Shown: one piece after another, positions 1-64,000 of the stretch | Layout: each line of letters opens with the position of its first letter | Position numbering within the stretch: position 1 is the first letter of the stretch | Source: Rhodospirillaceae bacterium | GTDB taxonomy: Bacteria > Pseudomonadota > Alphaproteobacteria > UBA6615 | Assembly (NCBI GenBank): GCA_038117265.1 | Contig: JAYOFO010000003.1 | Span: 10,865 to 74,864, forward strand | DNA: 64,000 nt | Direction: 5' to 3' | Position numbers and translations under genes: made by a program | Notes under the pieces: generated by a model | Seen by the model: the letters and a program-made list of their open reading frames with translations, nothing else | Databases searched by the model: none | Told to the model about the DNA's origin: nothing

Positions 1-8
1 CGGGTTGC

Positions 9-827
9 TCACAGCGTGTGGGAGACCATGATCGCCAGCACGGCCGACAGGTAGGCGATGAACAGCCAGGCCTGCAGCCGGTCGGCGATGCGGTGCGAGA
101 ACCGGATGCCCAGCGGCGAGCCAGCCAGCGCTCCGGCCGTCAGGGCGAAGAATCCCGGCAGGTAGAGGTAGCCGAGGCTTCCGGCCGGCAGGCCGGGCTC
201 GTCGATGCCGCCGAGAATGTAGCCGCCCGCCGCCGTAAGGCCGACGAGGCCCGCCAGCGAGGCGCTGGTCGCCGCGATCACCGGCATTGTGAAGCCCAGC
301 TTGCGCAGCTGCGGCGCCAGCAGGATCGCCGGGCCGGGGCCCAGCACGCCGCCCGACGCCCCCGAGAGGGTGGCGAGGAACCAGACGGCGGGCCCGCGCG
401 CGTGGGACGGTTGCGCGCCGCCCGCCCCGCCGGCAGTGCGCCGGCCCTGCTGGAGGAGCGCGCGGACGATCGAGACGGCGACGAAGCCGATGAACATGAA
501 CTGCAGCACGATGCCCGGCAGCGCGTCGCCGATGGCGGCTCCGGCAATGGCACCGGCGGCCACGAAGGGCGCCAGCCGGCCGACCAGCGGCACCAGCAGG
601 TCGCCGGCACGGTAGCGCAGCACCGTCGTCAGGATCGCCGTCACCACCTGGGTCGCCAGCGCGGTGGCGATGGTCAGGTGCATGATGTTGACCGGGTCGA
701 CGCCCTGGAAGGAGAGGGTGAGGATCAGGGCGGGCGCCAGCGCGAACGCGCCGCCGACCCCGAACAGTCCCGACACGATGCCCGAGAACACGCCGGCGGC
801 GAGGTAGATGGGGACGATCTCGATCAT
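9..827 (-). CDS. TSUP (TauE/SafE, DUF81) family membrane transporter
   Basis: 272-aa polytopic hydrophobic protein with Gly-rich motifs (GLFGVGGAF...) typical of TauE/SafE permeases. Ends in TGA. Confidence 0.8.
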   Translation of the reverse strand: MIEIVPIYLAAGVFSGIVSGLFGVGGAFALAPALILTLSFQGVDPVNIMHLTIATALATQVVTAILTTVLRYRAGDLLVPLVGRLAPFVAAGAIAGAAIGDALPGIVLQFMFIGFVAVSIVRALLQQGRRTAGGAGGAQPSHARGPAVWFLATLSGASGGVLGPGPAILLAPQLRKLGFTMPVIAATSASLAGLVGLTAAGGYILGGIDEPGLPAGSLGYLYLPGFFALTAGALAGSPLGIRFSHRIADRLQAWLFIAYLSAVLAIMVSHTL

Positions 828-902
828 TCGCGGTGTCTCGGTACCGTCACGGCCTCCCCGGGATTTGCGAAATCGGGCAAGCAGATGTGACGTGCAGAAC
901 GT

Positions 903-930
903 TTGCTTTTGCGCAGGCGCGCGCTAATTA
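903..930 (+). promoter_or_regulatory. Candidate sigma70-type promoter for gor (TTGCTT-16 nt-TAATTA)
   Basis: A -35-like and a -10-like hexamer sit in a locally AT-richer stretch about 65 nt upstream of the gor GTG start. Pattern match only. Confidence 0.3.
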
Positions 931-993
931 ACCCGCAACGGAATACGCGGCTGCCGCCGGCACCGCAACGACCAACGCGGAAGGGGAATTCCC

Positions 994-2370
994 GTGGCGG
1001 ATTACGACTACGACCTGTTTGTCATCGGGGCCGGATCGGGCGGCGTGCGCGCCTCGCGGTTTTCGGCGGGCTACGGCGCGCGCGTGGCGGTCGCGGAAGA
1101 CCTGCACATGGGCGGCACCTGCGTGAACGTCGGCTGCATCCCCAAGAAGCTGTTCGTCTATGCCGCGCACTTCCACGAGGATTTCGAGGACGCCGCGGCC
1201 TATGGCTGGACGGTCGGCCCGCGTTCCCTCGACTGGCGCACCCTGGTCGAGAACAAGGACAAGGAGATCGGCCGGCTCAACGGCATCTACCAGCGCCTGC
1301 TCGAGAATTCCGGCGTCGAGGTGATCGAGGGCCGGGCCACGGTGGTCGACGCCCACACGGTGGCCGTCGGCGACAGGACCTACACGGCCGCGAACATCCT
1401 GGTCGCGGCGGGCAGCTGGCCGACCGGCCAGAGCTACGAAGGCGGCGAGCACGTCATCAACTCCAACGGCGCCTTCTATCTCGACGAACTGCCCGAGCGG
1501 GTGGTGGTCGAGGGCGGCGGCTACATCGCGGTCGAGTTCGCCGGCATCTTCAACGGGCTGGGCGTCGACACCACCCTTGTCTATCGCGGCCCGATGTTCA
1601 TGCGCGGCTTCGACGACGACATCCGCGCCCACCTGAAGGCCGAGATGGAGAAGAAGGGCATCAATCTTCGCTTCAACGCCAGCTTCGAGCGGGTCGAGAA
1701 GACCGGGGCGGGCTTCACGGTGCACCTGTCGGACGGGACGGCGATCGAGACCGACCTGGTGATGTCGGCCATCGGCCGGCGGCCCAAGGTGACCGGGCTG
1801 GGCCTCGAAGCGGCGGGCGTCGCGCTCAAGGAGAACGGCGCGGTCGTGGTCGACGCGCACTACCGCACCTCGGTGCCGTCGATCTTCGCCATCGGCGACA
1901 TCATCGACCGCTACCAGCTGACGCCGGTGGCGCTGGCGGAGGGCATGGCCGTCGCCAAGACCCTGTTCCGCGACACGCCGACGACGGTCGATTACGACTA
2001 CATCCCGACCGCCGTGTTCAGCCAGCCGCCCATCGGCACGGTCGGCCTGACCGAGGCCGAGGCGCGCGAGACATATGGCGACGTGTCGATCTTCAAGAGC
2101 GAGTTCAAGGCGCTCAAACATACTTTGACGGGCCGCGACGAGCGGACCCTGATGAAGATGATCGTCGACAAGGCCTCCGACCGGGTCGTCGGGGTGCACA
2201 TGGTCGGGGCCGATGCGGGCGAGATCGTCCAGGGCATCGCCGTCGCCATGAAGGCCGGCGCGACCAAGGCCGTGTTCGATTCCACCATCGGCATCCACCC
2301 CACCTCGGCCGAGGAATTCGTGACCATGCGCGAGCCCGTGCCCGAGGCGGCCTCGAAGGCCGCGGAGTAG
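994..2370 (+). CDS. gor: Glutathione-disulfide reductase
   Basis: FAD dinucleotide motif [11 protein letters not shown], redox-active [13 protein letters not shown] and C-terminal [15 protein letters not shown] start preceded by GGAAGGGG. Confidence 0.92.
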
Positions 2371-2525
2371 GCGCCGGCGATTTGCTAGCGCTTTGAATTT
2401 GTGCGATTTTCGCTGGTAATCGCACCGCACGGGGCCTATACGCTGGCCCTTCGCGAAGGCGAGACCTGGTAACACGAACAGACGGACGGGACGGCCCGCG
2501 CTGCGGACCCGGCCCGAATGACGCG

Positions 2526-3932
2526 ATGTCGAAGAACTGGAAGCCCGATAGCTGGCGCGGCCGGGACATCCTGCAGGTGCCCGAATACGGCGATGCGGAC
2601 GCCCTGGCGCGTGTCGAGACGGAACTGCGCAGGCAGCCGCCGCTGGTGTTTGCCGGCGAGGCGCGTGCGCTGCGCGCCCACCTGGCCAAGGTGGCCGAGG
2701 GGCAGGCTTTTCTGCTCCAGGGAGGCGATTGCGCGGAGAGCTTCGCCGAGTTCCATGCCGACAACATCCGCGACACCTTCAAGGTCCTGCTGCAGATGGC
2801 GGTCGTGCTGACCTATGGCGCGGCCTGCCCGGTTGTGAAGGTGGGCCGGCTGGCCGGCCAGTTCGCGAAGCCGCGCTCGGCGCCGACCGAGACGATCGAC
2901 GGGGTGGAACTGCCGAGCTACCGCGGCGACATCATCAACGACATGAGTTTCGAGCCGGGCCCGCGCGAACCCGACCCGGCCCGCATGCTGCGCGCCTACA
3001 ACCAGGCCGCCGCGACCCTGAACCTGCTGCGCGCCTTCGCCCAGGGAGGCTTCGCCGACCTGCACCAGGTGCATCGCTGGAACCTCGACTTCGTCAAGGC
3101 GAGCCCGCAGGGTGCGAAGTTCGAGGAGCTGGCCGCGCGCATCGACGAGACCCTGGCCTTCATGTCCGCGTGCGGGCTGACCAGTGCGAACGTGCCGCAG
3201 ATGTCGGAGACCGACTTCTACACCAGCCACGAGGCGCTGCTGCTAGTCTACGAGCAGGCGCTGACCCGTCAGGATTCGCTGACCGGGAAGTGGTACGACA
3301 CCTCGGCCCACATGCTGTGGATCGGCGACCGCACGCGCCAGCCCGACGGCGCGCATGTCGAATATCTCTCCGGCGTCGAGAACCCGATCGGCATGAAGTG
3401 CGGCCCGTCGCTGGACCCCGACGAGCTGATCCGCCTGCTCGACATCCTCAACCCGGAGAACGAGGCGGGCCGGATGACCCTGATCTGCCGCATGGGTGCC
3501 GAGAAAGCCGCCCAGGGCCTGCCGCCGCTGGTCCGCAAGGTTGCGGCCGAGGAGCGCAAGGTCGTGTGGTCGTGCGACCCGATGCACGGCAACACGGTGA
3601 AGGCCTCGAGCGGCTACAAGACCCGGGCCTTCGACGCGATCCTGTCGGAGGTCGACACCTTCTTCGAGGTGCATCGCGCCGAAGGCACGCATGTCGGCGG
3701 CGTCCACTTCGAGATGACCGGCCAGGACGTGACCGAATGCATCGGCGGCGCCCAGGAGATCACCGAGGAAGGGCTCGCCGACCGCTATCACACCCATTGC
3801 GACCCGCGGCTCAACGCCAGCCAGTCGATCGAGCTCGCCTTCCAGATCGCCGCACGGCTCAAGCGCCAGCGCGAACTGACGGGAACGTCGTCGGTGCCGG
3901 CGGCGGCGATGGGCGGCCGGGCGGCCGAGTAG
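2526..3932 (+). CDS. Class II (plant-like) 3-deoxy-7-phosphoheptulonate (DAHP) synthase
   Basis: 468 aa. The N-terminus W-P-SWR...QQP.Y.D, then [12 protein letters not shown] and [10 protein letters not shown], are class II DAHP synthase signatures. Confidence 0.9.
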
Positions 3933-4008
3933 AGCGGGCTTTCGCATCCGCGCATCGCGCGCCAAACTGGCATCGCCACAAACCTGACGGAAACCCAGCG
4001 GGGGTGAC

Positions 4009-5208
4009 ATGGTCGACATCGTCGACACCGACGACACCGGTGATGGAACAGCACCGGAAGCGCCGCTCGCGCGCGCGTATCACCTGACTCCGAGCCCGGC
4101 GGCCGACGAGGTGGAGTCTCTGACGGACACCTATTTCAACAAGACCCGCGCCATCGTCGGCAAGTTCGGCGACACCCGCGTGACCTATGCGATCTTCATG
4201 CGCCGGCCGGTGATCTCTGCCCCGCGCATCGCGCTGGACTGGCTGCACTCGATCGCCGATGCGCGCGGCGTCGTCTTCGACATCGACCTGCGCTTCGACG
4301 AGGGTCACTGGGTCGGCGCCGGCGAGCCGCTAATGTACATCTCGGGCTCGCTGCACAATCTGGTCGATCTCGAGACGCTTTACCTGCAGAAGCTCGGCGC
4401 GGCATGCGTTGCGGCCTACAACGCCGCGGCGATGTGCGTCGACCTGCCCAACGTGGCCTTCCTGGCCTTCGATGCGCGCCATTGTGCCGGTCCCGACATG
4501 GCCGAGCTGATGGCCTATGCCGCCTCGGTCGGCTCGGCCCGCGCCAAGCGCAAGGTGGGTGCCATCGGCTTCGTCGGCAACGCGACCGACGCCACGGCCC
4601 ATTTCTTTGGCCAGCCCCGCGGGCTCGGCACCATGCCCCACGCACTGATCGGCTATGCCGGCTCGACTGTGCGCGCGGCCGAGATGTTCCAGGAGACCCA
4701 TCCCGACGAGCCGTTGACCGTGCTGGTCGACTATTTCGGGCGCGAGGTCACCGACAGCCTGGAGGTGTGCCGCCGGTTTCCCGATCTCGTGCGTGACGGA
4801 AAGTTGTCGCTGCGCCTCGACACGCCGGGCGGGCGCTACATCGAGGGGCTCGACCCGTCGGGCAGCTACGCCGTGCTCGAGCGCCACGCGCCCGATGCGA
4901 TCCGCGGCTACCGCACCGAGGCCGAGCTGCGTCACCTGATCGGCGGCGGTGTCTCGGCGGCCGCGCTCTGGCACCTGCGCGAGCGCCTCGACGAGGGCGG
5001 GTTCGAGAAGGCCAAGATCGTCGCCTCGTCGGGCTTCGGGCCCGAGAAGTGCAAGGTGATGGCGGCGGCCGACGTGCCGATCGACGCCATCGGCACCGGC
5101 TCGTTCCTGCCCGGCGACTGGCAGGAGACCTACGCCACCTCCGACATCGTCGAATATGGCGGGACCAAGCGGGTCAAGGTCGGTCGCGAGTTCCTGCTGC
5201 GGAAGTAG
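4009..5208 (+). CDS. Nicotinate phosphoribosyltransferase-like type II PRTase
   Basis: 399 aa with a type II phosphoribosyltransferase-like layout (TDTYF..T, GTMPHALI, LRLDTPGG). The exact substrate was not determined. Confidence 0.6.
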   Translation: MVDIVDTDDTGDGTAPEAPLARAYHLTPSPAADEVESLTDTYFNKTRAIVGKFGDTRVTYAIFMRRPVISAPRIALDWLHSIADARGVVFDIDLRFDEGHWVGAGEPLMYISGSLHNLVDLETLYLQKLGAACVAAYNAAAMCVDLPNVAFLAFDARHCAGPDMAELMAYAASVGSARAKRKVGAIGFVGNATDATAHFFGQPRGLGTMPHALIGYAGSTVRAAEMFQETHPDEPLTVLVDYFGREVTDSLEVCRRFPDLVRDGKLSLRLDTPGGRYIEGLDPSGSYAVLERHAPDAIRGYRTEAELRHLIGGGVSAAALWHLRERLDEGGFEKAKIVASSGFGPEKCKVMAAADVPIDAIGTGSFLPGDWQETYATSDIVEYGGTKRVKVGREFLLRK

Positions 5209-5214
5209 CCGGCC

Positions 5215-6543
5215 TCATTTCTGCTTTTCTTCCTTGTTCCGCAGCCCCTTCAGGGGTGGATTCCAGTCGCTGCCGACGCCCGGTGCCGGCCGGCCCCAGG
5301 TGTTGTCGTGCCGGTCGCGCCGACCGGTGAAGTGGCGCACGATCAGGCGGTGGATGACGTTCATGTTGGGCATGATCCCGTGGAAGCCGCCGAGGCGGGC
5401 GTTCGACGTGACCCGGTCGCCGACTTCCCAGTAGCCGAAATCGTCGGGCGTCAGACAGACCAGCTACTCGTATGGCAGGAAACGTCGGGGCAGCGCGCCT
5501 TCGAACGGCACGGTGCCGTCGCCGGTCTTCCGGCGCACGCGCTCGGTCTCGCCCTTTTCCCAGAGATTGTCGCGATCTTTTGAGCGGAAGTTGAAGTCGG
5601 CGCTTTGGCCACGCTTGATCACTTCGAGGGCGACGCGCGTCGTCTCGTTGGTCCCGATGACACAAAGCCAGTCCTCGGCCGAAAGCGTCGTGTTGTCGAG
5701 CTTGAAGCTGTCGAGGCGGCCGCGATGGCGCGCTGCCCCGGCGAGCATCTCGGCGAAGAGCCGGTTCGACCTTTCGCGCAACTCGGCTCGCGAGCGGCCG
5801 CGCTCGATCCCGCGCAGACGGTAGGACTGGACAATCGTATCGATAATCGATTGCTGCCAGACGCCGGGGTCGAAAAGGGACTGGGGGAGTTCCGGATGGA
5901 TCTCCACACCGGCCTTGAAGCTGGGCACCAGGTGATAGAGGGCCGGCGTGAGGCGCGCGGCCTCGCGCTCGCGCGACGAGGGCACCGAGGTCCCGAGGTT
6001 CGCGGTCCCGGTCGTCACCTTGATGATGGCCTCGAAGGAACCCTGGAACGGGCTCGCGATCGTCGCGACCTTGCCTTCGCCGCCATGCTGTTCAAGATAT
6101 CCGGCGATGACCAGACCGCCCATCGAATGGCCCACCAGATTGACCTTCGGGGCCGTGTGGAACCCGGCACGATGATAATGAGGCTGCAGCTTTGTGCGGT
6201 CGATCACCTCATCGATAAAATCGGCGAGTTGGGCCTCGATGACGTCGAGAAGTTGCCTCCAGTCGTAGCCGAACGGGTAGACGGCAATGGTTTCGTCCTC
6301 GGAGTCGCGCAAGTTGTAGCGCAATTCCGCAATCAGCTCCCCGTACGCGACCTCGTAGAGCTGGTCGGCAACGACACGCGCTGGTTCCTGCGCCTCGTAG
6401 CGCAGGTCGTCGGGATGCAGCGCCGCCCTGTCGTAGTCCTTGCTGATCACCGCCCAAATCGTTTCAGGCGAAATGGGGTACTGATCGCGAAGGTAGGTTG
6501 CCGTGATGCCCGGCACGACGATGACGGGGTTCGATGCAGGCAT
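5215..6543 (-). pseudogene. Alpha/beta-hydrolase lipase (LCAT/PGAP1-like) interrupted by an in-frame TAG at 5464-5466
   Basis: The 5464-6543 part carries GHSMGG and GDGTVP. The 82 codons after the TAG stay in the same frame with strong GC3 and no start codon of their own (...GGFHGIMPNMNVIHRLI...). RBS GGGGAGAAG lies before the ATG at 6543. Confidence 0.6.
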
Positions 6544-6746
6544 GTTTCTTCTCCCCTTGGGACGTGCGCGCGATTGTCTCGCCACACCCTATCCGATTAC
6601 AATCGTGGGAAAGGATACATCATTACGAGCCTTTCTCGGGTACGACCCGAAGCGCTCGGGCCGTATCGGGCGTCGCGTCCGATTGACACCGTGCGGAGCG
6701 CTGCCTACCGTCCGCCCGCATTTTTCACCCGGACTTCCCGCCGGAT

Positions 6747-8411
6747 ATGACCGACACGCTCAACATCACGCTCGCCCAGCTCAACCCCGTCGTCGGCGAC
6801 ATCGAGGGCAACGTCGCGCGAATCCGCGCGGCGCGCATCGCGGCGGCCGGGCAGGGCGCCGACCTGGTGATCGGCACCGAGCTGTGCGTCACCGGCTATC
6901 CGCCCGAGGATTTGGTCCTCAAGAACGCCTTCGTGCGCGCCGCGATGGACGCGGTCGAGGCGCTGGCGGCCAAGACGGCCGATGGCGGGCCGGGCCTGAT
7001 TGTCGGGTCGCCCTGGATGCACGAGGACGGCAGCCGCTACAACGCCGCGGTCGTGCTCGACGGCGGCGCGGTCCAGACCGCGCGCTTCAAGTGGGACCTG
7101 CCCAATTACGGCGTGTTCGACGAGAAGCGGGTGTTCGCCGCCGGCGAACTGCCGGGCCCGGTCAACTTCCGCGGCGTGCGTCTCGGTTTGGCCGTGTGCG
7201 AAGACATGTGGACCCCCGACGTATCGGAAACCCTGATGGAATCGGGCGCCGAGATCCTCGTCTTCCTCAACGGCAGCCCCTATGAGCGCGACAAGGTCGA
7301 CCTGCGCATGAACCTGGCGGTCGCGCGCGTCACCGAGACGGGCCTGCCGCTGATCTATGTGAACCAGGTGGGCGGGCAGGACGAGCTGGTCTTCGATGGC
7401 GGCTCGTTCGTGCTCGGCGCCGACCGGCGGCTGGCCGCTGCGTCGGGCCAGTTCGTCGAGGATTTGACCCGGACGGTCTGGACCCGGGGCGACGACGGCT
7501 GGACCTGTGCGTCCGACGATATGGCCGATTGGATCGAGGGCAGCGAGCGGATTTACCAGGCGATGGTGCTCGGCCTGCGCGATTACGTGAACAAGAACGG
7601 ATTCCCCGGTGTCGTGCTCGGCCTGTCGGGGGGCATCGATTCCGGCATCACCGCGGTGGTTGCCGTCGACGCGCTGGGCGCCGACCGGGTCCATTGTGTG
7701 ATGATGCCCTCGCCCTATACGAGCCCGGATTCGCTCGAGGATGCCCGCGAGCTCGCCGACCGGCTTGAGGTCCGCTACGACACGGTCGGGATCGGCCCGG
7801 CGATGTCGGCCTATGACGAGATGCTCAAGCAGGCGTTCAACGAACCGGCCTCGGGTGTGACGGCCGAGAACATCCAGAGCCGGGCGCGCGGCATGCTGCT
7901 GATGGCCGTCTCGAACACCACCGGCTCGATGCTGGTGACAACCGGCAACAAGTCGGAGATGTCGGTCGGCTATGCCACCATCTATGGCGACATGAACGGC
8001 GGCTACTCGGTCATCAAGGATGTCTACAAGACCGACGTGTTCCGGCTGTGCCATTGGCGTAACGAACATTATCCGAGTGGCGTGCTGGGCCCGGCCGGAG
8101 CGGTGATTCCCGAGCGGATGATCACCAAGCCGCCGTCGGCCGAGCTGCGGCCCGACCAGAAGGACGAGGATTCGCTGCCCCCCTACGAGGTGCTCGATGC
8201 GATCCTGCACGGGCTGATCGAGGAGGATCTCGGCGGCGCCGAGCTCGAGGCGCGCGGCTTCGATCCCGAAATGGTGCAGCGCGTCTGGCGGCTTCTGGAG
8301 CTATCGGAATACAAGCGCCGCCAGGCCCCGCCGGGGGTCAAGCTGACCAGCCGTGCCTTCGGCCGCGACCGCCGCTACCCGATCACCAACGCCTTCCGCG
8401 GCAAGGCCTAG
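6747..8411 (+). CDS. nadE: Glutamine-dependent NAD+ synthetase
   Basis: 554 aa. N-terminal nitrilase/CN-hydrolase domain (LAQLNP..GD...N) plus C-terminal NAD synthetase domain with SGGIDS. Confidence 0.95.
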   Translation: MTDTLNITLAQLNPVVGDIEGNVARIRAARIAAAGQGADLVIGTELCVTGYPPEDLVLKNAFVRAAMDAVEALAAKTADGGPGLIVGSPWMHEDGSRYNAAVVLDGGAVQTARFKWDLPNYGVFDEKRVFAAGELPGPVNFRGVRLGLAVCEDMWTPDVSETLMESGAEILVFLNGSPYERDKVDLRMNLAVARVTETGLPLIYVNQVGGQDELVFDGGSFVLGADRRLAAASGQFVEDLTRTVWTRGDDGWTCASDDMADWIEGSERIYQAMVLGLRDYVNKNGFPGVVLGLSGGIDSGITAVVAVDALGADRVHCVMMPSPYTSPDSLEDARELADRLEVRYDTVGIGPAMSAYDEMLKQAFNEPASGVTAENIQSRARGMLLMAVSNTTGSMLVTTGNKSEMSVGYATIYGDMNGGYSVIKDVYKTDVFRLCHWRNEHYPSGVLGPAGAVIPERMITKPPSAELRPDQKDEDSLPPYEVLDAILHGLIEEDLGGAELEARGFDPEMVQRVWRLLELSEYKRRQAPPGVKLTSRAFGRDRRYPITNAFRGKA

Positions 8412-8606
8412 ACCCGGTCCGCGGCGCGCGCGCCGGGCGTTCCGCCGCATGCACCTCGCCCGCAGCCGGCGTGTCTCTGCGCCTGCCCGCTGACGCTGCC
8501 GGTGCCCCAACCCTCTGAATTGCCTTGCTTTCCAATGAGCGCTATACAGCGGCCCATGAGCATGCATCGTTCCCATCGATGTCGCCCCGCTGGCAGGCCT
8601 GCCTTC

Positions 8607-8666
8607 GCCGAAGCGGGGCCGCTTCGGCTTCGCGGCCTACTCCGCCGAAGCAGCCGTTTCGGCTGC
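8607..8666. repeat. Two adjacent GC-rich palindromic hairpins sharing a CGCCGAAGC core
   Basis: 8607-8628 is gccgaagcgg-gg-ccgcttcggc. 8650-8666 is gcagccg-ttt-cggctgc. Both lie in the 350-nt nadE-cysS spacer. Confidence 0.45.
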
Positions 8667-8760
8667 GAAGGCCGGGCAGGCAGGCGAATTATCGCCTGAC
8701 AGCCCCTGTCCGCGCGCGGGATGCCTGCGCGCGCTGCGCAATCGAACCCGGGAACCCGTT

Positions 8761-10137
8761 ATGACGATCCGTCTCTACAACACGCTGTCGCGCCAGAAGG
8801 AAGACTTCGCACCCATCGATGTGGCGAAAGTGCGCATGTATGTGTGCGGGCCGACCGTCTACGACACGATCCACATCGGCAATGCCCGCCCGCTGGTCGT
8901 CTTCGACGTCCTCTACCGGCTGCTGCGCCACGAATTCGGCGCCCGCCACGTCACCTATGCGCGCAACATCACCGATGTCGACGACAAGATCATCGAACGT
9001 GCGGCCGAGAACGGTGAGGCGATCGAAGTGCTGACAGCGCGCACCACCGACGACTTCCATGCCGCGACGGCGGCGCTCGGCTGCCTAGCGCCGGACGTGG
9101 AGCCGCGCGCGACGGCGCACATTCCCCAGATGATCGCCCTGATCGAGATCCTGATCGCCGGGGACCATGCCTATGCGGCCGACGGCCACGTGCTGTTCCA
9201 CGTGCCCTCGATGCCCGACTACGGCCGACTGTCGGGCCGCAACCGCGACGAGATGATCGCCGGCGCGCGGGTCGAGGTGGCGCCCTACAAGCGCGATCCC
9301 GCCGACTTCGTGCTGTGGAAGCCCTCGACCGGCGACCAGCCCGGCTGGGAGTCGCCCTGGGGCCATGGCCGGCCCGGCTGGCATCTGGAGTGCTCGGCGA
9401 TGAGCGCCCAGCATCTGGGCAAGTCCTTCGACATCCATGGCGGCGGCGTCGACCTGGTGTTCCCGCACCACGAGAACGAGATCGCCCAATCGCGCTGCGC
9501 GGACGCCGACGCCTCGTTCGCGCGCTTCTGGGTACACAATGGCTACCTGATGAGCGAGGGCGAGAAGATGTCGAAGTCGCTCGGCAACTTCTACACCGTC
9601 TCGGATCTGCTCGCGGAGTTCCCGGGCGAGGCGCTGCGCCTGGCGTTGCTCAAGACCCATTACCGCCAGCCGCTCGACTTCACCAAGGAGGGCGTGCGCG
9701 AGGCTCGCCAGGAGCTCAACCGGTTCTATCGGGCGCTGGCGCTGGCGGAGGGGGAGGTCCCCGACAGCGGCGCCGTGCCGGCCGACCTGGTTGCGGCGCT
9801 GGAAGACGATCTGAACACGCCGCTCGCCCTGACCGCGGTCCGAACCGCCGCCGACGCGGTGTTCGCGGCGCGCGATGAGGGGTCGGCTGCGGATGTGCAG
9901 GCGGCCGCGGGTGCGCTGAAGGCCGCGGGGCGGTTCCTCGGACTGTTGCAGGCTTCCGCCGAGGCCTGGTTCCGTGGCGGTGGCGACGCCGAGATCGACG
10001 CGCTCGTCGCCGAGCGGATCGCCGCGCGCGCCGCGAAGGACTTCGCGCGCGCCGACGAGATTCGCGACACGCTGGCCGCACGCGGCATCGTGCTGGAAGA
10101 CGGCGCGGGCGGCACCACCTGGCGGCGCGAGGGCTAG
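8761..10137 (+). CDS. cysS: Cysteine--tRNA ligase
   Basis: 458 aa with [16 protein letters not shown] (HIGH region) and KMSKSLGN (KMSKS). Confidence 0.95.
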
Positions 10138-10153
10138 GGGCGAGGGTTCGATC

Positions 10154-11743
10154 ATGGCCGAGCGCATCTACCTGTTCGACACGACCCTGCGCGACGGCGC
10201 GCAGACCCGCGGCGTCGACTTCTCCGTCGACGACAAGCGTACGATCGCGCGCGCGCTCGACGAGATCGGCCTCGACTATGTCGAGGGCGGCTGGCCGGGT
10301 GCGAACCCGGTCGACGACGCCTTCTTCGCCGAGAATCCGGGGCTGAAGCGTGCGTCCTTCACCGCCTTCGGCATGACGCGCCGGCCCGATCACTCGGCCG
10401 CGAACGATCCAGGGATCAACGCGCTGATCTCGACCGCCGCCGACGCCATCTGCATGGTCGGCAAGACCTGGGACTTCCATGTCGATGTCGCCTTCGGCAT
10501 CCCGCGCGCGGACAATGTCGCGATGATCGCCGACAGCGTCGCCTATGCCGCGTCGCGCAAGGACGAGGTGCTGTTCGACGCAGAGCATTTCTTCGACGGC
10601 TACAAGGCCAACCCGGACTATGCGCTGCAGTGCCTGAAGGCGGCGCTCGAGGGCGGCGCGCGCTGGGTCGTGCTGTGCGACACCAATGGCGGGACCCTGC
10701 CGCACGAGGTCTCGCGCATCGTCGCCGCGGTGCTGGAGCAGATTCCCGGTGATCGCGTCGGCATCCACACCCATGACGACACGGGGAATGCGGTGGCCAA
10801 CACGCTGGCGGCCGTCGAGGCGGGGGTCCGCCACGTGCAGGGCACCCTGAACGGGCTCGGCGAGCGCTGCGGCAACGCCAATCTGGTTAAGGTCGTGCCG
10901 AACCTGATGCTGAAATACGGCGGCGCCTACGAGACCGGGATCGATGCCGACGGCCTGCGCCGGCTCACCCATGTGTCGCGGTTGCTCGACGAGCTGCTCA
11001 ACCGCGCACCCGACCGGCATGCGGCCTATGTCGGCGAGGCGGCGTTCACCCACAAGGGCGGGCTGCACGTCTCGGCGGTGCAGAAGGATCCGTCTACCTA
11101 CGAACACATCGACCCGGCGGCCGTCGGCAACCAGCGCCACATCGTGGTGTCGGACCAGGCGGGCCGCTCGAACGTGCTGTCGCGGCTGGCCGAGGCCGGG
11201 ATCGACGTCGACAGCGCCGACCCGCGCATCTCGCGGCTGGTCGAGGACGTCAAGGCGCGCGAGTTCGAGGGCTATACCTATGACGGGGCCGAGGCGAGCT
11301 TCGAGCTGCTGGCCCGCCGGGCGCTGGGCAACCTGCCGAAATTCTACGTGATGGAGAGCTTCCGCTCCGAGGTCGAGCGGCGCTTCAACGCGCGCGGCGA
11401 CGTCACCACGGTAAGCCAGGCGGTGGTGAAGATGCAGATCGACGGCGAGCCGACGATGCAGGTCGCCGAGGGCAACGGCCCGGTCAACGCGCTCGACGAT
11501 GCGATGCGCAAGGCGCTGCTGCCGAAATATCCCGAGCTGGAGCAGATGCGCCTGGTCGACTTCAAGGTGCGCATCCTGACCCCGCAGGCGGCGACGGCGG
11601 CCGTGACCCGCGTGATGATCGAGTCCACCGACGAGACCGGTCAGCGCTGGGGCACGGTCGGCATCTCGCCGAATATCATCGATGCGGCCTACGAGGCGCT
11701 CGACGACGCCATCGTGCACAAGCTGTTGCGCGCACGCGGCTAG
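10154..11743 (+). CDS. cimA: Citramalate synthase / 2-isopropylmalate synthase family
   Basis: Starts MAERIYLFDTTLRDGAQ (HMGL-like TIM barrel) and has a C-terminal LeuA-dimer-like region. The upstream part of the track ORF (9974-) is an off-frame extension overlapping cysS. Confidence 0.85.
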   Translation: MAERIYLFDTTLRDGAQTRGVDFSVDDKRTIARALDEIGLDYVEGGWPGANPVDDAFFAENPGLKRASFTAFGMTRRPDHSAANDPGINALISTAADAICMVGKTWDFHVDVAFGIPRADNVAMIADSVAYAASRKDEVLFDAEHFFDGYKANPDYALQCLKAALEGGARWVVLCDTNGGTLPHEVSRIVAAVLEQIPGDRVGIHTHDDTGNAVANTLAAVEAGVRHVQGTLNGLGERCGNANLVKVVPNLMLKYGGAYETGIDADGLRRLTHVSRLLDELLNRAPDRHAAYVGEAAFTHKGGLHVSAVQKDPSTYEHIDPAAVGNQRHIVVSDQAGRSNVLSRLAEAGIDVDSADPRISRLVEDVKAREFEGYTYDGAEASFELLARRALGNLPKFYVMESFRSEVERRFNARGDVTTVSQAVVKMQIDGEPTMQVAEGNGPVNALDDAMRKALLPKYPELEQMRLVDFKVRILTPQAATAAVTRVMIESTDETGQRWGTVGISPNIIDAAYEALDDAIVHKLLRARG

Positions 11744-11833
11744 GCCCGCGGATCACACCGAAGTGACCGGTGGTTCAAGTGGCCCCGGCGGGTCCGCGCG
11801 CTAGGTTGCGCGGAGACGAGGGAGACACCTGCG

Positions 11834-12838
11834 ATGTACGTTCGCTTGTCCGCATGCCTGCGCAAGCCGTTCCTGGCGCTTCTGGCGGCGATCGCCGCGG
11901 CCGCGTTCGCGGTGCCATCGGCCTTGGCCGATCGCGACCGGTAGGCGCAAGACTGGCCGAACACCGATTTCTCGCGCCACAGCGTCGACCTCGACGAGAT
12001 CTTCTCGGGCGGGATCGGCCGCGACGTCATCCCGGCGATCGACGATCCGACCGTCGGCGGGCTGGACAGGGGCGCCGAGGTCCACGACCCGCGCGAGCCG
12101 GTGATCCGCGTGAGCGTCAACGGCGCGACGCGCGGCTATCCGCTGTCGGTGCTGATCTGGCACGAGATCGTCAATGACGAGCTCGGCGGTGTGCCCATCG
12201 CCGTCACCTACTGCCCGTTGTGCAACTCCGCCATCATCTTCGACCGGCGGGTCGGCGACGTGGTGCTCGACTTCGGGACCACGGGGAACCTGCGCTTTTC
12301 CGACCTGGTAATATACGACCGCCAGACCGAGAGCTGGTGACAGCAATTCACGGGCGAGGGGATCGTCGGTGCGCATTCGGGGACGTCCCTGACGATGCTG
12401 CCCAACCGGGTGATGCCGTTCGGCCTGTTCGCGGCCGAACATCCCGACGCCGACCTGCTCGAGCGCCCGCCCTTCTTTCCGCGCAACTACGGGGTGAACC
12501 CGTATCACGGCTACGACACGGCGCCCGAACCGATGTTGCCCGGCCTGCCGCTGCCTGAGGGCGTGGCGCCGATGGCCTATGTCGTGGCGGTGGGCGACCA
12601 GGCCTGGACCCTCGACCTGCTGCGCGAGGCGAAGCGGATCGAGGCGGGCGACCTGCTGATCACCTGGGAACCCGGCCAGCTCTCGGTCCTCGACGTCTCC
12701 TACATCAAGGAGGCGCGCGACATCGGCTATGTCACGGTCCGGCGCCGCACCCCGGCGGGATATGCCGAGGCGCTGCACGACCTGACGTTCGCCTTCGCCT
12801 TCACCGCTTTCCACCCGGACGGAACGCTGCACAGGTAG
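11834..12838 (+). pseudogene. DUF3179 family secreted protein with two in-frame stops (TAG 11942-11944, TGA 12338-12340)
   Basis: One continuous frame holds a signal peptide (MYVRLSACLRKPFLALLAAIAAAAFAVPSALA), TAG, ...IPAIDDP...WHEIVND..VTYCPLCNS...DRQTESW, TGA, then QQFTGEGIVG... to the end. Confidence 0.75.
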
Positions 12839-12862
12839 CCGGCACCCCGGCCCAGCCAGGGC

Positions 12863-14098
12863 CTATTCGGCCGCGACGGCGTAGTCCGGGATCTCGAGCT
12901 CGGGCAGCACCTTCTCCATGAACAGCTGCATCTCCTCCATCACCAAGTCCTTGGGCTGCTGGGCGAAGTGCCAGATCAGGGTGATGTACTCGAACGGCGC
13001 CTGGTCGAAGATGCCCTTCCAGTAGGCGATCGCGTCGTCGACGGTGCCGCCGGTCAGGAAGCTGGTGTTCTTCATCGCCTGGAACGCCGCCTCGTCGCTC
13101 GGATCGGCCCGCTCGACATTGTGGTTGGCGAACACCGAGTAGAAGTTCTTGAAGATGTCCACGTCGTACTTCATCACCCGCTTCTTGAACTCGTCGTAGT
13201 TCTTGGCGATCCGCGTCTGGCGAACGATGTTTTGGCGCTCGCCCAGCCGGAAGTTGTGGCCGTGCTCGTTGGCCACCCGATGGTACATCTTGGCCAGATC
13301 GACCACCACGTCGGTCGGGTTGAAGTAGCACGGGTGGAAGCCGTTCCTGGCGCAGTACTCGATGGTCTCGGGGCTCTTGTGGACGCCCAGGAAGACCGGC
13401 GGATGCGGCTTCTGGTAGGGCTTCGGCACGACGCAGATCCGTCGGATGGCGTCGTCGTCGCCGACCTCGCCCTCGGCACCGGCCGCGCGCGCGATGTCGG
13501 TGCCGGGATAGCCCTGGACGCCCGTCTCGAACGGGTAGGGGGCCTGGTAGTACTTGCCGTTGAGCGCGACGGAATCCTTGGTCCAGCAGTCGAGGATCAT
13601 CTCCAGCCGTTCCTCGAAGATCTCGCGGTTCAGCAGGTCGGCGGCGCTGCCATCCGAGGTCGAGGCGGGTGCGTCGACGGACTGGCCGAGGATGTCGGTC
13701 CAGCGCTTCTGGTAGCCGCGCGCGAAGCCGACGAAGTAGCGGCCGTTGCACAGATGGTCGATGATCGCCGTCTCCTCGGCCACGCGGATCGGGTCTTGCG
13801 TGGCGAGCACATAGCCGAGCGCGCCGACATGCAGGTTCTTGGTGTGCGCGGCCCAGTGGGCGTTGAGCACGCCCGGGTTGGGGCCGACCTCGTAGCCTTC
13901 CGAGTGTAGGTGATGCTCGATGGTGGACATACCCCACACGCCCATCTCGTCGGCCGCCTTGACGATCTCGGTCCACTCGTGGACGGCCTTGTTGTAGGCC
14001 GCGGAATCCGCACCGCGCGGGGCGCGCGCCTTGCGGTCGTCCTCGCCGTCGGCGGGGATCATCGGGTACAGCTGCACGATCACTTTGGGTAATGTCAT
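12863..14098 (-). CDS. LLM-class (luciferase-like) flavin-dependent oxidoreductase
   Basis: Starts MTLPKVIVQLYPM with RBS GGGAGGA. Luciferase-like TIM-barrel pattern (STIEHH.., GRY.VGF.RGY). The upstream part of the 554-aa track ORF is an artefact. Confidence 0.8.
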   Translation of the reverse strand: MTLPKVIVQLYPMIPADGEDDRKARAPRGADSAAYNKAVHEWTEIVKAADEMGVWGMSTIEHHLHSEGYEVGPNPGVLNAHWAAHTKNLHVGALGYVLATQDPIRVAEETAIIDHLCNGRYFVGFARGYQKRWTDILGQSVDAPASTSDGSAADLLNREIFEERLEMILDCWTKDSVALNGKYYQAPYPFETGVQGYPGTDIARAAGAEGEVGDDDAIRRICVVPKPYQKPHPPVFLGVHKSPETIEYCARNGFHPCYFNPTDVVVDLAKMYHRVANEHGHNFRLGERQNIVRQTRIAKNYDEFKKRVMKYDVDIFKNFYSVFANHNVERADPSDEAAFQAMKNTSFLTGGTVDDAIAYWKGIFDQAPFEYITLIWHFAQQPKDLVMEEMQLFMEKVLPELEIPDYAVAAE

Positions 14099-14145
14099 CG
14101 CTCGGTTCCTCCCGGATGTTGTTCGCGTGTTCGTATCGCGCCGGA

Positions 14146-14640
14146 TCAGGCGTCGATCCAGCCATCCTCCGTCTTCAGCCGGTGCGCCACGTCGGTCGGC
14201 TCGCGCACGATCGCCTCGATGAAGCAGCCCTGCTTGGCGGCCGCGATCAGCCGCAGCCGGTCCTCGACCGGGGCGTCGCTGTCGAACTCGATGTCCATGC
14301 GCACGCCGGTCGGCCGCGAGACATAGGGATCGCGGCCCGTCACCGTCGCCTCCCATTCCGCGTGGCAGCGCAAGACGGCGTTCCGCACATCGATGCGCAT
14401 CTTCTTGGCGAAGGCGCGAATCTGGGTCATCAGGCACGAGGTGAGGCCGGCCATGAAATAGGCCATGGGCACCGGCGCGGTGCCCTCGCCGCCCTGGAAG
14501 GCGGTCTCGTCGGAGGCGAATTCCCACGACATCTGCTTCGGCGCGACCCAGTCGACGGTCATCTCCGAGCGCATCTTGCCCACTGCGCGCGCCTCGCAGT
14601 CGAAGACGGCGGTGAAGGATCGCTCGAGGGCCTCGTTCAT
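14146..14640 (-). CDS. OsmC/Ohr family peroxiredoxin-like protein
   Basis: 164 aa with the two conserved Cys contexts (GLTSCLM, KQGCF) of the OsmC family. Lies immediately upstream of the LLM gene on the same strand. Confidence 0.75.
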   Translation of the reverse strand: MNEALERSFTAVFDCEARAVGKMRSEMTVDWVAPKQMSWEFASDETAFQGGEGTAPVPMAYFMAGLTSCLMTQIRAFAKKMRIDVRNAVLRCHAEWEATVTGRDPYVSRPTGVRMDIEFDSDAPVEDRLRLIAAAKQGCFIEAIVREPTDVAHRLKTEDGWIDA

Positions 14641-14709
14641 TGGGCGCGCTCCCGCTTTGAAGCTTCAGGCGCGATAGTGTAGCGGTATTGCGAACCCGCC
14701 GTCAGGCCC

Positions 14710-15543
14710 TTGAACGCAGGTATTTGCATGGCCGGTACCGACCGCACGCAGACCCCGATCCTCGGGGGACCGCGCGTCATCCTCGTCGAACCCCAGCTCG
14801 GCGAGAATGTCGGCGCGGTCGCGCGCGCCATGCTCAACTGCGGGCTCGACCGGCTGTCGCTGGTGAATCCGCGTGAGGCCTGGCCCAACCCCAAGGCCTT
14901 GGCGATGGCGGCCGGAGCGACCGAAGTCCTCGATAATGCGAAGGTGTTCGGGACGCTGGAGGAGGCCGTCGGCGGCGCGACGAACGTCTTTGCGACCACG
15001 GCACGCCCCCGCGAGACGACCGCGCGGGTGCTCACCCCGCGTGCCGCGGCGGCCGAAATGCGCGCCGCCCATGCCCGCGGCGAGGAGATCGGCCTGCTGT
15101 TCGGGCCCGAGCGCTCGGGGCTGACCAACGATCACATCGCGCTGGCGGACACCTTGATCACGGTGCCGCTGAACCCGGCCTATTCGTCGCTGAACCTTGC
15201 CCAGGCGGTGCTGCTGGTCGCGTATGAGTGGTTCACCGCCGGCGACGGCACGCCGGCCGAGGAACTCGCCATGGCCGGCACGCGCCCGGCCGAGAAGGAC
15301 GAGCTGATCGCGCTGTTCGAGCGGCTCGAGGCCGAGCTCGACGCGGGCGGCTTCTTCCGCGCCCCGGATCTCAGGCCGACGGTGGTGCGCAACCTGCGCT
15401 CGATGCTGCAGCGCGCGCGCCTGACCGAACAGGAGGTCCGCACCTTCCAGGGGGTGATCAGCGCGCTGACGCGGAGCTGGCAGCACACCCAGAACGCCAG
15501 GCGGCGGCGCGATGCGGCCGGGGACAAGCCCGGCGCGGACTAG
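14710..15543 (+). CDS. SpoU/TrmH-family RNA 2'-O-methyltransferase (TrmJ-like)
   Basis: ILVEPQLGENVGAVARAM and LLFGPERSGL are SPOUT methyltransferase motifs. The start could be the ATG at 14728. Confidence 0.8.
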   Translation: MNAGICMAGTDRTQTPILGGPRVILVEPQLGENVGAVARAMLNCGLDRLSLVNPREAWPNPKALAMAAGATEVLDNAKVFGTLEEAVGGATNVFATTARPRETTARVLTPRAAAAEMRAAHARGEEIGLLFGPERSGLTNDHIALADTLITVPLNPAYSSLNLAQAVLLVAYEWFTAGDGTPAEELAMAGTRPAEKDELIALFERLEAELDAGGFFRAPDLRPTVVRNLRSMLQRARLTEQEVRTFQGVISALTRSWQHTQNARRRRDAAGDKPGAD

Positions 15544-16475
15544 GGTGAGGGGGCGGGCGCGCGGCGCAGTCCGATGGCGAAATGGACGGCCAGGGTCGCC
15601 AGGATCACCGCCCCGCCGGCCAGGGTCGTCGCCGACGGCGTCTGGGCAATGGCGAGCCAGGCCCAGAAGGGCCCCAACACCGCCTCGAGCAGGATGATCA
15701 GGCTGACCTCGGGCGCCGGGATGTACTTCGGCCCCAGCCCGATCAGGAAGAACGAGACCGGCAGCACGGCGAAGCCGAGGATCGCCAGCCAGGCGATGTC
15801 GAGCGTGACGATGGCGACGGTCGGCGCCACGGCGAGCCCGACGAGGGCGATCAGGAAGCCGCCGAGCGCCAGCGAAGGCGCCGGGTCGTCGATCCGCGCA
15901 TGGCCGAGGATGACCACCATCCCGCCCCAGGCCAGCGCCGTGACGACCGCGGCGAAGTTGCCCCAATGGTCGCCGCGGCCCAGCCCCTCGGCAAAGATGA
16001 CGCCCATGGCGGCGATCGCGATGGCGATGGCAACGAAGGTGCGCGCCGGCACCCGCGCGCCGGCGAACATCCAGGCGAAGATCGCGGCAAACAGGGGCGC
16101 GCAGGCGACGATGAACAGCGTGTTGGCGACGCTGGTGGTGGTGATGGCCGTCACCCAGCCGACTGAGGAAACGGCGAACAGGAAGCCCACGGCGAGTTGG
16201 CCGCGCGTGCGCAGACGCGCGAAGACCGCGCCCGCACGGCCCCGGTAGCGCACCGCGACGAACAGGGTGAGCGCGATCCCCATGAACAGGCCGCGCCAGA
16301 ACAGCTGGGTGCGCGGGTCGGCGGCCACCAGCGAGGTCAGCAGCCCGTCGGGGCTGAGCACGATCACACCGGCGACGGTGATCGCTATCCCCTTGAACTG
16401 GCTGGATTCCTCTGTGGCGTGCGCCATCGGTGATACTGCCCCGGGGACCGTCGTTTCGCGCCTGCTCGAGCCCAT
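15540..16475 (-). CDS. DMT superfamily (EamA-like) transporter
   Basis: Roughly 10-TM hydrophobic protein with the duplicated EamA pattern. An alternative start is 16427. Its stop shares a CTAG with the trmJ-like stop. Confidence 0.75.
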   Translation of the reverse strand: MGSSRRETTVPGAVSPMAHATEESSQFKGIAITVAGVIVLSPDGLLTSLVAADPRTQLFWRGLFMGIALTLFVAVRYRGRAGAVFARLRTRGQLAVGFLFAVSSVGWVTAITTTSVANTLFIVACAPLFAAIFAWMFAGARVPARTFVAIAIAIAAMGVIFAEGLGRGDHWGNFAAVVTALAWGGMVVILGHARIDDPAPSLALGGFLIALVGLAVAPTVAIVTLDIAWLAILGFAVLPVSFFLIGLGPKYIPAPEVSLIILLEAVLGPFWAWLAIAQTPSATTLAGGAVILATLAVHFAIGLRRAPAPSP

Positions 16476-16484
16476 CGAACGGGT

Positions 16485-16512
16485 TTGACAATGCGCCGCC
16501 GATCCCTATAGT
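16485..16512 (+). promoter_or_regulatory. Candidate rpsD promoter (TTGACA-16 nt-TATAGT)
   Basis: Near-consensus -35 and -10 hexamers about 105 nt upstream of the rpsD ATG. Confidence 0.5.
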
Positions 16513-16618
16513 TGCGCGCCATTCCCGGGGACGTGGATCGGCAACGACCGAATCCCGCATCGCCAAGGCCTTATAGCGGTGCTGACCGGGACAACAAAGA
16601 CAACATCGGAACAGAACC

Positions 16619-17233
16619 ATGTCGAAGCGGCATTCCGCGAAATACAAGATCGATCGCCGTCTGGGCGAAAACCTCTGGGGCCGGCCGAAGAGCCCGGTCA
16701 ACCGGCGCGAGCACGGCCCCGGAGAACATGGCCGCCGACGCAAGAAGCCGTCGGATTATGGCCTCCACCTCATCGCCAAGCAGAAGCTGCGTAAGTATTA
16801 CGGCGACGTCGGCGAGCGGCAGTTCCGCCGCTACTACGACGAGGCCGTGCGTCGGCGCGGCGACACGGGCGAGAACCTGATCGAGCTACTCGAGCGACGC
16901 CTCGACGCCGTCATCTACCGGATGAAGTTCGTGCCGACGATCTTCGCCGCGCGCCAGTTCGTCAACCACGGCCACATCCGGGTGAACGGCAAGCGCGTGA
17001 ACATCCCGTCCTACCAGGTGCAGGACGGCGATGTGATCGAGGTGAAGGACAAGTCGCGCGAGATTCCGCTGGTGCTGGAGGCGATCGCCTCGAGCGAGCG
17101 CGACGTGCCGGACTATCTCGACGTCGACCTCAACAACCTCAAGGGCACCTACGTGCGCGGGCCGAAGCTCGCCGACGTGCCCTACCCGGTCCAGATGGAA
17201 CCGAACCTGGTCGTCGAGTTCTACTCGCTCTAG
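16619..17233 (+). CDS. rpsD: 30S ribosomal protein S4
   Basis: 204 aa, [26 protein letters not shown]..., with a C-terminal S4 RNA-binding domain. Confidence 0.97.
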
Positions 17234-17913
17234 CCGAGCAGTTCGCGCAAGCGTTTCAGGAGGCCGCCCCCGGGGTGGCCTTCTACCGTTTCGGACCTGG
17301 CGCCGCCATCGCTGCGCAGCGCGTCCAGAACGGCGTCGACGGGCGGGCGGCGGACATAGCCGCTTTCCGTGAAGCGGTGGCTGACGCGGCCCTGCGCGTC
17401 GAGCACGACGATCGCCGGGTGCGGCACCCCGTAATAGGGGCTGTCGGACGGGTAGTTCTCGTTCAGCAGGCCGAAGGCGCGGATCACCTCGGATCGCTCG
17501 TCCGACAGCGTCGGGAAGGCGATGGCCTTGCGGGCAGCGAAGCGCGCTAGCGTGGGAACCGCGTCGTAGGTGACGGTCGCGACCTCATAGCCCAGCGCGC
17601 GCACCTCCTCGATCCTGTCGTTCCAGGCGACCGCCTGGACCACGCAATAGGGTCACCAGGAAAGCGAACGCGAGAAGATCAGGATCAGGCCGCGGTTGCG
17701 CGTCAGCGCCCGGAAGTTGCGCACCTGGTCTTCCTGATCGGGCACCGAAAGGTCATGAGGCAGGGCCGTGCCGATAGCGACGCCCTTTTCGAGAGTGTCG
17801 AGCGGGCCGCGCGCCTGCGCGCCGGCCTCCGCCGCCGGCAGGAGCGTCGAAAGGAACATGGCCGCAAGCGCGGCGAGGAGCGCGGTGCGAAGCTGGCGGA
17901 TGCATCGGCGCAT
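17230..17913 (-). CDS. Secreted AhpC/TSA (redoxin, Prx-like) selenoprotein, Sec at codon 87 (TGA 17653-17655)
   Basis: Track ORFs 17653-17913 and 17230-17643 are in one frame and join as ...[26 protein letters not shown]... (WUPYC in place of WCPYC). Signal peptide present, RBS GGGAG, SECIS-like hairpin downstream. Confidence 0.8.
17623..17638 (-). promoter_or_regulatory. SECIS-like hairpin CCAGGC-GGUC-GCCUGG, loop at +24 to +27 from the U of UGA
   Basis: Perfect 6-bp stem with a GGUC tetraloop inside the coding sequence. Identical 16 nt occur at the same offset in the paralog. Confidence 0.7.
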
Positions 17914-17964
17914 GCTTTGGCTCCCGGGCGTACCCGGCCCGTTCGAATACGCGTTCCGCGCGGC

Positions 17965-18621
17965 CTAGCTTGCGGGCTGGCTCGCGCGTTCGAGGATCGT
18001 CTCGATCTCGGCTTCCGACGTGTAGCCGTGGCCGCCCCAGATGTTGGTGACGACGCCGTCGGCATTGACCACGACGACCCGGGGGTCGGCCGTGCCGTAA
18101 TAGCGGCTGCCCTCGGGGAACCGGTCGTTGAACAGGTCGAAGGCGCTGATCACCTGCTTGTCCGGATCGGACAGCGGCGGGAAGGCGATCTTGCGGCGTG
18201 CCGCGAAGCGCTTCACGGTCTCGGCGTCGTCAGCCGTGACGGACGCGACCTCGAAGCCCCGGGCGCGGATTTTCTCGATGTTGTCGTTCCAGGCGACCGC
18301 CTGGGCAATGCAGGTGGGTCACCACGCCAGCGAGCGCGAGAACAGCAGGATCAGGCCCTTCTTGGCCGTCAGCGCCTTGAAGTTGCGGACCTGGTCGGTC
18401 TGGTCGAGCACCGCGAGGTTGTGGGGGATCGCCTTGCCGATCGAATCGGCCTCGAGCGCGAGCGCCGCATGCGGCGCCAGAAATGTGAGCGTGCCGCCGA
18501 CGATAGTGGCCGCAACCGCGTGGCGCATTGCCTGGGCCCGCCGGCCGAAAACCTTGTGTCGCATGGCTTTTTGTATGCCTTCGCGTTCAATCGTGCTTGG
18601 GCACAGGATATGTTCCGCCAT
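17965..18621 (-). CDS. Secreted AhpC/TSA (redoxin, Prx-like) selenoprotein paralog, Sec encoded by TGA 18319-18321
   Basis: ORFs 18319-18621 and 17965-18216 are in one frame and join as ...LILLFSRSLAW-TGA-PTCIAQAVAWND... A signal-like N-terminus is present. The true start may be 18564 or 18528. Confidence 0.78.
18289..18304 (-). promoter_or_regulatory. SECIS-like hairpin CCAGGC-GGUC-GCCUGG (second copy)
   Basis: Same 16-nt hairpin at the same distance from the UGA as in the downstream paralog, although the flanking codons differ. Confidence 0.7.
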
Positions 18622-18670
18622 GCCGCGCCGGGCAACGCAAATAAATGTGATTGCCCGACGCGGGAATGGT

Positions 18671-19231
18671 TCAGGCGGCGCGCCGGCGTCGTGTCGGTGC
18701 CTTGATCGGCTTCGGCACGCCGAGCTTTTTGTTCGTCTTCGAGACCTTCGACTTCGAATCCTTGGTGTAGAGCGGCCCGGTGGCGTTCAGGGCGTGGCCC
18801 TTGCGACGGCGGCGCTTGGCGTCCGCCCCCTTGCCCGCAAAGTGTTCCTGATCGTCATTGTCGGTGGCGGCGTACTGCACCTCGATCTTGTTGCCGTCCG
18901 GGTCGTAGACGTTGACCTGGCGCATGTTGATCTCTTCCAGCGAGATCACATCGTAGGGGATGTCGGCCTTGCGCAGCTTGCGCTGGAAGGCCTTCATCGA
19001 GCCGCCCGCGCGCAGCGCAAAATGCTCGACCTGCGCCTCGCCCGACTTGATGGGCTTCTTCGATTCCACCAGGTGGACGATCGCGCTGCTGCCGCAATAG
19101 TGCCAAGCGCCGCCGAACGGGAAGCTCGGGCGCTTGCCGCGCTTCAGTCCCAGCACGTCCTCATAGAAGGCCGACATCTCGTCGAGCCGGGTCGTGCGGA
19201 TGTTCACATGATCGAGCCAGTACATCGCCAT
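18671..19231 (-). CDS. VOC (glyoxalase/bleomycin-resistance/dioxygenase) family protein with a basic C-terminal tail
   Basis: MAMYWLDHVNIRT...HFAL... VOC fold, followed by a Lys/Arg-rich tail of about 55 aa (KRRRRKG...KSKVSKTNKK...TRRRRAA). RBS GGAGAA. Confidence 0.7.
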   Translation of the reverse strand: MAMYWLDHVNIRTTRLDEMSAFYEDVLGLKRGKRPSFPFGGAWHYCGSSAIVHLVESKKPIKSGEAQVEHFALRAGGSMKAFQRKLRKADIPYDVISLEEINMRQVNVYDPDGNKIEVQYAATDNDDQEHFAGKGADAKRRRRKGHALNATGPLYTKDSKSKVSKTNKKLGVPKPIKAPTRRRRAA

Positions 19232-19319
19232 CGCGTTTTCTCCGTTTCTCGAACTCGGTTTCGCGCATATTGCGCCGCCGTGCGGCACGTTTCAACGCGT
19301 CCGCGCGCCGCGGATCGCC

Positions 19320-20297
19320 CTAGACGATGCGCGTGCGCCAGATCTCGAGCGTATAGAGCACCAGCGCCGACCAGATGAACGCGAAGGTCAGCGCCTCGAT
19401 ACGCGTGAAGGGCTCGCCGAACACAGAGACGGCGAGCAGCAGGTTGCCCGAGGGCGCGATGTATTGCAGCAGGCCGATGGTCGCGAGCTTGATGCGCCGC
19501 GCGCCTGCGGAATAGAGCAGCAGGGGCAGGCCGGTGGCGATGCCCGCGAAGGCGAGCAGCGCGGCGAAGCCGGGCCCCCGCGAACCGAACGCGCCGGTGC
19601 CCGCGATTTCCATCCAGACGAGCACGCCGAGCGCGACCGGCAGCAGCAATGCGGTCTCGATCAGCAGCCCCGAGGAGGCGCTGACGGGGGCGGTCTTGCG
19701 GATCAGCCCATAGGTGGCGAAGGTGAAGGCCAGCACCAGGGTGATCCAGGGAACCGAGCCGTAGGCGACCACCTGGGTCAGGACACCGCAGGCGGCCAGC
19801 GCGACGGCGCCCCACTGCAGCGGCGACAGCCGCTCGCGCAGGATCACAAAGCCGAGCAGCACGCTGACCATCGGGTTCATGAAGTAGCCGATGCTGGCGG
19901 CGACGATCCGGTCGGTCAGCACGGCGTGGATGAACACCCACCAGTTGACGCCGATCAGCAGGGCGGTCGCGAACAGGATCGCGACCACGCGCCGGTCGCA
20001 GACGGCGCGGGCCACGGCCGGCCACTGCCGCCCCGCGGTCATCACGATCACCATGAAGACCAGCGACCAGACGAAGCGGTGGGCGGTGATCTCGGTTGCG
20101 GGCAGGGCCCCCAGCGCCTTGAAGTAGAGCGGGGTCAGGCCCCAGATCAGGAAGCCGCTCACGCCGAAGGCGAGACCGGCAGTCTCCTCGCTGGTGAACC
20201 GGCGGCGCGCCGGCGTATCGGGGGGCGTGGTCAGGGCGAGGCACTCCACCGGCGGGCGCCGGAATCGAAACGGGCCGCGAAGGATCGCGGCCCGCAC
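19320..20297 (-). CDS. rarD: RarD-like EamA/DMT family transporter
   Basis: GLAFGVSGFLIWGLTPLYFKAL...ITAHR is the RarD N-terminal signature. About 10 TM segments. The start is uncertain. Confidence 0.75.
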   Translation of the reverse strand: MRAAILRGPFRFRRPPVECLALTTPPDTPARRRFTSEETAGLAFGVSGFLIWGLTPLYFKALGALPATEITAHRFVWSLVFMVIVMTAGRQWPAVARAVCDRRVVAILFATALLIGVNWWVFIHAVLTDRIVAASIGYFMNPMVSVLLGFVILRERLSPLQWGAVALAACGVLTQVVAYGSVPWITLVLAFTFATYGLIRKTAPVSASSGLLIETALLLPVALGVLVWMEIAGTGAFGSRGPGFAALLAFAGIATGLPLLLYSAGARRIKLATIGLLQYIAPSGNLLLAVSVFGEPFTRIEALTFAFIWSALVLYTLEIWRTRIV

Positions 20298-20319
20298 ACG
20301 TTAACGCATCGGCGCGCGG

Positions 20320-20658
20320 TCAGGCAGCTTCGCGCGCCACGCCCTTGTCGTCGAAGAACTGCTCGAGCTCGCCGCTCTCGAACATCTCGCGCACGATGTC
20401 GCAGCCGCCCACGAACTCGCCCTTGACGTAGAGCTGCGGGACGGTCGGCCAGTTCGTGAATTCCTTGATCGCGTTGCGGATCTCGGGATCGACCAGCACG
20501 TCGGCGCTGCCGAACTTCACGCCCATATGGTTCAGGATCTGGACCACGGCGGCCGAAAAGCCGCACTGGGGAAAGACCGGCGTGCCCTTCATGAACAGCA
20601 TGACCTCGTTCTGGTCGATGTCGGACTTGATGCGGTCGAAAACGGGATTGTCGCTCAT
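20320..20658 (-). CDS. grxD: Monothiol glutaredoxin (Grx4 family)
   Basis: 112 aa with the CGFS active site (PQCGFS) and [19 protein letters not shown]. Confidence 0.93.
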
Positions 20659-20676
20659 CGCTGGCTCCGCTTGGGT

Positions 20677-20916
20677 CTAGGCGCCGTCGGGCACGGACGT
20701 CTGGAGCGCGAGCGCATGCAGCTCGCCGCCCATCCGCCCCTGCAGGGCTTCGTAGACCATCTGGTGTTGCTGGACCCGGGACTTTCCGGCGAACGCCGCC
20801 GAGACGACGTTGGCCAGGTAGTGGTCGCCATCGCCGCGCAGATCGTCGATCCGGACCTCGGCATCGGGAATCGCGGCCTTGATCAGGTTTTCGATCTCGC
20901 TGGCAGCCATCGGCAT
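20677..20916 (-). CDS. BolA/IbaG family protein
   Basis: 79 aa with DGDHY...F.GKSRVQQHQMVY...HALAL, the BolA pattern. Adjacent to grxD, as is usual. Confidence 0.88.
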   Translation of the reverse strand: MPMAASEIENLIKAAIPDAEVRIDDLRGDGDHYLANVVSAAFAGKSRVQQHQMVYEALQGRMGGELHALALQTSVPDGA

Positions 20917-20952
20917 GGTCGTGACGTCCCCGGGTTCGGTGTCGCGGCGGGA

Positions 20953-23135
<2,183 letters not shown>

Positions 23136-23139
<4 letters not shown>

Positions 23140-23846
23140 GCCGCGATCGCCTCTGCCAGGGCCGTGAACATCGGCGCGCCGTCGGTGCCGCCGAGCAGCG
23201 GGTCGGCCAGCCGTTCGGGATGCGGCATCATGCCCAGCACGTTGCCGGCCGCGTTGAACACGCCGGCGATGTTGGCCAGCGAGCCGTTGGGGTTGGACGC
23301 GCCGTCGAGCGACCCGTCGGGCGCGCAGTAGCGGATGGCGACCTGCCGGTTGTCCTCGAGCGCCTTCAGCGTGTCGGGATCGGTGAAGTAGTTGCCGTCA
23401 TGGTGGGCGACGGGGATGCGGATCACCTGGCCCTCGGCGTAATCGCGCGTGAACACGGTGTCGGTGCGCTCGACCCGCAGGTCGACGTCGCGGCACACGA
23501 ACTTCAGGGAGGCGTTGCGCATCAGCACCCCGGGCAGCAGGCCGCACTCGGTCAGCACCTGGAAGCCGTTGCAGATGCCCAGCACCGGCACGCCGCGGCC
23601 GGCCTGGGCGATGACCTCGCGCATGATCGGGCTGTTCGCCGCCATCGCGCCCGAGCGCAAATAGTCGCCGTAGGAAAAACCGCCCGGCACCACGATCAGG
23701 TCGACATCGGGAAGCTCGCGGCCCGCATGCCAGACCATGTGCGGGGCGTGGCCGGTGGCGGCCTCGAGCGAGACCGCGACGTCGCGGTCGCAGTTCGATC
23801 CGGGGAAGACGATGACGGCGGTGGATGCCCGGTTCGGTCGAGACAT
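23136..23846 (-). CDS. purQ: Phosphoribosylformylglycinamidine synthase subunit PurQ (glutaminase)
   Basis: [20 protein letters not shown] (nucleophile Cys) and MPHPER. The start is taken at MSRPN. Confidence 0.93.
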
Positions 23847-23946
23847 GAGGGCCAACGGCGGAGCCTGCGGGTTGCGTCGTTCCGTGCTATCAGCCCCGGT
23901 CACGAGTCGCAACGGCGCGGCCTGTGGATCGCGGGGGAGACGCGCC

Positions 23947-24189
23947 TCAGCCGTCGATTTCGACCGAATAATCCTCGATCACGGTGTTGGCGAGCAGCTT
24001 CTCGCACATCTCGGAGACCCGGGCCTTCGCGGCCGCGGCGTCGCCGTCGGCGAGCGCGATCTCGATGTACTTGCCCTGGCGCACGTCGTCGACGCCGTCG
24101 AAGCCGAGCCCCTCCAGCGCGTGGTGGATCGCCTTGCCCTGGGGGTCGAGGACGCCGTTCTTGAGGGTGATGTGGACGCGTGCCTTCAC
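23947..24189 (-). CDS. purS: Phosphoribosylformylglycinamidine synthase subunit PurS
   Basis: 80 aa from a GTG start: [27 protein letters not shown]. The longer track ORF is an upstream artefact. Confidence 0.9.
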
Positions 24190-24211
24190 CGAAAATGCCC
24201 TGCGGTCGGGG

Positions 24212-24979
24212 TTATTGCATGGTCGCAGGACCCTTGACGTCCTGCTGGCCGGCCTCGGGCATGATGCCGAGCCGGCGCGCGACCTCCTGATAGGCCTCGG
24301 CGACGCCGCCGAGATCGCGGCGGAACCGGTCCTTGTCCATCTTCTCGTTGGTCTCGACGTCCCACAGGCGGCAGCCGTCGGGCGTGATCTCGTCGGCCAG
24401 CACGATCCGCATCTGGTCGTTCTCGTCGTAGAGGCGGCCGAATTCGAGCTTGAAGTCAATCAGCCGCAGGCCGATGCCGAGGAACAGGCCCGACAGGAAG
24501 TCGTTGATGCGCAGGCTCATCGCCAGGATGTCGTCGATCTCGGGCGGCGTGGCCCAGCCGAACGCCGTGATGTGTTCCTCCGAGATCAGCGGATCGCCCA
24601 GCTCGTCGGACTTGTAATAGTATTCGACGATCGAGCGCGGCAGCGGCGTGCCTTCCTCGATGTTGAAGCGCTTGGAGATCGAACCCGCCGCGATATTGCG
24701 GACCACCACCTCGACCGGGACGATCTCGACCTCCTTGACCAGCTGCTCGCGCATGTTGAGCCGGCGCACGAAGTGGGTCGGCACCCCGACCTCGGCCAGG
24801 CGCGTCATCAGGTATTCCGAAATCCGGTTGTTGAGCACGCCCTTGCCGGTGATGACGCCGTGCTTCTGGTTGTTAAAGGCGGTCGCGTCGTCCTTGAAAT
24901 ACTGGACGAGCGTGCCCGGTTCGGGCCCTTCGAACAGGACCTTGGCCTTGCCTTCGTAGATTTTCCTGCGTCGCGACAT
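24212..24979 (-). CDS. purC: Phosphoribosylaminoimidazole-succinocarboxamide (SAICAR) synthase
   Basis: [36 protein letters not shown]..., 255 aa, TAA stop. Confidence 0.95.
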
Positions 24980-25141
24980 GGTGGTGGGATTCCACGAATT
25001 TGCGCGCCGCCGAGCGCGGGGCGCGCGCCCGCGAGGTATAGCAAGCAGGGGGGCCGCGAACAAACGATTCGGGATCGACTCGACCGGCGCGGGCGCCGGG
25101 ACGATATTCCTGGCGAACCACGGCGAACCAAGGAGGATGCG

Positions 25142-25627
25142 ATGTCCGAGCCCGCGAATGCCCGTCCGGTGGCCATTTTCGCGCGCGAAGCCGCGCCGCG
25201 GGCCCGCAAGTCGGTCTATCCCGCGCCCTTCGCGGCGCGTATGGCGGGGCGCACCAAGCGCCCGCTGGGCGATGTGTTCGGCCTCGCGAATTTCGGGGTC
25301 AACCTGACCGAGCTGGCGCCGGGCGGGGAATCCGCGCTGCTGCACCGGCATTCGCGGCAGGACGAGTTCGTCTACATCGTGTGCGGCACGGCGACCCTGG
25401 TGACCGAAGACGGCGAGACCCGGCTCGAGGCGGGCATGTGTGCCGGATTCCCGGCTGGCGGCGCGGCGCACCAGCTGGTGAATCGCAGCGACGCGGCAGT
25501 GGTCTATCTGGAGGTGGGCGACCGGACGCCGGGCGACGGGGCGGAGTATCCCGACGACGACATCCGCGCCGAACTGGGTGCCGACGGGCAGTGGGCGTTC
25601 ACGCGCAAGGACGGCACGCCCTACTAG
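25142..25627 (+). CDS. Cupin domain protein
   Basis: 161 aa with the cupin motif [16 protein letters not shown]...G.PAG...H. Strong RBS AAGGAGGA. Confidence 0.75.
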
Positions 25628-25640
25628 CGCGCACTCATCC

Positions 25641-26393
25641 TCAGTAGTCCGACCGGCCACCCGAGATGTCGAACACGAAGCCGGTGGTGCCCGAGCAGTC
25701 CTCCGAGGCCGCCCAGGCGGCCAGCGCGGCCACCTCGTCGGGCTCGATCAGCCGGCCGATCGGCATCGCCGAGGTGATCTGGTTGCGGTAGGCGTCGGAC
25801 AAATCGTCGAACAGCTCGGTGTTGGTGCCGCCCGGCGCGATCGCGTTGACCAGCACGCCGGTGCCGGCCGTCTCCTTGGCCAGGGACTTGGTCAGGCTCG
25901 CCACGCCCGCCTTGGCGGCGGCGTAGGGCGCGTTGCTGGGGATGCCCATCTTGGCCGCGTTGGACGCGATGTTGACGATGCGGCCGTAACCGTTGGCCAT
26001 CATGTGCGGCACGACGGCGCGGCAGCATAGGAAGGTGCTGGTCAGGTTCAGGGTCAGCATGCGCTGCCAGTTCTCGACCGGCTGCTCCCACACCCTGGCC
26101 AGCGTGCCCACGGCGCCGGCATTGTTCACATGGATGTCGACGTTGCCGAACGCCGCGATCGCGCGCTCGAGCCCGGCGGCGATGGCGGCCTCGTCGGTCA
26201 CGTCGACCGTGTCGGCGCGCACCCGGTCTCCGGAATCGAGATCGGCGACCGCGCGCGCCATGCGTTCGGCGTCGATGTCCCAGATCGAGACCCGGGCGCC
26301 CGAGGCGAGGCAGCGCGCGGCGATGGCGTAGCCGATGCCCTTGGCGCCGCCGGTGACGATGGCGTTGCGTCCTTCCAGATCGATGGCGTTCAT
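25641..26393 (-). CDS. SDR family oxidoreductase
   Basis: [10 protein letters not shown] (TGxxxGIG), NNAG and the YAAAK catalytic motif. 250 aa. Confidence 0.88.
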
Positions 26394-26413
26394 GGCGTCC
26401 TCCCTGCGAGGCC

Positions 26414-27406
26414 CTAGGGTACCAGAACCAGCTTGCCGATGACGCTCCCGCCTTCCAGCAGCCGGTTGGCCTCGGCCGCGTCCGCGAGCTTCATTCGCGC
26501 GTGGATGCGCGGGGCGATGTCGCCGGACGTGAGCATGTCGATGATCCGCTCCATCGCGGCGCGGCGAACGGCCGGCTTGTCGTCGAAATGGTGGATGCTG
26601 AAGATGCGCAAACCCAGGTTCCTGGGGAAGTTCCGCGCGATCTCGGCATAGGCGTCGGGCGCGGGGCGGCCCGCGAGATACCCGAACTGGACGAGCGTTC
26701 CCATGTTCGCGAGCATGTCGAAGTTCCGCGCGAAGCCGGGCCCGGCCACCGAATCGTAGACGTAGTCGACGCCGGCACCCTCGGTCAGCTGCGCGACCCG
26801 TTCCGCGACATCCTCTTCCAGGCGGTCGATGACGGCGAAGGCGCCCAGGTCGCGCACATGGGCGGCCTTGTCGGCGCCGCCGGCGATCCCGATGACCGTG
26901 AGGCCGCGCAGCCCGGCTAGTTCGACCAGCGCGCTGCCGATGCCGCCGGCCGCGGCATGGACGAGCACCGTCTGGCCCGGTTGCGGTGTCGCGGCGTGCT
27001 CGAGAAGCATCCAGGCGACGTGATAGTTTCCCAGCGCGACCATCCGGTCGGCGGCGATCCCGTCGGGAATGGCGAACGGCGCGGCCTCGGGCACCACGCG
27101 CGCCTCGGCGTAGCCGCCACCGCGCAGCGGCAGTTCGCGCGACGTGACGTAGACCCGGTCGCCCTCCCTGAACCTCGACACGCCCGGCCCCACCGCATCG
27201 ACCATGCCGGCCATGTCGTTGCCCGGCGTCATCGGCAACGGCCATGTCTTCACGTCGGTGCCGGTGCGCACCAGGATGTCGGGCGCGCCCACCCCGATCG
27301 CCTCGGCGCGCACCCGGATTTCGCCGGGACCGGGCTCCGGTTCCGGCACATCCTCGACCCGCAGCATGTCGGGACCGCCATATTCGTGGAAGCGAACGAT
27401 CTGCAT
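26414..27406 (-). CDS. MDR-family NADPH:quinone oxidoreductase (zeta-crystallin-like)
   Basis: 330 aa. MQIVRFHEYGGPDMLRVEDVPEP..., AAGGIGSA nucleotide motif and C-terminal GKLVLVP. Confidence 0.85.
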   Translation of the reverse strand: MQIVRFHEYGGPDMLRVEDVPEPEPGPGEIRVRAEAIGVGAPDILVRTGTDVKTWPLPMTPGNDMAGMVDAVGPGVSRFREGDRVYVTSRELPLRGGGYAEARVVPEAAPFAIPDGIAADRMVALGNYHVAWMLLEHAATPQPGQTVLVHAAAGGIGSALVELAGLRGLTVIGIAGGADKAAHVRDLGAFAVIDRLEEDVAERVAQLTEGAGVDYVYDSVAGPGFARNFDMLANMGTLVQFGYLAGRPAPDAYAEIARNFPRNLGLRIFSIHHFDDKPAVRRAAMERIIDMLTSGDIAPRIHARMKLADAAEANRLLEGGSVIGKLVLVP

Positions 27407-27447
27407 GGGCTTGCGGGTTCCGGTGAGGGTGGGGCGGCGGGTGCCGC

Positions 27448-28440
27448 TCAGGGCGTCAGCACGATCTTGCCCGTGACGGTGCCGCTCTCCAGCAGCCGGA
27501 TCGCGTCGGCGGCCGCGTCCAGCGGCATCGTGGCGTGGATGCGCGGGGCGGCGATGCCGGCGGCGAGCGCGGCGATCGCCTGTTCCATGGCGTGGCGGCG
27601 CATGTCGGGCCGGTCGTCGTAGACATGGATCGAGAACAGGCGCATCGCCAGGCTCTTGCCGAAGTTCGCGCGCATCGCGTCGTAGACGTTGGGGTCGGGA
27701 TGGCCGCCGAGATAGCCGAACAGGACGACGGTCCCCATCGGGGCGAGCATGTCGAAGTCGCGCTGGAAGCGCCGGCCCCCGACGGAATCGTAGATCACGT
27801 CGACCCCCGTGCCTCCCGTCAGCGCGGCGACCCGCGCGGCTACGTCCTCGCCGCTGCGGTCGATCACCCCGTCGGCGCCCAGTTCGGCCACGTAGCGCGC
27901 CTTGTCGGGCCCGCCGGCGATGCCGAAGGCGGTCAGGCCCATGCCCCGCGCCAGCTGGATCAGCGCGCTGCCCGCGCCGCCGGCCGCGGCATGGACGAGC
28001 ACGCTGTCGCCCGCCTGCGGCGTGGCGGCCCGGTTCAGCAGCAGCCAGGCGAGCTGGTAGTTGCCCATGGTGACCGCCTGTTCCGCCGCGACCCCGTCGG
28101 GCAGCGCGAAGGGCACCTCGGCGGGCACGCACATCGCCTCGACATAGCCGCCGCCGCGCTGCGGCAGCTCGCGCGCGTTGACATAGACCCGGTCGCCGAC
28201 GGCGAAGCGGGTCACCCCGTCGCCCACCGCGTCGATCGTGCCGGCCAGCTCGTTACCCGGGATGACGGGCAGGGGCGGGCACCATGGGTAGTTCCCGTTG
28301 AGCATCAGCTTATCGGGCACGCCGACGCCGATGGCCTCGGCGCGCACGCGGACCGCGCCGGGGCCGGGCTGGGGCTCGGCGACCTCCTCGATCCGAAGCG
28401 CCTCGGGCCCGCCATGCGCGTGGAACCGGACGATCTTCAT
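27448..28440 (-). CDS. MDR-family NADPH:quinone oxidoreductase, tandem paralog
   Basis: 330 aa, collinear with the 26414-27406 product (MKIVRFHAHGGPEALRIEEVAEP..., AAGGAGSA, GKIVLTP). Confidence 0.85.
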   Translation of the reverse strand: MKIVRFHAHGGPEALRIEEVAEPQPGPGAVRVRAEAIGVGVPDKLMLNGNYPWCPPLPVIPGNELAGTIDAVGDGVTRFAVGDRVYVNARELPQRGGGYVEAMCVPAEVPFALPDGVAAEQAVTMGNYQLAWLLLNRAATPQAGDSVLVHAAAGGAGSALIQLARGMGLTAFGIAGGPDKARYVAELGADGVIDRSGEDVAARVAALTGGTGVDVIYDSVGGRRFQRDFDMLAPMGTVVLFGYLGGHPDPNVYDAMRANFGKSLAMRLFSIHVYDDRPDMRRHAMEQAIAALAAGIAAPRIHATMPLDAAADAIRLLESGTVTGKIVLTP

Positions 28441-28448
28441 CGGCGCGG

Positions 28449-29030
28449 CTACTCTTCCACGCCGGCGGTGAACTTGAAGCCGATGTCCTTCAGCGAGGCC
28501 ACCGCGACGTCGCCGAACTCCTCGGCGAGCTCCGTCTCGACCGACGGGGCATACGACACACGGTCGTTGCTGGTCGCGTCCTTAAGCTCGATGATCGCCA
28601 GCAGGCGGCCGGTCTCGTCGGAGACATTCTTGAAGTTGCGGCTGATGCCCGACGGCACCGAGACGAAGTCCATCGGGTCGAGCGTGATCTTGTGCTCGCC
28701 CTCGTCGCCCCAGCAGACCTCGAAGCGCCCCTGCAGGCACATGAAATTCTCGATGGTGATCTCGTGGTTGTGCAGGCCCGGCCCGTTGCCCGGCGGGCAC
28801 TCGGCGATGGCGACGACCACCCGCTCGCCGGCCTTGATCGGCGCCATGGCGCTGCGACCCGTATAGGACTCGGGCACCATGATCGGATAGACGCGGTGGG
28901 CGGTGAGCTTCTCCATCGCGGCGCGCGGGATGCCGGTGCTCTCGTCATGCTGGTCCGAGTACGGCGTCAGGTCGGTGAACCGCGCGTGGCGCGCGGCCAT
29001 CTGGGCCGGCGAAAAGTCGATCGTTTTCAT
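28449..29030 (-). CDS. Cupin domain protein
   Basis: 193 aa with the cupin core PPGNGPGLHNHE...E.F.CLQG. Confidence 0.65.
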   Translation of the reverse strand: MKTIDFSPAQMAARHARFTDLTPYSDQHDESTGIPRAAMEKLTAHRVYPIMVPESYTGRSAMAPIKAGERVVVAIAECPPGNGPGLHNHEITIENFMCLQGRFEVCWGDEGEHKITLDPMDFVSVPSGISRNFKNVSDETGRLLAIIELKDATSNDRVSYAPSVETELAEEFGDVAVASLKDIGFKFTAGVEE

Positions 29031-29128
29031 GCGTTTCCTCCCAGGCTTTTCCGTAGCCCCACTCTGGCATTGTTGGCGTTGCGCCGAAAATGCCGTTTGC
29101 GCACCGGGTCATGTCGTTTCGGCATGGA

Positions 29129-30037
29129 TCATGCCGGGGCCGGTGACGTATCCGAAAACAAAGCACCAACCTCCTGAACGACGATCTCGCACAGCGTGTT
29201 GAAAGCATGCCCCGTCTCGCGCCCGCTAAGCCAGCCGAGATGGCGGTCCAACGCAATGCCGGGCAATCGGGTCGCCTGAACCTTTCCCTCGAATGCGGAA
29301 TCCTCGAGCGCCGACTTTGGCAGGACGCCGCAGGCGAGATCGCGCCGGACGATGTCCAGCGCGGCATGCGCGCTCTCCACCCGGTAGCGCAGGTCGAGTG
29401 CGTTGCGCGCCAGGCCAGAGAGTTCCTCCACCCAAGAGGCCATCGTCGTCTGCTGGTTCGTGACCACGAGCGGGAGCCCCTGGAGGTCATCCCAGTTCGT
29501 GACCGAGGCCGGAACATCGCGTCCGGGAGCGGTCACGAGGTACACCGGTTCGGAGAAGAGCATGCGAAAGCTGATGCCCGGTGCGTAGGAAGGACGCGAG
29601 GTGATCGCCAGGTCGATCGTTTCGTCGGCCAGGCCGGTGAGAAGATTCCCGCCGACACCTTCGACGAAGCCCAGACGCAGTTCGGGAAACGGATCCGACA
29701 TTCGCGCTGCGACCCGCCCGCAGAGCAGTCGGCCGAGCGAGGGTGTCGTGCCTATGTTGAACCAGCCGCGCACCTCCCCGACGGCCGCGTTGATCTCCTC
29801 GCGCGCGCGTGCCGCCTGCAGGCGCATGGCCTCGGCGTGGCGCAGCAGAATGTGCCCGGACTCGGTCAAGGACACGCCTCCCGGTTCGCGGGCAAACAGT
29901 TTCGCGCCGATGTCACGTTCGAGGGCCGAGATCTGCCGGCTCAATGCAGATTGGGCGACGTTGAGCCGCCGCGCGGCAGCGGTGAAGCTTCCCGCCTCGG
30001 CAATCGCGGAAAAGTACCGGAGTTGTCGGGATTCCAT
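29129..30037 (-). CDS. LysR family transcriptional regulator
   Basis: MESRQLRYFSAIAEAGSFTAAARRLNVAQSALSRQISALE (wHTH) plus a LysR substrate-binding domain. Divergent from the hydrolase gene. Confidence 0.92.
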   Translation of the reverse strand: MESRQLRYFSAIAEAGSFTAAARRLNVAQSALSRQISALERDIGAKLFAREPGGVSLTESGHILLRHAEAMRLQAARAREEINAAVGEVRGWFNIGTTPSLGRLLCGRVAARMSDPFPELRLGFVEGVGGNLLTGLADETIDLAITSRPSYAPGISFRMLFSEPVYLVTAPGRDVPASVTNWDDLQGLPLVVTNQQTTMASWVEELSGLARNALDLRYRVESAHAALDIVRRDLACGVLPKSALEDSAFEGKVQATRLPGIALDRHLGWLSGRETGHAFNTLCEIVVQEVGALFSDTSPAPA

Positions 30038-30174
30038 GGCGAAACAGCCGCATGGGTGAGATCGGCGGAAAGACTATACCTTTTCGGCATGGCCGCATGG
30101 TTGATGTGCGGGCGATTGTCGGCGTCCGGCCTGGATGCCAGACTTCGGGTCAAGTCATAACCGGGGGAGCCGCC

Positions 30175-31083
30175 ATGAGCGAACGCGAAAAAGTCTGGGA
30201 AGACGTCACCTTCTTCAGCGACGGCATCGAGATCGCTGCGCACCTCTATACGCCGCGGAACTGGAAGCCGGGCGACCCGGCGCGTCCGGCCATCGTCTGC
30301 CTGCACGGCTATTCGGGCATGAAGGAGGTCTACGGCATGGACGTGCCGCGGCGGCTGTGGGAGGAGGGCTACTTCGTGCTGGCGCCCGACCACCGCGGCT
30401 TCGGCGAGAGCGGCGGCGCGCGCGGCCGACACCGGCCGCTGGAACAGGCGCAGGACGTCTACGACGCCTTTACCTACATGGAGACGGTGGACGGCGTCGA
30501 CCGCAACCGCATGGGCTGCTACGGCACCAGCTGGGGCGGGGCGTCCGTCATCTGGTGTGCCGCCTTCGACGAGCGGATCAAGGTGATCGTGAATTCCGTC
30601 GGCGTGTCCGACGGGCTGCGCTGGATGCAGCAGGCGCGCCGGCCGCACGAGTGGCTGGACTTCCGCAAGCAGGTCGCCGAGGCGGCGCGCAAGCGCGTGA
30701 CCACGGGCGAGGCGACCCACTGGCCGCTGCTCGACATCATGCTGACCGATCCGCACACGCTCGACGTGATCCAGCAGCATCACCAGAAGCACGGCCACTA
30801 CGTCTCGGACTACGACCTCGAGAGCGCGGAGGCCTGCATGCGCTTCCGGCCCGAGAAGGTGGCGCACCTGATCTCGCCGCGCCCGGTCCTGGTGATCTAT
30901 GCCGAGGACGATTGCACGGTGCCGCCCGAGGAGCAGTTCGGCTGCTACGCCGCGCTCGGCCAGCCCAAGAAGCTGGTCATGCTGCCGGGCGCCCAGCACT
31001 ACGAGAGCTATTACTTCTGCAATCCCGAGATGCACGAGATCGGCATGTCGGAGGCCGTCGCCTGGTTCGACGAGTATCTCTAG
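30175..31083 (+). CDS. Alpha/beta hydrolase (dienelactone hydrolase/esterase-like)
   Basis: 302 aa with VCLHGYSG and the nucleophile elbow GTSWGG. RBS GGGGGAG. Confidence 0.75.
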   Translation: MSEREKVWEDVTFFSDGIEIAAHLYTPRNWKPGDPARPAIVCLHGYSGMKEVYGMDVPRRLWEEGYFVLAPDHRGFGESGGARGRHRPLEQAQDVYDAFTYMETVDGVDRNRMGCYGTSWGGASVIWCAAFDERIKVIVNSVGVSDGLRWMQQARRPHEWLDFRKQVAEAARKRVTTGEATHWPLLDIMLTDPHTLDVIQQHHQKHGHYVSDYDLESAEACMRFRPEKVAHLISPRPVLVIYAEDDCTVPPEEQFGCYAALGQPKKLVMLPGAQHYESYYFCNPEMHEIGMSEAVAWFDEYL

Positions 31084-31096
31084 GGGGAGACGAAGG

Positions 31097-31921
31097 ATGA
31101 ACGACGAGGATTTCGGAACGCTGCGCATCGAGCGCCGCGACGAGGTCGCGGTGATCCACATGATCAACCTGACCGAAGGCATCCAGGCGGGCCGCACGCT
31201 CGACTTCCACTGGGAGATCGGGCTGGCCCTGTCGAAGCTGCGCGACGACCAGGGGGTGCGGGTGGTCATCCTGACGGGCGCGCGCGACGGCGAGTTCATG
31301 GTCGCGCCGCGCACCGACGTCTATGAGGAGCCGGGCGCGCTGGGCGGACACAACGACCCGAAGGGCTCGTGGAAGGTCTTCAACGGGATCATCCGCGCCC
31401 ACCAGGCGCTGACCGAGATGGAGAAGCCGGTGATCGCGCGGGTCAACGGCGACGCGGTCGGGTTCGGCCAGAGCCTGATGCTGGGCTGCGACATTATCGT
31501 CGCGCGCGAGGATGCGCGCATCGCCGACATGCACATGGCGATGGGCGACGTCGCGCCCTATGGCCCGCCCTTCGCGATCGTGCCGGGAGACGGTGGGGCC
31601 TCGCTGATCCCGCTCTACATGGCGCCGCCGCTGGCCAAGGAGTACCTGATGCTCGGCAAGGAATACACCGCGCGCCAGCTCGCCGATCTGCACATGATAA
31701 ACTATGCCGTGCCGCTGGCCGACCTCGACAAGGAGGTCGACCGGCTGGTCGGCAAGCTGCTGGAGAAGCCGCCGCTGGCGCTCGCCTGGACCAAGCGCTC
31801 GGTCAACCGCTACATCGCGGCCCAGCACAACCAGACGCTGGACGCCTCGGCCGCCTACGAGATGGTCAACTTCCTGCAGTGGGAGCGCGCCGGCTTCAAG
31901 CAGGACATGGACTTCGAGTAG
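31097..31921 (+). CDS. Enoyl-CoA hydratase/isomerase (crotonase) family protein
   Basis: 274 aa with VVILTGA...F, KPVIARVNGDAVGFG and a crotonase-like C-terminal helix. Confidence 0.82.
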   Translation: MNDEDFGTLRIERRDEVAVIHMINLTEGIQAGRTLDFHWEIGLALSKLRDDQGVRVVILTGARDGEFMVAPRTDVYEEPGALGGHNDPKGSWKVFNGIIRAHQALTEMEKPVIARVNGDAVGFGQSLMLGCDIIVAREDARIADMHMAMGDVAPYGPPFAIVPGDGGASLIPLYMAPPLAKEYLMLGKEYTARQLADLHMINYAVPLADLDKEVDRLVGKLLEKPPLALAWTKRSVNRYIAAQHNQTLDASAAYEMVNFLQWERAGFKQDMDFE

Positions 31922-31939
31922 CGGCCGCTAGACCCTTGG

Positions 31940-32662
31940 CTACGCCCGCCGGCCCGCATGCGGGCTGCCGGGCGCGTGGGTGACGTATTCGAGCACGTGT
32001 CGGCCGGGCCACTCCTCGCCCCGGTCGGCCTCGATGAAACGCGGCTCGAAGGAATAGTCGTCGGGGCCCAGCTCGGTTCCCTCCCACAGCACGCCGTGCT
32101 TGGCCCAGCCCGTCACCGACAGCAGCTTGCGGCCGCGGATGATCCCGCGCGAGACCGCGATACGCGGGAAGCGCTCGGCGCGGTACCAGCGCCCCAGCTC
32201 TTCGTCGTCTTCGACGGCATCGGTGTTGTACGAGCCGATCTGCATCGCCGAGGGCGGACCCATACAATAGGGGGCGGCGCGTTCTTCCGGCCCGTTCACG
32301 ACCAGTTCCTCGATGAAGGTGCACACCCGATGGTTCCGCCAGGCGCGCAGCGACCCTGCGTGTTAGAGGCGCAACGCATCGATGCCGTTGCCCAGGCCCA
32401 GAAACGTGTTGGTCGATGCCCCTGCGGTCAGGATGACGTTCTGCCAACCGGTCGCCACCGGCGGGTCGGTCGTCTCCTGCCGGGTGGGCGCGCCCGGAAT
32501 GTAGGGGCGTTCGGGGTGGGCGACGATGTCGTAGTGCCCGATCCAGGCGACCCCCGGTGCCGCCTGGACGGCCGGCAGGAAGGTGTCGTGCAGCCAGGCG
32601 CGGTGCGCGTCGCGGCCGCCCCCATACAGGTCGAACCAGTCGGCTCGCAGGACCTCACCCAT
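31940..32662 (-). pseudogene. Hypothetical protein, either one ORF broken by in-frame TAA (32363-32365) or two in-frame adjacent genes
   Basis: Track ORFs 32363-32662 and 31940-32326 share one frame. The 12 codons between the TAA and the GTG keep a GC3 bias. Both halves show a similar W..RAW/RWY...P.....PG motif pattern. Family not recognised. Confidence 0.4.
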
Positions 32663-32701
32663 CTCGTGTCTCCTTCGCCCGTGGAATCGGCGCCGACCGC
32701 G

Positions 32702-33472
32702 TCAGACCATCACCTCGCCGCCGCACACCGCAAGTGTCTGGCCCGACATGAACGAACTAGCCGGCGAGGCGAGGAAGATCACGGCGCCGACCAGGTCGTC
32801 GGGAACGCCCGGGCGCTTCAACAGACGCTTGCCCTGGATGAAGCCGTGCAGGTCGTCATCCATACTCGCATGATCGACCTCGGTGGTGGTGTAGCCGGGC
32901 ATCAGCGTGTTGACGTTGATGTTGTGGTCACCCAGTTCGCGCGCCAGCACACGGGTCATGCCGATGATCGCCGACTTCGAGGTGACGTAGTGCAGGAAGC
33001 CCGGTACGCCCTGCGGCACGGTGCCCGAGGAGACGTTGATGATCCGGCCGCGGCCCGCCGCGCGCATCGTCGGCGCGACCGCCCGGGCACAGAGATACGA
33101 TCCGGTGATGTTCACCCGGATGACGCGGTCCCACTCGTCCAGGGGGATCTCGTCGAACGGGCACCGCGGGATGGTCGCGAAGACCGCCGCATTGTTGACC
33201 AGCACGTCGACCCGCCCGTGGGCGTCGAGGGCGGCGGCGACCATGGCCTCGACCGAGCCGGAATCGGCCACATCCGTCTCGACGGCAAGCGCGCGCCCGC
33301 CTGCAGCCTCGATTTCCGCCGCGACCCTGGCCACGTTCGCGCCGTTGATGTCGGCGAGCACCGGTATGGCGCCGGCCTCGGCGAAGGCGAGGGCGTACTC
33401 GCGGCCCAGCCCCTGGCCGGCGCCGGTGATGATGACGATTTGGTCGCTGACGTCGAAGCGATCGGTTCCCAT
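32702..33472 (-). CDS. SDR family oxidoreductase
   Basis: ITGAGQGLG, NNAA and YVTSK motifs. 256 aa. Confidence 0.88.
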   Translation of the reverse strand: MGTDRFDVSDQIVIITGAGQGLGREYALAFAEAGAIPVLADINGANVARVAAEIEAAGGRALAVETDVADSGSVEAMVAAALDAHGRVDVLVNNAAVFATIPRCPFDEIPLDEWDRVIRVNITGSYLCARAVAPTMRAAGRGRIINVSSGTVPQGVPGFLHYVTSKSAIIGMTRVLARELGDHNINVNTLMPGYTTTEVDHASMDDDLHGFIQGKRLLKRPGVPDDLVGAVIFLASPASSFMSGQTLAVCGGEVMV

Positions 33473-33495
33473 GGTTTCCTCCCTGTTTGTCGGTG

Positions 33496-33894
33496 TCAGG
33501 CCCCGACCCGGTTCGCGACCTCGATCAGGTTGCCGTCGGGGTCGCGGAAGTAGATCGAGTTGAGCGGCCCCGTCGCGCCGGTGCGCGGCACGGGGCCCTG
33601 GATGATCTCGATTCCCAGCCCCCGGACATGCGCCAGCACGCCCTCGATCGGGTCTTCGGTCAGGAAGCACACGTCGGCGCTGCCGGGCAGGGGCGTCGTC
33701 GCCTTGGGCTCGAACTCGTGGCCGGCCAGGTGCAGGTTGATCTTCTGGTCGCCGAAACGCAACGCGGTGCGCCCGCCCTCGAAGGTCTCCACGGTCATGC
33801 CCAGGGTTCGGACGTAGAAATCGCAGGCCGCCTCGATCGAGGCGACGGTGAAGACGATGTGGTCGAGGGACGCGATGGTGACGGGTGCGGTCAT
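33496..33894 (-). CDS. VOC family protein (glyoxalase-like)
   Basis: 132 aa with LDHIVFTV...FY...LGM and YFRDPDGNLIEV. Confidence 0.82.
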   Translation of the reverse strand: MTAPVTIASLDHIVFTVASIEAACDFYVRTLGMTVETFEGGRTALRFGDQKINLHLAGHEFEPKATTPLPGSADVCFLTEDPIEGVLAHVRGLGIEIIQGPVPRTGATGPLNSIYFRDPDGNLIEVANRVGA

Positions 33895-33908
33895 GTTCCG
33901 GCCTCCGG

Positions 33909-34655
33909 TCAGACGACGGGTTCGTAGGGGTGGGTGTCGGGCCGTCCGGCCGCGAACCGCCAGATCCGGTCGCGCTCGGGGCGATCGGCGGCGGGCAGGG
34001 CGAGCAGCGTGCTCGACACCGTGCCGTAGCCCCGGTCGGTGACGATGCACATGGTCTCGCGCGGGTCTTCCCCGGCATCGTGCAGACGCGTGGCGAGCAG
34101 CGATGTCCAGCCCGACCAGTCGTCACCGTCCACGTCGGGTTCGGGCGCGGCACGGAAGCGGGGCAGGAACCGGCCGAGACGCTGGCTCGCCGTATCGTCG
34201 AGCTCGCGCGAGGTGATCATGTGCAGGCCCAGCGGAATCTCGAACACCTCGACGGCGGGTGCCTCGGTGCCGCGGATCCACCAGGCGGTGGCATTGTCGG
34301 CAACGACCAGGTTGAACGAGCGGTAGGCGCTGCCGTCGAGTGCGCCGAGCGCCGTGGCGGCCGCCGCGGCATCGGCATGGTCGACCGCCTCGAGGACCAG
34401 TTCGCCGCGCGAGCGCTTGCCGACGGTCGGGCCCAGCGAGCCCTCGCGGTTGAGGATCGCGGCGGCGACGTCGTTGTCGTTGACGGCGATCCAGGTGCCG
34501 CCGGCCAGCTCGTCGAGGCCGCCGACCACGTCGGTCCGGTCGGGCCAGTGGCGCGCGGGCGGCTGCCAGGCACGGTCGGTCATCTCGTCCCGGTTGGCGG
34601 CGAGCAGCAGCGGCCAGGCGTGGCCGGGGCGGCGGAGGATGACAAGCGTGCACAT
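33909..34655 (-). CDS. NRDE family protein (TANGO2-like, DUF833)
   Basis: MCTLVILRRP...LLLAANRDE...GGTW is the NRDE family signature. 248 aa. Confidence 0.85.
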   Translation of the reverse strand: MCTLVILRRPGHAWPLLLAANRDEMTDRAWQPPARHWPDRTDVVGGLDELAGGTWIAVNDNDVAAAILNREGSLGPTVGKRSRGELVLEAVDHADAAAAATALGALDGSAYRSFNLVVADNATAWWIRGTEAPAVEVFEIPLGLHMITSRELDDTASQRLGRFLPRFRAAPEPDVDGDDWSGWTSLLATRLHDAGEDPRETMCIVTDRGYGTVSSTLLALPAADRPERDRIWRFAAGRPDTHPYEPVV

Positions 34656-34748
34656 GGAGGATTTTTCAATTCAAACCGGGGCGCGGGATCACTATATCTA
34701 TGTTGCACATGCGAGCGGCAAGTGCCGAACCGGGAGAGTGGCAGAGCC

Positions 34749-35072
34749 ATGTCGACATTTGACGAGCGCGAAAAGGGCTTTGAGAACAAGTTTAAGCGCG
34801 ACGAAGAGTTCAAGTTCAAGGCGACGGCGCGTCGCAACAAGCTGCTGGGCCTGTGGGCGGCCGCGCAGATGGGATTGGCCGGCGCCGACGCCGATGCCTA
34901 TGCGCAGGAGGTGATCAAGTCCGACTTCGAGCGTCCGGGCGACGACGATGTGCTCGAAAAGGTCTTTGGCGACCTACAGGCCAAGGGTGTCGACACGTCG
35001 GAACACATCGTTCGCAAGCACATGGACGAGCTGCTGAGCGAGGCGATGCAGCAGATTCACGACGGCGTCTGA
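34749..35072 (+). CDS. DUF1476 protein, zeta-subunit-type F1-ATPase inhibitor
   Basis: 107 aa. MSTFDEREKGFENKFKRDEEFKFKATARRNKLLGLWAA... closely resembles the Paracoccus zeta-subunit pattern as I recall it. Confidence 0.85.
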   Translation: MSTFDEREKGFENKFKRDEEFKFKATARRNKLLGLWAAAQMGLAGADADAYAQEVIKSDFERPGDDDVLEKVFGDLQAKGVDTSEHIVRKHMDELLSEAMQQIHDGV

Positions 35073-35096
35073 ACGCACGCCGATCTGCAAGAAATG

Positions 35097-35130
35097 CCGA
35101 GGCGCCCCTGCGGGGCGCCTTTCGGCTTTC
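35097..35130 (+). terminator. Rho-independent-type terminator hairpin after DUF1476
   Basis: AGGCGCCCC-UGC-GGGGCGCCU 9-bp stem followed by the U-rich stretch UUCGGCUUUC. Confidence 0.5.
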
Positions 35131-35152
35131 CGGACATCCGAAGGAGATGGGA

Positions 35153-35446
35153 ATGGCGAAGGCTTACTGGGTCGCCGCGTATCACGAAATCCGAGATGCG
35201 GAGAAGCTGGCGGCGTACGCAAAGATCGCGGGCCCCGCGATCGTGGCGGCCGGCGGACGGTTCCTGACGCGCGGTAATGCGGCGAAGGTCTACGAGGCCG
35301 GAATCCTGCAGCGGACCACCGTCATCGAGTTCCCCTCGCTGGAAGCCGCGGTCGCGCTGCATGACGGGCCGGAATACCAGCACGCACTCCAGGTGCTGGG
35401 CGACGGGGTCACGCGCGACGTGCGTCTCGTCGAGGGCGTCGAATAA
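35153..35446 (+). CDS. DUF1330 domain protein
   Basis: 97 aa. MAKAYWVAAYHEIRDAEKLAAY...VIEFPSLEAA..... Y is the DUF1330 pattern. RBS AAGGAG 6 nt upstream. Confidence 0.82.
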   Translation: MAKAYWVAAYHEIRDAEKLAAYAKIAGPAIVAAGGRFLTRGNAAKVYEAGILQRTTVIEFPSLEAAVALHDGPEYQHALQVLGDGVTRDVRLVEGVE

Positions 35447-35450
35447 GGGC

Positions 35451-36374
35451 CTAGCGTTTCAGCAGACCGAGTTCGCCGAGGAGTTCTGCATACTCGGCCC
35501 GTTCCGCGGCGAGGTAGTCGTGCAGCGCCGTGCCCGCGTTGTACATCGGCGACCAGCTCAGCCGCGCCAGCTCTTCGACCCAGACCGGCTGTGCGACAGC
35601 ATCCCGCAGCACCTCCTCCCAGAAGCTGACCTGCGCCGGCGATATCCCGGCCGGGCCGCTGACCCCGCGCCAGGCGCCGACCACGCACGGAACGCCCAGC
35701 TCGTCCCAGGTCGGCACGTCGGCGAAGCGGCCTTCGAGGCGCGCGGGCGCCGAGATGGCGATCAATCGCGCGTTCCGGGCCTCGACCTCGGCCAGTAGGC
35801 TCGCCGCGGTCACCGCGCACACATCGGCCTGTCCCGCCATCACGTCGGCGACCGCGTCGAGGGCGGAATCGAAGACCCGCACGATGGGTGCGTTCACATC
35901 GGACCCGGGCGCGCGCAGCAGCTTGGCCAGTGCGATGTGGTTGGGATTGCCGAGCGCGGTCGACAGCGCGACCGTGACGAGGTGGGGCTCGGTCTCCAGG
36001 CGCAGGAGCAGGTCCGCACCGCTCTCGTAGGCAGACTCGGCGCGCACCGCGAAGGCGATGTACTCGGTGACCAGGGTCGCGATCGGGGTGTAGCGGGTGT
36101 GCTCGAAGTCGGCGAGGCCGGCCAGGTAGTCGGTGGTCAGGTTGGGCGAGCTGATGCTGACGACATGGGCGTCGCCCGGATGCGCATCGACGAACTCGGT
36201 CCACACGCGGCGTGCGCCATCGCCGGCGACGTTTTCGACCGCGACCGGCACATCGGCGGCTCCGGCCGCCACGATGGCCTTTTCGAGCGCGCGCGCCACG
36301 CGGTCGAGCCCGCCGCCCGGCGGCGTGCCGGCGGCCAGGGTGAGGGCGCGTTGGGGTGTCCAGTTTCCGGTCAT
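35451..36374 (-). CDS. Bug/TctC family tripartite tricarboxylate transporter substrate-binding protein (no signal peptide seen)
   Basis: GTPPGGGLDRVAR...ENVAGDGA... is the Bug-family core. The ORF starts directly at the mature-domain region, and there is no tctA or tctB nearby. Confidence 0.7.
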   Translation of the reverse strand: MTGNWTPQRALTLAAGTPPGGGLDRVARALEKAIVAAGAADVPVAVENVAGDGARRVWTEFVDAHPGDAHVVSISSPNLTTDYLAGLADFEHTRYTPIATLVTEYIAFAVRAESAYESGADLLLRLETEPHLVTVALSTALGNPNHIALAKLLRAPGSDVNAPIVRVFDSALDAVADVMAGQADVCAVTAASLLAEVEARNARLIAISAPARLEGRFADVPTWDELGVPCVVGAWRGVSGPAGISPAQVSFWEEVLRDAVAQPVWVEELARLSWSPMYNAGTALHDYLAAERAEYAELLGELGLLKR

Positions 36375-36421
36375 GGTGCGAACTCGTGCGATGGCGACGC
36401 CGGTCAGTCTGGCATTCCCGG

Positions 36422-36754
36422 CTAGATCGTGTCGAACGGGTGCCAGCCGTCGCGATGCTCGATTTCGACGACCCAGACGTCGGGATCGCGGTCCACGTTC
36501 CGCGCGATGTAGGCATCGGCCTCGGCCTCGGGGATCGCGGCACCGTCGAGGGCCGGGAACCAGGTCAGCCTTCCATCCAGATCGCGCGCCTGGGTGAACA
36601 CCAGGCAGTCATTCTCGAGCCGGTTGACCTTGAGGATGACGGTGCCCGACTGGCGCTCGCCCCGGCGCGCGATGTAGGCCGGCACGCCGGCGTCGGAGGC
36701 GCGCCGGACGCCGGCGCTGACCCACAGCTCGGTCGGCAGGCGGGCGTCGCTCAA
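36422..36754 (-). CDS. DUF1491 family protein
   Basis: 110 aa with RLPTELWVSAGVRR....G.PAYIARRGE..SGTVILKV. The apparent TTG start abuts the purB stop. Confidence 0.75.
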   Translation of the reverse strand: MSDARLPTELWVSAGVRRASDAGVPAYIARRGERQSGTVILKVNRLENDCLVFTQARDLDGRLTWFPALDGAAIPEAEADAYIARNVDRDPDVWVVEIEHRDGWHPFDTI

Positions 36755-38068
36755 TCAGCCGTCCCCGAACACCCGTGCGAAGATCGTGTCGACATGCCGC
36801 GTGTGGTAGCCGAGGTCGAATTGCTCGGCCAGCGCGTCGGCACCGATCTTGGCCGCGACCTCGGCATCCTCCTGTAGGAAGCGCAGGAACGCGCCTTCGC
36901 GCGCGGCCTCGGGCAATTCCCAGACCCTCATCGCGTTGCGCTGGACCGCCTGGTAGGCGTCCTCGCGGCTCAAGCCGGCCTGGGTGAGCGCCAGCAGGAC
37001 GCGCTGGGAATGGACCAGCCCGCCCAGCTTCTCGAGGTTGGCGCGCATCGCCTCGGGATAGACCAGCAGCTTGTCGACGACGCCGGTCAGCCGCGCCAGC
37101 GCGAAGTCGAGGGTGACGGTCGCATCGGGGCCGATCATGCGCTCGACCGAGGAATGCGAGATGTCGCGCTCGTGCCACAGGGCGATGTTCTCGAGCGCGG
37201 GCACCACGGCGGAGCGGACGACCCGCGCGAGCCCCGTCAGGTTTTCCGTCAGGATCGGGTTGCGCTTGTGGGGCATCGCGCTCGAGCCCTTCTGGCCGGC
37301 GGCGAAGAACTCCTCGGCCTCGCGGACCTCGGTGCGCTGCAGGTGGCGGATTTCGGTCGCCAGCCGCTCGACTGCGCCGGCAATCACGCCGAGCGTGGCG
37401 AAGAACATGGCGTGGCGGTCGCGCGGGATGACCTGGGTCGAGACGGGTTCGATCCCGAGGCCGAGCTTGGCGGCGACGTGGCGTTCGACCGCCGGGTCGA
37501 TGTTGGCGAAGGTGCCGACCGCACCGGAGATCGCGCAGGTCGCGATCTCGGTCCGTGCGGCGACGAGACGGTCGCGGCAGCGCGCAAACTCGGCATGGTG
37601 GCCGGCGAGCTTGAGCCCGAACGTCGTCGGCTCGGCATGGATGCCGTGGCTGCGGCCGATGCAGACCGTGTCCTTGTGCTCGCGCGCGCGGCGCTCCAGC
37701 GCGGCGAGCAGCGCGTCGAGGTCGGCGAGCAGAATGTCGGCCGCCTGGGTGAGCTGCACCGACAGGCAGGTGTCCAGCACGTCGGACGAGGTCATGCCCT
37801 GGTGCACGAAGCGGGCATCCTCGCCCACATGTTCGGCGAGGTTGGTCAGGAAGGCGATCACGTCGTGCCGGGTCTCGCGCTCGATCTCGTCGATCCGCGC
37901 GATCTCCCACTTGCCCTTGTCCCAGACCGACTTGGCCGCCGATTTGGGGATGACGCCCAGTTCCGCCTGGGCGTCGCAGGCGTGGGCCTCGATCTCGAAC
38001 CAGATCCGGAACCGGTTCTCCGGTTCCCAGATCGCGGTCATTTCGGGGCGGCTGTAGCGGGGAATCAT
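36755..38068 (-). CDS. purB: Adenylosuccinate lyase
   Basis: MIPRYSRPEMTAIWEPENRF... and the fumarate-lyase signature SSAMPHKRNP. 437 aa. Confidence 0.96.
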   Translation of the reverse strand: MIPRYSRPEMTAIWEPENRFRIWFEIEAHACDAQAELGVIPKSAAKSVWDKGKWEIARIDEIERETRHDVIAFLTNLAEHVGEDARFVHQGMTSSDVLDTCLSVQLTQAADILLADLDALLAALERRAREHKDTVCIGRSHGIHAEPTTFGLKLAGHHAEFARCRDRLVAARTEIATCAISGAVGTFANIDPAVERHVAAKLGLGIEPVSTQVIPRDRHAMFFATLGVIAGAVERLATEIRHLQRTEVREAEEFFAAGQKGSSAMPHKRNPILTENLTGLARVVRSAVVPALENIALWHERDISHSSVERMIGPDATVTLDFALARLTGVVDKLLVYPEAMRANLEKLGGLVHSQRVLLALTQAGLSREDAYQAVQRNAMRVWELPEAAREGAFLRFLQEDAEVAAKIGADALAEQFDLGYHTRHVDTIFARVFGDG

Positions 38069-38201
38069 GGGCGCGAAAACCTCGGGTTTGTGCGGGGCAC
38101 AAAATAGGCGAGCGAGTGATACACCGGCAAGGCGAGTCGGACGGTTCGCACCGTCCGGCACCCGGATGGACATACTGTCGTGCCGCGCCTTCCCCCCGCG
38201 A

Positions 38202-39020
38202 TCAGTCGTAGGGCGGGCGGTCCCAGCCCTTCGGCGAATGGGTGAAGATCTCGACGCCGTCGGCCGTCACCCCGACCGAATGCTCGAACTGGGCCGACAG
38301 CGAGCGGTCCTTGGTCACCGCGGTCCAGCCATCGCCCAGTATCTTCACGTCGTAACGCCCGACATTCACCATCGGCTCGATGGTGAAGAACATGCCCTCG
38401 CGCAGCTCGGGTCCGGCGCCCGGCAGGCCGAAATGCAGGATCGAGGGCGCGTCGTGGAACACCTCGCCCAGCCCGTGGCCGCAGAAGTCGCGCACGACCG
38501 AGAACCGCTCCGCCTCCACATATTCCTGGATCGCGTGGCCGATGTCGCCGACGGTGGCGCCGGGGCGCACCACGTCGATCCCCTTCCACATGGCCTGGAA
38601 GGTCACGTCCATCAGCCGCTCGGCCAGTCGCTTGACCCGGCCCACGCCATACATCCGGCTGGTGTCGCCGTGCCAGCCATCGAGGATCACGGTGACGTCG
38701 ATGTTCAGGATATCGCCGTCGGCCAGCCGCTTCTCGCCGGGTATGCCGTGGCACACGACATGGTTGACCGAGGTGCAGATCGATTTCGGATAGCCGCGAT
38801 AGCCCAGCGGTGCCGGCACCGCGCCGTGATCGAGGATGAATTCGTGGCAGATGCGGTCGAGTTCCTCGGTCGTCACGCCGGGCACCACATGGGGCGTGAC
38901 GTGATCCAGGGTCTCGGCCGCCAGCCGGCCCGCGCGGCGCATGCCTTCGAAGGCATCGGGGCCGTGGATGCGGATGCGCCGGGCTTCGGAATCGAGGGTC
39001 GCTGTCTGGGTGTCGTTCAT
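38202..39020 (-). CDS. map: Type I methionine aminopeptidase
   Basis: 272 aa with CHGIP, DILNIDVT..DGWHGD, FCGHG and FTIEP metal-ligand contexts. Confidence 0.95.
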   Translation of the reverse strand: MNDTQTATLDSEARRIRIHGPDAFEGMRRAGRLAAETLDHVTPHVVPGVTTEELDRICHEFILDHGAVPAPLGYRGYPKSICTSVNHVVCHGIPGEKRLADGDILNIDVTVILDGWHGDTSRMYGVGRVKRLAERLMDVTFQAMWKGIDVVRPGATVGDIGHAIQEYVEAERFSVVRDFCGHGLGEVFHDAPSILHFGLPGAGPELREGMFFTIEPMVNVGRYDVKILGDGWTAVTKDRSLSAQFEHSVGVTADGVEIFTHSPKGWDRPPYD

Positions 39021-39042
39021 GGTTCGCGCGCCCGTCTGCGGG

Positions 39043-39756
39043 TCATGTGTCGATCGGCAGGGGCCGTGAAATTTCGATGCGTTCCAGCGCAACGTCGCAC
39101 GCATAGCAGACCGCCTCAACCCCCCGCTGCCGGGCATCCGCGAACGCCGCGGCATAGGCGGGGTCGATGTCGTCGGCCAGCGTGAACCGGTCGTAGTCGC
39201 CGCGCTGGACGACATAGACCATCACGGCGCGTGCGCCGGCCTCGACCATGTTCGCCATTTCGCGCAGATGCTTGGCGCCGCGCGCCGTGACGCTGTCGGG
39301 GAACTCGGCCCGGCCCGTGTCGGCGGCCGCGTCGCGCTTCAGGTGGACGTTCTTGATCTCGACATAGCAGTCCGGTTTCCCGGCGGCCTCCAGCAGGATG
39401 TCGATGCGCGAGTTCGTACCGTACTTCACTTCGCGGCGCAGCCCGTCATAACCGGCGAGTTCGGCGATCTGCCCCGCGGCGATCGCCTCGGCGACCAGCG
39501 GGTTGGGGTGGGCGGTGTTGATGCCCACCAGATGCACGCCGACGCGCGCCAGCTCCCATGTGTACTTCAGCTTGCGGTTCGGGTTGCGCGCGGGCAAGAC
39601 GAACACCTCGGCGCCCGGCGCGGCGAGGCCCGTCATCGCACCCGGGTTGGGGCAGCGGGCGGTCACCGCCTTGCCACCGTCGAGTTCAATATCGGCGAGG
39701 AACCGCTTGTAGCGCCGGACGAGGCGCGCGGGGATCAGGGGATCGGGGAATTCCAT
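39043..39756 (-). CDS. sfsA: Sugar fermentation stimulation protein SfsA family nuclease-like protein
   Basis: 237 aa with LVRRYKRFLADIEL..G...A.CPNPG and VEIKNV..., the SfsA pattern. Confidence 0.88.
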   Translation of the reverse strand: MEFPDPLIPARLVRRYKRFLADIELDGGKAVTARCPNPGAMTGLAAPGAEVFVLPARNPNRKLKYTWELARVGVHLVGINTAHPNPLVAEAIAAGQIAELAGYDGLRREVKYGTNSRIDILLEAAGKPDCYVEIKNVHLKRDAAADTGRAEFPDSVTARGAKHLREMANMVEAGARAVMVYVVQRGDYDRFTLADDIDPAYAAAFADARQRGVEAVCYACDVALERIEISRPLPIDT

Positions 39757-39906
39757 ATCGGCGGGAACATATGAGGCGGGCAAACCGGGATCAACCGCGC
39801 GCCACAGCGCAGACCCGGGTACGGGGCCGCGCATACGCGGCATTTTGACTGGCCGTGCAATGGCGTGATACTGGCAGCACAACGTCTCGAATCGGGGTGC
39901 GAGGGC

Positions 39907-40224
39907 ATGCAGGCAAGGATCGCAATATCGCTCGCTGCGCTTCTGACGCTCGCCGCGTGCGGCGGGACCAGCGAGGTATGGGTCAAGGAAGGCGTCAGCC
40001 GCGCGCAGGTGCGCGCCGACCAGGCGAACTGCCGCGCCCAGGCGGATGCCGCGCTGGGCCGCACCGCCGACGTGACGTCCGACATCCGCGGTTCGTTGCG
40101 CGGCGGGCGCGAGGACACGCGCGACCTCGTGGCCAGCACCCGCGACTACGGGACCGCGAAGCGGTACGACCGCACGATCGCCCAGTGCATGCGCCTGCTC
40201 GGCTACACCCACCCGTCCAACTAA
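39907..40224 (+). CDS. Small lipoprotein (hypothetical)
   Basis: MQARIAISLAALLTLAAC lipobox (LAAC). 105 aa, two further Cys, TAA stop. Confidence 0.6.
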   Translation: MQARIAISLAALLTLAACGGTSEVWVKEGVSRAQVRADQANCRAQADAALGRTADVTSDIRGSLRGGREDTRDLVASTRDYGTAKRYDRTIAQCMRLLGYTHPSN

Positions 40225-40248
40225 CGCGCTTTCCGGACCCGAACGACC

Positions 40249-41028
40249 ATGAGCGAACCCACCCGCGTCACCGCCGCCGTGCTGATCATCGGCAACGAGA
40301 TTCTCTCGGGCCGAACCCACGACGCGAACCTGCCGTTCCTGGGGACCGAGCTCAACCTAATGGGCATTCAGCTGCGCGAGGCCCGGGTGGTGGCCGACAT
40401 CGAGTCCGAGATCATCGACGCGGTGAATGCGTGCCGCGCCAAGTACGACTATGTCTTCACCACCGGCGGCATCGGCCCGACCCATGACGACATCACGGCG
40501 GGCTGTGTAGCCAGGGCGTTCGGACAGAAGCTGATCCGCCATCCCGAGGCCGAGCGCATCCTGCGCGAGCGCATCGCCGCGATGGGGGTCGAGGTGACCG
40601 AGGCCCGGCTCAAGATGGCCGAGACGCCGGAACACGCCGAGCTGATCGACAACCCGATCTCGGGCGCGCCGGGCTTCAAGGTCGAGAACGTCTTCGTGAT
40701 GGCCGGCATCCCGCGGATCATGCGGGCCATGTTCGAGGCGGCAAAACCCCATCTGAAGGGCGGCGTGACCCTGGAATCCGTCACGGTCGGCAGCTTCGTG
40801 CCGGAGGGGACCATCGCCACCGAGCTCGGCCTGCTGCAGGACGCCTATCCCGACATCGATATCGGCAGCTACCCGTTCCATTTCGATGGCAAGCCGGGCT
40901 CAAATCTGGTGCTGCGCGGACCCGACCGGGCGCGCCTCGACGAGGCGGCGGGCCGGCTCGGCGACCTGATCCGCAACCTCGGCGGCGAGCCCGTCGCGGG
41001 CGGGGTCGAGGTGCCCAAGTCGGACTAG
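40249..41028 (+). CDS. CinA-like MoCF-biosynthesis (molybdopterin-binding) domain protein
   Basis: AAVLIIGNEILSGRT.D.N...L...L...G and FTTGGIGPTHDDIT. Only the N-terminal CinA-type domain is present. Confidence 0.82.
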   Translation: MSEPTRVTAAVLIIGNEILSGRTHDANLPFLGTELNLMGIQLREARVVADIESEIIDAVNACRAKYDYVFTTGGIGPTHDDITAGCVARAFGQKLIRHPEAERILRERIAAMGVEVTEARLKMAETPEHAELIDNPISGAPGFKVENVFVMAGIPRIMRAMFEAAKPHLKGGVTLESVTVGSFVPEGTIATELGLLQDAYPDIDIGSYPFHFDGKPGSNLVLRGPDRARLDEAAGRLGDLIRNLGGEPVAGGVEVPKSD

Positions 41029-41056
41029 ACGCCGCGCCCGCTGAGCGGCTTTGGCC

Positions 41057-41230
41057 CTAGGGCTGCCAGACGGCGGTCCAGACCAGCGCCAGCGCGCCGA
41101 CAACCGCGAACCAAAACACCGGGTTCTTCGTCATGGCCTCGCGATTACGCGCGAAAAGAAACAGCGCGGGCGCGAGGATCAGCAGCGCGCCTACGGCGGC
41201 GATCACGCGGGCGATGTCGTATCCATCCAC
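41057..41230 (-). CDS. Possible 57-aa two-TM small membrane protein (not in the ORF track)
   Basis: GTG start. VDGYDIARVIAAVGALLILAPALFLFARNREAMTKNPVFWFAVVGALALVWTAVWQP has two hydrophobic helices and moderate GC3. No homology recognised. Confidence 0.3.
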   Translation of the reverse strand: MDGYDIARVIAAVGALLILAPALFLFARNREAMTKNPVFWFAVVGALALVWTAVWQP

Positions 41231-41237
41231 GCCGTGA

Positions 41238-42452
41238 CTACCCCAGATTCTCGCTCAGCAGCGGTGGCGCGCTGCGCTTGAAGCCGGCCAGCGCCTCCGC
41301 GATCCGGTAGCGCGTGGGGAAGGGGAACGAGATGTGCTTCTGGACGTGGGCGTCGCGCACGTATTTCTCGATCGGCATGCCCTGGATCACGCCCATGCCG
41401 CCGAACAGCTCCATCGCCTGTTCGGTGATCCGCTGCACCGCGGTGCCGGTGAACGCCGTCGCCATCATCTCGTAGGGCTGCCAGTCGGCGCTGCCGTCGG
41501 CGAACGCCTCCGGGTGGTCCTTGGCCCAGGCCGCGGTCCAGGTCAGCCGCCGCGCGGCCTCCAGATTGGTCGCCATGTCGGCGATGCACAGGCCGACCGC
41601 CTGGTGCCGGATGATCGGCTTGCCGCCCGCGACCCGCTCCTGGGTGTACTTGATCGTCTCCTCCAGGGTGGCGCGGCCCAGCCCCAGGGTGATCGCGGCG
41701 ATGGTCACATGCGTCCCCATGTCGGAACGCGGCGCCACGGGCGCCAGGATGCGGCCCGGCGGCACGCGCACATCGTCGAAGAAGATCTCGGCATTGTCGC
41801 CGATCCGCCGGCCGATCTTCGACATCGGGTGACGCACCAGCCCCTCGGAATCGCCCTCGACCAGGAACGCCTTCGGCCCGTCCTCGGTCTGGGCCATGGT
41901 GACCAGCAGCTTGGCGAGGTAGCCGACGGTCTGGAAGTTCTTGGCGCCGTTGATGATCCACGACCCGTCGGGCTGCTCGACCGCGCGCGTGCGGAAGGCC
42001 GCCTCGGTCGGCGTGTCGGTGAAGTAGTCGAAGCCGAGGTCGGTGTCGGGCTCGTGGATGGCGACCGTGGTGAAATAGGTGTCGTCCTCCAGGAAGCGCG
42101 GGATGAAGTATTCGCGCTGCTCGTCGTTCATGCGCAGCTCGAACCAGTCGCGCGCGCGCCGGGCGGTCAGCATGTAGTAGTAGGCGGTGCCGATATCGCC
42201 GGCCGCCAGCTCCTCGGCGACGACGCAGGCGGTGAGATGGTCGGACGCGCCGGCGCCGCCGTTTTCCTCCTGCAGCACGAAGGTGCGGAAGCCGAGCTGC
42301 GAGCCTTTCTTCAAGACGTCCCAGGGGATCCGGTCCTCCCAGTTGGGCTTCGCCTCGAGCTCCAGCGCGATCGGCTTGATCTCGTTCTCGGCGAACTCGC
42401 GTGCCATCGCCTGGAAGGCGCGCTGCTCCTCGTTGAGCCGGATGTCGAACAT
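41238..42452 (-). CDS. Acyl-CoA dehydrogenase family protein
   Basis: MFDIRLNEEQRAFQAMAREFAENEI... with ACAD N, middle and C domain order. RBS GGGGGAAAC. 404 aa. Confidence 0.88.
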   Translation of the reverse strand: MFDIRLNEEQRAFQAMAREFAENEIKPIALELEAKPNWEDRIPWDVLKKGSQLGFRTFVLQEENGGAGASDHLTACVVAEELAAGDIGTAYYYMLTARRARDWFELRMNDEQREYFIPRFLEDDTYFTTVAIHEPDTDLGFDYFTDTPTEAAFRTRAVEQPDGSWIINGAKNFQTVGYLAKLLVTMAQTEDGPKAFLVEGDSEGLVRHPMSKIGRRIGDNAEIFFDDVRVPPGRILAPVAPRSDMGTHVTIAAITLGLGRATLEETIKYTQERVAGGKPIIRHQAVGLCIADMATNLEAARRLTWTAAWAKDHPEAFADGSADWQPYEMMATAFTGTAVQRITEQAMELFGGMGVIQGMPIEKYVRDAHVQKHISFPFPTRYRIAEALAGFKRSAPPLLSENLG

Positions 42453-42585
42453 GTGCGTTTCCCCCGCTTGTTGCCGGCGAGCGTGCGCGTCGGGCACGCC
42501 CGGCGTGTTGATCCCGGTCAACGTCTGCTTCGGATCGCCTTGCGTGTTCGCGGCATCGACGGGATCGTTGCTAGTATAGGCTCGT

Positions 42586-42630
42586 GCGGGCGTGGCGGAA
42601 CTGGTAGACGCACGAGACTTAAAATCCTCG
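42586..42630 (+). pseudogene. tRNA-Leu(UAA) 5'-half fragment (acceptor 5' strand, D arm, anticodon arm with a bulged 3' strand)
   Basis: GCGGGCG-TG-GCG-GAACTGGTAGA-CGC-A-CGAGA-CTTAAAA-TC(C)TCG. No variable arm, T arm or acceptor 3' strand follows. Confidence 0.6.
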
Positions 42631-42716
42631 CGCGCGGGTCGGAAAGGCTATACGTAGCAAGGCGTTAAGGAGACGAGACCACTTCGGGGCCCGGAATAGG
42701 CCCGACGGCGTCCGGG

Positions 42717-42803
42717 GCGGGCGTGATGGAACTGGTAGACATAAGCGACTTAAAATCGCTTGGGCTTTGTCCCGTGCGGGTTCGAGTCCCGCCGCCCGCA
42801 CCA
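42717..42803 (+). tRNA. tRNA-Leu (anticodon UAA)
   Basis: Hand-folded cloverleaf. Acceptor GCGGGCG/CGCCCGC, D stem ATG/CAT, anticodon stem AGCGA/TCGCT with loop CTTAAAA, long variable arm, T arm GCGGG-TTCGAGT-CCCGC, encoded CCA. Confidence 0.9.
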
Positions 42804-42870
42804 CCCTTCGCTCTTCGAGCTTCGCGCTCCGGCGAAAACAACCCGAGGCCCGACAATCCGGGACGGCACG

Positions 42871-43854
42871 ATGACCACGATCGACATCCACACCCATATG
42901 TTCGGCCAGGGGTGGCTCGACATGGTCCGCAAGCACGGCGCACCGGCCTACGCGATCGCGGACAAGGAGGATGGCCGCGACTATCTCGTCGAATACGGCT
43001 CGCCGGCCTGCGCGCTCGAGGTCGAGGCGTTCGACTATGACGCGCGCATCGCGATGATGGACCGCTTCGGCATCGACGTGTCGGTCGTCTCGCTGACCTC
43101 GCCCAACGTGCATTTCGGCGACGAGGCCGTCAGCGTCGCGACCGCGCGCATCGCCAACGACGAGATGGCGGCGGGGCAGGCCGCGCATCCCGAGCGCATC
43201 CGCTGGTTCGCCTCGCTGCCCTGGGAGTATCCCGACGCGGCGCTGGCCGAACTCGAACGCTGCGTGGCGCTGGGGGCGGTGGGGGTGATGTGCGTCGCCC
43301 ATATCGGCGCGCGGCACCTGATCGACCCGCATTTCGCGCCGGTCTGGCAGGCGCTCGACGCCCGCCGGATGCCGGTGCTGGTGCACCCGACCGCACCGCT
43401 CGGCGCCCAGGCGGTGAACTTCGGCCACGAACGCATCCTGATGCCGGCGGCCGGGTTCATGTACGACACCACGATCGCGCTGGCGCGGATGGCGCTCGAC
43501 GGATTCTTCGAGCGTTTCCCGAATGTGCCGATCATCGCCAGCCATGGCGGCGGCTACATCCCCTTCGTCAACGGACGCGTGGACATGTTCTTCGGCGTCG
43601 AGACCTTGCAGAAGTTCGACATCCCGAAGCTGCCGAGCGACTATTTCAGCCAGCTCTACTACGACGCCATCGTCTATGACACGGCGGCCCTGCGGCTCGT
43701 GATCGACATCGCGGGGCCCGAGAAGGTGCTGTTCGGAACGGATCTGCCGATGCCGGCGGATGTGCCGAAGCTCTTCGACCTGGTCGATGCGCGCCCGCCC
43801 GGCGAGGCGGCCGCGATCCGGGGCGGCAACGCCGCGCGGCTGTTCGGCCTCTAG
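42871..43854 (+). CDS. Amidohydrolase-2 family protein (ACMSD-like decarboxylase/hydrolase)
   Basis: MTTIDIHTHMF (HxH metal motif), ...VLVHP..., ..SHGGG and FGTD.P. 327 aa. Confidence 0.82.
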   Translation: MTTIDIHTHMFGQGWLDMVRKHGAPAYAIADKEDGRDYLVEYGSPACALEVEAFDYDARIAMMDRFGIDVSVVSLTSPNVHFGDEAVSVATARIANDEMAAGQAAHPERIRWFASLPWEYPDAALAELERCVALGAVGVMCVAHIGARHLIDPHFAPVWQALDARRMPVLVHPTAPLGAQAVNFGHERILMPAAGFMYDTTIALARMALDGFFERFPNVPIIASHGGGYIPFVNGRVDMFFGVETLQKFDIPKLPSDYFSQLYYDAIVYDTAALRLVIDIAGPEKVLFGTDLPMPADVPKLFDLVDARPPGEAAAIRGGNAARLFGL

Positions 43855-43953
43855 CGAGGCGGATTCTCCGGACTCTCGGGAATCAACGGTTTTTTCACCC
43901 GCGCGCGCCAGTTTCCTCGCAAAACCCGGAAATCCCACTCTGGCGGCGAGGCG

Positions 43954-44325
43954 ATGCGGCATCGGCAGGCGACATCCGACTGGAAGTACGGAACCCGCGC
44001 ATTCCGTGCCGGCGAGTTCGTCTTTCGCGAGGGCGATCGCGCTGCCGAGGCCTATATCGTTGAGACCGGCGAGGTCGAGGTGCGCAAGGACGGGGGCCAT
44101 GGCGACGTCCTGATTGCGCGGGTAGGTGCCGGTGAACTTCTTGGCGAGATGGCCGTCGTCGACGACTCGCCGCGTATGGCGAGCGCCGTCTGCCGCCGCG
44201 AGACCGTTCTCCGCGTTGTCCCGGAGGATTTGTTCCGGGCGCGGCTTGCGCAGGCCGATCCGTTTCTGCGCGGGCTGGTGCGAACACTCGTACGAAACGC
44301 GCGCCGCAACGCAGAGCGCGCCTGA
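43954..44325 (+). CDS. Stand-alone cyclic-nucleotide-binding (cNMP/Crp-type) domain protein
   Basis: 123 aa. F..GEFVFREGD....YIV.TGEVEV...........GAGELLGEMA......R.ASAV is the cNMP-binding beta-roll. No HTH or other output domain. Confidence 0.75.
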   Translation: MRHRQATSDWKYGTRAFRAGEFVFREGDRAAEAYIVETGEVEVRKDGGHGDVLIARVGAGELLGEMAVVDDSPRMASAVCRRETVLRVVPEDLFRARLAQADPFLRGLVRTLVRNARRNAERA

Positions 44326-44355
44326 CCGCGGCAACCGCCGCTGATCGTCCGGCAC

Positions 44356-44388
44356 GAAAAAGGGGCGCCGGCCTTCGCCGACGCCCCT
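44356..44388 (-). terminator. Rho-independent terminator for the OmpA-family gene
   Basis: The minus-strand RNA is AGGGGCGUCGGC-GAAG-GCCGGCGCCCCU followed by UUUUUC. The stem is 12 bp including one G-U. On the plus strand the same position is a C-A mismatch and there is no U tract. Confidence 0.7.
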
Positions 44389-44411
44389 TCGAAGCGTTGA
44401 TGCCGGTGCGC

Positions 44412-45296
44412 TTACGGCGCGACCGAAATCTCGACGCGGCGGTTCTTGCCCTCCGCGACACCGTCTGCGGTGCGCGCGTCGAGATACTTCTCGCCGTAGC
44501 CCTTCACCTTGATCGCGTCGCGCGCAACACCGCGGATGCGGAGCGCGGCGGCCACGACCTGCGCACGGCGCTGCGACAGGCGCTCGTTCGCGGCCGCGTT
44601 GCCGGCGGTGTCGGTGTAGCCCGAGACCACCACGCGCAGCGTGTTGAACTTGCCGGCGAGATCGACGGCCTCCGACAGGGTCTTGTTGGCTGCGTCGTCG
44701 AGGCGTGCCGAACCGGTCGCGAAGTAGACCTTGAAAAGCTTGCCCTTCGGCGGCTTGGCCTTCTGGGCCGGTGCCGGAGCCTTCTGGGCCGGTGCCGGAG
44801 CGGCTGCCGCCTGCGGCGCGACCGCGTTGCGGATCGCCGGGATCAGGCCGTCGAGCTGGTCGCGGCAGGCCTCGATGTGATCGGGCTGCTGGTTCTCCTC
44901 GAGTTCCTGGATCCAGCACTCAAAGGCCACCTGCGCTGTGGCGGCGAGCTGGGGAACCTTCACCCGTGCACCCGCGTCGAAGAGCTGGTCCAGCTCTTCG
45001 CGCGCCGTGCCGACGTAGAACGCCTCGCTCTGCGGCAGCTTGCGCGAGCTGACCTCGGGGAGCGGCATGACCTTCTGCGGGTCGCCAGCGGCCATCGCCT
45101 GACGCGCGAAATAGTCGGCGTCCGCATAGTCGCCCTCGGAGTATTCGGCCTGTGCCAGCCGCAGGTAACCGGCAGCGAGCGCATTGTCGAAATCGGTGCT
45201 GTTTGGGGTCATCTTCTGGGCCTTGCCCAGTTCCTGTCCCGCGCAGGCCGTCAGCGCGATCATCGCGGTAGCGGCGAGTAAGGCCTTCATGGTCAT
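44412..45296 (-). CDS. OmpA-family lipoprotein (C-terminal OmpA/peptidoglycan-binding domain)
   Basis: Lipobox MTMKALLAATAMIALTAC, Ala/Pro-rich linker and C-terminal GYTD..G....N..LS..RA..V OmpA-like domain. TAA stop. Confidence 0.88.
   Translation of the reverse strand: MTMKALLAATAMIALTACAGQELGKAQKMTPNSTDFDNALAAGYLRLAQAEYSEGDYADADYFARQAMAAGDPQKVMPLPEVSSRKLPQSEAFYVGTAREELDQLFDAGARVKVPQLAATAQVAFECWIQELEENQQPDHIEACRDQLDGLIPAIRNAVAPQAAAAPAPAQKAPAPAQKAKPPKGKLFKVYFATGSARLDDAANKTLSEAVDLAGKFNTLRVVVSGYTDTAGNAAANERLSQRRAQVVAAALRIRGVARDAIKVKGYGEKYLDARTADGVAEGKNRRVEISVAP
44759..44800. repeat. Perfect 2 x 21-nt tandem repeat inside the OmpA-family linker
   Basis: ccttctgggccggtgccggag occurs twice in tandem and encodes APAPAQK-APAPAQK. 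Confidence 0.9.
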
Positions 45297-45393
45297 GTCT
45301 GAGATATCCCCTTTTGTTTTCCAGCCGAACACATCGGACCTCTGTTCGAAGCCCGGATAGAACTCCCCCAACCGGGTATGCCCGATCGCGGCG

Positions 45394-45421
45394 ATTGTAA
45401 CAAAGTAAAATTATTAGCCAA
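45394..45421 (-). promoter_or_regulatory. Candidate promoter of the OmpA-family gene (TTGGCT-16 nt-TACAAT)
   Basis: Conspicuously AT-rich patch in GC-rich DNA, about 95 nt upstream of the ATG at 45296. Confidence 0.45.
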
Positions 45422-45435
45422 GTCGAACAGCGCGC

Positions 45436-45930
45436 CTATTCGGCGTCTGCAAGGCACGCCGCGAACAGCGACAATGCCTCGGCGGCGAACCGCCACATGT
45501 TCTCGCCCCGGTCGTCGCGCCCGGTCTCCAGCGTGCGCACCCGCGACACCGGCCCCGACACGGCAACGCAGGTGTGGCCGGCATCGTCGCCGTAGCGGTT
45601 GCCCGACGGGCCGGCCGCGCCCGTCTCGGCGACGGCCCAAATCGTTCCCATGCGCGTGCGCACGGTCTCGGCCAGGAGCTGCGCGAAGGGCTCGCTGCTC
45701 GACCGGATGCCCGCGGCGTCCATGTCCGCCTGGGTGATGCCGGCCAGGACTTCGCGCGACACGGTCGTGTAGGTAACGGCCCCGCCCACGAAATAGGCCG
45801 ATGCGCCGGGAACGGCGAGCAGCTGGGCCGCGACGAGACCGCCCGCCGACGTTTCGGCGACGGCGACCGTCTGTTTCCGCGCCTTCAGGATTTCGGCGAT
45901 GGCGGCGGTGTGTTCGACGAGTGACGTCAT
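45436..45930 (-). CDS. pncC: CinA C-terminal domain protein (PncC-type nicotinamide-nucleotide amidohydrolase)
   Basis: 164 aa with TVAVAETSAGGL....L...PGAS.YF.GG.V.Y and AVAETGAAGP, the CinA/PncC pattern. Confidence 0.82.
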   Translation of the reverse strand: MTSLVEHTAAIAEILKARKQTVAVAETSAGGLVAAQLLAVPGASAYFVGGAVTYTTVSREVLAGITQADMDAAGIRSSSEPFAQLLAETVRTRMGTIWAVAETGAAGPSGNRYGDDAGHTCVAVSGPVSRVRTLETGRDDRGENMWRFAAEALSLFAACLADAE

Positions 45931-46826
45931 TGGCTTTCCTCCCCGGCGCGCGCGCTTCGCCGCGCATCGGTCAACCGTACCGACAGAACCGCCGCGATGA
46001 CCAGCCCCCCGCCGAGGATCTGGACGGGGCTCAGCGCCTCGCCCAGCGCCAGGAAGCCGAACAGCATGCTGGCCACGGGCTCGAGATTCATCGACAGCGA
46101 GGTCGGAACCGGACCGGCCAGCGACATGGCGATGAAGATCGTCACGATTGCGGCGGCATAGGCCATCGGGCCCAGGGCGAACGCCGTCCAGCCGGTTGCC
46201 GTGGACGGCAGCGCGAAGTCTCCCGCGGCCCAGGTGATGACTGCGAAGATCGTCGTCGCCGAGACCATCATGTGGAGCGTCACGGGACGGGAATCGCCTT
46301 CGCCCACGACCCTGTTGTTCAGCACGATCACGGCGGTGATGCCGAGCGCGGCCATGGCGGCGAGCGCGACCCCGGCGAGCGACAGGTGCCCGCCCGTCAC
46401 GTCGAGGGCGAGCGCCAGCCCGACGAAGGCGACAACGAGCGCTGCGGCCGTCGCCCATGTCGGTTGTGCGCGGCCGGTGACCCACATGTAGACGCTGGTG
46501 AGCAGCGGGAAGGTGTAGAAGATCAGGATCGCGAGCGCGACGGGGATGAACTGGATCGAGCCAAGAACGCCATAGGAATAGAGCGCGAGGATCGCGCCGA
46601 TCCCCAACGCCGCGAGGCGCCGGCGCAGCGGCAGGTGCAGGCTGCGGCGCGCGAGAAGAAGGATCGTCAGCACCAGAAGCGCGGCCAGCGCGGATCGCAG
46701 GGTCAGGTAGCTCAGCGGGTTGGTGCCGCCCGCATAGGCCACCTTCGCCGCGGTCGTGTTGAACGCGAAGCCGATGGCCGCGGCACTCGCGAGCGCGGCG
46801 GCGAAGAGGGTGGTCTGGCGCGACAT
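45927..46826 (-). CDS. DMT superfamily (EamA-like) transporter
   Basis: 299-aa hydrophobic protein starting MSRQTTLFAAALASAAA. The rest of the 1177-aa track ORF is an off-frame artefact across the amidase genes. Confidence 0.75.
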   Translation of the reverse strand: MSRQTTLFAAALASAAAIGFAFNTTAAKVAYAGGTNPLSYLTLRSALAALLVLTILLLARRSLHLPLRRRLAALGIGAILALYSYGVLGSIQFIPVALAILIFYTFPLLTSVYMWVTGRAQPTWATAAALVVAFVGLALALDVTGGHLSLAGVALAAMAALGITAVIVLNNRVVGEGDSRPVTLHMMVSATTIFAVITWAAGDFALPSTATGWTAFALGPMAYAAAIVTIFIAMSLAGPVPTSLSMNLEPVASMLFGFLALGEALSPVQILGGGLVIAAVLSVRLTDARRSARAGEESQ

Positions 46827-46922
46827 GGTGGGCGTTTCGGTGGACCTTGCTCGGACGATGGGCGAGATTGAACAAAACGGGCCGTGCACACAACAGGCGC
46901 GGAGAAGCTGGGGAGAGCGGGA

Positions 46923-48359
46923 ATGGCCGGGTTCGCCGAATACGAGGATTACGACGCCGTCGGGTTGGCCGAACTGGTCGCGCACGGCGATGTGAGCGCC
47001 GAAGAGGTACTGGAGGCCGCGATCGTGCGTTGCGAGGCGCGCAATCCGGCGCTGAACGCGGTGGTCATGGAGCTCTACGACCACGGGCGCGCGATGGCGG
47101 CCGGCGACCTGCCGAAGTGGCCGCTGGCCGGCGCGCCCTACCTGATCAAGGATCTCGGCGCGACTATCGCGGGCACCGTGACCACGGGCGGCAGCCGGTT
47201 CATGACGGATCTCGTCGCCGAGGCCGACAGCGAGACCGTGAAACGGCTCAAGGCCGCCGGCATGGCGATCTTCGGCAAGACCAACACCTGCGAGTTCGGC
47301 ATGTCGATCACCTGCGAGCCGCAACTCTACGGCCCGACGCGCAACCCGTGGGACGATGCGGTGACGCCGGGCGGCTCGTCGGGCGGCGCGGCGTCGGCCG
47401 TGGCGGCGCGCATCGTGCCCGCGGCGCACGCCAGCGACGGGTTCGGCTCGATCCGAGTTCCGGCCTCGTGCTGCGGGCTCGTCGGCATGAAGCCGACGCG
47501 GGGGCGCAACTCGTTCTCGCCGGGGCTGGGCGAGCGCATGGGCGGCATCGTCGCCGAGCACACCGTCTCGATCACCGTGCGCGACCATGCTGCGATCCTC
47601 GATGCGACGGCGGGTCCCGCACCGGGCGATCCGTACTTCGCGCCGCCGCCGGCCCGGCCGTTCCTCGACGAGGCGCGGACCGATCCGGGTGCCCTGCGCA
47701 TCGCCGTCAGCCATGGCGGGGCGACGGGCGCCAGGACCGATAGCGAGCATGCCCGCGTGCTCGACGAGACGGTCGCCATCCTGGAAGGCCTCGGCCACAC
47801 GGTGGTGCCGGCGGACCCGCCGATCTCGAACGACGAGATGCAGGAAATCTTCCGCACCCTGATGGCCTCGAACGCGGCCCAGATCATCCGCATGCACCCG
47901 ACCAAGGGACGGCTTCCCGAGCCGGGCGAGGTCGAGCGGGTGGTCGCGGCGACGGCCGAGAAGGGCGTGTCCGTCACCGGCTACGACGTGTTCCTGGCCC
48001 AGGCGCGCATGCACGCCGCCGCGCGCCGGCTCGCGGCCTTCTTCGCGGACCACGACGTGCTGCTGACGCCGGGGCTGGGCCACATGCCGCCCAAGCTCGG
48101 CTGGCTCGACATGATGATGGACGATGCCGATGCATACTGGGATCGGGTCGCGGCATTCTCGCCGTTCACCGTCTGGTTCAACCTGACCGGCAACCCGGCG
48201 ATCAGCCTGCCGGTCGGCGCGACCGCGGAGGGCTTTCCGGTGTCGGTGCAGGCGGTGGGACGCTTCGCCGACGAGGCGACCCTGTTCCGGCTGTCCGCCC
48301 AGCTCGAGGCGGCCATGCCGTGGCGCGGGCGCGTGCCGCCGGGCCTGCCGCCGGTCTAG
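46923..48359 (+). CDS. Amidase (amidase-signature family)
   Basis: [19 protein letters not shown] and the Ser-cisSer-Lys context. RBS GGGGAGAG. 478 aa. Confidence 0.88.
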
Positions 48360-49768
48360 GCGTAGCCCGGCGCGGCCGCGAACGGCCGAACCTTCTCGAA
48401 CGCGCGCGCCGCACGCAGGACCAGCGCGTCCTCCCAGTGCCGGCCGACGAGCTGGAAGGCGACCGGCAACCCTTCGTCGCCCAGCCCGCACGGTACCGAG
48501 CAGGCGGGCTGCTTGGTCAGGTTGAACGGGTAGGTGAAGGGGCACCATTCGACCCATTCGTGCATGCCGCGGTCGGGTGGCACGTTCGTGCCCACCGGGA
48601 TCGCCTGCAGCGGCATCTGCGGGGTCAGCAACAGGTCGTAGTCCGCATGGAAGCGCGCCATCCGGTTCGCCAGTTCGACCCGCCCGGCATAGGCGCCGAT
48701 CAGCTCGCTGGCCTTCAGCGCATCGCCGTCCCCGGCGATGGCGAGCAGACCCGGGTCCATCAGTTCGCGCTTGTCGGCGGGGGTCTGGTCGACCAGCCAC
48801 GCGACCGCGGCGGCCCAGATCGCCTCGATGATCGGGCGGGGCGGCGGGATGTCCGGGTCGGCCTCCTCGACGATGGCGCCGAGGTCGGCGAGCACCCTGG
48901 CCGCGTCGGCCAACGCCGCCGCGACATCGTCGTCGGCCCAGCCGTTTCCGCCCAGGGTCGGGCTGTAGGCGATCCGCACGCCCTCGATGCCCGCGTCGAG
49001 CGCGTTCAGGTAGTTCTCGGCCTGGGCGCTCGCCGGGGCCGCGTTCGGGTCGCGCGGGTCGGGCTTCGCCAGCACGTTCAGCATCATCGCCGCATCGGTG
49101 ACCGTGCGGGTGATCGGCCCCATGTTGGCCAGGCTGCCGATATGGCCGGGTAGGGGATAGTTCGGCACCAGGCCGAAGGTCGGCTTGTGGCCGAACACGC
49201 CCGCGAAGGCCGCGGGGATGCGGATCGAGCCCGCCGCATCGGAGCCCTGGTGCAGCGGGCCCAGGAAGGCCGCCGCCGCCGCCGAGGCGCCGCCCGAAGA
49301 GCCGCCCGGCGTGCGTTCCGGGTTCCACGGGTTGCGCGTGATGCCCGTCAGCGGGCTGTCGGTGACGCCCTTCCAGCCGAACTCCGGCGTCGTCGTCTTG
49401 CCCGTCAGGACCGCGCCGGCCTCGCGCAGGCGCGCCGTCGCCGGCGCGTCCTCGTCCCACGGACCGTCCGGGTTCGACGTGCGCGAGCCGCGCAGGGTCG
49501 GCCAGCCCCTGGTCAGGGTCAGATCCTTGATCGAGGTCGGAACGCCGTCGAGCGCCGACAGGGGTTCACCGGCCTGCCAGCGCGCCTCGGATTCCGCCGC
49601 ACTCGCGAGCGCGGCGTCTGGGTCGATCAAGCAGAAGCAGTTGAGCGCGGGGTTGTGCGCCTCGATCCGGTCGAGCACGGCCTGGGTCGCCTCGACCGGC
49701 GAGGCCTCGCCCTTGCCGTACAAATCGCTCAGATCGGCGGCGCTCAGCGCGGCGAGTTCCTTGGCCAT
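48356..49768 (-). CDS. Amidase (amidase-signature family), tandem paralog A
   Basis: 470 aa with [43 protein letters not shown] and GSIRIPAAF. Confidence 0.9.
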   Translation of the reverse strand: MAKELAALSAADLSDLYGKGEASPVEATQAVLDRIEAHNPALNCFCLIDPDAALASAAESEARWQAGEPLSALDGVPTSIKDLTLTRGWPTLRGSRTSNPDGPWDEDAPATARLREAGAVLTGKTTTPEFGWKGVTDSPLTGITRNPWNPERTPGGSSGGASAAAAAFLGPLHQGSDAAGSIRIPAAFAGVFGHKPTFGLVPNYPLPGHIGSLANMGPITRTVTDAAMMLNVLAKPDPRDPNAAPASAQAENYLNALDAGIEGVRIAYSPTLGGNGWADDDVAAALADAARVLADLGAIVEEADPDIPPPRPIIEAIWAAAVAWLVDQTPADKRELMDPGLLAIAGDGDALKASELIGAYAGRVELANRMARFHADYDLLLTPQMPLQAIPVGTNVPPDRGMHEWVEWCPFTYPFNLTKQPACSVPCGLGDEGLPVAFQLVGRHWEDALVLRAARAFEKVRPFAAAPGYA

Positions 49769-49788
49769 GGCGTTCTCCGTGTCGGTGG

Positions 49789-51198
49789 CTAGGCGTAGCC
49801 GGGCGGGGCCGCGAACGGCCGCACGCGTTCGTAGGCGCGCGCGGCGCGCAGCACGGTCGTCTCGTCCCAGTGCCGGCTGACCAGCTGAAACGCGACCGGC
49901 ATGCCCTCGTCGCCGAGCCCGCAGGGCACCGACGCGGCGGGCTGTTTGGTCATGTTGAACGGGTAGGTGAAGGGCGACCATTCGGCCCATTCGCCGCTGT
50001 CCTGGCCCGGCGCGCGGTACTCGCCCGCGGCGAAGGCCTCCAGCGGCATGGTCGGGGTGATCATCAGATCGTAGTCGGCCATGAAGATCGACAGCGCCGT
50101 CCCCAGCTCGCCGACGCCGGCATAGGCGCCGATCAAGTCCATCGCGTCGAACCGCGCGCCGTACGCGGCGATGGCCGCCAGGCCGGGATCGACGACCGCG
50201 CGCTGTTCTTCGGTCATCTGTTCGAGGATCCAGCGGTCGGCGGTCGACCAGATGACGTCGATCAGGTGCCGGTAGTCGGGCAATTCGGGTTCGGCCTCGA
50301 CCACCTCGGCGCCGAGTTCGCGATAGACCTCGACCGCCGCATCGACGGCGGCGCGCACGTCGTCGTCGGCCCAGCCGTATCCCCCAAGGGTCGGTGCGTA
50401 GGCGATCTTCTTGCCCTTCACGCCGTCCTCGATGCCCGCGCGCCAATCGCGCCCCTGCACCGGTGCGATGGCGTAGTCGCGCGGGTCGGGCCGGTCGGAG
50501 AACACCGTCAGCAGAAGGGCGGCATCGGCGACCGTGCGCGCGATCGGGCCGAAATTCGCCATGTCGCCGATGTGCGGTGCGCGCGGATAATTGGGCACCA
50601 GCCCGAACGTCGCCTTGATGCCGAACACGCCCGCGAACGCCGCGGGAATGCGGATCGAACCCGCGCCGTCCGAGGCCTGGTGCAGCGGACCCATGAAGGC
50701 CGCGCACGCCGCCGAGGCGCCGCCCGAAGAGCCGCCGGGCGTGCGTTCCGGGTTCCACGGGTTGCGCGTGACGCCGGTCAGCGGGCTGTCGGTCACGCCC
50801 TTCCAGCCGAATTCGGGCGTGGCCGTCTTGCCGGTCAGCACCGCATTGTGGCGGCGCAGCGCACCGACGACCGGCGCGTCGAGATCCTGGAGCGCGTCGG
50901 GGTTCGAGGTGCGCGAGCCGCGCATCGTCGGCCAGCCGGCCGTCGGCGTCAGGTCCTTGATCGAGACCGGGATGCCGTCGATCAGGCCTTCGGGTTTTCC
51001 CTTGGCCCAGCGCGCCTCCGAAGCTTTCGCCAGATCGCGGGTGGTGTCGGGGTCGAGATGGATGAAGGCGTTCAGCGTGCCGTTGTGCCGCTCGATCTGG
51101 TCCAGCACCGCGTCGGCGACCTCCACCGGCGACGCCTGCTTGCTGGCATAGAGGTCGAGGAGTTCGCCCGCCGTGGCGCGGATCAGGTCGTTGGTCAT
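49789..51198 (-). CDS. Amidase (amidase-signature family), tandem paralog B
   Basis: 469 aa, collinear with paralog A and sharing long identical peptide and DNA stretches ([37 protein letters not shown]). Confidence 0.9.
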   Translation of the reverse strand: MTNDLIRATAGELLDLYASKQASPVEVADAVLDQIERHNGTLNAFIHLDPDTTRDLAKASEARWAKGKPEGLIDGIPVSIKDLTPTAGWPTMRGSRTSNPDALQDLDAPVVGALRRHNAVLTGKTATPEFGWKGVTDSPLTGVTRNPWNPERTPGGSSGGASAACAAFMGPLHQASDGAGSIRIPAAFAGVFGIKATFGLVPNYPRAPHIGDMANFGPIARTVADAALLLTVFSDRPDPRDYAIAPVQGRDWRAGIEDGVKGKKIAYAPTLGGYGWADDDVRAAVDAAVEVYRELGAEVVEAEPELPDYRHLIDVIWSTADRWILEQMTEEQRAVVDPGLAAIAAYGARFDAMDLIGAYAGVGELGTALSIFMADYDLMITPTMPLEAFAAGEYRAPGQDSGEWAEWSPFTYPFNMTKQPAASVPCGLGDEGMPVAFQLVSRHWDETTVLRAARAYERVRPFAAPPGYA

Positions 51199-51211
51199 GG
51201 CATCCTGGGGA

Positions 51212-52612
51212 TCATGTTGCGGCCAGGCCGCGCTCGCGCACCATCTCGAGCGTGTCGTCCAGCGCCAGGCGGAACCGCGCGATCATCTCGGCGATTTCCT
51301 CCGCCGTGATGATCAGCGGCGGGCAGAACGAGATGGTGTCGCCGATCGCGCGCACGATCAGGCCGTGGTCCTCGGCGCGCTGGTTGCAGAAGGGGCCGAC
51401 GCCGTCGGCGGGGTCGAAGGCCGGGCCGCGCGCCTTGTCGCGCACCAGCTCGACGCCGGCGACCAGGCCCTTGCCGCGCACCTCGCCGACCAGCGGGTGG
51501 TCGAGCAGCGCGCGCAGCCCGCCCTGGAAGTGCGGCTCCATCGCCCGCACATGGCCGACGATGTCGTCGTCCTCGTAGATGCGCAGCGCCTCGCGCGCGA
51601 CGGCGGCCGAGACCGGGTGACCGGAATAGGTGAAGCTGAGGCCGAAGACGCCGACCCGGTCGCTTTCGGCGGCAATGGCGTCGAACACGCGGGCGTTCAC
51701 CATCAGCGCCGAGATTGGCAGATAGGCGCTCGACAGGCCCTTGGCGCAGACCAGCATGTCGGGCTCGAGCCCCATGGTCGTGGTGCCGAACATGTTGCCG
51801 GTGCGCCCGAACCCCGTGATCACCTCGTCCGACACCAGCAGCACGTCGTGCTTGCGCAGGACGGCCTGCACCTTGGCGTAATAGGTCGGCGGCGGCACGA
51901 TGACGCCGCCCGAGCCCATGATCGGCTCGGTGAAGAACGCGCCGACCGTGTCCGGCCCCTCGGCCTCGATCAGCGAATCGAGTTCGTCGGCGAGCCGCGT
52001 CGCGAAATCCTCTTCGCTCTCGCCGGGCTCGGCGTTGCGGTAATGGTGCGGCGCGGTGACGTGGAGGAAGCCGTCGAGCGGCAGGCCGAACGACGCGTGG
52101 TTGTAGTACATGCCCGAGAGGCTGGCCGACGCGATGGTATTGCCGTGGTAGGCGCGCTGGTGGGCGATGATCTTGCGCTTCTCGGGCTTGCCCACGGCCG
52201 CCCAGTAGTACCAGACGATCCGCGCGGCGCTGTCGTTGCCTTCCGAGCCCGAATTGGCGAACCAGATCTTCGACATCGGCACCGGCGCGATCTCGAGCAG
52301 CTTCTCCGCCAGCTCGATAACCGGCGAATGGCTCTTGTGGTTCGTCAGGTGATAGTAGGGCAGGCGCGCCATCTGCGCGGCCGCGGCGTCGACCAGGCGC
52401 TGCTGGCCGTAGCCGAGCGAGAGGCACCACAGCCCCGACATACCCTCGATGTAGCGCTTGCCGTGGATGTCGGTGACCCAGACGCCCTCGCCATGCTCGA
52501 TCACCACCGGCCCCTTCTCGAGATGGGCCTTGAGGTTGGTCAGCGGATGGATGACCGACGCGGCGTCGCGCGCCTCGGGCGAGTTCGGTCGCGGGGCTGT
52601 GTCGTCCGGCAT
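51212..52612 (-). CDS. Class III (omega) aminotransferase, PLP-dependent
   Basis: 466 aa with SGSEGNDSA, DEVITGFGRTG and the PLP-lysine context CAKGLSS. Confidence 0.9.
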   Translation of the reverse strand: MPDDTAPRPNSPEARDAASVIHPLTNLKAHLEKGPVVIEHGEGVWVTDIHGKRYIEGMSGLWCLSLGYGQQRLVDAAAAQMARLPYYHLTNHKSHSPVIELAEKLLEIAPVPMSKIWFANSGSEGNDSAARIVWYYWAAVGKPEKRKIIAHQRAYHGNTIASASLSGMYYNHASFGLPLDGFLHVTAPHHYRNAEPGESEEDFATRLADELDSLIEAEGPDTVGAFFTEPIMGSGGVIVPPPTYYAKVQAVLRKHDVLLVSDEVITGFGRTGNMFGTTTMGLEPDMLVCAKGLSSAYLPISALMVNARVFDAIAAESDRVGVFGLSFTYSGHPVSAAVAREALRIYEDDDIVGHVRAMEPHFQGGLRALLDHPLVGEVRGKGLVAGVELVRDKARGPAFDPADGVGPFCNQRAEDHGLIVRAIGDTISFCPPLIITAEEIAEMIARFRLALDDTLEMVRERGLAAT

Positions 52613-52630
52613 GGTAGTCTCCCCGTGCGG

Positions 52631-53569
52631 CTACTCGGCCGCGTCCTGCAGGCCGTCCGAGACCTCGACATTCTCGGGCGCGATCTCGTAGCCCGCGGCG
52701 GCGGCCTGCATCTTGATGAGCGCGGCGAAGTCGTCCTCGCCATGACCCAGCCCGATCAGCGCCTGCACCATCTCGCGGGTCAGGTTGGTGATCGGCATCG
52801 GCACCTCGAGCGCGCGGGCCTCGGCCAGCGCCAGGTCGAGGTCCTTGCGCAGCATCTTCGAGGTGTGGGTCGCGGTGTAGTCGAGGTTCACCAGGGCGGG
52901 CGCCTTGTAGTTGGTGAAGATCGAGGCCATCGCGCTCTTGTTGAAGTAGTTGAGGAAGTCGGCGCGCTTGATGCCGCCCTTCTCGCAGAGCACCGTGATC
53001 TCGGCCAGGCACTGGGCGACGACGCCGAGCATGACGTTGTGGGCCAGCTTGGCCAGCCGCGAGGAATCGCCCTCGCCGATATAGGTCTCGGCGCGGCCGA
53101 GCTCGGCGATGTAGGGGCGCGCGGTCTCGTAGGCCTCGCGCGCACCGGATACGCCCAGCGTCGCCTTGCCCGCGGCCACGGCGTGGCCGTTGCCGCTGAT
53201 CGGGGCGGCCAGGAACTGCACGCTCTTAGCCTCGCAGGCGGCGCGGATCTCGGCCGATGCCTCGAGCGAGACGGTCGAGCTGTCAGAGATGATCTTGGGC
53301 AGCTTGTTGCCCGATAGAACGCCGTCGGGGCCCGTGGTGACCTCGCGGAACGCATTGTCGTCGGTGACGATGGTGAAGACGATGTCGCGGTCGCCCAGGT
53401 CGGCGGGACATGCCACCACCTCGACGCCCAGCGGCTCGGCCTTCGCCGCCGTGCGGTTGTAGACCTTCACGTCCGCGCCGGCCCGGATCAGGCGGTCGGC
53501 CATCGGGTATCCCATCTTGCCGGTGCCGATCCAGCCGATCGTGTGTGACTTGAGGCTGTCGCCTGCCAT
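52631..53569 (-). CDS. NAD(P)-dependent beta-hydroxyacid dehydrogenase (3-hydroxyisobutyrate dehydrogenase family)
   Basis: IGWIGTGKMGYPMA Rossmann motif and ...AP.SG.. catalytic-region pattern. 312 aa. Confidence 0.85.
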   Translation of the reverse strand: MAGDSLKSHTIGWIGTGKMGYPMADRLIRAGADVKVYNRTAAKAEPLGVEVVACPADLGDRDIVFTIVTDDNAFREVTTGPDGVLSGNKLPKIISDSSTVSLEASAEIRAACEAKSVQFLAAPISGNGHAVAAGKATLGVSGAREAYETARPYIAELGRAETYIGEGDSSRLAKLAHNVMLGVVAQCLAEITVLCEKGGIKRADFLNYFNKSAMASIFTNYKAPALVNLDYTATHTSKMLRKDLDLALAEARALEVPMPITNLTREMVQALIGLGHGEDDFAALIKMQAAAAGYEIAPENVEVSDGLQDAAE

Positions 53570-53632
53570 GGACTCTCTCCTCGGGGTTCGCTGTTTGCGT
53601 GCAACATTACAGGAGCCGCGTTATACGGTCCC

Positions 53633-54319
53633 GTGTTTCTCGCCGTTTTAGCCATTTCGTCACCGCTCGTCATGCTCGCAGAGCCCGTCAATCCGCCGCC
53701 CACCTCGTTCCGCGAATGGAGCGACGAGGAGCGCAACGCCAATCTGCGCAAGACGCTGGCCGGCGCGCCGGATCCGGACGCGCTGTGGGTCTTCGGGGCC
53801 GGCTCGCTGATCTGGGATCTGCGGTTCGAGGCGGCAGAGGCGCGCCCCGCGACGCTGACGAGGTATCGCCGCGCCTTCAGCTTCTGGACCATCCGCTCGC
53901 GCGGCTCGTTCGCGTATCCGGGGCTGGGCCTGGCGCTGGAGCCGGGCGGCACGTGCGCCGGCGTCGCCTTCCGGGTGCCGGAGGCGGGCCGGGCGGAGAT
54001 TCTGGACGCGTTGTGGCGGCGCGAGATGGCCGGCGGCGTCTACGTGCCGACCTGGGCGGAGGCCGAGACCGGGGCCGGCCCGATCCGGGCGCTGGGCTTC
54101 GTCGCCAACCGCCAGCACCGCAACTATGCCGGAATCCTGCCCATCGAGGAGTCCGCCCGCATCATCGCCACGGCGCGCGGCACGCGCGGCACCTGCCACG
54201 AGTACCTGTCGCTGCTCGTCGACGCGCTCGCGCGCCTCGGGCTCGACTGTCCCGAGACTATCGCGCTGCACGATCGCGTGCAGGCCGAACTGGCGCTGCT
54301 GGGCGAGGGGGCCGCATGA
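53633..54319 (+). CDS. ChaC-like gamma-glutamylcyclotransferase family protein
   Basis: LWVFGAGSLIW (canonical FGYGSL.W) and ...GVAFRV....... pattern. The start is uncertain (53633 or 53672). Confidence 0.7.
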   Translation: MFLAVLAISSPLVMLAEPVNPPPTSFREWSDEERNANLRKTLAGAPDPDALWVFGAGSLIWDLRFEAAEARPATLTRYRRAFSFWTIRSRGSFAYPGLGLALEPGGTCAGVAFRVPEAGRAEILDALWRREMAGGVYVPTWAEAETGAGPIRALGFVANRQHRNYAGILPIEESARIIATARGTRGTCHEYLSLLVDALARLGLDCPETIALHDRVQAELALLGEGAA

Positions 54320-54951
54320 CCGGCAAGCCGTCGCCCGGCAATCCGGCCGCGCTGCGCAATGCGGGGCCGACCCTCGATGCGCTGCGCCCGCTGCTGCCCG
54401 CCGGGGCGCGCGTGTTCGAAGCGGCCAGCGGCGGCGGGCATCACGCGGTCTGTTTCTGCGAGGCCCTCGACATCGCGCAGTGGCACACCAGCGATGCCGA
54501 CCCCGCGCTGGTCGAACACATGACCGTGCGCTTCGCGGCCGGGGCGCCCGATGGGGTCGTGCCGCCGGTCCGGGCCGATATGTGCGATCCGGGCTGGGCG
54601 GATGCCGTGTTCGCGGTCACGGGGCCCGTCGATGCGGTCTTCAACGTCAACATGATCCATGTGGCGCCCTGGGCGGCCTGTCTCGGCCTGCTGGCCGGCG
54701 CGGCGCGCCTGCTGCGCGATGGCGGGTTCGTGTTCATGTACGGGCCCTACAATGTCGATGGCGCATACACCTCGCCGGGAAACGCCGCGTTCGATGCGGA
54801 ACTGAAGGCGAAGAACCCGGAATGGGGCCTGCGCGACATCGAGGATGTACGCTATGCGGCCTGGACCAACGGGCTGGCCTTCGAACGGCGGATCGACATG
54901 CCGTCCAACAACCTGTCGCTGGTCCTGCGCAAGGCCGGCGTAACCCATTGA
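54316..54951 (+). CDS. DUF938 protein (SAM-dependent methyltransferase fold)
   Basis: 211 aa with RN..P.......L, E.ASG.G.H, N.IH..PW and ...PEWG.RD, the DUF938 pattern. ATGA overlap with the ChaC-like stop. Confidence 0.78.
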   Translation: MTGKPSPGNPAALRNAGPTLDALRPLLPAGARVFEAASGGGHHAVCFCEALDIAQWHTSDADPALVEHMTVRFAAGAPDGVVPPVRADMCDPGWADAVFAVTGPVDAVFNVNMIHVAPWAACLGLLAGAARLLRDGGFVFMYGPYNVDGAYTSPGNAAFDAELKAKNPEWGLRDIEDVRYAAWTNGLAFERRIDMPSNNLSLVLRKAGVTH

Positions 54952-54970
54952 ACGTCGAACGGAGGAACCG

Positions 54971-55324
54971 ATGACCGTCGAGAAGCTGCAGAACGCCTAC
55001 TATGTGACCCGCGACATGGGCCGCGCGGTCGCCTTCTACCGCGACACGCTGGGCCTCGACCTGGCGTTCCAGGACGGCGATCGCTGGACCCAGCTCAAGG
55101 CGGGCGGCGTCAACTTTGCGCTCAGCTCGCTTGACGAGGCGCCCGACGGGGCCGTCGGCGCGACGGTTGTCTTCGAGGTGCCCGACATCGACGCCGCGGC
55201 GCAGGCCATCGGCGCGGGCGGCGGCGAGGTGCTCGGCACGCGCGACATGGGAAGCCACGGCAAGACGCTCACCTTCCGAGACCCCGACGGCAACCTGGTG
55301 CAACTGTACCAGCGCGCGGGTTAG
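54971..55324 (+). CDS. VOC family protein (glyoxalase-like)
   Basis: 117 aa with YYVTRDM.RAV.FYRD.LGL and FRDPDGNLVQL. Confidence 0.8.
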   Translation: MTVEKLQNAYYVTRDMGRAVAFYRDTLGLDLAFQDGDRWTQLKAGGVNFALSSLDEAPDGAVGATVVFEVPDIDAAAQAIGAGGGEVLGTRDMGSHGKTLTFRDPDGNLVQLYQRAG

Positions 55325-55358
55325 GGTTCGGGCAACGACGCATTCCTGGGAGGAAACG

Positions 55359-56345
55359 ATGAAGACCAAAGCCATTCGACTGCACAAACATGGTGGACCC
55401 GCCAACCTGAAGTGGGAGACCGTCGATCTGCCCGAGCCGGGCAAGGGCGAGGTGCTGCTCCGCCACACCGCGATCGGCCTCAACCTGGCCGACACGTATC
55501 GGCGCACGGGGCTCTACCCCATGCCGGTGCCCAACGGCATGGGCAACGAGGCGGTCGGCGTGATCGAGGCGGTCGGGCCGGGCGTGCGCGGCTACAAGGT
55601 CGGCGATCGGGTCGGCTATATCGGCGGCCAGGCGTTCGACGCCTATTCCCAGCGCCGCGTGGCCAAGACCGGCAGCCTGATCCCGATCCCCAAGGGTATC
55701 GACGACAAGACGGCGGCGGCGGCCCTGCTGAAGGGCATCACCGCGCAATACCTGCTCCGCGATTCCTACAAGGTGAAGAAGGGCGACACGATCCTGGTGC
55801 ACGCCGCGGCCGGCGGCGTCGGCCTGATCATGTGCCAGTGGGCGAACGCCATCGGTGCGACCGTCATCGGTACCGTCAGCACGCCCGAGAAGGCGCGGCT
55901 GGCCAAGCGCAACGGCTGCCACCACCCGCTGGTGGTTGCGCGCACCAAGCCGAAGTTCGCGGCGAAGGTCCGCGAGATCACCGGCGGCAAGGGCGTGAAC
56001 TGCGTCTACGATTCCGTCGGCAAGGAGACGTGGGACGAGAGCCTCAAGAGCGTCGGCCATCGCGGCACCGTCATCAGTTTCGGCAGCGCCTCGGGCAAGC
56101 CGCCCAAGGTCGACATCTCCGACACGGGCGCGCTGGGCTCGCCCTACTTCGCGCGCTGCGCGCTGGTGAACTACACCACGTCGCGCCAGGAGCTGATGGC
56201 CCGCGCGCGCGACCTGTTCAAGGCGATCGAGAAGGGCGACGTGAAGATACGGGTCAACCAGCGCTACAAGCTGAAGGACGCGGCGAAGGCGCAGCGCGAC
56301 CTCGAGGCGCGAAAGACGACGGGACAGACGGTCCTGGTGCCCTGA
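55359..56345 (+). CDS. qor: NADPH:quinone oxidoreductase (MDR family)
   Basis: 328 aa. MKTKAIRLHKHGGPANLKWE..., AAGGVGL and the C-terminus TTGQTVLVP. Confidence 0.88.
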   Translation: MKTKAIRLHKHGGPANLKWETVDLPEPGKGEVLLRHTAIGLNLADTYRRTGLYPMPVPNGMGNEAVGVIEAVGPGVRGYKVGDRVGYIGGQAFDAYSQRRVAKTGSLIPIPKGIDDKTAAAALLKGITAQYLLRDSYKVKKGDTILVHAAAGGVGLIMCQWANAIGATVIGTVSTPEKARLAKRNGCHHPLVVARTKPKFAAKVREITGGKGVNCVYDSVGKETWDESLKSVGHRGTVISFGSASGKPPKVDISDTGALGSPYFARCALVNYTTSRQELMARARDLFKAIEKGDVKIRVNQRYKLKDAAKAQRDLEARKTTGQTVLVP

Positions 56346-56368
56346 ACCGCGCGCCGGAGGCGGGAACC

Positions 56369-57235
56369 GTGACCTGGACGGACAAGAAGTTCGCCGACGT
56401 CAACGGCCGGCGGATGGCCTATGTCGAGCGCGGGGCGGGCGACCCGATCGTCTTCCTGCACGGCAACCCGACCTCCAGCTTCCTCTGGCGGAACATCCTT
56501 CCCCATGCCGAGCCGTTCGGTCGCGTGATCGCACCCGACCTGATCGGCATGGGGGATTCCGACAAGCTGCCCGACAGCGGGCCCGACCGGTACCGCTTCG
56601 TCGAGCATCGCAAATATCTCGATGCGCTGCTGGCGCAGCTGGGCGTGCGCGAGAACGCCGTGTTCGTCGTCCACGACTGGGGCAGTGCGCTGGGCTTCGA
56701 CTGGGCCAACCGGCACCGCGACGCGGTGCGGGGCATTGCCTATATGGAGGCGCTCGTCCGGCCGCTCGTCTGGGCCGAATGGCCCGAGGCCGCGCGGCCG
56801 GTCTTCCAGGCGCTGCGCACGCCGAAGGGCGAGGAGATGGTCCTGGAGAAGAACGTCTTCGTGGAACGGATCCTCCCCGCCTCCATCCTGCGCGACCTGA
56901 CGGACGCGGAGATAGCCGAATACCGACGGCCGTTCCTCGATCCCGGCGAGGACCGCCGACCGACCCTGACCTGGCCGCGCAACATTCCGCTGGACGGCGT
57001 GCCCGAAGACGTGACGGCGGTGATCGCCGGCTATGCCGACTGGTTGCCGCGTTCGGAAGTGCCCAAGCTGTTCATGAACGCCGAGCCGGGCTCGATCCTG
57101 GTCGGCGCGCAGCGCGACTTCTGCCGCAGCTGGGCGAACCAGACCGAGGTGACGGTGGCGGGATCGCACTTCATCCAGGAGGATTCGCCCGACGCGATCG
57201 GCCGGGCGCTCGCTGACTGGCTCGGCAAGATCTGA
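56369..57235 (+). CDS. Haloalkane dehalogenase (alpha/beta hydrolase, HLD family)
   Basis: GTG start after GGAGG. FLHGNPTSSFLWRN, nucleophile context VVHDWGSALG and C-terminal GSHFIQEDSP. Confidence 0.88.
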   Translation: MTWTDKKFADVNGRRMAYVERGAGDPIVFLHGNPTSSFLWRNILPHAEPFGRVIAPDLIGMGDSDKLPDSGPDRYRFVEHRKYLDALLAQLGVRENAVFVVHDWGSALGFDWANRHRDAVRGIAYMEALVRPLVWAEWPEAARPVFQALRTPKGEEMVLEKNVFVERILPASILRDLTDAEIAEYRRPFLDPGEDRRPTLTWPRNIPLDGVPEDVTAVIAGYADWLPRSEVPKLFMNAEPGSILVGAQRDFCRSWANQTEVTVAGSHFIQEDSPDAIGRALADWLGKI

Positions 57236-57248
57236 ACCGGTCCTCGCG

Positions 57249-57995
57249 ATGGAGTTCGATCTCGCGGGCCTGGCGCTGGTCGCCGCTGTCTTCGCCGTCG
57301 CCGGTGTCGTGAAGGGGGTCATCGGGTTCGGGCTGCCGACCATCTCGATGGGGATCCTCGGTGCCCTGATCGCGCCCGACGTGGCCGCGGCGATCCTGAT
57401 CGTGCCCACCTTCCTGACCAACATCTGGCAGGCCTTCGTGGGGCCGCACACGCTGGCCGTCCTGCGCCGGGTCTGGCCGCTGCTTGCGGGCGTGTTCCTC
57501 GGCACGCTGGCGACGGCCGGATTCCTCGCCGGTGCCAATTCGCAGCTCGCGGCGATCCCGATCGGGGTCATCCTCGTCGCCTATGCGACGCTCGGGCTGT
57601 CGGGAGTGCGGTTTCGGGTCCGGCAAGCGTCGGAAGCCTTCGCCGGGCCGGTGGTGGGGCTCGCGACGGGCCTGATCAACGGCGCGACGGCGATCTTCGT
57701 CCTGCCCGGCGCGCCCTATCTGCAGGCCTCGGAGTTCGAAAAGGACGCGCTGATCCAGGCGCTCGGCTTCGTGGGGCTGGTCGCGCCCGGCGCGCTGGCG
57801 CTGGGGTTCGGGCTGAATCGCCCGGTCGACTTCGGGTTGTGGCCGGCGGTGATCGTTGCCCTGGTCGCTGCCAGCGCGGGCATGGCGGCGGGGCAGGTGG
57901 TCCGCGGACGCCTTTCGGTCGGCGTCTTCCAGCGCTGGGTGTTCGTCGGCCTGGCGGGGCTGGGCGCGGCGATGATCTTGCGGACCCTTGCCTAG
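57249..57995 (+). CDS. TSUP (TauE/SafE) family membrane transporter
   Basis: 248-aa polytopic protein with the GVVKGVIGFGLP motif. Second member of this family in the window. Confidence 0.78.
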   Translation: MEFDLAGLALVAAVFAVAGVVKGVIGFGLPTISMGILGALIAPDVAAAILIVPTFLTNIWQAFVGPHTLAVLRRVWPLLAGVFLGTLATAGFLAGANSQLAAIPIGVILVAYATLGLSGVRFRVRQASEAFAGPVVGLATGLINGATAIFVLPGAPYLQASEFEKDALIQALGFVGLVAPGALALGFGLNRPVDFGLWPAVIVALVAASAGMAAGQVVRGRLSVGVFQRWVFVGLAGLGAAMILRTLA

Positions 57996-58002
57996 GCGCC
58001 GC

Positions 58003-58791
58003 CTACCACTCGTTGCGCAGCAGGCGCAGGCTCAGGAACACGTCCTCCTCGCTCGGCTGGCCGCCAAGGTCGGGAAACTTCGCCTTCACCCCCTCGATCA
58101 CGCTCGCGCTGTCGAGGCGCAGGAACGTGTTGATCTTGCGCTCGGTGCCCAAGGTGGTGATCAGCGCGTTGTCGGGGTCCTGGCCTTCGACCTCGGCCAG
58201 CAGCGCCTTGGCATCGGCATTGTCGGGTTCGCGGTCCAGCGTGAAGTTCAGATTGTTCACGATGTAGTCGTGGCCGGGATAGACGAGCGTGGCGTCGGGC
58301 AGTTTCGCGATCTTGTCGCGGAAGGTGGCGTAGAGCTCGTTCGGATCGCCCGAGCGGCAGTGCCCGACCCCGGCGTTGAACACCGTGTCGCCGCACAGCA
58401 GGTGCGGCTGGTCGGTGTGGCCGAGCAGCGAGATATGGATCGGCGTGTGGCCCGGCGTCTCGATCACTTCCAGGTCCACCGTCTTGCCCAGCTTGACATG
58501 GTCGCCCTCGCGCAGGCCCTCATCAATGCCCGGAATGCGATCGCCCGCATTGTGGGGCCCCATCAGCCTGGCGCCCGTCGCCGCGATCACATCGTCGTTG
58601 CCACCGATATGGTCGCCATGTTCGTGGGTGTTGAGCACGCGCGTGATGTTCCAGCCCCGCTCTTTGGCGACGGCAAGGCAATTGGGCGGGTCGATCGGGT
58701 CGATCGCCACCGCCTCGCCCGTCTCCGAGCAGGCGACGATGTAGAAGAAGTTGCGCCCCGAATTCCCGGTCCAGACCTGTTCGACAATCAT
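58003..58791 (-). CDS. gloB: MBL-fold hydrolase, hydroxyacylglutathione hydrolase-like
   Basis: NTHEHGDHIGGN (HxHxDH), TPGHTP and ...GH.Y. 262 aa. Confidence 0.82.
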   Translation of the reverse strand: MIVEQVWTGNSGRNFFYIVACSETGEAVAIDPIDPPNCLAVAKERGWNITRVLNTHEHGDHIGGNDDVIAATGARLMGPHNAGDRIPGIDEGLREGDHVKLGKTVDLEVIETPGHTPIHISLLGHTDQPHLLCGDTVFNAGVGHCRSGDPNELYATFRDKIAKLPDATLVYPGHDYIVNNLNFTLDREPDNADAKALLAEVEGQDPDNALITTLGTERKINTFLRLDSASVIEGVKAKFPDLGGQPSEEDVFLSLRLLRNEW

Positions 58792-58850
58792 CTCGCAATC
58801 TCCGTATTGGCACGTCCGGCGGCACCTTACGATGCGGCAGACGGTGGGGG

Positions 58851-59957
58851 CTAGGTCTCGTCGTCGCCCGCGCGTCGCGCGACCAGCCGGAACAGGACCG
58901 GCATCAGCATGACCACGATGGTGATGCGGGCGATGTGGTGGGTCGCCACGAACGCGATGTCATAGCCCAGCCCCAGCGCGACGAGGGTCATCTCGGTCAG
59001 GCCGCCGGGCGAGAAGGCGAGGACCAGCGAGGAGAAGGGAAGCCCGGTGACGGCGTTCAGCGTCAGCGCGAAGGCGCAGGTGATCATCAGCAGGATGGCG
59101 GTCGCCACGCCGCCGAGACGCAGGATGCGGCCCATGTCGCGATAGGTCAGGCCGGCGAGCCGGGCGCCGACGGCGGTACCGAGGAAGACCTGCGCGGCCG
59201 CGACGAGTTCGGGGGGCGGGGCGGCGCTGGTGATGCCCAGCAGGTGGACGGACGCGCTCATCGCCATCGGGCCGGTCAGGTGCGGCGCCGGCATCCGGAT
59301 CAGGCGCGCGCCGTAGTACCCCACGACCGCACAGGCCGCGAAGATTGCGATGTCGGCGGGGGTGAGCGCGGCGCTGCTCCCCGCGAAGCTCCGCAGTCCC
59401 GGCTCGAACCCCTCGAAGATCCGGAACATGAACGGCAGGGTCATCACCACCAGGAAGATGCGCGTGGTGTGCGCGACCGAGACCTGCCGGTCGTCGCCGC
59501 CCGTCGCGAGGGTCAGCGCGATCATCTCGTTCAATCCGCCCGGCACGCCGGCGAAGAACGCGGTCTTGTAATCGAAGCCGGCGGCGAGGCGGTAATAGGT
59601 ATAGATCGCGGCGGTGCAGACGATCACGTAGACGACGAGGGCGGCCAGCGAGATCGACCAGAGCGCCGCGCGTTCGAGTATCTCGGGAGAGAATGCGCTG
59701 CCCAGCAGCAGACCGAGGATGACGATCATTCCCGTGCGCAGGCGCGAATCCATGCTGGTCTCGATGCGCCCCAGCGTCGTCGCGCCGATCGCCGCCATCG
59801 AGCCGAGCATCCAGGGCAGGGGCAGGTTGAGCGCATCGAAGAGCGCCCCGCCCGCAACGCCGATCGCGATCGTACGAAGGAAGATCGGCAGATCGCGCCG
59901 CGTCAGCTTGCGGACCGATGGCCGCGGGAGCGTGTCGTCGGCGGCCTCAGACGCCAT
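58851..59957 (-). CDS. AbrB-duplication family membrane protein (putative ammonia-monooxygenase-like, AbrB family)
   Basis: 368 aa, roughly 10 TM with an internally duplicated layout. The family call rests on overall pattern only. Confidence 0.6.
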   Translation of the reverse strand: MASEAADDTLPRPSVRKLTRRDLPIFLRTIAIGVAGGALFDALNLPLPWMLGSMAAIGATTLGRIETSMDSRLRTGMIVILGLLLGSAFSPEILERAALWSISLAALVVYVIVCTAAIYTYYRLAAGFDYKTAFFAGVPGGLNEMIALTLATGGDDRQVSVAHTTRIFLVVMTLPFMFRIFEGFEPGLRSFAGSSAALTPADIAIFAACAVVGYYGARLIRMPAPHLTGPMAMSASVHLLGITSAAPPPELVAAAQVFLGTAVGARLAGLTYRDMGRILRLGGVATAILLMITCAFALTLNAVTGLPFSSLVLAFSPGGLTEMTLVALGLGYDIAFVATHHIARITIVVMLMPVLFRLVARRAGDDET

Positions 59958-60945
59958 TGCCGGTCTCGAACGGCATGCGGCGGCCCAGGCGGACGGCCGT
60001 CTGTCGGCGCACCAGCCGGCGCGCGGGCATGATCAGCACGCAATTGTCGTGGGGCGTGCGGATTCGTCGCGGGCCGTCGGTCGCGATCTGCGTGCCGGCC
60101 GCGGGAATGGACTCGAGGTTCTTGAACGGGCGCACGAACGAGGCGACCTCGGTTTCGGGCGTGAAGCTGTGGGTCACCTCGACCCAGGAATCAGGTACCA
60201 CGGCGGACGTCAGGTGCGGTGCGGCGTCCTGCTCGCCGATCATCCCGAGGCTCAGCAGGAAGCGATAGACGGTGTCGATCGCGATCTGTTCCGTGCCGGC
60301 CCGCCAGTGCGGCCCGCATTCGGCGAGCAGTGCGGCGCGGGGCGAGGCGGGGTCGCCGAACGCGCCGAAGTCGCGCAATCGCGTGCCGTTGCCATGGCCG
60401 GAATCGCCCACGATCGTGGCCCCGCTTGCCAGCCGGCGCGCGAAGTCGCGGCCCTTCGCGTGAGGCCCTGCCAGGATTAGCGGTGTCTCGCCGTCCTGCA
60501 TCGAGTGCAGGTCGAGGAGGAAATCCGTGGCGTCGATCAGGGGCAGCAATTCGCGCGCCCGGCGGGCTTCGGAACTGTCGCGGTCACCTGCCAGCCGCGT
60601 GACGTTCCAGACCCGGTTCATGTCCTCGTCGACGAACCGCGACGCGCCCGGATTTGCGGGGTCGAAACCGCCATACGCCGCGACGTTCGCGAAGACGAGG
60701 CTCAACCGCCCGCATGCGGGGAGGAAGCCGCTGCACAGCAGCCGGTGGAGGGCCACCGCGCCGCTGATCTCGTTGCCGTGCATCAGCGCGACGATGGTGG
60801 CGTGCGGGCCCGCGCGGCCGCTGTCGAAGCTCTGGACATACGGCGCCCATCCACCGCCGTCGCGGTAGGCGCTGATGTCGGGCGCCTCGATTTCGACCGC
60901 TGCGGGAACCGCGGCGGCCGGCGCGACGTCGGGAGCGGCGCTCAC
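59947..60945 (-). CDS. Succinylglutamate desuccinylase/aspartoacylase (AstE/AspA, M14-like) family protein
   Basis: GTG start overlapping the nadK stop (GTGA). [10 protein letters not shown] zinc motif and DLHS. Confidence 0.75.
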
Positions 60946-61787
60946 GGCGCGAACTGCTCCTTCAGGATCCGCTCTTCCAGGTTGGTCTCGGGGTCGAACA
61001 GCAGGCGGTAGCTGCGCGCGCGTTCTTCGCGGATCGTCACCTCGACCACGTCGCGGACCTCGAAATCGTCGGCGGTCGCGCTGACGGGCCGCTTCTTGGC
61101 GTCGTGGATCCGGAACACCACCTCGGCGTTGTGCGGCAACAGCGCGCCGCGCCAGCGCCGCGGGCGGAAGGCGCTGATCGGCGTAAGCGCCAGAATCTCG
61201 GCGCTCAGCGGGATGATCGGGCCGTGCGCGGACAGGTTGTAGGCGGTGCTGCCCGCCGGCGTCGAGACCAGCGCGCCGTCGCAGATCAACTCGGGCATGC
61301 GGACCACGCCGTCGACGAGAATCTCGAGTTTCGCGGCCTGATAGGTCTCGCGCAGCAGCGAGACCTCGTTGATCGCGAGCGATTCCTCGACGCCGCCCGT
61401 GCCGGTGCGCGCGGTCATCAGCAGCGGATAGAGGGTGACCGCCTGGGCCTTGCGCAGGCGTTCGGGCAGCCTCTCGGGCCGGTAATCGTTCATCAGGAAC
61501 CCGACCGATCCCCGGTTCAGGCCGAACACGGGGACCTTGCGGTCGATGTAGCGACGCAGGGTCTGCAGCATGAACCCGTCGCCGCCCAGCGCGACGATGA
61601 CGTCGGCATCGTCGGGCGACGCGCCGGGGTACTGCGTCTGCAGCGCGCGCAGTGCCTCCTGCGCGGCCTCGAAATCCGCCGCGACGAAGGCGATCCGCTC
61701 TGCGGCGATCGGGGCTTCGGATGTTCCGTCGGGTTCGGGCACGGTGTCGCACGCACTGTCTGGGGGTGGCCATGAGGCCGGGGACAC
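60942..61787 (-). CDS. nadK: NAD kinase
   Basis: [14 protein letters not shown] and [17 protein letters not shown] motifs. The start is uncertain. Confidence 0.92.
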
Positions 61788-61897
61788 TGACTATATCGCA
61801 CGCGCACGGGCCGGAACCAGCCGTAGTCATGCGGGACATTGTCATGCGGGCCGCGTCCCGCCAAAGTGGCGCCATCGCGCGTTCGAGGAAACCCGCC

Positions 61898-62388
61898 ATG
61901 ACATATCCGCGGCTGATGCCCGTCCTCGCCGTCCTTGCCGCCCTGCTGGCGCCCAGTGCGGAATCGGCCGCGCGCGCGGAGGAGCGGCACGCCGGCTACT
62001 ACTATCCGGAGACGCAGACGTCGGAGGTCTACGACGCGCGCGTCGATGCGCTGCCGGGCAGCGACCGGCTGCGCCGGATCGGTTTCGTCACCGTCTTGAC
62101 CAACGAGATGCTGAAGAACCCCTATCCGCCGCAATTCGCGATCTTCGCCAAGGGCGCGGATGCGGAGAAGCTCATCGTCACGAGCGTGGCCGAGAACAGC
62201 TACAAGCGATCTATCGCGCGCGGGCCCTGTTCGCGATGATGACCGCCGTTGCGTGGAGCACGCCCTTCTTCCGCGAGCAGCCGGAATCGGATCGCTACAC
62301 GTTCTTCGACCTAGCCGCGCTGCTCGGATTCACCCAGATCACCTTCACCGACGGCGACGCCTTCGCCCATCGGATCGATCTGCGCTAG
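61898..62388 (+). pseudogene. Conserved secreted hypothetical protein with an apparent 1-nt deletion frameshift near 62198-62212
   Basis: Signal peptide MTYPRLMPVLAVLAALLAPSAES..., then GYYYPE...FAKGADAEKLIVTSVAENSY in frame A. The GC3-rich continuation AIYRARALFAMMT...TFFDLAALLGF...HRIDLR is in frame A minus 1. Confidence 0.6.
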
Positions 62389-62400
62389 GCGGCCTCGCCC

Positions 62401-64000
62401 CTAGGCGCCGAACGCGCGCAGCACCCGTACGACTTCGCGGTGCCCGCCCTGGATCGCATAGTCGAGGGCCGACTTGCCCCTGCCATCGGTGCGCGACAGG
62501 CTCGCGCCGTGGTCGATCAGCGTACGCACGACATCCTCTTCGCCGTTCCACGCGGCGCGCATCAAGGGTGTCAGGCCCTCATTGTCGGACAGGTTGGGGC
62601 GCGCGCCCGCATCCAGCAGTTTATTGACGATGCCGACATGGCCGTTGCTGGCCGCCCACGAGATCGCGGTCCGGCCCTCGTAATCGGTGACGTTGAAGTC
62701 GGCGCCCAGCTCGACCAGCAGGTCGACCACCTCCTCGCGCCCGCGCCAGGCGGCGTTGATCATCGCCGTGCGCCCGGCCGCATCGTTGCCCTCCAGGTCG
62801 GCGCCGCGCGACAGGAGTTCCGCGATCTTGGAGGTGTTGCCGGCCGCGGCCGCATCGAGAAGCAGGTCGCGAAGTCCCTCGCCCTGGCTGCCGCGCGACT
62901 GCGGCCGCGCAACGGCATTGAGCAGGCGCCGGTACTCGCGCGCAAGCCGTTTCGAATCGACGATTTCCAGCGGTGCCATCTGACGCTGGATGTCCGGCAG
63001 GATGTCGTTCGCCTCCTTGCTGCCCTGTGCGGCGGCGAGTTCGAAGAACACGTGCGACTGGACCAGATCCTGCGGCATCACCCGTCCGTCGGCGAACAGC
63101 GCGCCCAGCAGCAGCTGCGCCTCCTGGTCGCCGCGCTCCGCGGCATTGCGCAGGAGTTCGACCAGCTTTTCGGGTTCGCGCCCGTCGACGAGTCCGAGCA
63201 GGTAACGTTTCGCCAGCCTGGTCTGCGCCTGCGCCAGGCCGGCCTCGGCCGCCTTCTCCAGGATTTCGTTGGTCTTCAGGTCGCCCGGCGAGAGCGTGCC
63301 GCCGATGGTGTCGAACGGGCTCGGATCGCTCAATGCGCGCGCGAACTGCTCGTCGCTGCCGGTGATCGCGGAAATGACCTTGGCCAGGGGGTCTTCGACA
63401 CCGGCGATCTGGGCCTCGCGGTCGGTTTCGCCGCGGTCCGGTGCCCGAAAGTCCTCGCCAGGCTGCAACGCGGCCAGCCGCGTACCCGATTCGCTGGCGC
63501 GCTCCGACTTCTCGGCCTCGTCCCGCCCGACGCCCGGCGTCCCGTCTCGTGCCTCCTGTGCCACGCTTCCCGCCCGGCTGGCCTCCGGATTTCCGGCCGC
63601 GACCAGCACTTCCTGTTCGACCGCGTCATTGTCGATGCCCTTTGCGCCTTCCAGGCGCTCCTAGATGCCGCGCAGACGTCCGCCGATCTCGGCAACCGTC
63701 GACCCCTCGGTTTCGGGCTTCGCGACCGACCGCGGCTTCTCGCTCAGGGGCGCCGGCGTGTCGAGGCCCGTGAAGCCCTTGCTTGGCACGGCGTCCGTCA
63801 GCTTGGGCTTGGGCTCGATGTCGGCGGCGAGCGGGGCGTCTTCGGGGGGGCGGTCGATTCATGATCGCGGATGCCGGGCTGTCCGATCGCGCGCTGGGTG
63901 GCGCTGGCTTCGCTCGACGTCGCGGCGGTCCCGGATTGCTGGGCGGCGGTCTCGATGGCCGCGCTGCTGACGGCCGGGGCCGCGCTCGCATTGTCGGCGA
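62401..64000 (-). pseudogene. Sel1-like/ankyrin-repeat protein, 5'-partial at the window edge, with in-frame TAG (63661-63663) and a homopolymer frameshift (63844-63850)
   Basis: C-terminal ankyrin repeats (G.TA...AA..G....V..LL..GA) preceded by Sel1-like repeats. The GC3-rich frame continues upstream through the TAG and changes frame at a C7 run on the coding strand. Confidence 0.65.
63844..63850. repeat. G7/C7 homopolymer at the frameshift point
   Basis: ggggggg on the plus strand. With 8 rather than 7 residues, ...HESTAPP would join EDAPLAADIEPKPK... in one frame. Confidence 0.8.

Follow-up and report, generated by a model that had tools for sequence, protein, structure and literature searches.

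Tandem paralogous genes for predicted Prx-like UxxC selenoproteins in uncultured Alphaproteobacteria

Two adjoining paralogous genes, designated here as gene A and gene B, each contain an in-frame TGA at the position of the first cysteine of a thioredoxin-like CxxC motif, and comparative sequence evidence indicates that this UGA is very probably decoded as selenocysteine (Sec) in both. The two products would be tandem exported (periplasmic) selenoproteins, in which a PrxQ/BCP-like fold carries a thioredoxin-like U-x-x-C site. The first-pass annotation of this DNA had put gene A forward as a candidate selenoprotein, and that proposal is supported by the Cys column in homologues, by a hairpin behind the TGA and by the conservation of the TGA across many genomes. 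Judged by sequence, genes A and B belong to a predicted family that is already known, termed Prx-like thiol:disulfide oxidoreductase or Prx-like 1. The novelty is therefore lower than the first-pass annotation had rated it: two unannotated members are added to a known predicted family, with no new mechanism and no new family. Modestly new are the pairing of the genes in tandem, their host clade within the Alphaproteobacteria and the unusually rigid predicted SECIS element. The coordinates of the features are collected in Table 1, in which positions refer to the window, i.e. the whole 64-kb stretch of DNA that was analysed.

Table 1. Positions of genes A and B and of their predicted features in the window
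Feature	Position	Strand	Description
Gene A	17230..17913	-	227 codons + TAG stop; predicted Prx-like UxxC selenoprotein; motif W-U-P-Y-C
Gene A, predicted Sec codon (UGA), residue 87	17653..17655	-	on the first Cys of WCPYC in Cys homologues
Gene A, Cys90 codon	17644..17646	-	partner of Sec87 in UxxC; phmmer alignment to 2cx3 and 2ywn
Gene A, predicted signal peptide	17824..17913	-	basic N-terminal region, hydrophobic helix, A-E-A site
Gene A, bSECIS-type hairpin	17623..17638	-	CCAGGC-GGUC-GCCUGG; starts 14 nt after UGA, loop 20 nt after
Gene B	17965..18564	-	199 codons + TAG stop; predicted paralogous Prx-like UxxC selenoprotein; motif W-U-P-T-C
Gene B, predicted Sec codon (UGA)	18319..18321	-	context SRSLAW-TGA-PTC
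Gene B, bSECIS-type hairpin	18289..18304	-	identical to that of gene A; 14 nt after UGA

Two reading frames interrupted by TGA

Gene A is a single frame with one internal TGA in the context FSRSLSW-TGA-PYC. The open reading frames 17653..17913 and 17230..17643 are its two halves, and translation of 17913..17230 confirms the earlier claim that they form one frame split by the TGA alone. The coding bias also runs on past the TGA, as had been claimed, with a GC3 of 0.83 before it and 0.90 after it. Read through the TGA, the product has two Pfam matches that span the junction, AhpC-TSA (E 3e-20) and Redoxin (E 4.5e-13).

Gene B, which is 47% identical to gene A and is situated 51 nt upstream of it, matches AhpC-TSA with an E value of 2e-20; the two genes both score above the gathering score. 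The start of gene B is probably ATG 18564, with ATG 18621 as an alternative, and its orthologue in L003 begins at the Met equivalent to ATG 18564. We also note that gene B, with the same TGA feature, was absent from the first-pass annotation.

The N-terminus of gene A has the makings of a signal peptide. Its A-E-A site is followed by a low-confidence linker, and the N-termini of the Cys homologues are comparable. The AlphaFold model of gene A (mean pLDDT 85.7; core above 90 at approximately residues 45-185) places a helix at residues 2-24 ahead of a disordered linker, which is consistent with a signal peptide. The product of gene A is thus predicted to carry such a peptide and to be exported.

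Gene callers annotate these loci in every assembly as two small genes each, namely a secreted N-terminal peptide that stops at the TGA, and a C-terminal protein with an initiation of its own. Such an arrangement is very improbable. The split would cut through the active-site motif of one AhpC/TSA domain, the structural model of that domain runs across the junction with high confidence, and the first 12 codons past the TGA are conserved in frame. Neither a start codon nor a ribosome-binding site is conserved past the TGA, in agreement with the first-pass view that the downstream half lacks a ribosome-binding site of its own, and the called downstream starts differ among orthologues: V91 here, an internal Met in L003 and MTYDG in L004. 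The sole start codon near the junction of gene A is a GTG located 9 nt past the TGA, which is kept neither in the paralogue nor in the orthologues. It had been anticipated that gene finders would split a gene of this kind; in every assembly examined, genes A and B are indeed broken into four meaningless ORFs, and one caller used the wrong genetic code.

Conservation of the TGA and of the frame behind it

A protein search returned about 29 full-length Cys homologues with hydrophobic N-terminal leaders and a conserved F-x-R-S-x-x-W-C-P-Y-C motif. In the alignment with these homologues the TGA column coincides with the first Cys of W-C-P-Y-C, which bears out the first-pass placement of the TGA at the first Cys of CxxC. 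The Cys90 column is conserved both in this alignment and in 33 codon-aligned genes of the Sec clade. The nearest protein matches are fragments, and their contigs show the same split genes in the same neighbourhood; at the DNA level, W-TGA-x-x-C was found in every one of these contigs. The shared gene order comprises purS-purQ-purL, bolA, grx, EamA, glyoxalase, gene B, gene A and a convergent rpsD.

In a scan with one genome per species, 22 loci were obtained; all of them belong to MAGs of uncultured Alphaproteobacteria or Rhodospirillaceae. Each MAG locus holds one or two copies, and TGA occupies this column in all of the approximately 45 copies. TGA is also present in copies on several metagenome contigs that share the purL-to-rpsD synteny. 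One copy, in L027, looks degenerate.

Metagenome DNA was further scanned with the pattern TGG-TGH-N6-TGY-N6-hairpin, in which TGC and TGT were accepted as well as TGA. Among the matches listed, 132 of 132 have TGA; they come from at least 120 contigs, many of them marine by name. As the hairpin was part of the pattern, the scan shows that TGA always accompanies the hairpin, rather than that the whole family always has TGA. Overall, TGC, TGT or TGG was never seen at this column in more than 170 copies from independent assemblies. The first-pass annotation had argued that a TGA was unlikely to land on the catalytic Cys codon by chance, and the coincidence seen in the alignment with the Cys homologues is far beyond chance.

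The frame behind the TGA is constrained to the same degree as the frame ahead of it. The median dN/dS, obtained from about 440 pairs among 33 genes, is 0.37 over the 45 codons before the TGA and 0.32 over codons +12 to +62 after it in the same frame. By this comparative measure, the sequence past the TGA is translated in frame under purifying selection.

These data bear directly on the idea that the two genes are pseudogenes, or products of sequencing or assembly error, in which a TGC or TGT codon of a Cys-type redoxin has changed to an inactivating TGA. Nonsense TGAs do occur in the contig, as in a DUF3179 gene 5 kb away whose in-frame TGA at 12338 corresponds to TGG in 7 orthologues, and the related copy in L027 has the appearance of decay. 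However, the two paralogues share the TGA at the CxxC column, and independent assemblies repeat it in more than 170 copies, with TGC or TGT in none; purifying selection downstream of it equals that upstream; and it is accompanied by a conserved RNA hairpin. The conservation data effectively refute inactivation or error, which we regard as scarcely credible.

A SECIS-type hairpin and the decoding of UGA

Inspection of the sequence past each UGA, as the first-pass annotation had advised, revealed a bSECIS-type hairpin at the canonical distance. The 16-mer that forms it occurs exactly twice in the window, once past each TGA, against a chance expectation of 0.26 even when two mismatches are allowed. 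The published criteria for a bSECIS element are a loop of 3-9 nt, a stem of 4-16 bp, a G in the first two loop positions, a spacing of 16-37 nt and an MFE of -7.5 kcal/mol or lower (PMC13188914). The hairpin agrees with all of them, having a 4-nt GGUC loop, a stem of 6-7 bp, a spacing of 20 nt and a dG that ranges from -10.1 (gene A) to -12.8 kcal/mol. Like the SECIS elements of the E. coli fdhF/fdnG type, it lies within the coding sequence just past the UGA, has a small apical loop that starts with G and is placed at a spacing within 18-20 nt. It differs from them in that the helix is short and perfect (6-7 bp) and has no bulged U. The GGUC loop is also that of the E. coli fdhF SECIS. In one Rhodospirillales fdnG the SECIS spacing is 19 nt, compared with 20 nt here.

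Across 36 distinct sequences, the loop of the hairpin and four of its stem pairs vary little or not at all. At pair 24-33, A-U replaces G-C in 3 sequences, each from a different paralogue group, G-U wobbles occur at two more pairs, and none of 500 shuffles matched the observed covariation score. Among the metagenome matches listed, the A-U double change appears five times versus two occurrences of the A-C mismatch, and A4 is associated with U13 (Fisher p = 1.4e-6, with relatedness ignored). The compensatory change is limited to a single base pair, and the sequences are related.

Constraint is also evident at the level of codons. All 33 genes use the same two loop codons, GCG for Ala+7 and GTC for Val+8, while other conserved four-fold codons in these genes vary by 0.6-2.0 bits, and dS over the hairpin region is 0.34 as compared with about 1.1 elsewhere. 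The hairpin fixes the peptide QAV[AV]WN, which the Cys homologues do not have. The two genes thereby offer a clean natural example of a predicted SECIS element that constrains the encoded peptide (QAVAWN).

The MFE of the 69 nt past each UGA is not better than that of shuffled sequences (z = +0.44 and +0.94); it is conservation and covariation, rather than thermodynamics, that support the hairpin. A long-range pairing of GGUGACC with GGUCGCC that would enclose the UGA was considered but not preferred; it is 95% compatible with the sequences, but compensatory changes are lacking and the inner helix is frequently disrupted. The only Rfam match in the window was tRNA-Leu.

Its anatomy and conservation suggest that, during translation, the hairpin 14 nt past each UGA would recruit SelB in complex with GTP and Sec-tRNA(Sec), upon which selenocysteine would be inserted at the UGA in place of termination. 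Rhodospirillales are known to include Sec-decoding bacteria. Searches for tRNA-Sec, selA, selB and selD found none of them in the sequence covered, which comprised the window, about 450 kb of MAG flanks and about 590 kb of metagenome loci; these are small fractions of the genomes, so that absence from them says little. ARAGORN found no tRNA-Sec in any locus examined. The tblastn probes for SelA, SelB and SelD were E. coli sequences together with Roseomonas sequences from PLSDB; their matches in the loci were of two kinds only, identified as PrfC and CysNC.

The possibility that the UGA is read as Trp, Cys or Gly without Sec machinery, by near-cognate suppression or by a lineage-specific reassignment, is improbable. 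In its favour, the sel genes and tRNA-Sec were not found in the searched window and flanks, the TGA of the DUF3179 gene lies on a Trp codon, and a metagenome gene caller gave W at the TGA column in the JGI protein P0002. The DNA of P0002, however, reads TGA at this position, and its Trp is an artefact of the translation table. TGA is moreover a normal terminator here: it closes 19 of the 51 long coding-like segments that the window contains, which shows that the codon is not reassigned genome-wide. A codon read as Trp or Cys should alternate with TGG or TGC, and such alternation is seen in 0 of the more than 170 copies. The homologous residue is Cys rather than Trp, and the hairpin fits the SelB-type SECIS model.

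DUF3179 is itself a known selenoprotein family, and the neighbouring gene was accordingly weighed as a second selenoprotein and rejected. Its TGA falls on a Trp site, and the known Sec site of the family (CPLC) holds Cys here. Given TGG in the orthologues and Cys in CPLC, the TGA of this gene is an ordinary nonsense change and not a Sec codon. No other recurrent in-frame TGA was found across the approximately 450 kb of MAG flanks.

Fold, active site and relatives

Foldseek searches with the gene A model gave Bcp4, BcpB, PrxQ and AhpE as top matches, with target-normalised TM-scores of 0.80-0.87; the nearest solved folds include PrxQ/BCP, AhpE and Tpx. The best sequence and fold matches are thus PrxQ/BCP and AhpE proteins (2cx3, 3hjp, 5epf, 5iiz and 1xvw). 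These have neither a signal peptide nor Sec, whereas both are predicted for genes A and B, in which the PxxxT/SxxC...R pattern is not conserved. In phmmer alignments to BCP structures, Cys90 falls on the peroxidatic Cys and Sec87 on the Thr/Ser of PxxxT/SxxC. The Pro of the motif is unaligned, and where the catalytic Arg would stand, gene A has His165 and gene B has Asp or Val. The canonical PrxQ/BCP signature, PxxxT/SxxC plus catalytic Arg, is therefore lacking in both. The first-pass annotation had looked for the peroxidatic or the resolving Cys in the TGA column. It is neither of these; the column does correspond to the first Cys of CxxC, and Sec lies on the Thr/Ser of PrxQ/BCP.

None of the NCBIfam models reaches its cut-off with genes A and B. 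The BCP model PRK09437 gives 53.4 and 51.2 bits (cut-off 140), ResA gives weak matches of 18-34 bits (cut-off 170), the SelL-related NF040769 gives 27-31 bits (cut-off 120), and the WAxxUGC ResA-like NF041054 gives 17-28 bits (cut-off 300). The lost Prx signature and these sub-cut-off scores indicate that the proteins have a Prx scaffold with a thioredoxin-like UxxC centre and are not canonical peroxidases.

In the proposed chemistry, Sec87 would be the exposed nucleophile of the mature enzyme and would attack a substrate disulfide or hydroperoxide. By analogy with CxxC/UxxC oxidoreductases, Cys90 would resolve the mixed selenenylsulfide or the selenenic acid to form an intramolecular Se-S bond, which some periplasmic reductant may then recycle. 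A different assignment would keep both proteins as true selenoproteins and make them mainly peroxidases, with Sec87 forming a selenenic acid as in GPx and Cys90 acting as the resolving residue. In favour of this, peroxiredoxins make up all of the nearest folds, Cys90 aligns with the peroxidatic Cys, and the sources annotate the Cys homologues as peroxiredoxins. Set against these points are the loss of the Prx signature, with Pro unaligned, Thr replaced by Sec or Cys, and Arg replaced as described above, and a score of 53 bits where the NCBIfam BCP cut-off is 140. We hold a mainly peroxidatic role to be possible, but only as a tentative alternative to the UxxC oxidoreductase assignment.

More speculatively, genes A and B may encode an obligate-selenium periplasmic redox pair, operating as a relay or a heterodimer, in a mostly marine or aquatic clade of Rhodospirillales-like Alphaproteobacteria. 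We consider this rather unlikely; if true, the lack of any reversion from Sec to Cys in more than 170 sequences would imply a chemistry beyond the reach of Cys in the oxidising periplasm.

Among exported proteins, the TlpA/ResA/CcmG type resembles genes A and B in its W-[C/U]-x-x-C motif and in its AhpC-TSA and Redoxin Pfam matches. In contrast to that type, the structural neighbours here are peroxiredoxins, and the ResA NCBIfam match is weak. Sec-containing Prx (TxxU) shares with genes A and B the AhpC/TSA (Prx) fold and the presence of Sec at the redox centre. In Sec-Prx, however, Sec takes the place of the peroxidatic Cys, while in genes A and B it is predicted to occupy the Thr position three residues N-terminal to that Cys, which is itself kept.

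The Prx-like UxxC family was described as predicted bacterial selenoproteins from the Sargasso Sea in 2005 and from GOS in 2008, and the latter dataset contains 225 sequences of "Prx-like 1, pfam00578, UxxC" (PMC2398784). Reviews of 2022 and 2026 use the name "Prx-like thiol:disulfide oxidoreductase" and name families by domain and Sec motif; the family is defined by Sec in UxxC (or UxxU), not in TxxU or UGC. Sec-for-Cys replacement in Prx-like oxidoreductases, which the first-pass annotation had called a known theme, is thus already on record in these UxxC selenoproteins. As in Prx-like 1, genes A and B have the pfam00578 domain, and their motif is a thioredoxin-like UxxC where Sec-Prx has TxxU. 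The GOS members show RSxDW-U-P-[YF]-C and a C-terminal GY-x-RP motif. The present clade differs from Prx-like 1 in having its own invariant predicted SECIS that forces QAV[AV]WN, and in consisting of tandem paralogues with conserved synteny in uncultured Alphaproteobacteria.

The invariant signature, W-TGA-x-x-TGY followed by six bases and the hairpin CARGCGGTCGYYTGG, would permit a simple re-annotation of hundreds of metagenomic genes. With genes A and B included, the predicted selenoproteome of uncultured Alphaproteobacteria extends beyond formate dehydrogenase. To our knowledge, formate dehydrogenase was the sole selenoprotein seen in Alphaproteobacteria in early genome surveys.

In the portions of the GOS and Sargasso supplements that were searched, QAVAWN, SWUPYC and the hairpin DNA were not found, and these portions held only more distant members; the part of the GOS dataset covered contains at least 67 W-U-P-Y-C sequences. 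Two GOS reads, both of Prx-like 1, were compared with gene A by BLASTP, one of them having W-U-P-Y-C and the other W-U-P-F-C. Gene A is 32% identical to read 900765 (E 4e-31) and 35% identical to read 486929 (E 2e-35, with one 1-residue gap), and U is aligned with U in both cases.

Active-site variants and altered copies

The selenocysteine (Sec) clade, comprising relatives of the tandem genes A and B with TGA at the active site followed by the bSECIS-type hairpin, tolerates several active-site sequences. In some MAGs, the second member of the tandem reads W-U-T-P-C, where U is the predicted Sec (loci L004, position 11073; L011, 4650; L012, 11005; and L017, 4564). The variants among the metagenome loci L031-L150 include W-U-P-H-C (at least 30), W-U-I-Y-C (at least 10), W-U-P-S-C, and others. 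The same hairpin accompanies all of these variants, from MAGs and metagenomes alike.

Two relatives are altered more substantially. A copy in locus L027 (about 10130-10300) keeps the TGA and the hairpin, while its second Cys has become Tyr (W-U-P-L-Y) and the sequence diverges beyond about residue 120; this copy is probably decaying. The database protein P0030 (131 aa; Logan/ENA sources) lacks about 75 residues as well as the active site, and its sequence resumes at YYGVPHP. A deletion variant would account for this gap, as would an artefact of assembly or gene calling.

A further relative, P0002, is encoded on the short contig L028 (JGI 3300056864 Ga0568835_0231441), for which the gene caller of the source apparently chose a code-4 model. 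The Sec TGA is rendered as Trp, giving FSRSFDWWPFC, and as a result of the code-4 choice the public database holds a full-length but wrong protein.

Termini of the proteins and genes

The C-terminal helix of A-type proteins takes the form GLLKRLRDLLG, GLLTRLFDLIS, or NILRRLENIL in orthologues, and is absent from B-type proteins. The N-termini may also differ, in that the leader of gene B could be a Tat-type signal, in contrast to the Sec-type (export) leader of gene A.

Both selenoprotein genes are closed by TAG rather than TGA. Stop usage is TAG-rich throughout the window, with 30 TAG, 19 TGA, and 2 TAA in 51 long coding-like segments. The TAG stops of gene A and rpsD overlap by 2 nt within their common CTAG, and no intergenic terminator is present at this junction.

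Positions of terminal features and of the additional in-frame TGA in the window
Feature	Position	Strand	Remarks
In-frame TGA	12338-12340	+	inside DUF3179 gene, about 11945-12838
Gene A/rpsD shared end	17230-17233	gene A -, rpsD +	convergent; rpsD 16619..17233; palindromic CTAG
Gene A stop	17230-17232	-	TAG
Low-complexity linker, then conserved amphipathic C-terminal helix	about 17233-17300	-	A-type proteins; gene A residues about 205-227
Gene B stop	17965-17967	-	TAG
Gene B leader	about 18457-18564	-	MRHKVFGRRAQAMRHAVAATIVGG; RR pair ahead of hydrophobic stretch

In-frame TGA of the DUF3179 gene

DUF3179 is an already known selenoprotein family with a UxxC/T Sec site, and the DUF3179 gene of the window carries an in-frame TGA (YDRQTESW-TGA-QQFTGEG) that is also found in the JGI contig L001. 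A role as Sec codon is ruled out, since seven orthologues have TGG (Trp) at this site and the known Sec site of the family is occupied by Cys (CPLC) here. Judged from the TGG of these orthologues, the TGA is a nonsense change, attributable to pseudogene formation, to variation within the population, or to an error.

Follow-up and report, generated by a model that had tools for sequence, protein, structure and literature searches.

Bacterial SECIS elements have been described both by a general model and in structural detail. In the bSECIS model of Zhang and Gladyshev, the hairpin has a loop of 3–9 nt and a stem of 4–16 bp, carries a G at one of the first two loop nucleotides (usually G[G/U]), places the loop 16–37 nt from the UGA and has an MFE of -7.5 kcal/mol or lower (PMC13188914), and a structural study of SelB describes the SECIS as a stem of 6–8 bp with a conserved G ~20 nt past the UGA (PMC4605307). 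The minimal SECIS of E. coli fdhF is a 17-nt upper stem-loop, nucleotides 15–31, in which SelB contacts G23 and U24 and which needs a bulged U17 and a spacing of 11 nt (PMC8659212). In the E. coli K-12 sequence, the fdhF UGA is followed by GCA-GGUC-UGC with the loop at +22 to +25, the position that the initial annotation of the locus studied here had given. Prx-like proteins with a thioredoxin-like UxxC motif are an established selenoprotein family, listed as 'Prx-like thiol:disulfide oxidoreductase, PF00578, UxxC', with 22 sequences in the Sargasso Sea data and an abundance of members in marine metagenomes (PMC1088965, PMC13188914).

Here we describe two tandem genes, A and B, in a 64-kb stretch of DNA (the window; G+C 68.5%), each with an in-frame UGA and a hairpin directly after it. 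Like the Prx-like family, both genes encode an AhpC/TSA-Redoxin domain with UxxC in place of CxxC and have Cys homologues. They differ from it in being two tandem paralogs, both with signal-like N-termini, and the clade to which they belong (alphaproteobacterial MAG and metagenome sequences) is further set apart by an invariant GGUC loop encoded by Q-A-V-A/V-W. In both mRNAs the UGA is followed by 14 nt and then by CCAGGC-GGUC-GCCUGG, with the loop at +24 to +27 from the U of the UGA, exactly as initially annotated. In geometry and energy these hairpins lie within the bSECIS model: the loop has 4 nt and opens with GG, the stem has 6 bp, 20 nt (+4 to +23) separate the UGA from the loop and the energy is -10.1 kcal/mol. 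They also lie in the coding region, directly after an in-frame UGA that matches a Cys of the homologues (W-U-P-x-C against W-C-P-x-C). We consider it very likely that both hairpins are bacterial SECIS elements, each within the coding sequence of a Prx-like UxxC selenoprotein gene.

The window hairpins share with fdhF the GGUC tetraloop, the 6-bp stem and the G and U at the second and third loop positions. They differ from it in that the loop lies 2 nt further out and the spacing is 14 nt instead of 11, and in having no equivalent of the bulged U17; the stem is perfect and the base at +17 is not conserved. The window stem is also G+C-rich, at -10.1 kcal/mol compared to -4.2 for fdhF, and a conserved lower helix lacks covariation support. 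By analogy, the window element would work like the fdhF SECIS and would not be its copy. A search of positions 16500–19500 against Rfam, SECIS models included, gave no relevant match at E up to 10.

The mechanism that we propose is taken from the established E. coli and Moorella system. With a ribosome at the UGA, nucleotides to about +13 would lie inside the mRNA channel and the 6-bp hairpin, from +18, would sit at the channel entrance, where the GGUC loop would be bound by the C-terminal winged-helix domains of SelB-GTP-Sec-tRNA(Sec). SelB would then bring the tRNA to the A site, competing there with release factor 2, and Sec would replace the nucleophilic Cys of the CxxC redox motif. [quoted passage not shown] Read in this way, the two elements would restore two full-length, probably exported, Sec-containing thiol-disulfide oxidoreductases that are annotated as four unrelated short ORFs. 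Both the mechanism and the selenoprotein family are known, and the understanding of Sec decoding is unchanged; the value of the locus lies in the correction of the annotation and in an example of RNA-level constraint on a coding sequence.

Two tandem Prx-like genes and their hairpins

With the UGA set to Cys, genes A and B both match Pfam AhpC-TSA (E ~1e-20) and Redoxin, and no NCBIfam model matched either gene at its cut-off. Gene A contains the motif SW-U-PYC and begins with an N-terminal hydrophobic, signal-like segment. Gene B, with 52% amino-acid identity to gene A, contains AW-U-PTC and reads ...LLFSRSLAW-UGA-PTCIAQAVAWNDNIEK... around its UGA. Because both N-termini are hydrophobic and signal-like, the two proteins are probably exported, and their translations point to genes A and B as probable Prx-like UxxC selenoproteins. 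The source annotation cuts gene A into ORFs of 86 and 137 aa and gene B into ORFs of 100 and 83 aa.

Table 1 Coordinates of the two Prx-like genes, their proposed recoding elements and the other genes discussed
Feature	Position	Strand	Basis or remark
Gene A, probable Prx-like (AhpC/TSA-Redoxin) selenoprotein, 227 codons	17230..17913	minus	Translation; Pfam AhpC-TSA E = 3e-20
Gene A, in-frame UGA, proposed Sec codon	17653..17655 (TGA 17655-17653)	minus	Aligns with first Cys of CxxC in Cys-type homologues
Gene A, putative SECIS core hairpin CCAGGC-GGUC-GCCUGG, +18 to +33	17623..17638	minus	Encodes (V)QAVAW
Gene B, probable paralogous Prx-like selenoprotein	17965..18621	minus	Translation, Pfam; start 18621 or internal ATG 18564
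Gene B, in-frame UGA, proposed Sec codon	18319..18321 (TGA 18321-18319)	minus	Replaces first Cys of CxxC
Gene B, putative SECIS core hairpin, sequence and offset identical (+18 to +33)	18289..18304	minus	Sequence, folding, comparison
DUF3179 gene interrupted by in-frame TGA ('YDRQTESW*QQFTGEG')	12101-12838; TGA 12338-12340	plus	
L042, Cys-type homologue (TGC, 'WCVYCKAQARAWNERL')	L042:1147-1758, GCA_044345325.1, JAZHCF013183735.1		

The stem is a perfect 6 bp in gene B and extends to 7 bp in gene A through a possible U17-A34 pair. Taken alone, the 16-mer has a z-score of -3.8, and in a 45-nt context the predicted energies are -17.1 kcal/mol for gene A and -11.6 kcal/mol for gene B. For gene A, the fold proposed in the initial annotation was part of the MFE structure at context lengths of 45, 60 and 110 nt; for gene B it was recovered at 45 and 110 nt, but not at 60 nt, where the MFE is another fold; z-scores in the longer contexts were unremarkable. 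We also considered the hairpin as a terminator or promoter and rejected this: there is no U-run, and the scan calls neither hairpin.

The 16-mer is found in the window at these two sites only. Allowing up to two mismatches, the expected count is 0.26 and the matches were again only the same two sites, each read on both strands. Over 210 nt the paralogs are 74% identical, and their longest identical run is 23 nt (+18 to +40), followed by one of 12 nt; under an independent-sites model, a 23-nt run has P ~0.05. The identity of the 18 nt encoding QAVAWN that had drawn attention to the locus is thus real, but its extent is larger. A perfect stem of at least 6 bp in a loose SECIS geometry accompanies 71 of the 1245 TGA triplets in the window (5.7%). 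Since the loose model is satisfied by so many comparable triplets, geometric membership is weak by itself and the comparative evidence carries the case; the window by itself makes an only suggestive case for a SECIS.

Conservation of the hairpin among related Sec-type genes

The genome scan found Sec-type genes at two loci of alphaproteobacterial MAGs (L001 and L004) and Cys-type genes at two more loci. The first alignment was discarded as a locus-search query, as it was too diverse. The metagenome scan used two peptide patterns of the C-terminal domain only, [EK]VATVTYD and FGLLNE[ND]Y, and is therefore unbiased regarding the hairpin. It returned 25 loci, 24 with W-TGA-P-x-C and one with Cys, and all 24 of the Sec-type loci had the hairpin at TGA+14. 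Together with P0002, which has TGA in its DNA and was counted as Sec-type, the two scans provide 37 Sec-type gene copies outside the window, several loci holding both paralogs in the order B then A. The hairpin is present at the same offset in all 37 copies, which come from other assemblies, the GGUC loop is invariant among them and the reading frame is kept across each TGA. The TGA aligns with the first Cys of WCxxC in the 30 homologues of the first search and in 60 of 148 cluster representatives. In the B-type copy of L028 the hairpin is weakened and register-shifted (-2.6 kcal/mol). The pattern W-UGA-CCN-NNN-UGY-N5-CCARGNGGUCGNYUGG matches the Sec-type genes of the clade in every fetched locus carrying one, and could be tried on other assemblies.

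These loci bear on whether the two window genes could owe their shared hairpin to recent gene conversion between tandem paralogs, or could be pseudogenes split by nonsense mutations. The copies are indeed adjacent, and the 23-nt run is the longest identical stretch between them. However, the same hairpin recurs in orthologues of both paralog lineages from many independent assemblies, the tandem order of B-type then A-type, each with UGA and hairpin, is found in at least eight independent metagenome loci besides the window (L007, L008, L011, L013, L018, L022, L028 and L030), and the frame and the high GC3 run on past the TGA. Such an origin is extremely improbable and, as judged from the compared loci, already refuted.

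A second alternative to a SECIS is that the hairpin is a by-product of a needed peptide, QAVAW, and that the RNA structure has no function of its own. Selection on the peptide cannot freeze third codon positions, and we analysed codon columns in the 32 unique Sec-type sequences. The codon before Gln encodes eight different amino acids, yet its third base is C in all 32 sequences; this C (C18) pairs with the last G of UGG. The third base of Ala+7, the first base of the loop, is G in 32/32, and Val+8, which supplies the other three loop bases, is GUC in 32/32. By comparison, third-base entropies are 0.64–1.88 bits at eleven further four-fold codons that are conserved (≥94% one amino acid), and flank GC3 spans 0.45–0.95 while the three third-codon positions in the hairpin never vary. 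This contrast between frozen and variable synonymous sites demonstrates selection on the RNA and argues against the peptide as its source.

The pattern of pairing points the same way. The six stem pairs are formed in 98.8% of cells, compared to 0.6–51% when the 3' partner is slid by 1–3 columns. At pair 21-30, 22 distinct sequences have G-C and five have A-U, the result of two synonymous changes (CAG to CAA and GCC to GCU) that occur together; at pair 22-29, 21 distinct sequences have G-C and seven have G-U, owing to an Ala to Val change. When the hairpin columns were left out of the tree building, sequences with A-U at pair 21-30 were spread over three separate clades and those with G-U at pair 22-29 over two; paired double changes in three clades would not be expected of a peptide by-product. 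Base composition was rejected as the origin of the CAA/GCU co-change: CAA/GCU occurs at GC3 0.45–0.74 and CAG/GCC at 0.60–0.95, and even where GC3 is 0.45 the remaining third positions of the hairpin are still G or C. The hairpin in 37 of 37 copies, the frozen synonymous sites, the double and wobble changes in separate clades and the agreement with the bacterial SECIS model all support the SECIS-like element under RNA-level selection that was first proposed. The family data provide a clear-cut case of a coding sequence constrained by an RNA signal: three synonymous sites are frozen, changes in the stem are paired and a fixed Val codon lies in the loop.

RNAalifold returned only the six pairs of 18–23 with 28–33. 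An extended lower helix was considered and set aside: it is pairable in 93–100% of 28 sequences, with zero covariation and a middle that is broken in ~40%. This lower helix would include pairing of the UGA with AUC(G) at +44 to +46, in the conserved Ile-Asp/Glu codons (window 17610–17612 with 17653–17655, minus strand).

Cys-type homologues, a distant Sec-type gene and an alternative fold

The first search gave 30 Cys-type homologues, and the peptide QAVAW is absent from all of them, as it is from the 60 WCxxC-containing representatives among the best 148 matches of an exhaustive HMMER search. At the DNA level we read eight Cys-type sequences (nine loci, two identical). The GGUC loop is absent from every one of them, and all but one form 1–3 of the six pairs: six Cys-types (L002, L003, L029 and L036–L038) have 1–3 pairs in register and no hairpin, and P0187, which with P0186 makes up the two closest Cys-types and has the peptide QMVAWND, forms three.

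The exception is the nearest Cys-type homologue, P0186 (locus L042), which reads TGC GTC TAT TGC AAG GCC CAG GCG CGG GCC TGG and encodes QARAW. It keeps all 12 stem nucleotides (CCAGGC/GCCTGG) in register, with the loop GCGG instead of GGUC. The initial annotation had reasoned that Cys homologues with the same hairpin would indicate conservation driven by the peptide; for L042 this is borne out in the stem and not in the loop. In the protein tree the Sec-types are monophyletic, with P0186 together with P0015 as their nearest Cys outgroup, and P0186 shares 53% identity with gene A, a similarity comparable to that between the two paralogs. For paralog B, a search for Cys-type relatives yielded two matches only. 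The L042 gene adjoins an EamA gene, as in the window.

The stem of L042 and the QMVAWND of the other Cys-type are what favours a peptide by-product. The peptide Q-A-x-A-W fixes four of the six pairs, and only C18-G33 and G21-C30 rest on synonymous sites, so that the chance of a full stem in one GC-rich Cys-type gene, given this peptide and high GC3, would by our estimate be ~0.2–0.25. Part of the stem is therefore compatible with the peptide. The L042 stem may be a relic SECIS left after a Sec-to-Cys change, or a pre-existing feature that was co-opted when Cys became Sec; it does not touch the synonymous-site evidence in the Sec-types.

Further evidence comes from a distant Sec-type gene. About 70 of the 148 HMMER cluster representatives (P0202–P0329 range) are N-truncated Prx-like fragments starting with '(M/V)ELQ' or 'MQLVELQ', of which one, L045, was read as DNA. 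In frame upstream of the fragment, L045 (L045:1186-1245) reads ...FFRSADW-TGA-PYCKVQLVELQ, and an 8-bp stem, UGCAGCUC/GAGCUGCA, presents the loop GUC at +25 to +27. L045 resembles the window genes in the position of the UGA in WUPxC and in a loop GUC that comes from the same Val codon +8. It is unlike them in its unrelated stem sequence, its 8 bp and 3-nt loop, its peptide (QLVELQ) and its DsbD_N domain. If an RNA signal is read at a set distance from the UGA, the loop should keep its place while peptide and stem sequence differ, as is the case here. Judging from the truncated fragments, mis-annotation may affect many further Prx-like Sec-type genes in other lineages.

A hairpin that merely accompanies the peptide is thus hard to reconcile with L045, in which an unrelated peptide again encodes a hairpin with its loop at the same place, with the invariance of GCG and GUC across 32 sequences, or with the loss of GGUC in every Cys-type read. 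We regard a peptide by-product as quite improbable, and the sequences compared here appear to have largely refuted it.

In some B-type sequences the hairpin drops out of the MFE structure if the bases close to the UGA are allowed to pair. In gene B (window 18295–18320, minus strand) and in the B-type copies of L008, L013, L018 and L030, the loop GGUC is matched by the complementary GACC of UGA-CC, and CAGG of the stem by CCUG of the Thr-Cys codons. Because of these complementarities, RNAfold favours, for several B-type sequences, another structure in which the UGA is sequestered. This fold may be a coincidence, and a ribosome sitting on the UGA would preclude it. It is conceivable, though improbable, that the clade uses an unusually rigid SECIS subclass, with an invariant GGUC, no bulged U and a 14-nt spacing, that could toggle between the SelB-binding hairpin and the UGA-sequestering fold predicted for the B-types, giving selenium- or translation-dependent control of two periplasmic selenoproteins; the QA.AW stem of L042 could separately reflect co-option at a Cys-to-Sec change.

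Decoding of the UGA codons and stop use in the window

A third alternative is that the UGA codons are decoded without SelB, either by a hairpin-stimulated near-cognate read-through that inserts Trp or Cys, or by a pause or programmed termination that regulates two half-proteins. UGA-C is a weak termination context, which would favour such events. The Sec machinery is also absent from the DNA at hand: searches for selA, selB and selD (tblastn with E. coli SelA, SelB and SelD) and for tRNA-Sec (ARAGORN) found none in the 64-kb window and the 9 kb beyond its start, although the contig is a metagenome contig of 88.5 kb and this says little about the whole genome. The same searches of all fetched loci gave nothing relevant. 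However, a CxxC redox protein would lose its activity with Trp in place of the nucleophilic Cys, and the UGA site matches Cys, not Trp, in all homologues. The loop and spacing fit the SelB-type model, and TGA is a functional stop in the window, where it ends 11 of the 36 long high-GC3 ORFs. We find SelB-free decoding very improbable.

Among these 36 ORFs, a crude set defined from stop to stop with a GC3 filter, TAG is used 23 times, TGA 11 times and TAA twice. As TGA thus serves as a functional stop here, decoding at the two UGA sites must be position-specific. The stop use looks TAG-rich for a G+C of 68.5%.

The window contains another gene with an in-frame TGA, a member of DUF3179, which is a listed selenoprotein family; the TGA is followed by a hairpin with a GGGGA loop. 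We considered this gene as a third selenoprotein in the window and rejected it, as Trp occupies the site in 109 of 109 readable homologues (59–81% identity). The site therefore reflects a TGG-to-TGA change and not a Sec/Cys pair. This change makes a leaky UGA in the window conceivable, a point in favour of SelB-free decoding, and the homologues indicate that the DUF3179 gene is a pseudogene or has a leaky stop and does not carry a Sec codon. The C-terminal fragment occurs on four contigs, so the TGA is not a single assembly error.

What the first reader, a model, noticed from the sequence alone, without database searches (positions are those of the whole stretch)
17965..18621. Second, tandem paralog carries the same TGA-at-CxxC architecture (W-U-P-T-C)
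Immediately upstream on the same strand, ORFs 18319-18621 and 17965-18216 are again one frame. They join as FSRSLAW-[TGA]-PTCIAQAVAWND. Two diverged paralogs differ in many codons and in the x-x residues (PY versus PT), yet both keep TGA at the same column. That argues for maintained recoding rather than decay. Tandem duplicated periplasmic selenoprotein redoxins sit downstream of a rarD-like transporter gene and a VOC gene with a basic tail. This small same-strand cluster is not one I recognise as described.
Basis: partly seen in the sequence, partly recalled or inferred. Interest (0 to 1): 0.8.

Follow-up and report, generated by a model that had tools for sequence, protein, structure and literature searches.

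The report
Tandem Prx-like selenocysteine redoxin genes
Two neighbouring genes each encode an exported peroxiredoxin-fold redox protein whose active-site cysteine is replaced by selenocysteine (in-frame UGA plus a conserved RNA hairpin); this is real, but the family has been known from marine metagenome surveys since 2004-2008.

Summary
On the minus strand, ORFs 18319-18621 and 17965-18216 are one frame joined by TGA (18321-18319), reading FSRSLAW-U-PTC. The downstream paralog (17913-17230) has TGA at the same column (W-U-PYC).

The recoding interpretation is strongly supported:
- Fifteen syntenic loci from related marine alphaproteobacterial MAGs hold 26 further copies that span this column, and 24 of them have TGA there.
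- Coding constraint runs across the stop.
- A 6-bp hairpin with a GGUC loop starts 14 nt after the UGA. It shows frozen synonymous sites, GC-to-GU changes and one compensatory pair.
- Distant family members carry a differently sequenced hairpin at the same offset.
- The closest full-length relatives have Cys at the Sec column (W-C-x-x-C).

The novelty claim fails. Both proteins are 35% identical (E about 1e-33) to a read published under "Prx-like 1" (pfam00578, UxxC) in the GOS selenoproteome. [quoted passage not shown]

The fold is BCP/PrxQ-like, but the peroxiredoxin Pro/Thr/Arg residues are replaced. Some relatives are fused to a DsbD_N domain. All of this points to an exported selenol/thiol oxidoreductase.

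New here are only the conserved tandem A/B pair and the fact that databases split these genes. The link to the RarD and VOC genes is lineage synteny, not shown function.

The parts
17965..18564 (-). Paralog A: single CDS of 199 codons (Sec at codon 82) encoding an exported Prx-like redoxin, active site W-U-P-T-C. An alternative upstream ATG lies at 18621.
   Evidence: AhpC-TSA covers residues 44-174 across the TGA. The L001 orthologue is 58% identical (tblastn).
18319..18321 (-). In-frame TGA of paralog A, read as selenocysteine (U82).
   Evidence: All 13 intact A orthologues have TGA at this column. Relatives have Cys here.
18289..18304 (-). SECIS-like hairpin of A: CCAGGC-GGUC-GCCUGG. The stem begins at nt +18 from the U of UGA (14-nt spacer).
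   Evidence: it is the MFE of the 42 nt after UGA, -11.6 kcal/mol; 98.2% of cells paired, versus at most 50% when the 3' partners are slid; synonymous sites frozen.
18457..18564 (-). Predicted signal peptide of A: basic N-region, hydrophobic core, A-L-A then LEAD.
   Evidence: Read from the sequence. No signal-peptide predictor was available. The AF2 model of Cys homologue P0158 has an N-terminal helix at residues 10-30, ahead of the domain.
17230..17913 (-). Paralog B: single CDS of 227 codons (Sec at codon 87), active site W-U-P-Y-C. It keeps the family's GVPHP and Y..RP motifs.
17653..17655 (-). In-frame TGA of paralog B, read as selenocysteine.
   Evidence: TGA in 12 of 13 B copies; L014 has CGA.
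17623..17638 (-). SECIS-like hairpin of B: the same CCAGGC-GGUC-GCCUGG, with a possible extended lower stem.
   Evidence: (-16 kcal/mol with the extension).
18671..19231 (-). Upstream VOC/glyoxalase-family gene with a basic C-terminal tail. It is a neighbour; no functional link is shown.
   Evidence: PF00903, 38 bits. The tail is conserved in L001. Synteny.
19320..20297 (-). RarD/EamA-family transporter gene. It is a neighbour; no functional link is shown.
   Evidence: PF00892.

Best explanation
Each of the two tandem genes is one uninterrupted coding sequence for an exported, peroxiredoxin-fold thiol/selenol oxidoreductase of the known 'Prx-like 1 / Prx-like thiol:disulfide oxidoreductase' family. 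The UGA is decoded as selenocysteine. A 6-bp hairpin with a GGUC loop begins 14 nt after the UGA and lies inside the codons for Q-A-V-A-W. It would recruit SelB-GTP-Sec-tRNASec to the ribosome, as in the standard bacterial mechanism. This step is inferred; the sel genes were not seen. Sec occupies the exposed N-terminal position of a Trx-type U-x-x-C motif, which is the position of the Thr in the peroxiredoxin T-x-x-C. The Cys three residues later sits where the peroxidatic Cys of peroxiredoxins sits. The likely chemistry, all inferred, runs as follows. The selenolate attacks an oxidised substrate (a disulfide, sulfenate or peroxide) outside the cytoplasm. Cys+3 resolves the adduct to an intramolecular selenenylsulfide. 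That bond is then re-reduced by a DsbD/CcdA-type electron relay. The duplication into A (W-U-P-T-C, which has lost the family's conserved His and C-terminal Arg) and B (W-U-P-Y/F-C, which matches the family consensus) predates the divergence of the lineage. This suggests two different substrates or partners.
For: One ORF, not two:
- The Pfam AhpC-TSA domain spans the TGA in both genes.
- The 35 codons between the TGA and the next possible start are 77-83% identical to the L001 orthologues, with dN/dS 0.18-0.33.

Maintained TGA:
- Of 28 copies (the two in the window plus 26 from 15 other loci), 26 have TGA at this column.
- The two exceptions (L012 A with TAA, L014 B with CGA) lie in loci with other lesions.
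- TGA is otherwise an ordinary stop here; for example purL, grxD and VOC end in TGA.

SECIS:
- The hairpin is paired in 98.2% of cells, versus at most 50% in slid controls. Seven copies show GC-to-GU and four show a compensatory GC-to-AU change.
- The Ala GCG and Val GTC third positions are invariant in all 23 intact genes, while invariant-amino-acid codons elsewhere have mean third-position entropy of 0.79-0.98 bit.
- Codon +5 varies among A/H/R/S/D/V but always ends in C.
- Distant Sec-form members (L024, L026) have a different 7-bp hairpin with a GUG loop, starting at the same +18.

Sec/Cys pairing, among the 150 best library representatives:
- 69 are full-length W-C-x-x-C forms.
- 72 are gene calls that start just downstream of the active site. 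Two of these were checked and are split at TGA.
- 2 have the TGA read as Trp.
- 7 carry the true peroxiredoxin PxxxT/SPxC motif.

Family identity:
- GOS Dataset S1 lists WUPYC 67 times, including under the 'Prx-like 1' heading.
- A and B are each 35% identical (E 1e-33 and 6e-34) over the whole domain to JCVI_READ_1091140396027, which has U in the same column.

Fold: the AF2 model of Cys homologue P0158 (pLDDT 89.9) has BCP/PrxQ/AhpE as its top 50 PDB neighbours.

Reductase link: relatives are fused to DsbD_N (PF11412) above Pfam's cut-off.
Against: - No selA, selB, selC or selD was found in the window or in any fetched locus, and the rest of the genome cannot be reached.
- Hairpin stability alone is not exceptional for this GC content (z = -0.9 to -1.5).
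- The compensatory change probably represents a single event in one sub-clade.
- No expression, proteomic or selenium-labelling data exist.
- The substrate and the reductant are inferred only from fusions in other family members. No DsbD/CcdA gene was seen next to A/B.
- The structure was predicted for a 41%-identical Cys homologue, not for A itself.
Confidence: 0.88

Rival explanations
1. Translation stops at the UGAs. The loci are then either pseudogenes or pairs of short separate genes: a signal-peptide fragment plus a C-terminal fragment restarted at an internal GTG or ATG.
For: Public gene calls treat them this way. P0001 is a 119-aa 'redoxin domain-containing protein', and L001 has 78+119 and 85+115 aa calls. 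The same window holds a real nonsense-disrupted gene, the DUF3179 gene with TAG and TGA at Trp codons. L012 and L014 show decayed copies.
Against: TGA sits at exactly the catalytic column in 26 of 28 copies, in two paralogs that diverged before the lineage did. Purifying selection acts on the stretch between the TGA and the next start codon. A fragment restarted downstream would lack the U-x-x-C motif, and the upstream fragment would lack most of the fold. A conserved RNA hairpin follows the TGA.
Confidence: 0.03
2. The UGA is read through, but by a near-cognate or suppressor tRNA inserting Trp, Cys or Arg, or through lineage-wide UGA reassignment, rather than by the selenocysteine machinery.
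For: The Sec machinery was not observed. Two database relatives are translated with W at this column (P0040, P0111). One copy has CGA (Arg) there (L014 B).
Against: TGA terminates conserved genes of normal length in the same window, so there is no reassignment. The column is the nucleophilic Cys of W-C-x-x-C in 69 relatives, the classic Sec/Cys pair. A hairpin with a G/U-containing loop at a fixed offset, under RNA-level selection, is the bacterial SECIS signature. The published family is accepted as a selenoprotein family (PMC2398784, PMC13188914).
Confidence: 0.04
3. Same selenoproteins, different chemistry. They act as peroxidases, with Sec as the peroxidatic residue forming a selenenic acid that is resolved by Cys+3 (GPx/Prx-like), rather than as disulfide reductases.
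For: The closest solved structures, by sequence and by fold, are all peroxiredoxins (BCP/PrxQ/AhpE). Cys+3 occupies the position of the peroxidatic Cys. Sec is well suited to peroxide reduction (established knowledge of GPx).
Against: The peroxiredoxin catalytic Pro, Thr and Arg are all replaced (Arg77, Sec, and His or Asp). The BCP NCBIfam score of 51-53 bits is far below its 140-bit cut-off. The motif W-C/U-P-x-C is of the thioredoxin/CcmG type. Fusion to DsbD_N fits either role, because a periplasmic peroxidase would also need that reductant.
Confidence: 0.3

Closest known systems
Prx-like 1 / 'Prx-like thiol:disulfide oxidoreductase' selenoprotein family (pfam00578, UxxC). Sources: Kryukov & Gladyshev 2004 as cited in PMC9312934; Sargasso Sea selenoproteome PMC1088965; GOS selenoproteome PMC2398784.
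   Same: AhpC-TSA domain. Trx-like U-x-x-C in place of the Prx T-x-x-C/U. The W-U-P-[YFT]-C and (N/S)RS..W context. Marine origin. Many Cys homologues. 35% identity over the full domain to a published member, with U in the same column.
   Different: Here two diverged copies sit in tandem, both with Sec, conserved across an uncultured alphaproteobacterial lineage. [quoted passage not shown] Paralog A has lost the family's conserved His (GIPHP becomes GTADP) and C-terminal Arg.
BCP/PrxQ peroxiredoxins (e.g. Aeropyrum pernix BCP 2cx3, Xanthomonas PrxQ 5iiz, M. tuberculosis BcpB 5epf)
   Same: Closest solved relatives by sequence (E 3e-12). Closest by fold for a Cys homologue (target-normalised TM-score 0.78-0.87 among the top-ranked BCP/PrxQ/AhpE hits). 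The Cys at +3 aligns with the peroxidatic Cys.
   Different: The PxxxT/SxxC motif and the catalytic Arg are not kept. Sec sits at the Thr position. The proteins carry an N-terminal export signal. The NCBIfam BCP score is far below its cut-off.
TlpA/ResA/CcmG periplasmic thiol-disulfide oxidoreductases
   Same: Exported thioredoxin-superfamily reductants with a W-C-x-x-C motif. E. coli CcmG has W-C-P-T-C (from memory, not tested here). They depend on DsbD/CcdA, and relatives of the present family are fused to DsbD_N.
   Different: Sequence similarity is much weaker (ResA E about 1e-5; NCBIfam ResA 34 vs 170 bits, DsbE 21 vs 359 bits). No TlpA/ResA-like structure is among the top 50 fold matches.
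E. coli fdhF SECIS (canonical bacterial Sec insertion element)
   Same: Loop position is similar (GU at +25/+26 here versus +23/+24 in fdhF).
   Different: A shorter perfect 6-bp stem with no bulged U, and a 14-nt rather than 11-nt spacer. No Rfam family matched. Binding to SelB is untested.

Membership tests
Prx-like 1 / Prx-like thiol:disulfide oxidoreductase selenoproteins | pfam00578 (AhpC-TSA) domain | tested here: met
   73.3 and 72.8 bits against a cut-off of 26. The domain spans the TGA.
Prx-like 1 / Prx-like thiol:disulfide oxidoreductase selenoproteins | Trx-like U-x-x-C motif instead of the Prx T-x-x-C/U | tested here: met
   (W-U-P-T-C, W-U-P-Y-C). One search aligns U to the Ser/Thr and the Cys to the peroxidatic Cys of BCP 2cx3.
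Prx-like 1 / Prx-like thiol:disulfide oxidoreductase selenoproteins | Significant full-length similarity to published members, with Sec in the same column | tested here: met
   (GOS Dataset S1, 'Prx-like 1', WUPYC 67 times); 35% identity, E 6e-34 and 1e-33.
Prx-like 1 / Prx-like thiol:disulfide oxidoreductase selenoproteins | Cys-containing homologues with Cys aligned to Sec | tested here: met
   69 of the 150 best representatives are W-C-x-x-C forms.
Bacterial selenoprotein (general) | SECIS stem-loop immediately 3' of the in-frame UGA | tested here: met
   a conserved hairpin at +18..+33 with a G/U loop, covariation, frozen synonymous sites, and an equivalent hairpin at the same offset in distant members.
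Bacterial selenoprotein (general) | selA, selB, selC (tRNA-Sec) and selD present in the same genome | not testable with these tools
   No tRNA-Sec in the window or in 15 loci. No sel-type domains among 20 size-matched window ORFs.
Bacterial selenoprotein (general) | Selenium actually incorporated at the UGA | not testable with these tools
   Needs 75Se labelling or mass spectrometry.
Peroxiredoxin, BCP/PrxQ subfamily | Peroxiredoxin fold | tested here: met
   on Cys homologue P0158 (41% identical to A): the top 50 PDB matches are all peroxiredoxins.
Peroxiredoxin, BCP/PrxQ subfamily | Catalytic P-x-x-x-T/S-x-x-C motif | tested here: not met
   the Pro position is the invariant Arg77, and the Thr position is Sec/Cys.
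Peroxiredoxin, BCP/PrxQ subfamily | Conserved catalytic Arg | tested here: not met
   the Arg of GIERST aligns to Asp in A. The family consensus has His there (GIPHP).
Peroxiredoxin, BCP/PrxQ subfamily | NCBIfam equivalog score (NF006960) | tested here: not met
   51.2 and 53.4 bits against a cut-off of 140.
TlpA/ResA/CcmG thiol-disulfide oxidoreductases | Family-model score (NCBIfam ResA NF002854, DsbE NF011941) | tested here: not met
   34.2 vs 170 bits and 20.7 vs 359 bits.
TlpA/ResA/CcmG thiol-disulfide oxidoreductases | Exported, W-C-x-x-C active site | tested here: inconclusive
   The motif and signal-like N-termini are present, but export was judged by eye only.
SelL-related / WAxxUGC ResA-like selenoproteins (NCBIfam NF040769, NF041054) | Family-model score | tested here: not met
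   at most 30.6 vs 120 bits and at most 27.6 vs 300 bits.

The most novel reading that the evidence does not exclude
The conserved A/B pair may be a dedicated two-selenoprotein extracytoplasmic relay. One paralog (B, family-consensus active site) would be recharged by a DsbD-type reductant and pass electrons to the divergent paralog (A, which has lost the conserved His and Arg). Alternatively the two might act as a heterodimer, possibly serving the adjacent VOC enzyme and RarD-type exporter in detoxifying an electrophile or oxidised metabolite. Sequential use of two selenoproteins has a cytoplasmic precedent (selenoprotein Grx reducing selenoprotein MsrA, cited in PMC13188914). An exported tandem Prx-like pair is not reported in the GOS paper or the two reviews consulted here.
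Probability: 0.1. Interest if true: 0.55.

Novelty: new member of a known kind. Interest (0 to 1): 0.27.

Why it matters
It matters mainly for annotation. These genes are split into fragments or truncated in public gene calls. No NCBIfam model reaches its cut-off. About half of the nearest database representatives of this family appear to be mis-called Sec forms. The family is abundant in the ocean (225 Sec forms in GOS) but has no experimentally defined substrate. The conserved tandem pair, the fixed-offset SECIS and the DsbD_N fusions give concrete handles for a biochemical test. It does not open a new category of biology.

Tried and rejected
The C-terminal window fragment was used instead.
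- The first word-indexed homologue search returned only 2 hits, because Sec forms are split in the database.
- The Rfam scan of the window found only tRNA-Leu, and no SECIS family.
- ARAGORN found no tRNA-Sec in the window or in 15 loci.
- Folding energies of the regions after the UGA are not better than shuffles, so the hairpin case rests on conservation and covariation, not on energy.
- The promoter/terminator scan gave nothing above background, so operon structure is unresolved.
- Genomic contexts of six Cys-form homologues share no neighbour and include no DsbD/CcdA gene, so context gives no function.
- Pfam on 20 window ORFs of SelA, SelB or SelD size found only housekeeping enzymes.
- UGA reassignment was considered and rejected, because TGA ends normal genes.
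- A pseudogene reading was rejected, because of the contrast with the genuinely disrupted DUF3179 gene.
- True peroxiredoxin membership was rejected, because the catalytic residues are absent.
- TlpA/ResA membership was rejected, because the scores and fold neighbours do not fit.

Full report
OBSERVATION. On the minus strand, translating 18621..17965 gives one reading frame with a single internal stop...GLILLFSRSLAW*PTCIAQAVAWND.... The stop is TGA at 18321..18319. The neighbouring gene (17913..17230) reads ...[23 protein letters not shown]..., with TGA at 17655..17653. With the stop replaced by Cys, each product matches Pfam AhpC-TSA at 73 bits against a cut-off of 26, and the domain runs across the stop. 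The likely start of the flagged gene is ATG 18564 (MRHKVFGRR...), because the orthologue begins at the equivalent place. A window-wide scan for in-frame TGA inside coding-like sequence with a C/S/T three residues away returns only these two sites. The description and the coordinates are correct.

IS THE TGA MAINTAINED? The only close database hit was a 119-aa C-terminal fragment from an alphaproteobacterial MAG. Its contig (L001) has the same gene order: purL-bolA-grxD-EamA-VOC-A-B, convergent on rpsD. Both redoxin genes there are again called as two fragments. Reading the DNA shows TGA at the same column in both. A scan of one genome per species returned 14 more loci, all marine or aquatic Alphaproteobacteria/Rhodospirillaceae MAGs with the same synteny.

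Across the window and these loci there are 28 copies that span the column, and 26 have TGA there. The exceptions are L012 A (TAA, with the preceding Trp codon and the hairpin loop also mutated) and L014 B (CGA, with a broken stem). Both loci carry other premature stops or a frameshift, so they are decayed copies or poor assemblies. One of the search patterns required a Cys codon at that column and recovered no Cys form in this lineage.

A orthologues are closer to each other than to B: about 58-60% identity between orthologues against 47% between the window's paralogs. Every A copy has P-T-C and every B copy has P-Y/F-C. The duplication is therefore older than the lineage, and both copies have kept TGA since. 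The 35 codons after the TGA would be untranslated if the TGA terminated, because the next start in A is 34 codons downstream. Those codons are 77-83% identical between orthologues, with dN/dS 0.18-0.33. TGA is otherwise a normal stop here, since purL, grxD, VOC and others end in TGA.

As an internal control, the window also contains a genuinely disrupted gene. A DUF3179 gene has TAG (11942-11944) and TGA (12338-12340) at positions where the intact L001 orthologue has Trp. This is what decay looks like here, and it is unlike the redoxin genes.

THE RNA SIGNAL. Starting at nucleotide +18 from the U of UGA (a 14-nt spacer), both paralogs have CCAGGC-GGUC-GCCUGG. This is a 6-bp stem with a GGUC loop, lying within the codons x-Q-A-V-A-W. 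It is the minimum-free-energy fold of the 42 nt after the UGA: -11.6 kcal/mol in A, and -16 kcal/mol in B with a lower-stem extension. Energy alone is not exceptional for 68% GC sequence (z = -0.9 to -1.5).

The case for the hairpin is evolutionary:
- Across the 28 copies, 98.2% of pair cells are standard pairs, against at most 50% when the 3' partners are slid.
- Seven copies have GC changed to GU through an Ala-to-Val change.
- Four copies have a compensatory GC-to-AU change made of two synonymous substitutions (CAG to CAA with GCC to GCT). This is probably a single event in one sub-clade.
- In the 23 intact genes, the Ala GCG and Val GTC third positions that form the loop are invariant. Elsewhere in the genes, codons with an invariant amino acid have mean third-position entropy of 0.98 bit (A) and 0.79 bit (B), and only 7-14% are frozen.
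- The codon before Gln changes its amino acid among A/H/R/S (in A) and D/V (in B), yet always ends in the C that opens the stem.

Two distant family members that databases list as N-terminally truncated proteins (P0033, P0084) turn out to be ...RSADW-TGA-PFC/PYC... genes. They carry a differently sequenced 7-bp hairpin (GCAGCUC-GUG-GAGCUGC and GCAACUC-GUG-GAGUUGC) that starts at the same +18. A stem-loop directly 3' of the UGA is how reviews describe the bacterial SECIS (PMC9312934). The GGUC loop and its position resemble the E. coli fdhF element, whose sequence I recalled from memory and folded. No Rfam family covers this hairpin.

WHAT THE PROTEIN IS. By sequence, the closest solved structures are BCP/PrxQ peroxiredoxins (A. 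pernix 2cx3, E 3e-12). ResA-type oxidoreductases are much weaker, at about 1e-5. In that alignment the Cys at +3 falls on the peroxidatic Cys and the Sec falls on the Ser/Thr of the peroxiredoxin T/S-x-x-C. The Prx Pro position holds the family-invariant Arg77. The Prx catalytic Arg position holds Asp in A, and His in B and in the family consensus (GIPHP). No NCBIfam model reaches its cut-off: BCP 51-53 vs 140 bits, ResA 34 vs 170, SelL-related at most 31 vs 120, WAxxUGC at most 28 vs 300.

An AlphaFold model of the nearest full-length Cys homologue returned by the word-indexed homologue search (P0158, 41% identical; pLDDT 89.9) has only peroxiredoxins among its top 50 PDB neighbours. So this is a peroxiredoxin scaffold carrying a thioredoxin-type W-U-P-x-C site.

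All 18 aligned family members, including A and B, start with a basic and then hydrophobic signal-like segment. In A it ends A-L-A before LEAD, and in B it ends A-E-A before GAQA. This was judged by eye, because no predictor was available. Several relatives carry a C-terminal DsbD_N domain (PF11412) above Pfam's cut-off. That is the module that hands electrons to periplasmic thioredoxin-fold reductants, and it is the best available clue to the reductant.

SEC VERSUS CYS IN RELATIVES. An exhaustive search with the C-terminal part of A found 593 representatives at E up to 1e-3. The best 150 break down as follows:
- 69 are full-length W-C-x-x-C proteins.
- 72 are gene calls that begin a few residues downstream of the active site. 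This is the signature of a caller restarting after a TGA, and two were verified.
- 2 have W-W-P-F-C, meaning the TGA was read as Trp.
- 7 are true peroxiredoxins.
The family therefore flips between Cys and Sec at this one column, and Sec forms are common.

IS IT KNOWN? Yes. [quoted passage not shown] The GOS paper lists 'Prx-like 1, pfam00578, UxxC' with 225 selenoproteins and 2,740 Cys homologues (PMC2398784). Its Dataset S1 contains WUPYC 67 times, including under that heading, for example ...FVFNRSVDWUPFCIRQ...YGVPYPGVVLL.... A and B are each 35% identical over the whole domain to that read (E 1e-33 and 6e-34). [quoted passage not shown]

What I did not find described is a tandem Prx-like 1/Prx-like 1 pair. 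GOS reports only other neighbouring selenoprotein combinations.

NEIGHBOURS. The RarD/EamA and VOC genes are as described, and the VOC basic tail is conserved in L001. However, the whole block purL...leuA is collinear in every locus. Paralog B is missing in L009 and L013, and about 2 kb is inserted between A and B in L006. Cys-form homologues elsewhere are solitary genes in unrelated contexts. The promoter/terminator scans were uninformative. A functional cluster is therefore not supported.

MECHANISM AND CONFIDENCE. I consider the following shown with high confidence (about 0.9): each gene is a single ORF with a maintained UGA at the catalytic column, followed by a selected hairpin, and it belongs to the Prx-like 1 family. 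The following steps are inferred:
- SelB/tRNA-Sec decoding. The machinery was not seen.
- Export.
- A selenolate attack followed by a Se-S bond to Cys+3.
- Re-reduction by a DsbD-type relay.
Whether the substrate is a disulfide or sulfenate, or a peroxide, remains open. I put the peroxidase reading at about 0.3. Paralog A's loss of the conserved His and C-terminal Arg suggests that the two copies do different jobs.

VERDICT. The family is already known, so this is a new, mis-annotated, tandemly duplicated member of a known kind. Interest is low to moderate.

Noticed in passing
window 11834-12838 (+); TAG 11942-11944, TGA 12338-12340: The DUF3179-family gene has two in-frame stops exactly where the intact L001 orthologue (L001 15755-16759, minus strand) has Trp (TGG to TAG and TGG to TGA). 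It is otherwise well conserved and has no frameshift. It is a recent pseudogene or a consensus error, and it served as a useful contrast to the Sec codons.
   Followed up: partly
L012 5869-7060; L014 5059-6250: In two related MAGs the A and B copies are degraded. L012 A has TAA at the Sec column, Trp changed to Arg before it, and a GAUU loop. L012 B has a frameshift. L014 A has extra stops. L014 B has CGA (Arg) at the Sec column and a broken stem. This could mark lineages that lost selenocysteine use, or low-quality assemblies.
   Followed up: partly
L009 3052-3715; L013 6001-7027; L006 3764-6379: Paralog B is absent in L009 and L013, where A is followed directly by rpsD. About 2 kb is inserted between A and B in L006. 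The tandem pair is therefore not obligatory.
   Followed up: no
proteins P0063, P0072, P0029, P0130, P0007, P0162, P0033 (L024 1501-2388): Family members are fused to a C-terminal DsbD_N domain (PF11412). P0007 has redoxin-DsbD_N-redoxin. At least P0033 is a Sec form. This suggests the family draws electrons from a DsbD-type relay.
   Followed up: partly
window, 51 high-GC3 ORFs: TAG appears to be the commonest stop codon (about 32 of 50) in a 68.5% GC sequence, where TGA would be expected to dominate. A cruder ORF selection gave TGA above TAG, and L001 gene calls give 8 TGA, 7 TAG and 5 TAA. The signal is therefore uncertain.
   Followed up: partly
window 17230-17233: Paralog B and the convergent rpsD gene overlap by 4 nt, sharing a palindromic CTAG as both TAG stops. 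The window's B has a roughly 20-residue C-terminal extension (…[23 protein letters not shown]) that is absent from the L001 orthologue.
   Followed up: no
window 18674-18830 (-); L001 9500-9649: The VOC/glyoxalase-family protein upstream of A carries a conserved, highly basic, low-complexity C-terminal tail of about 60 residues (K/R-rich). This is unusual for this enzyme family, and its function is unknown.
   Followed up: no
proteins P0040, P0111: Two database representatives of the family read W-W-P-F-C at the active site. These are presumably Sec-form genes translated with a code that reads TGA as Trp.
   Followed up: no
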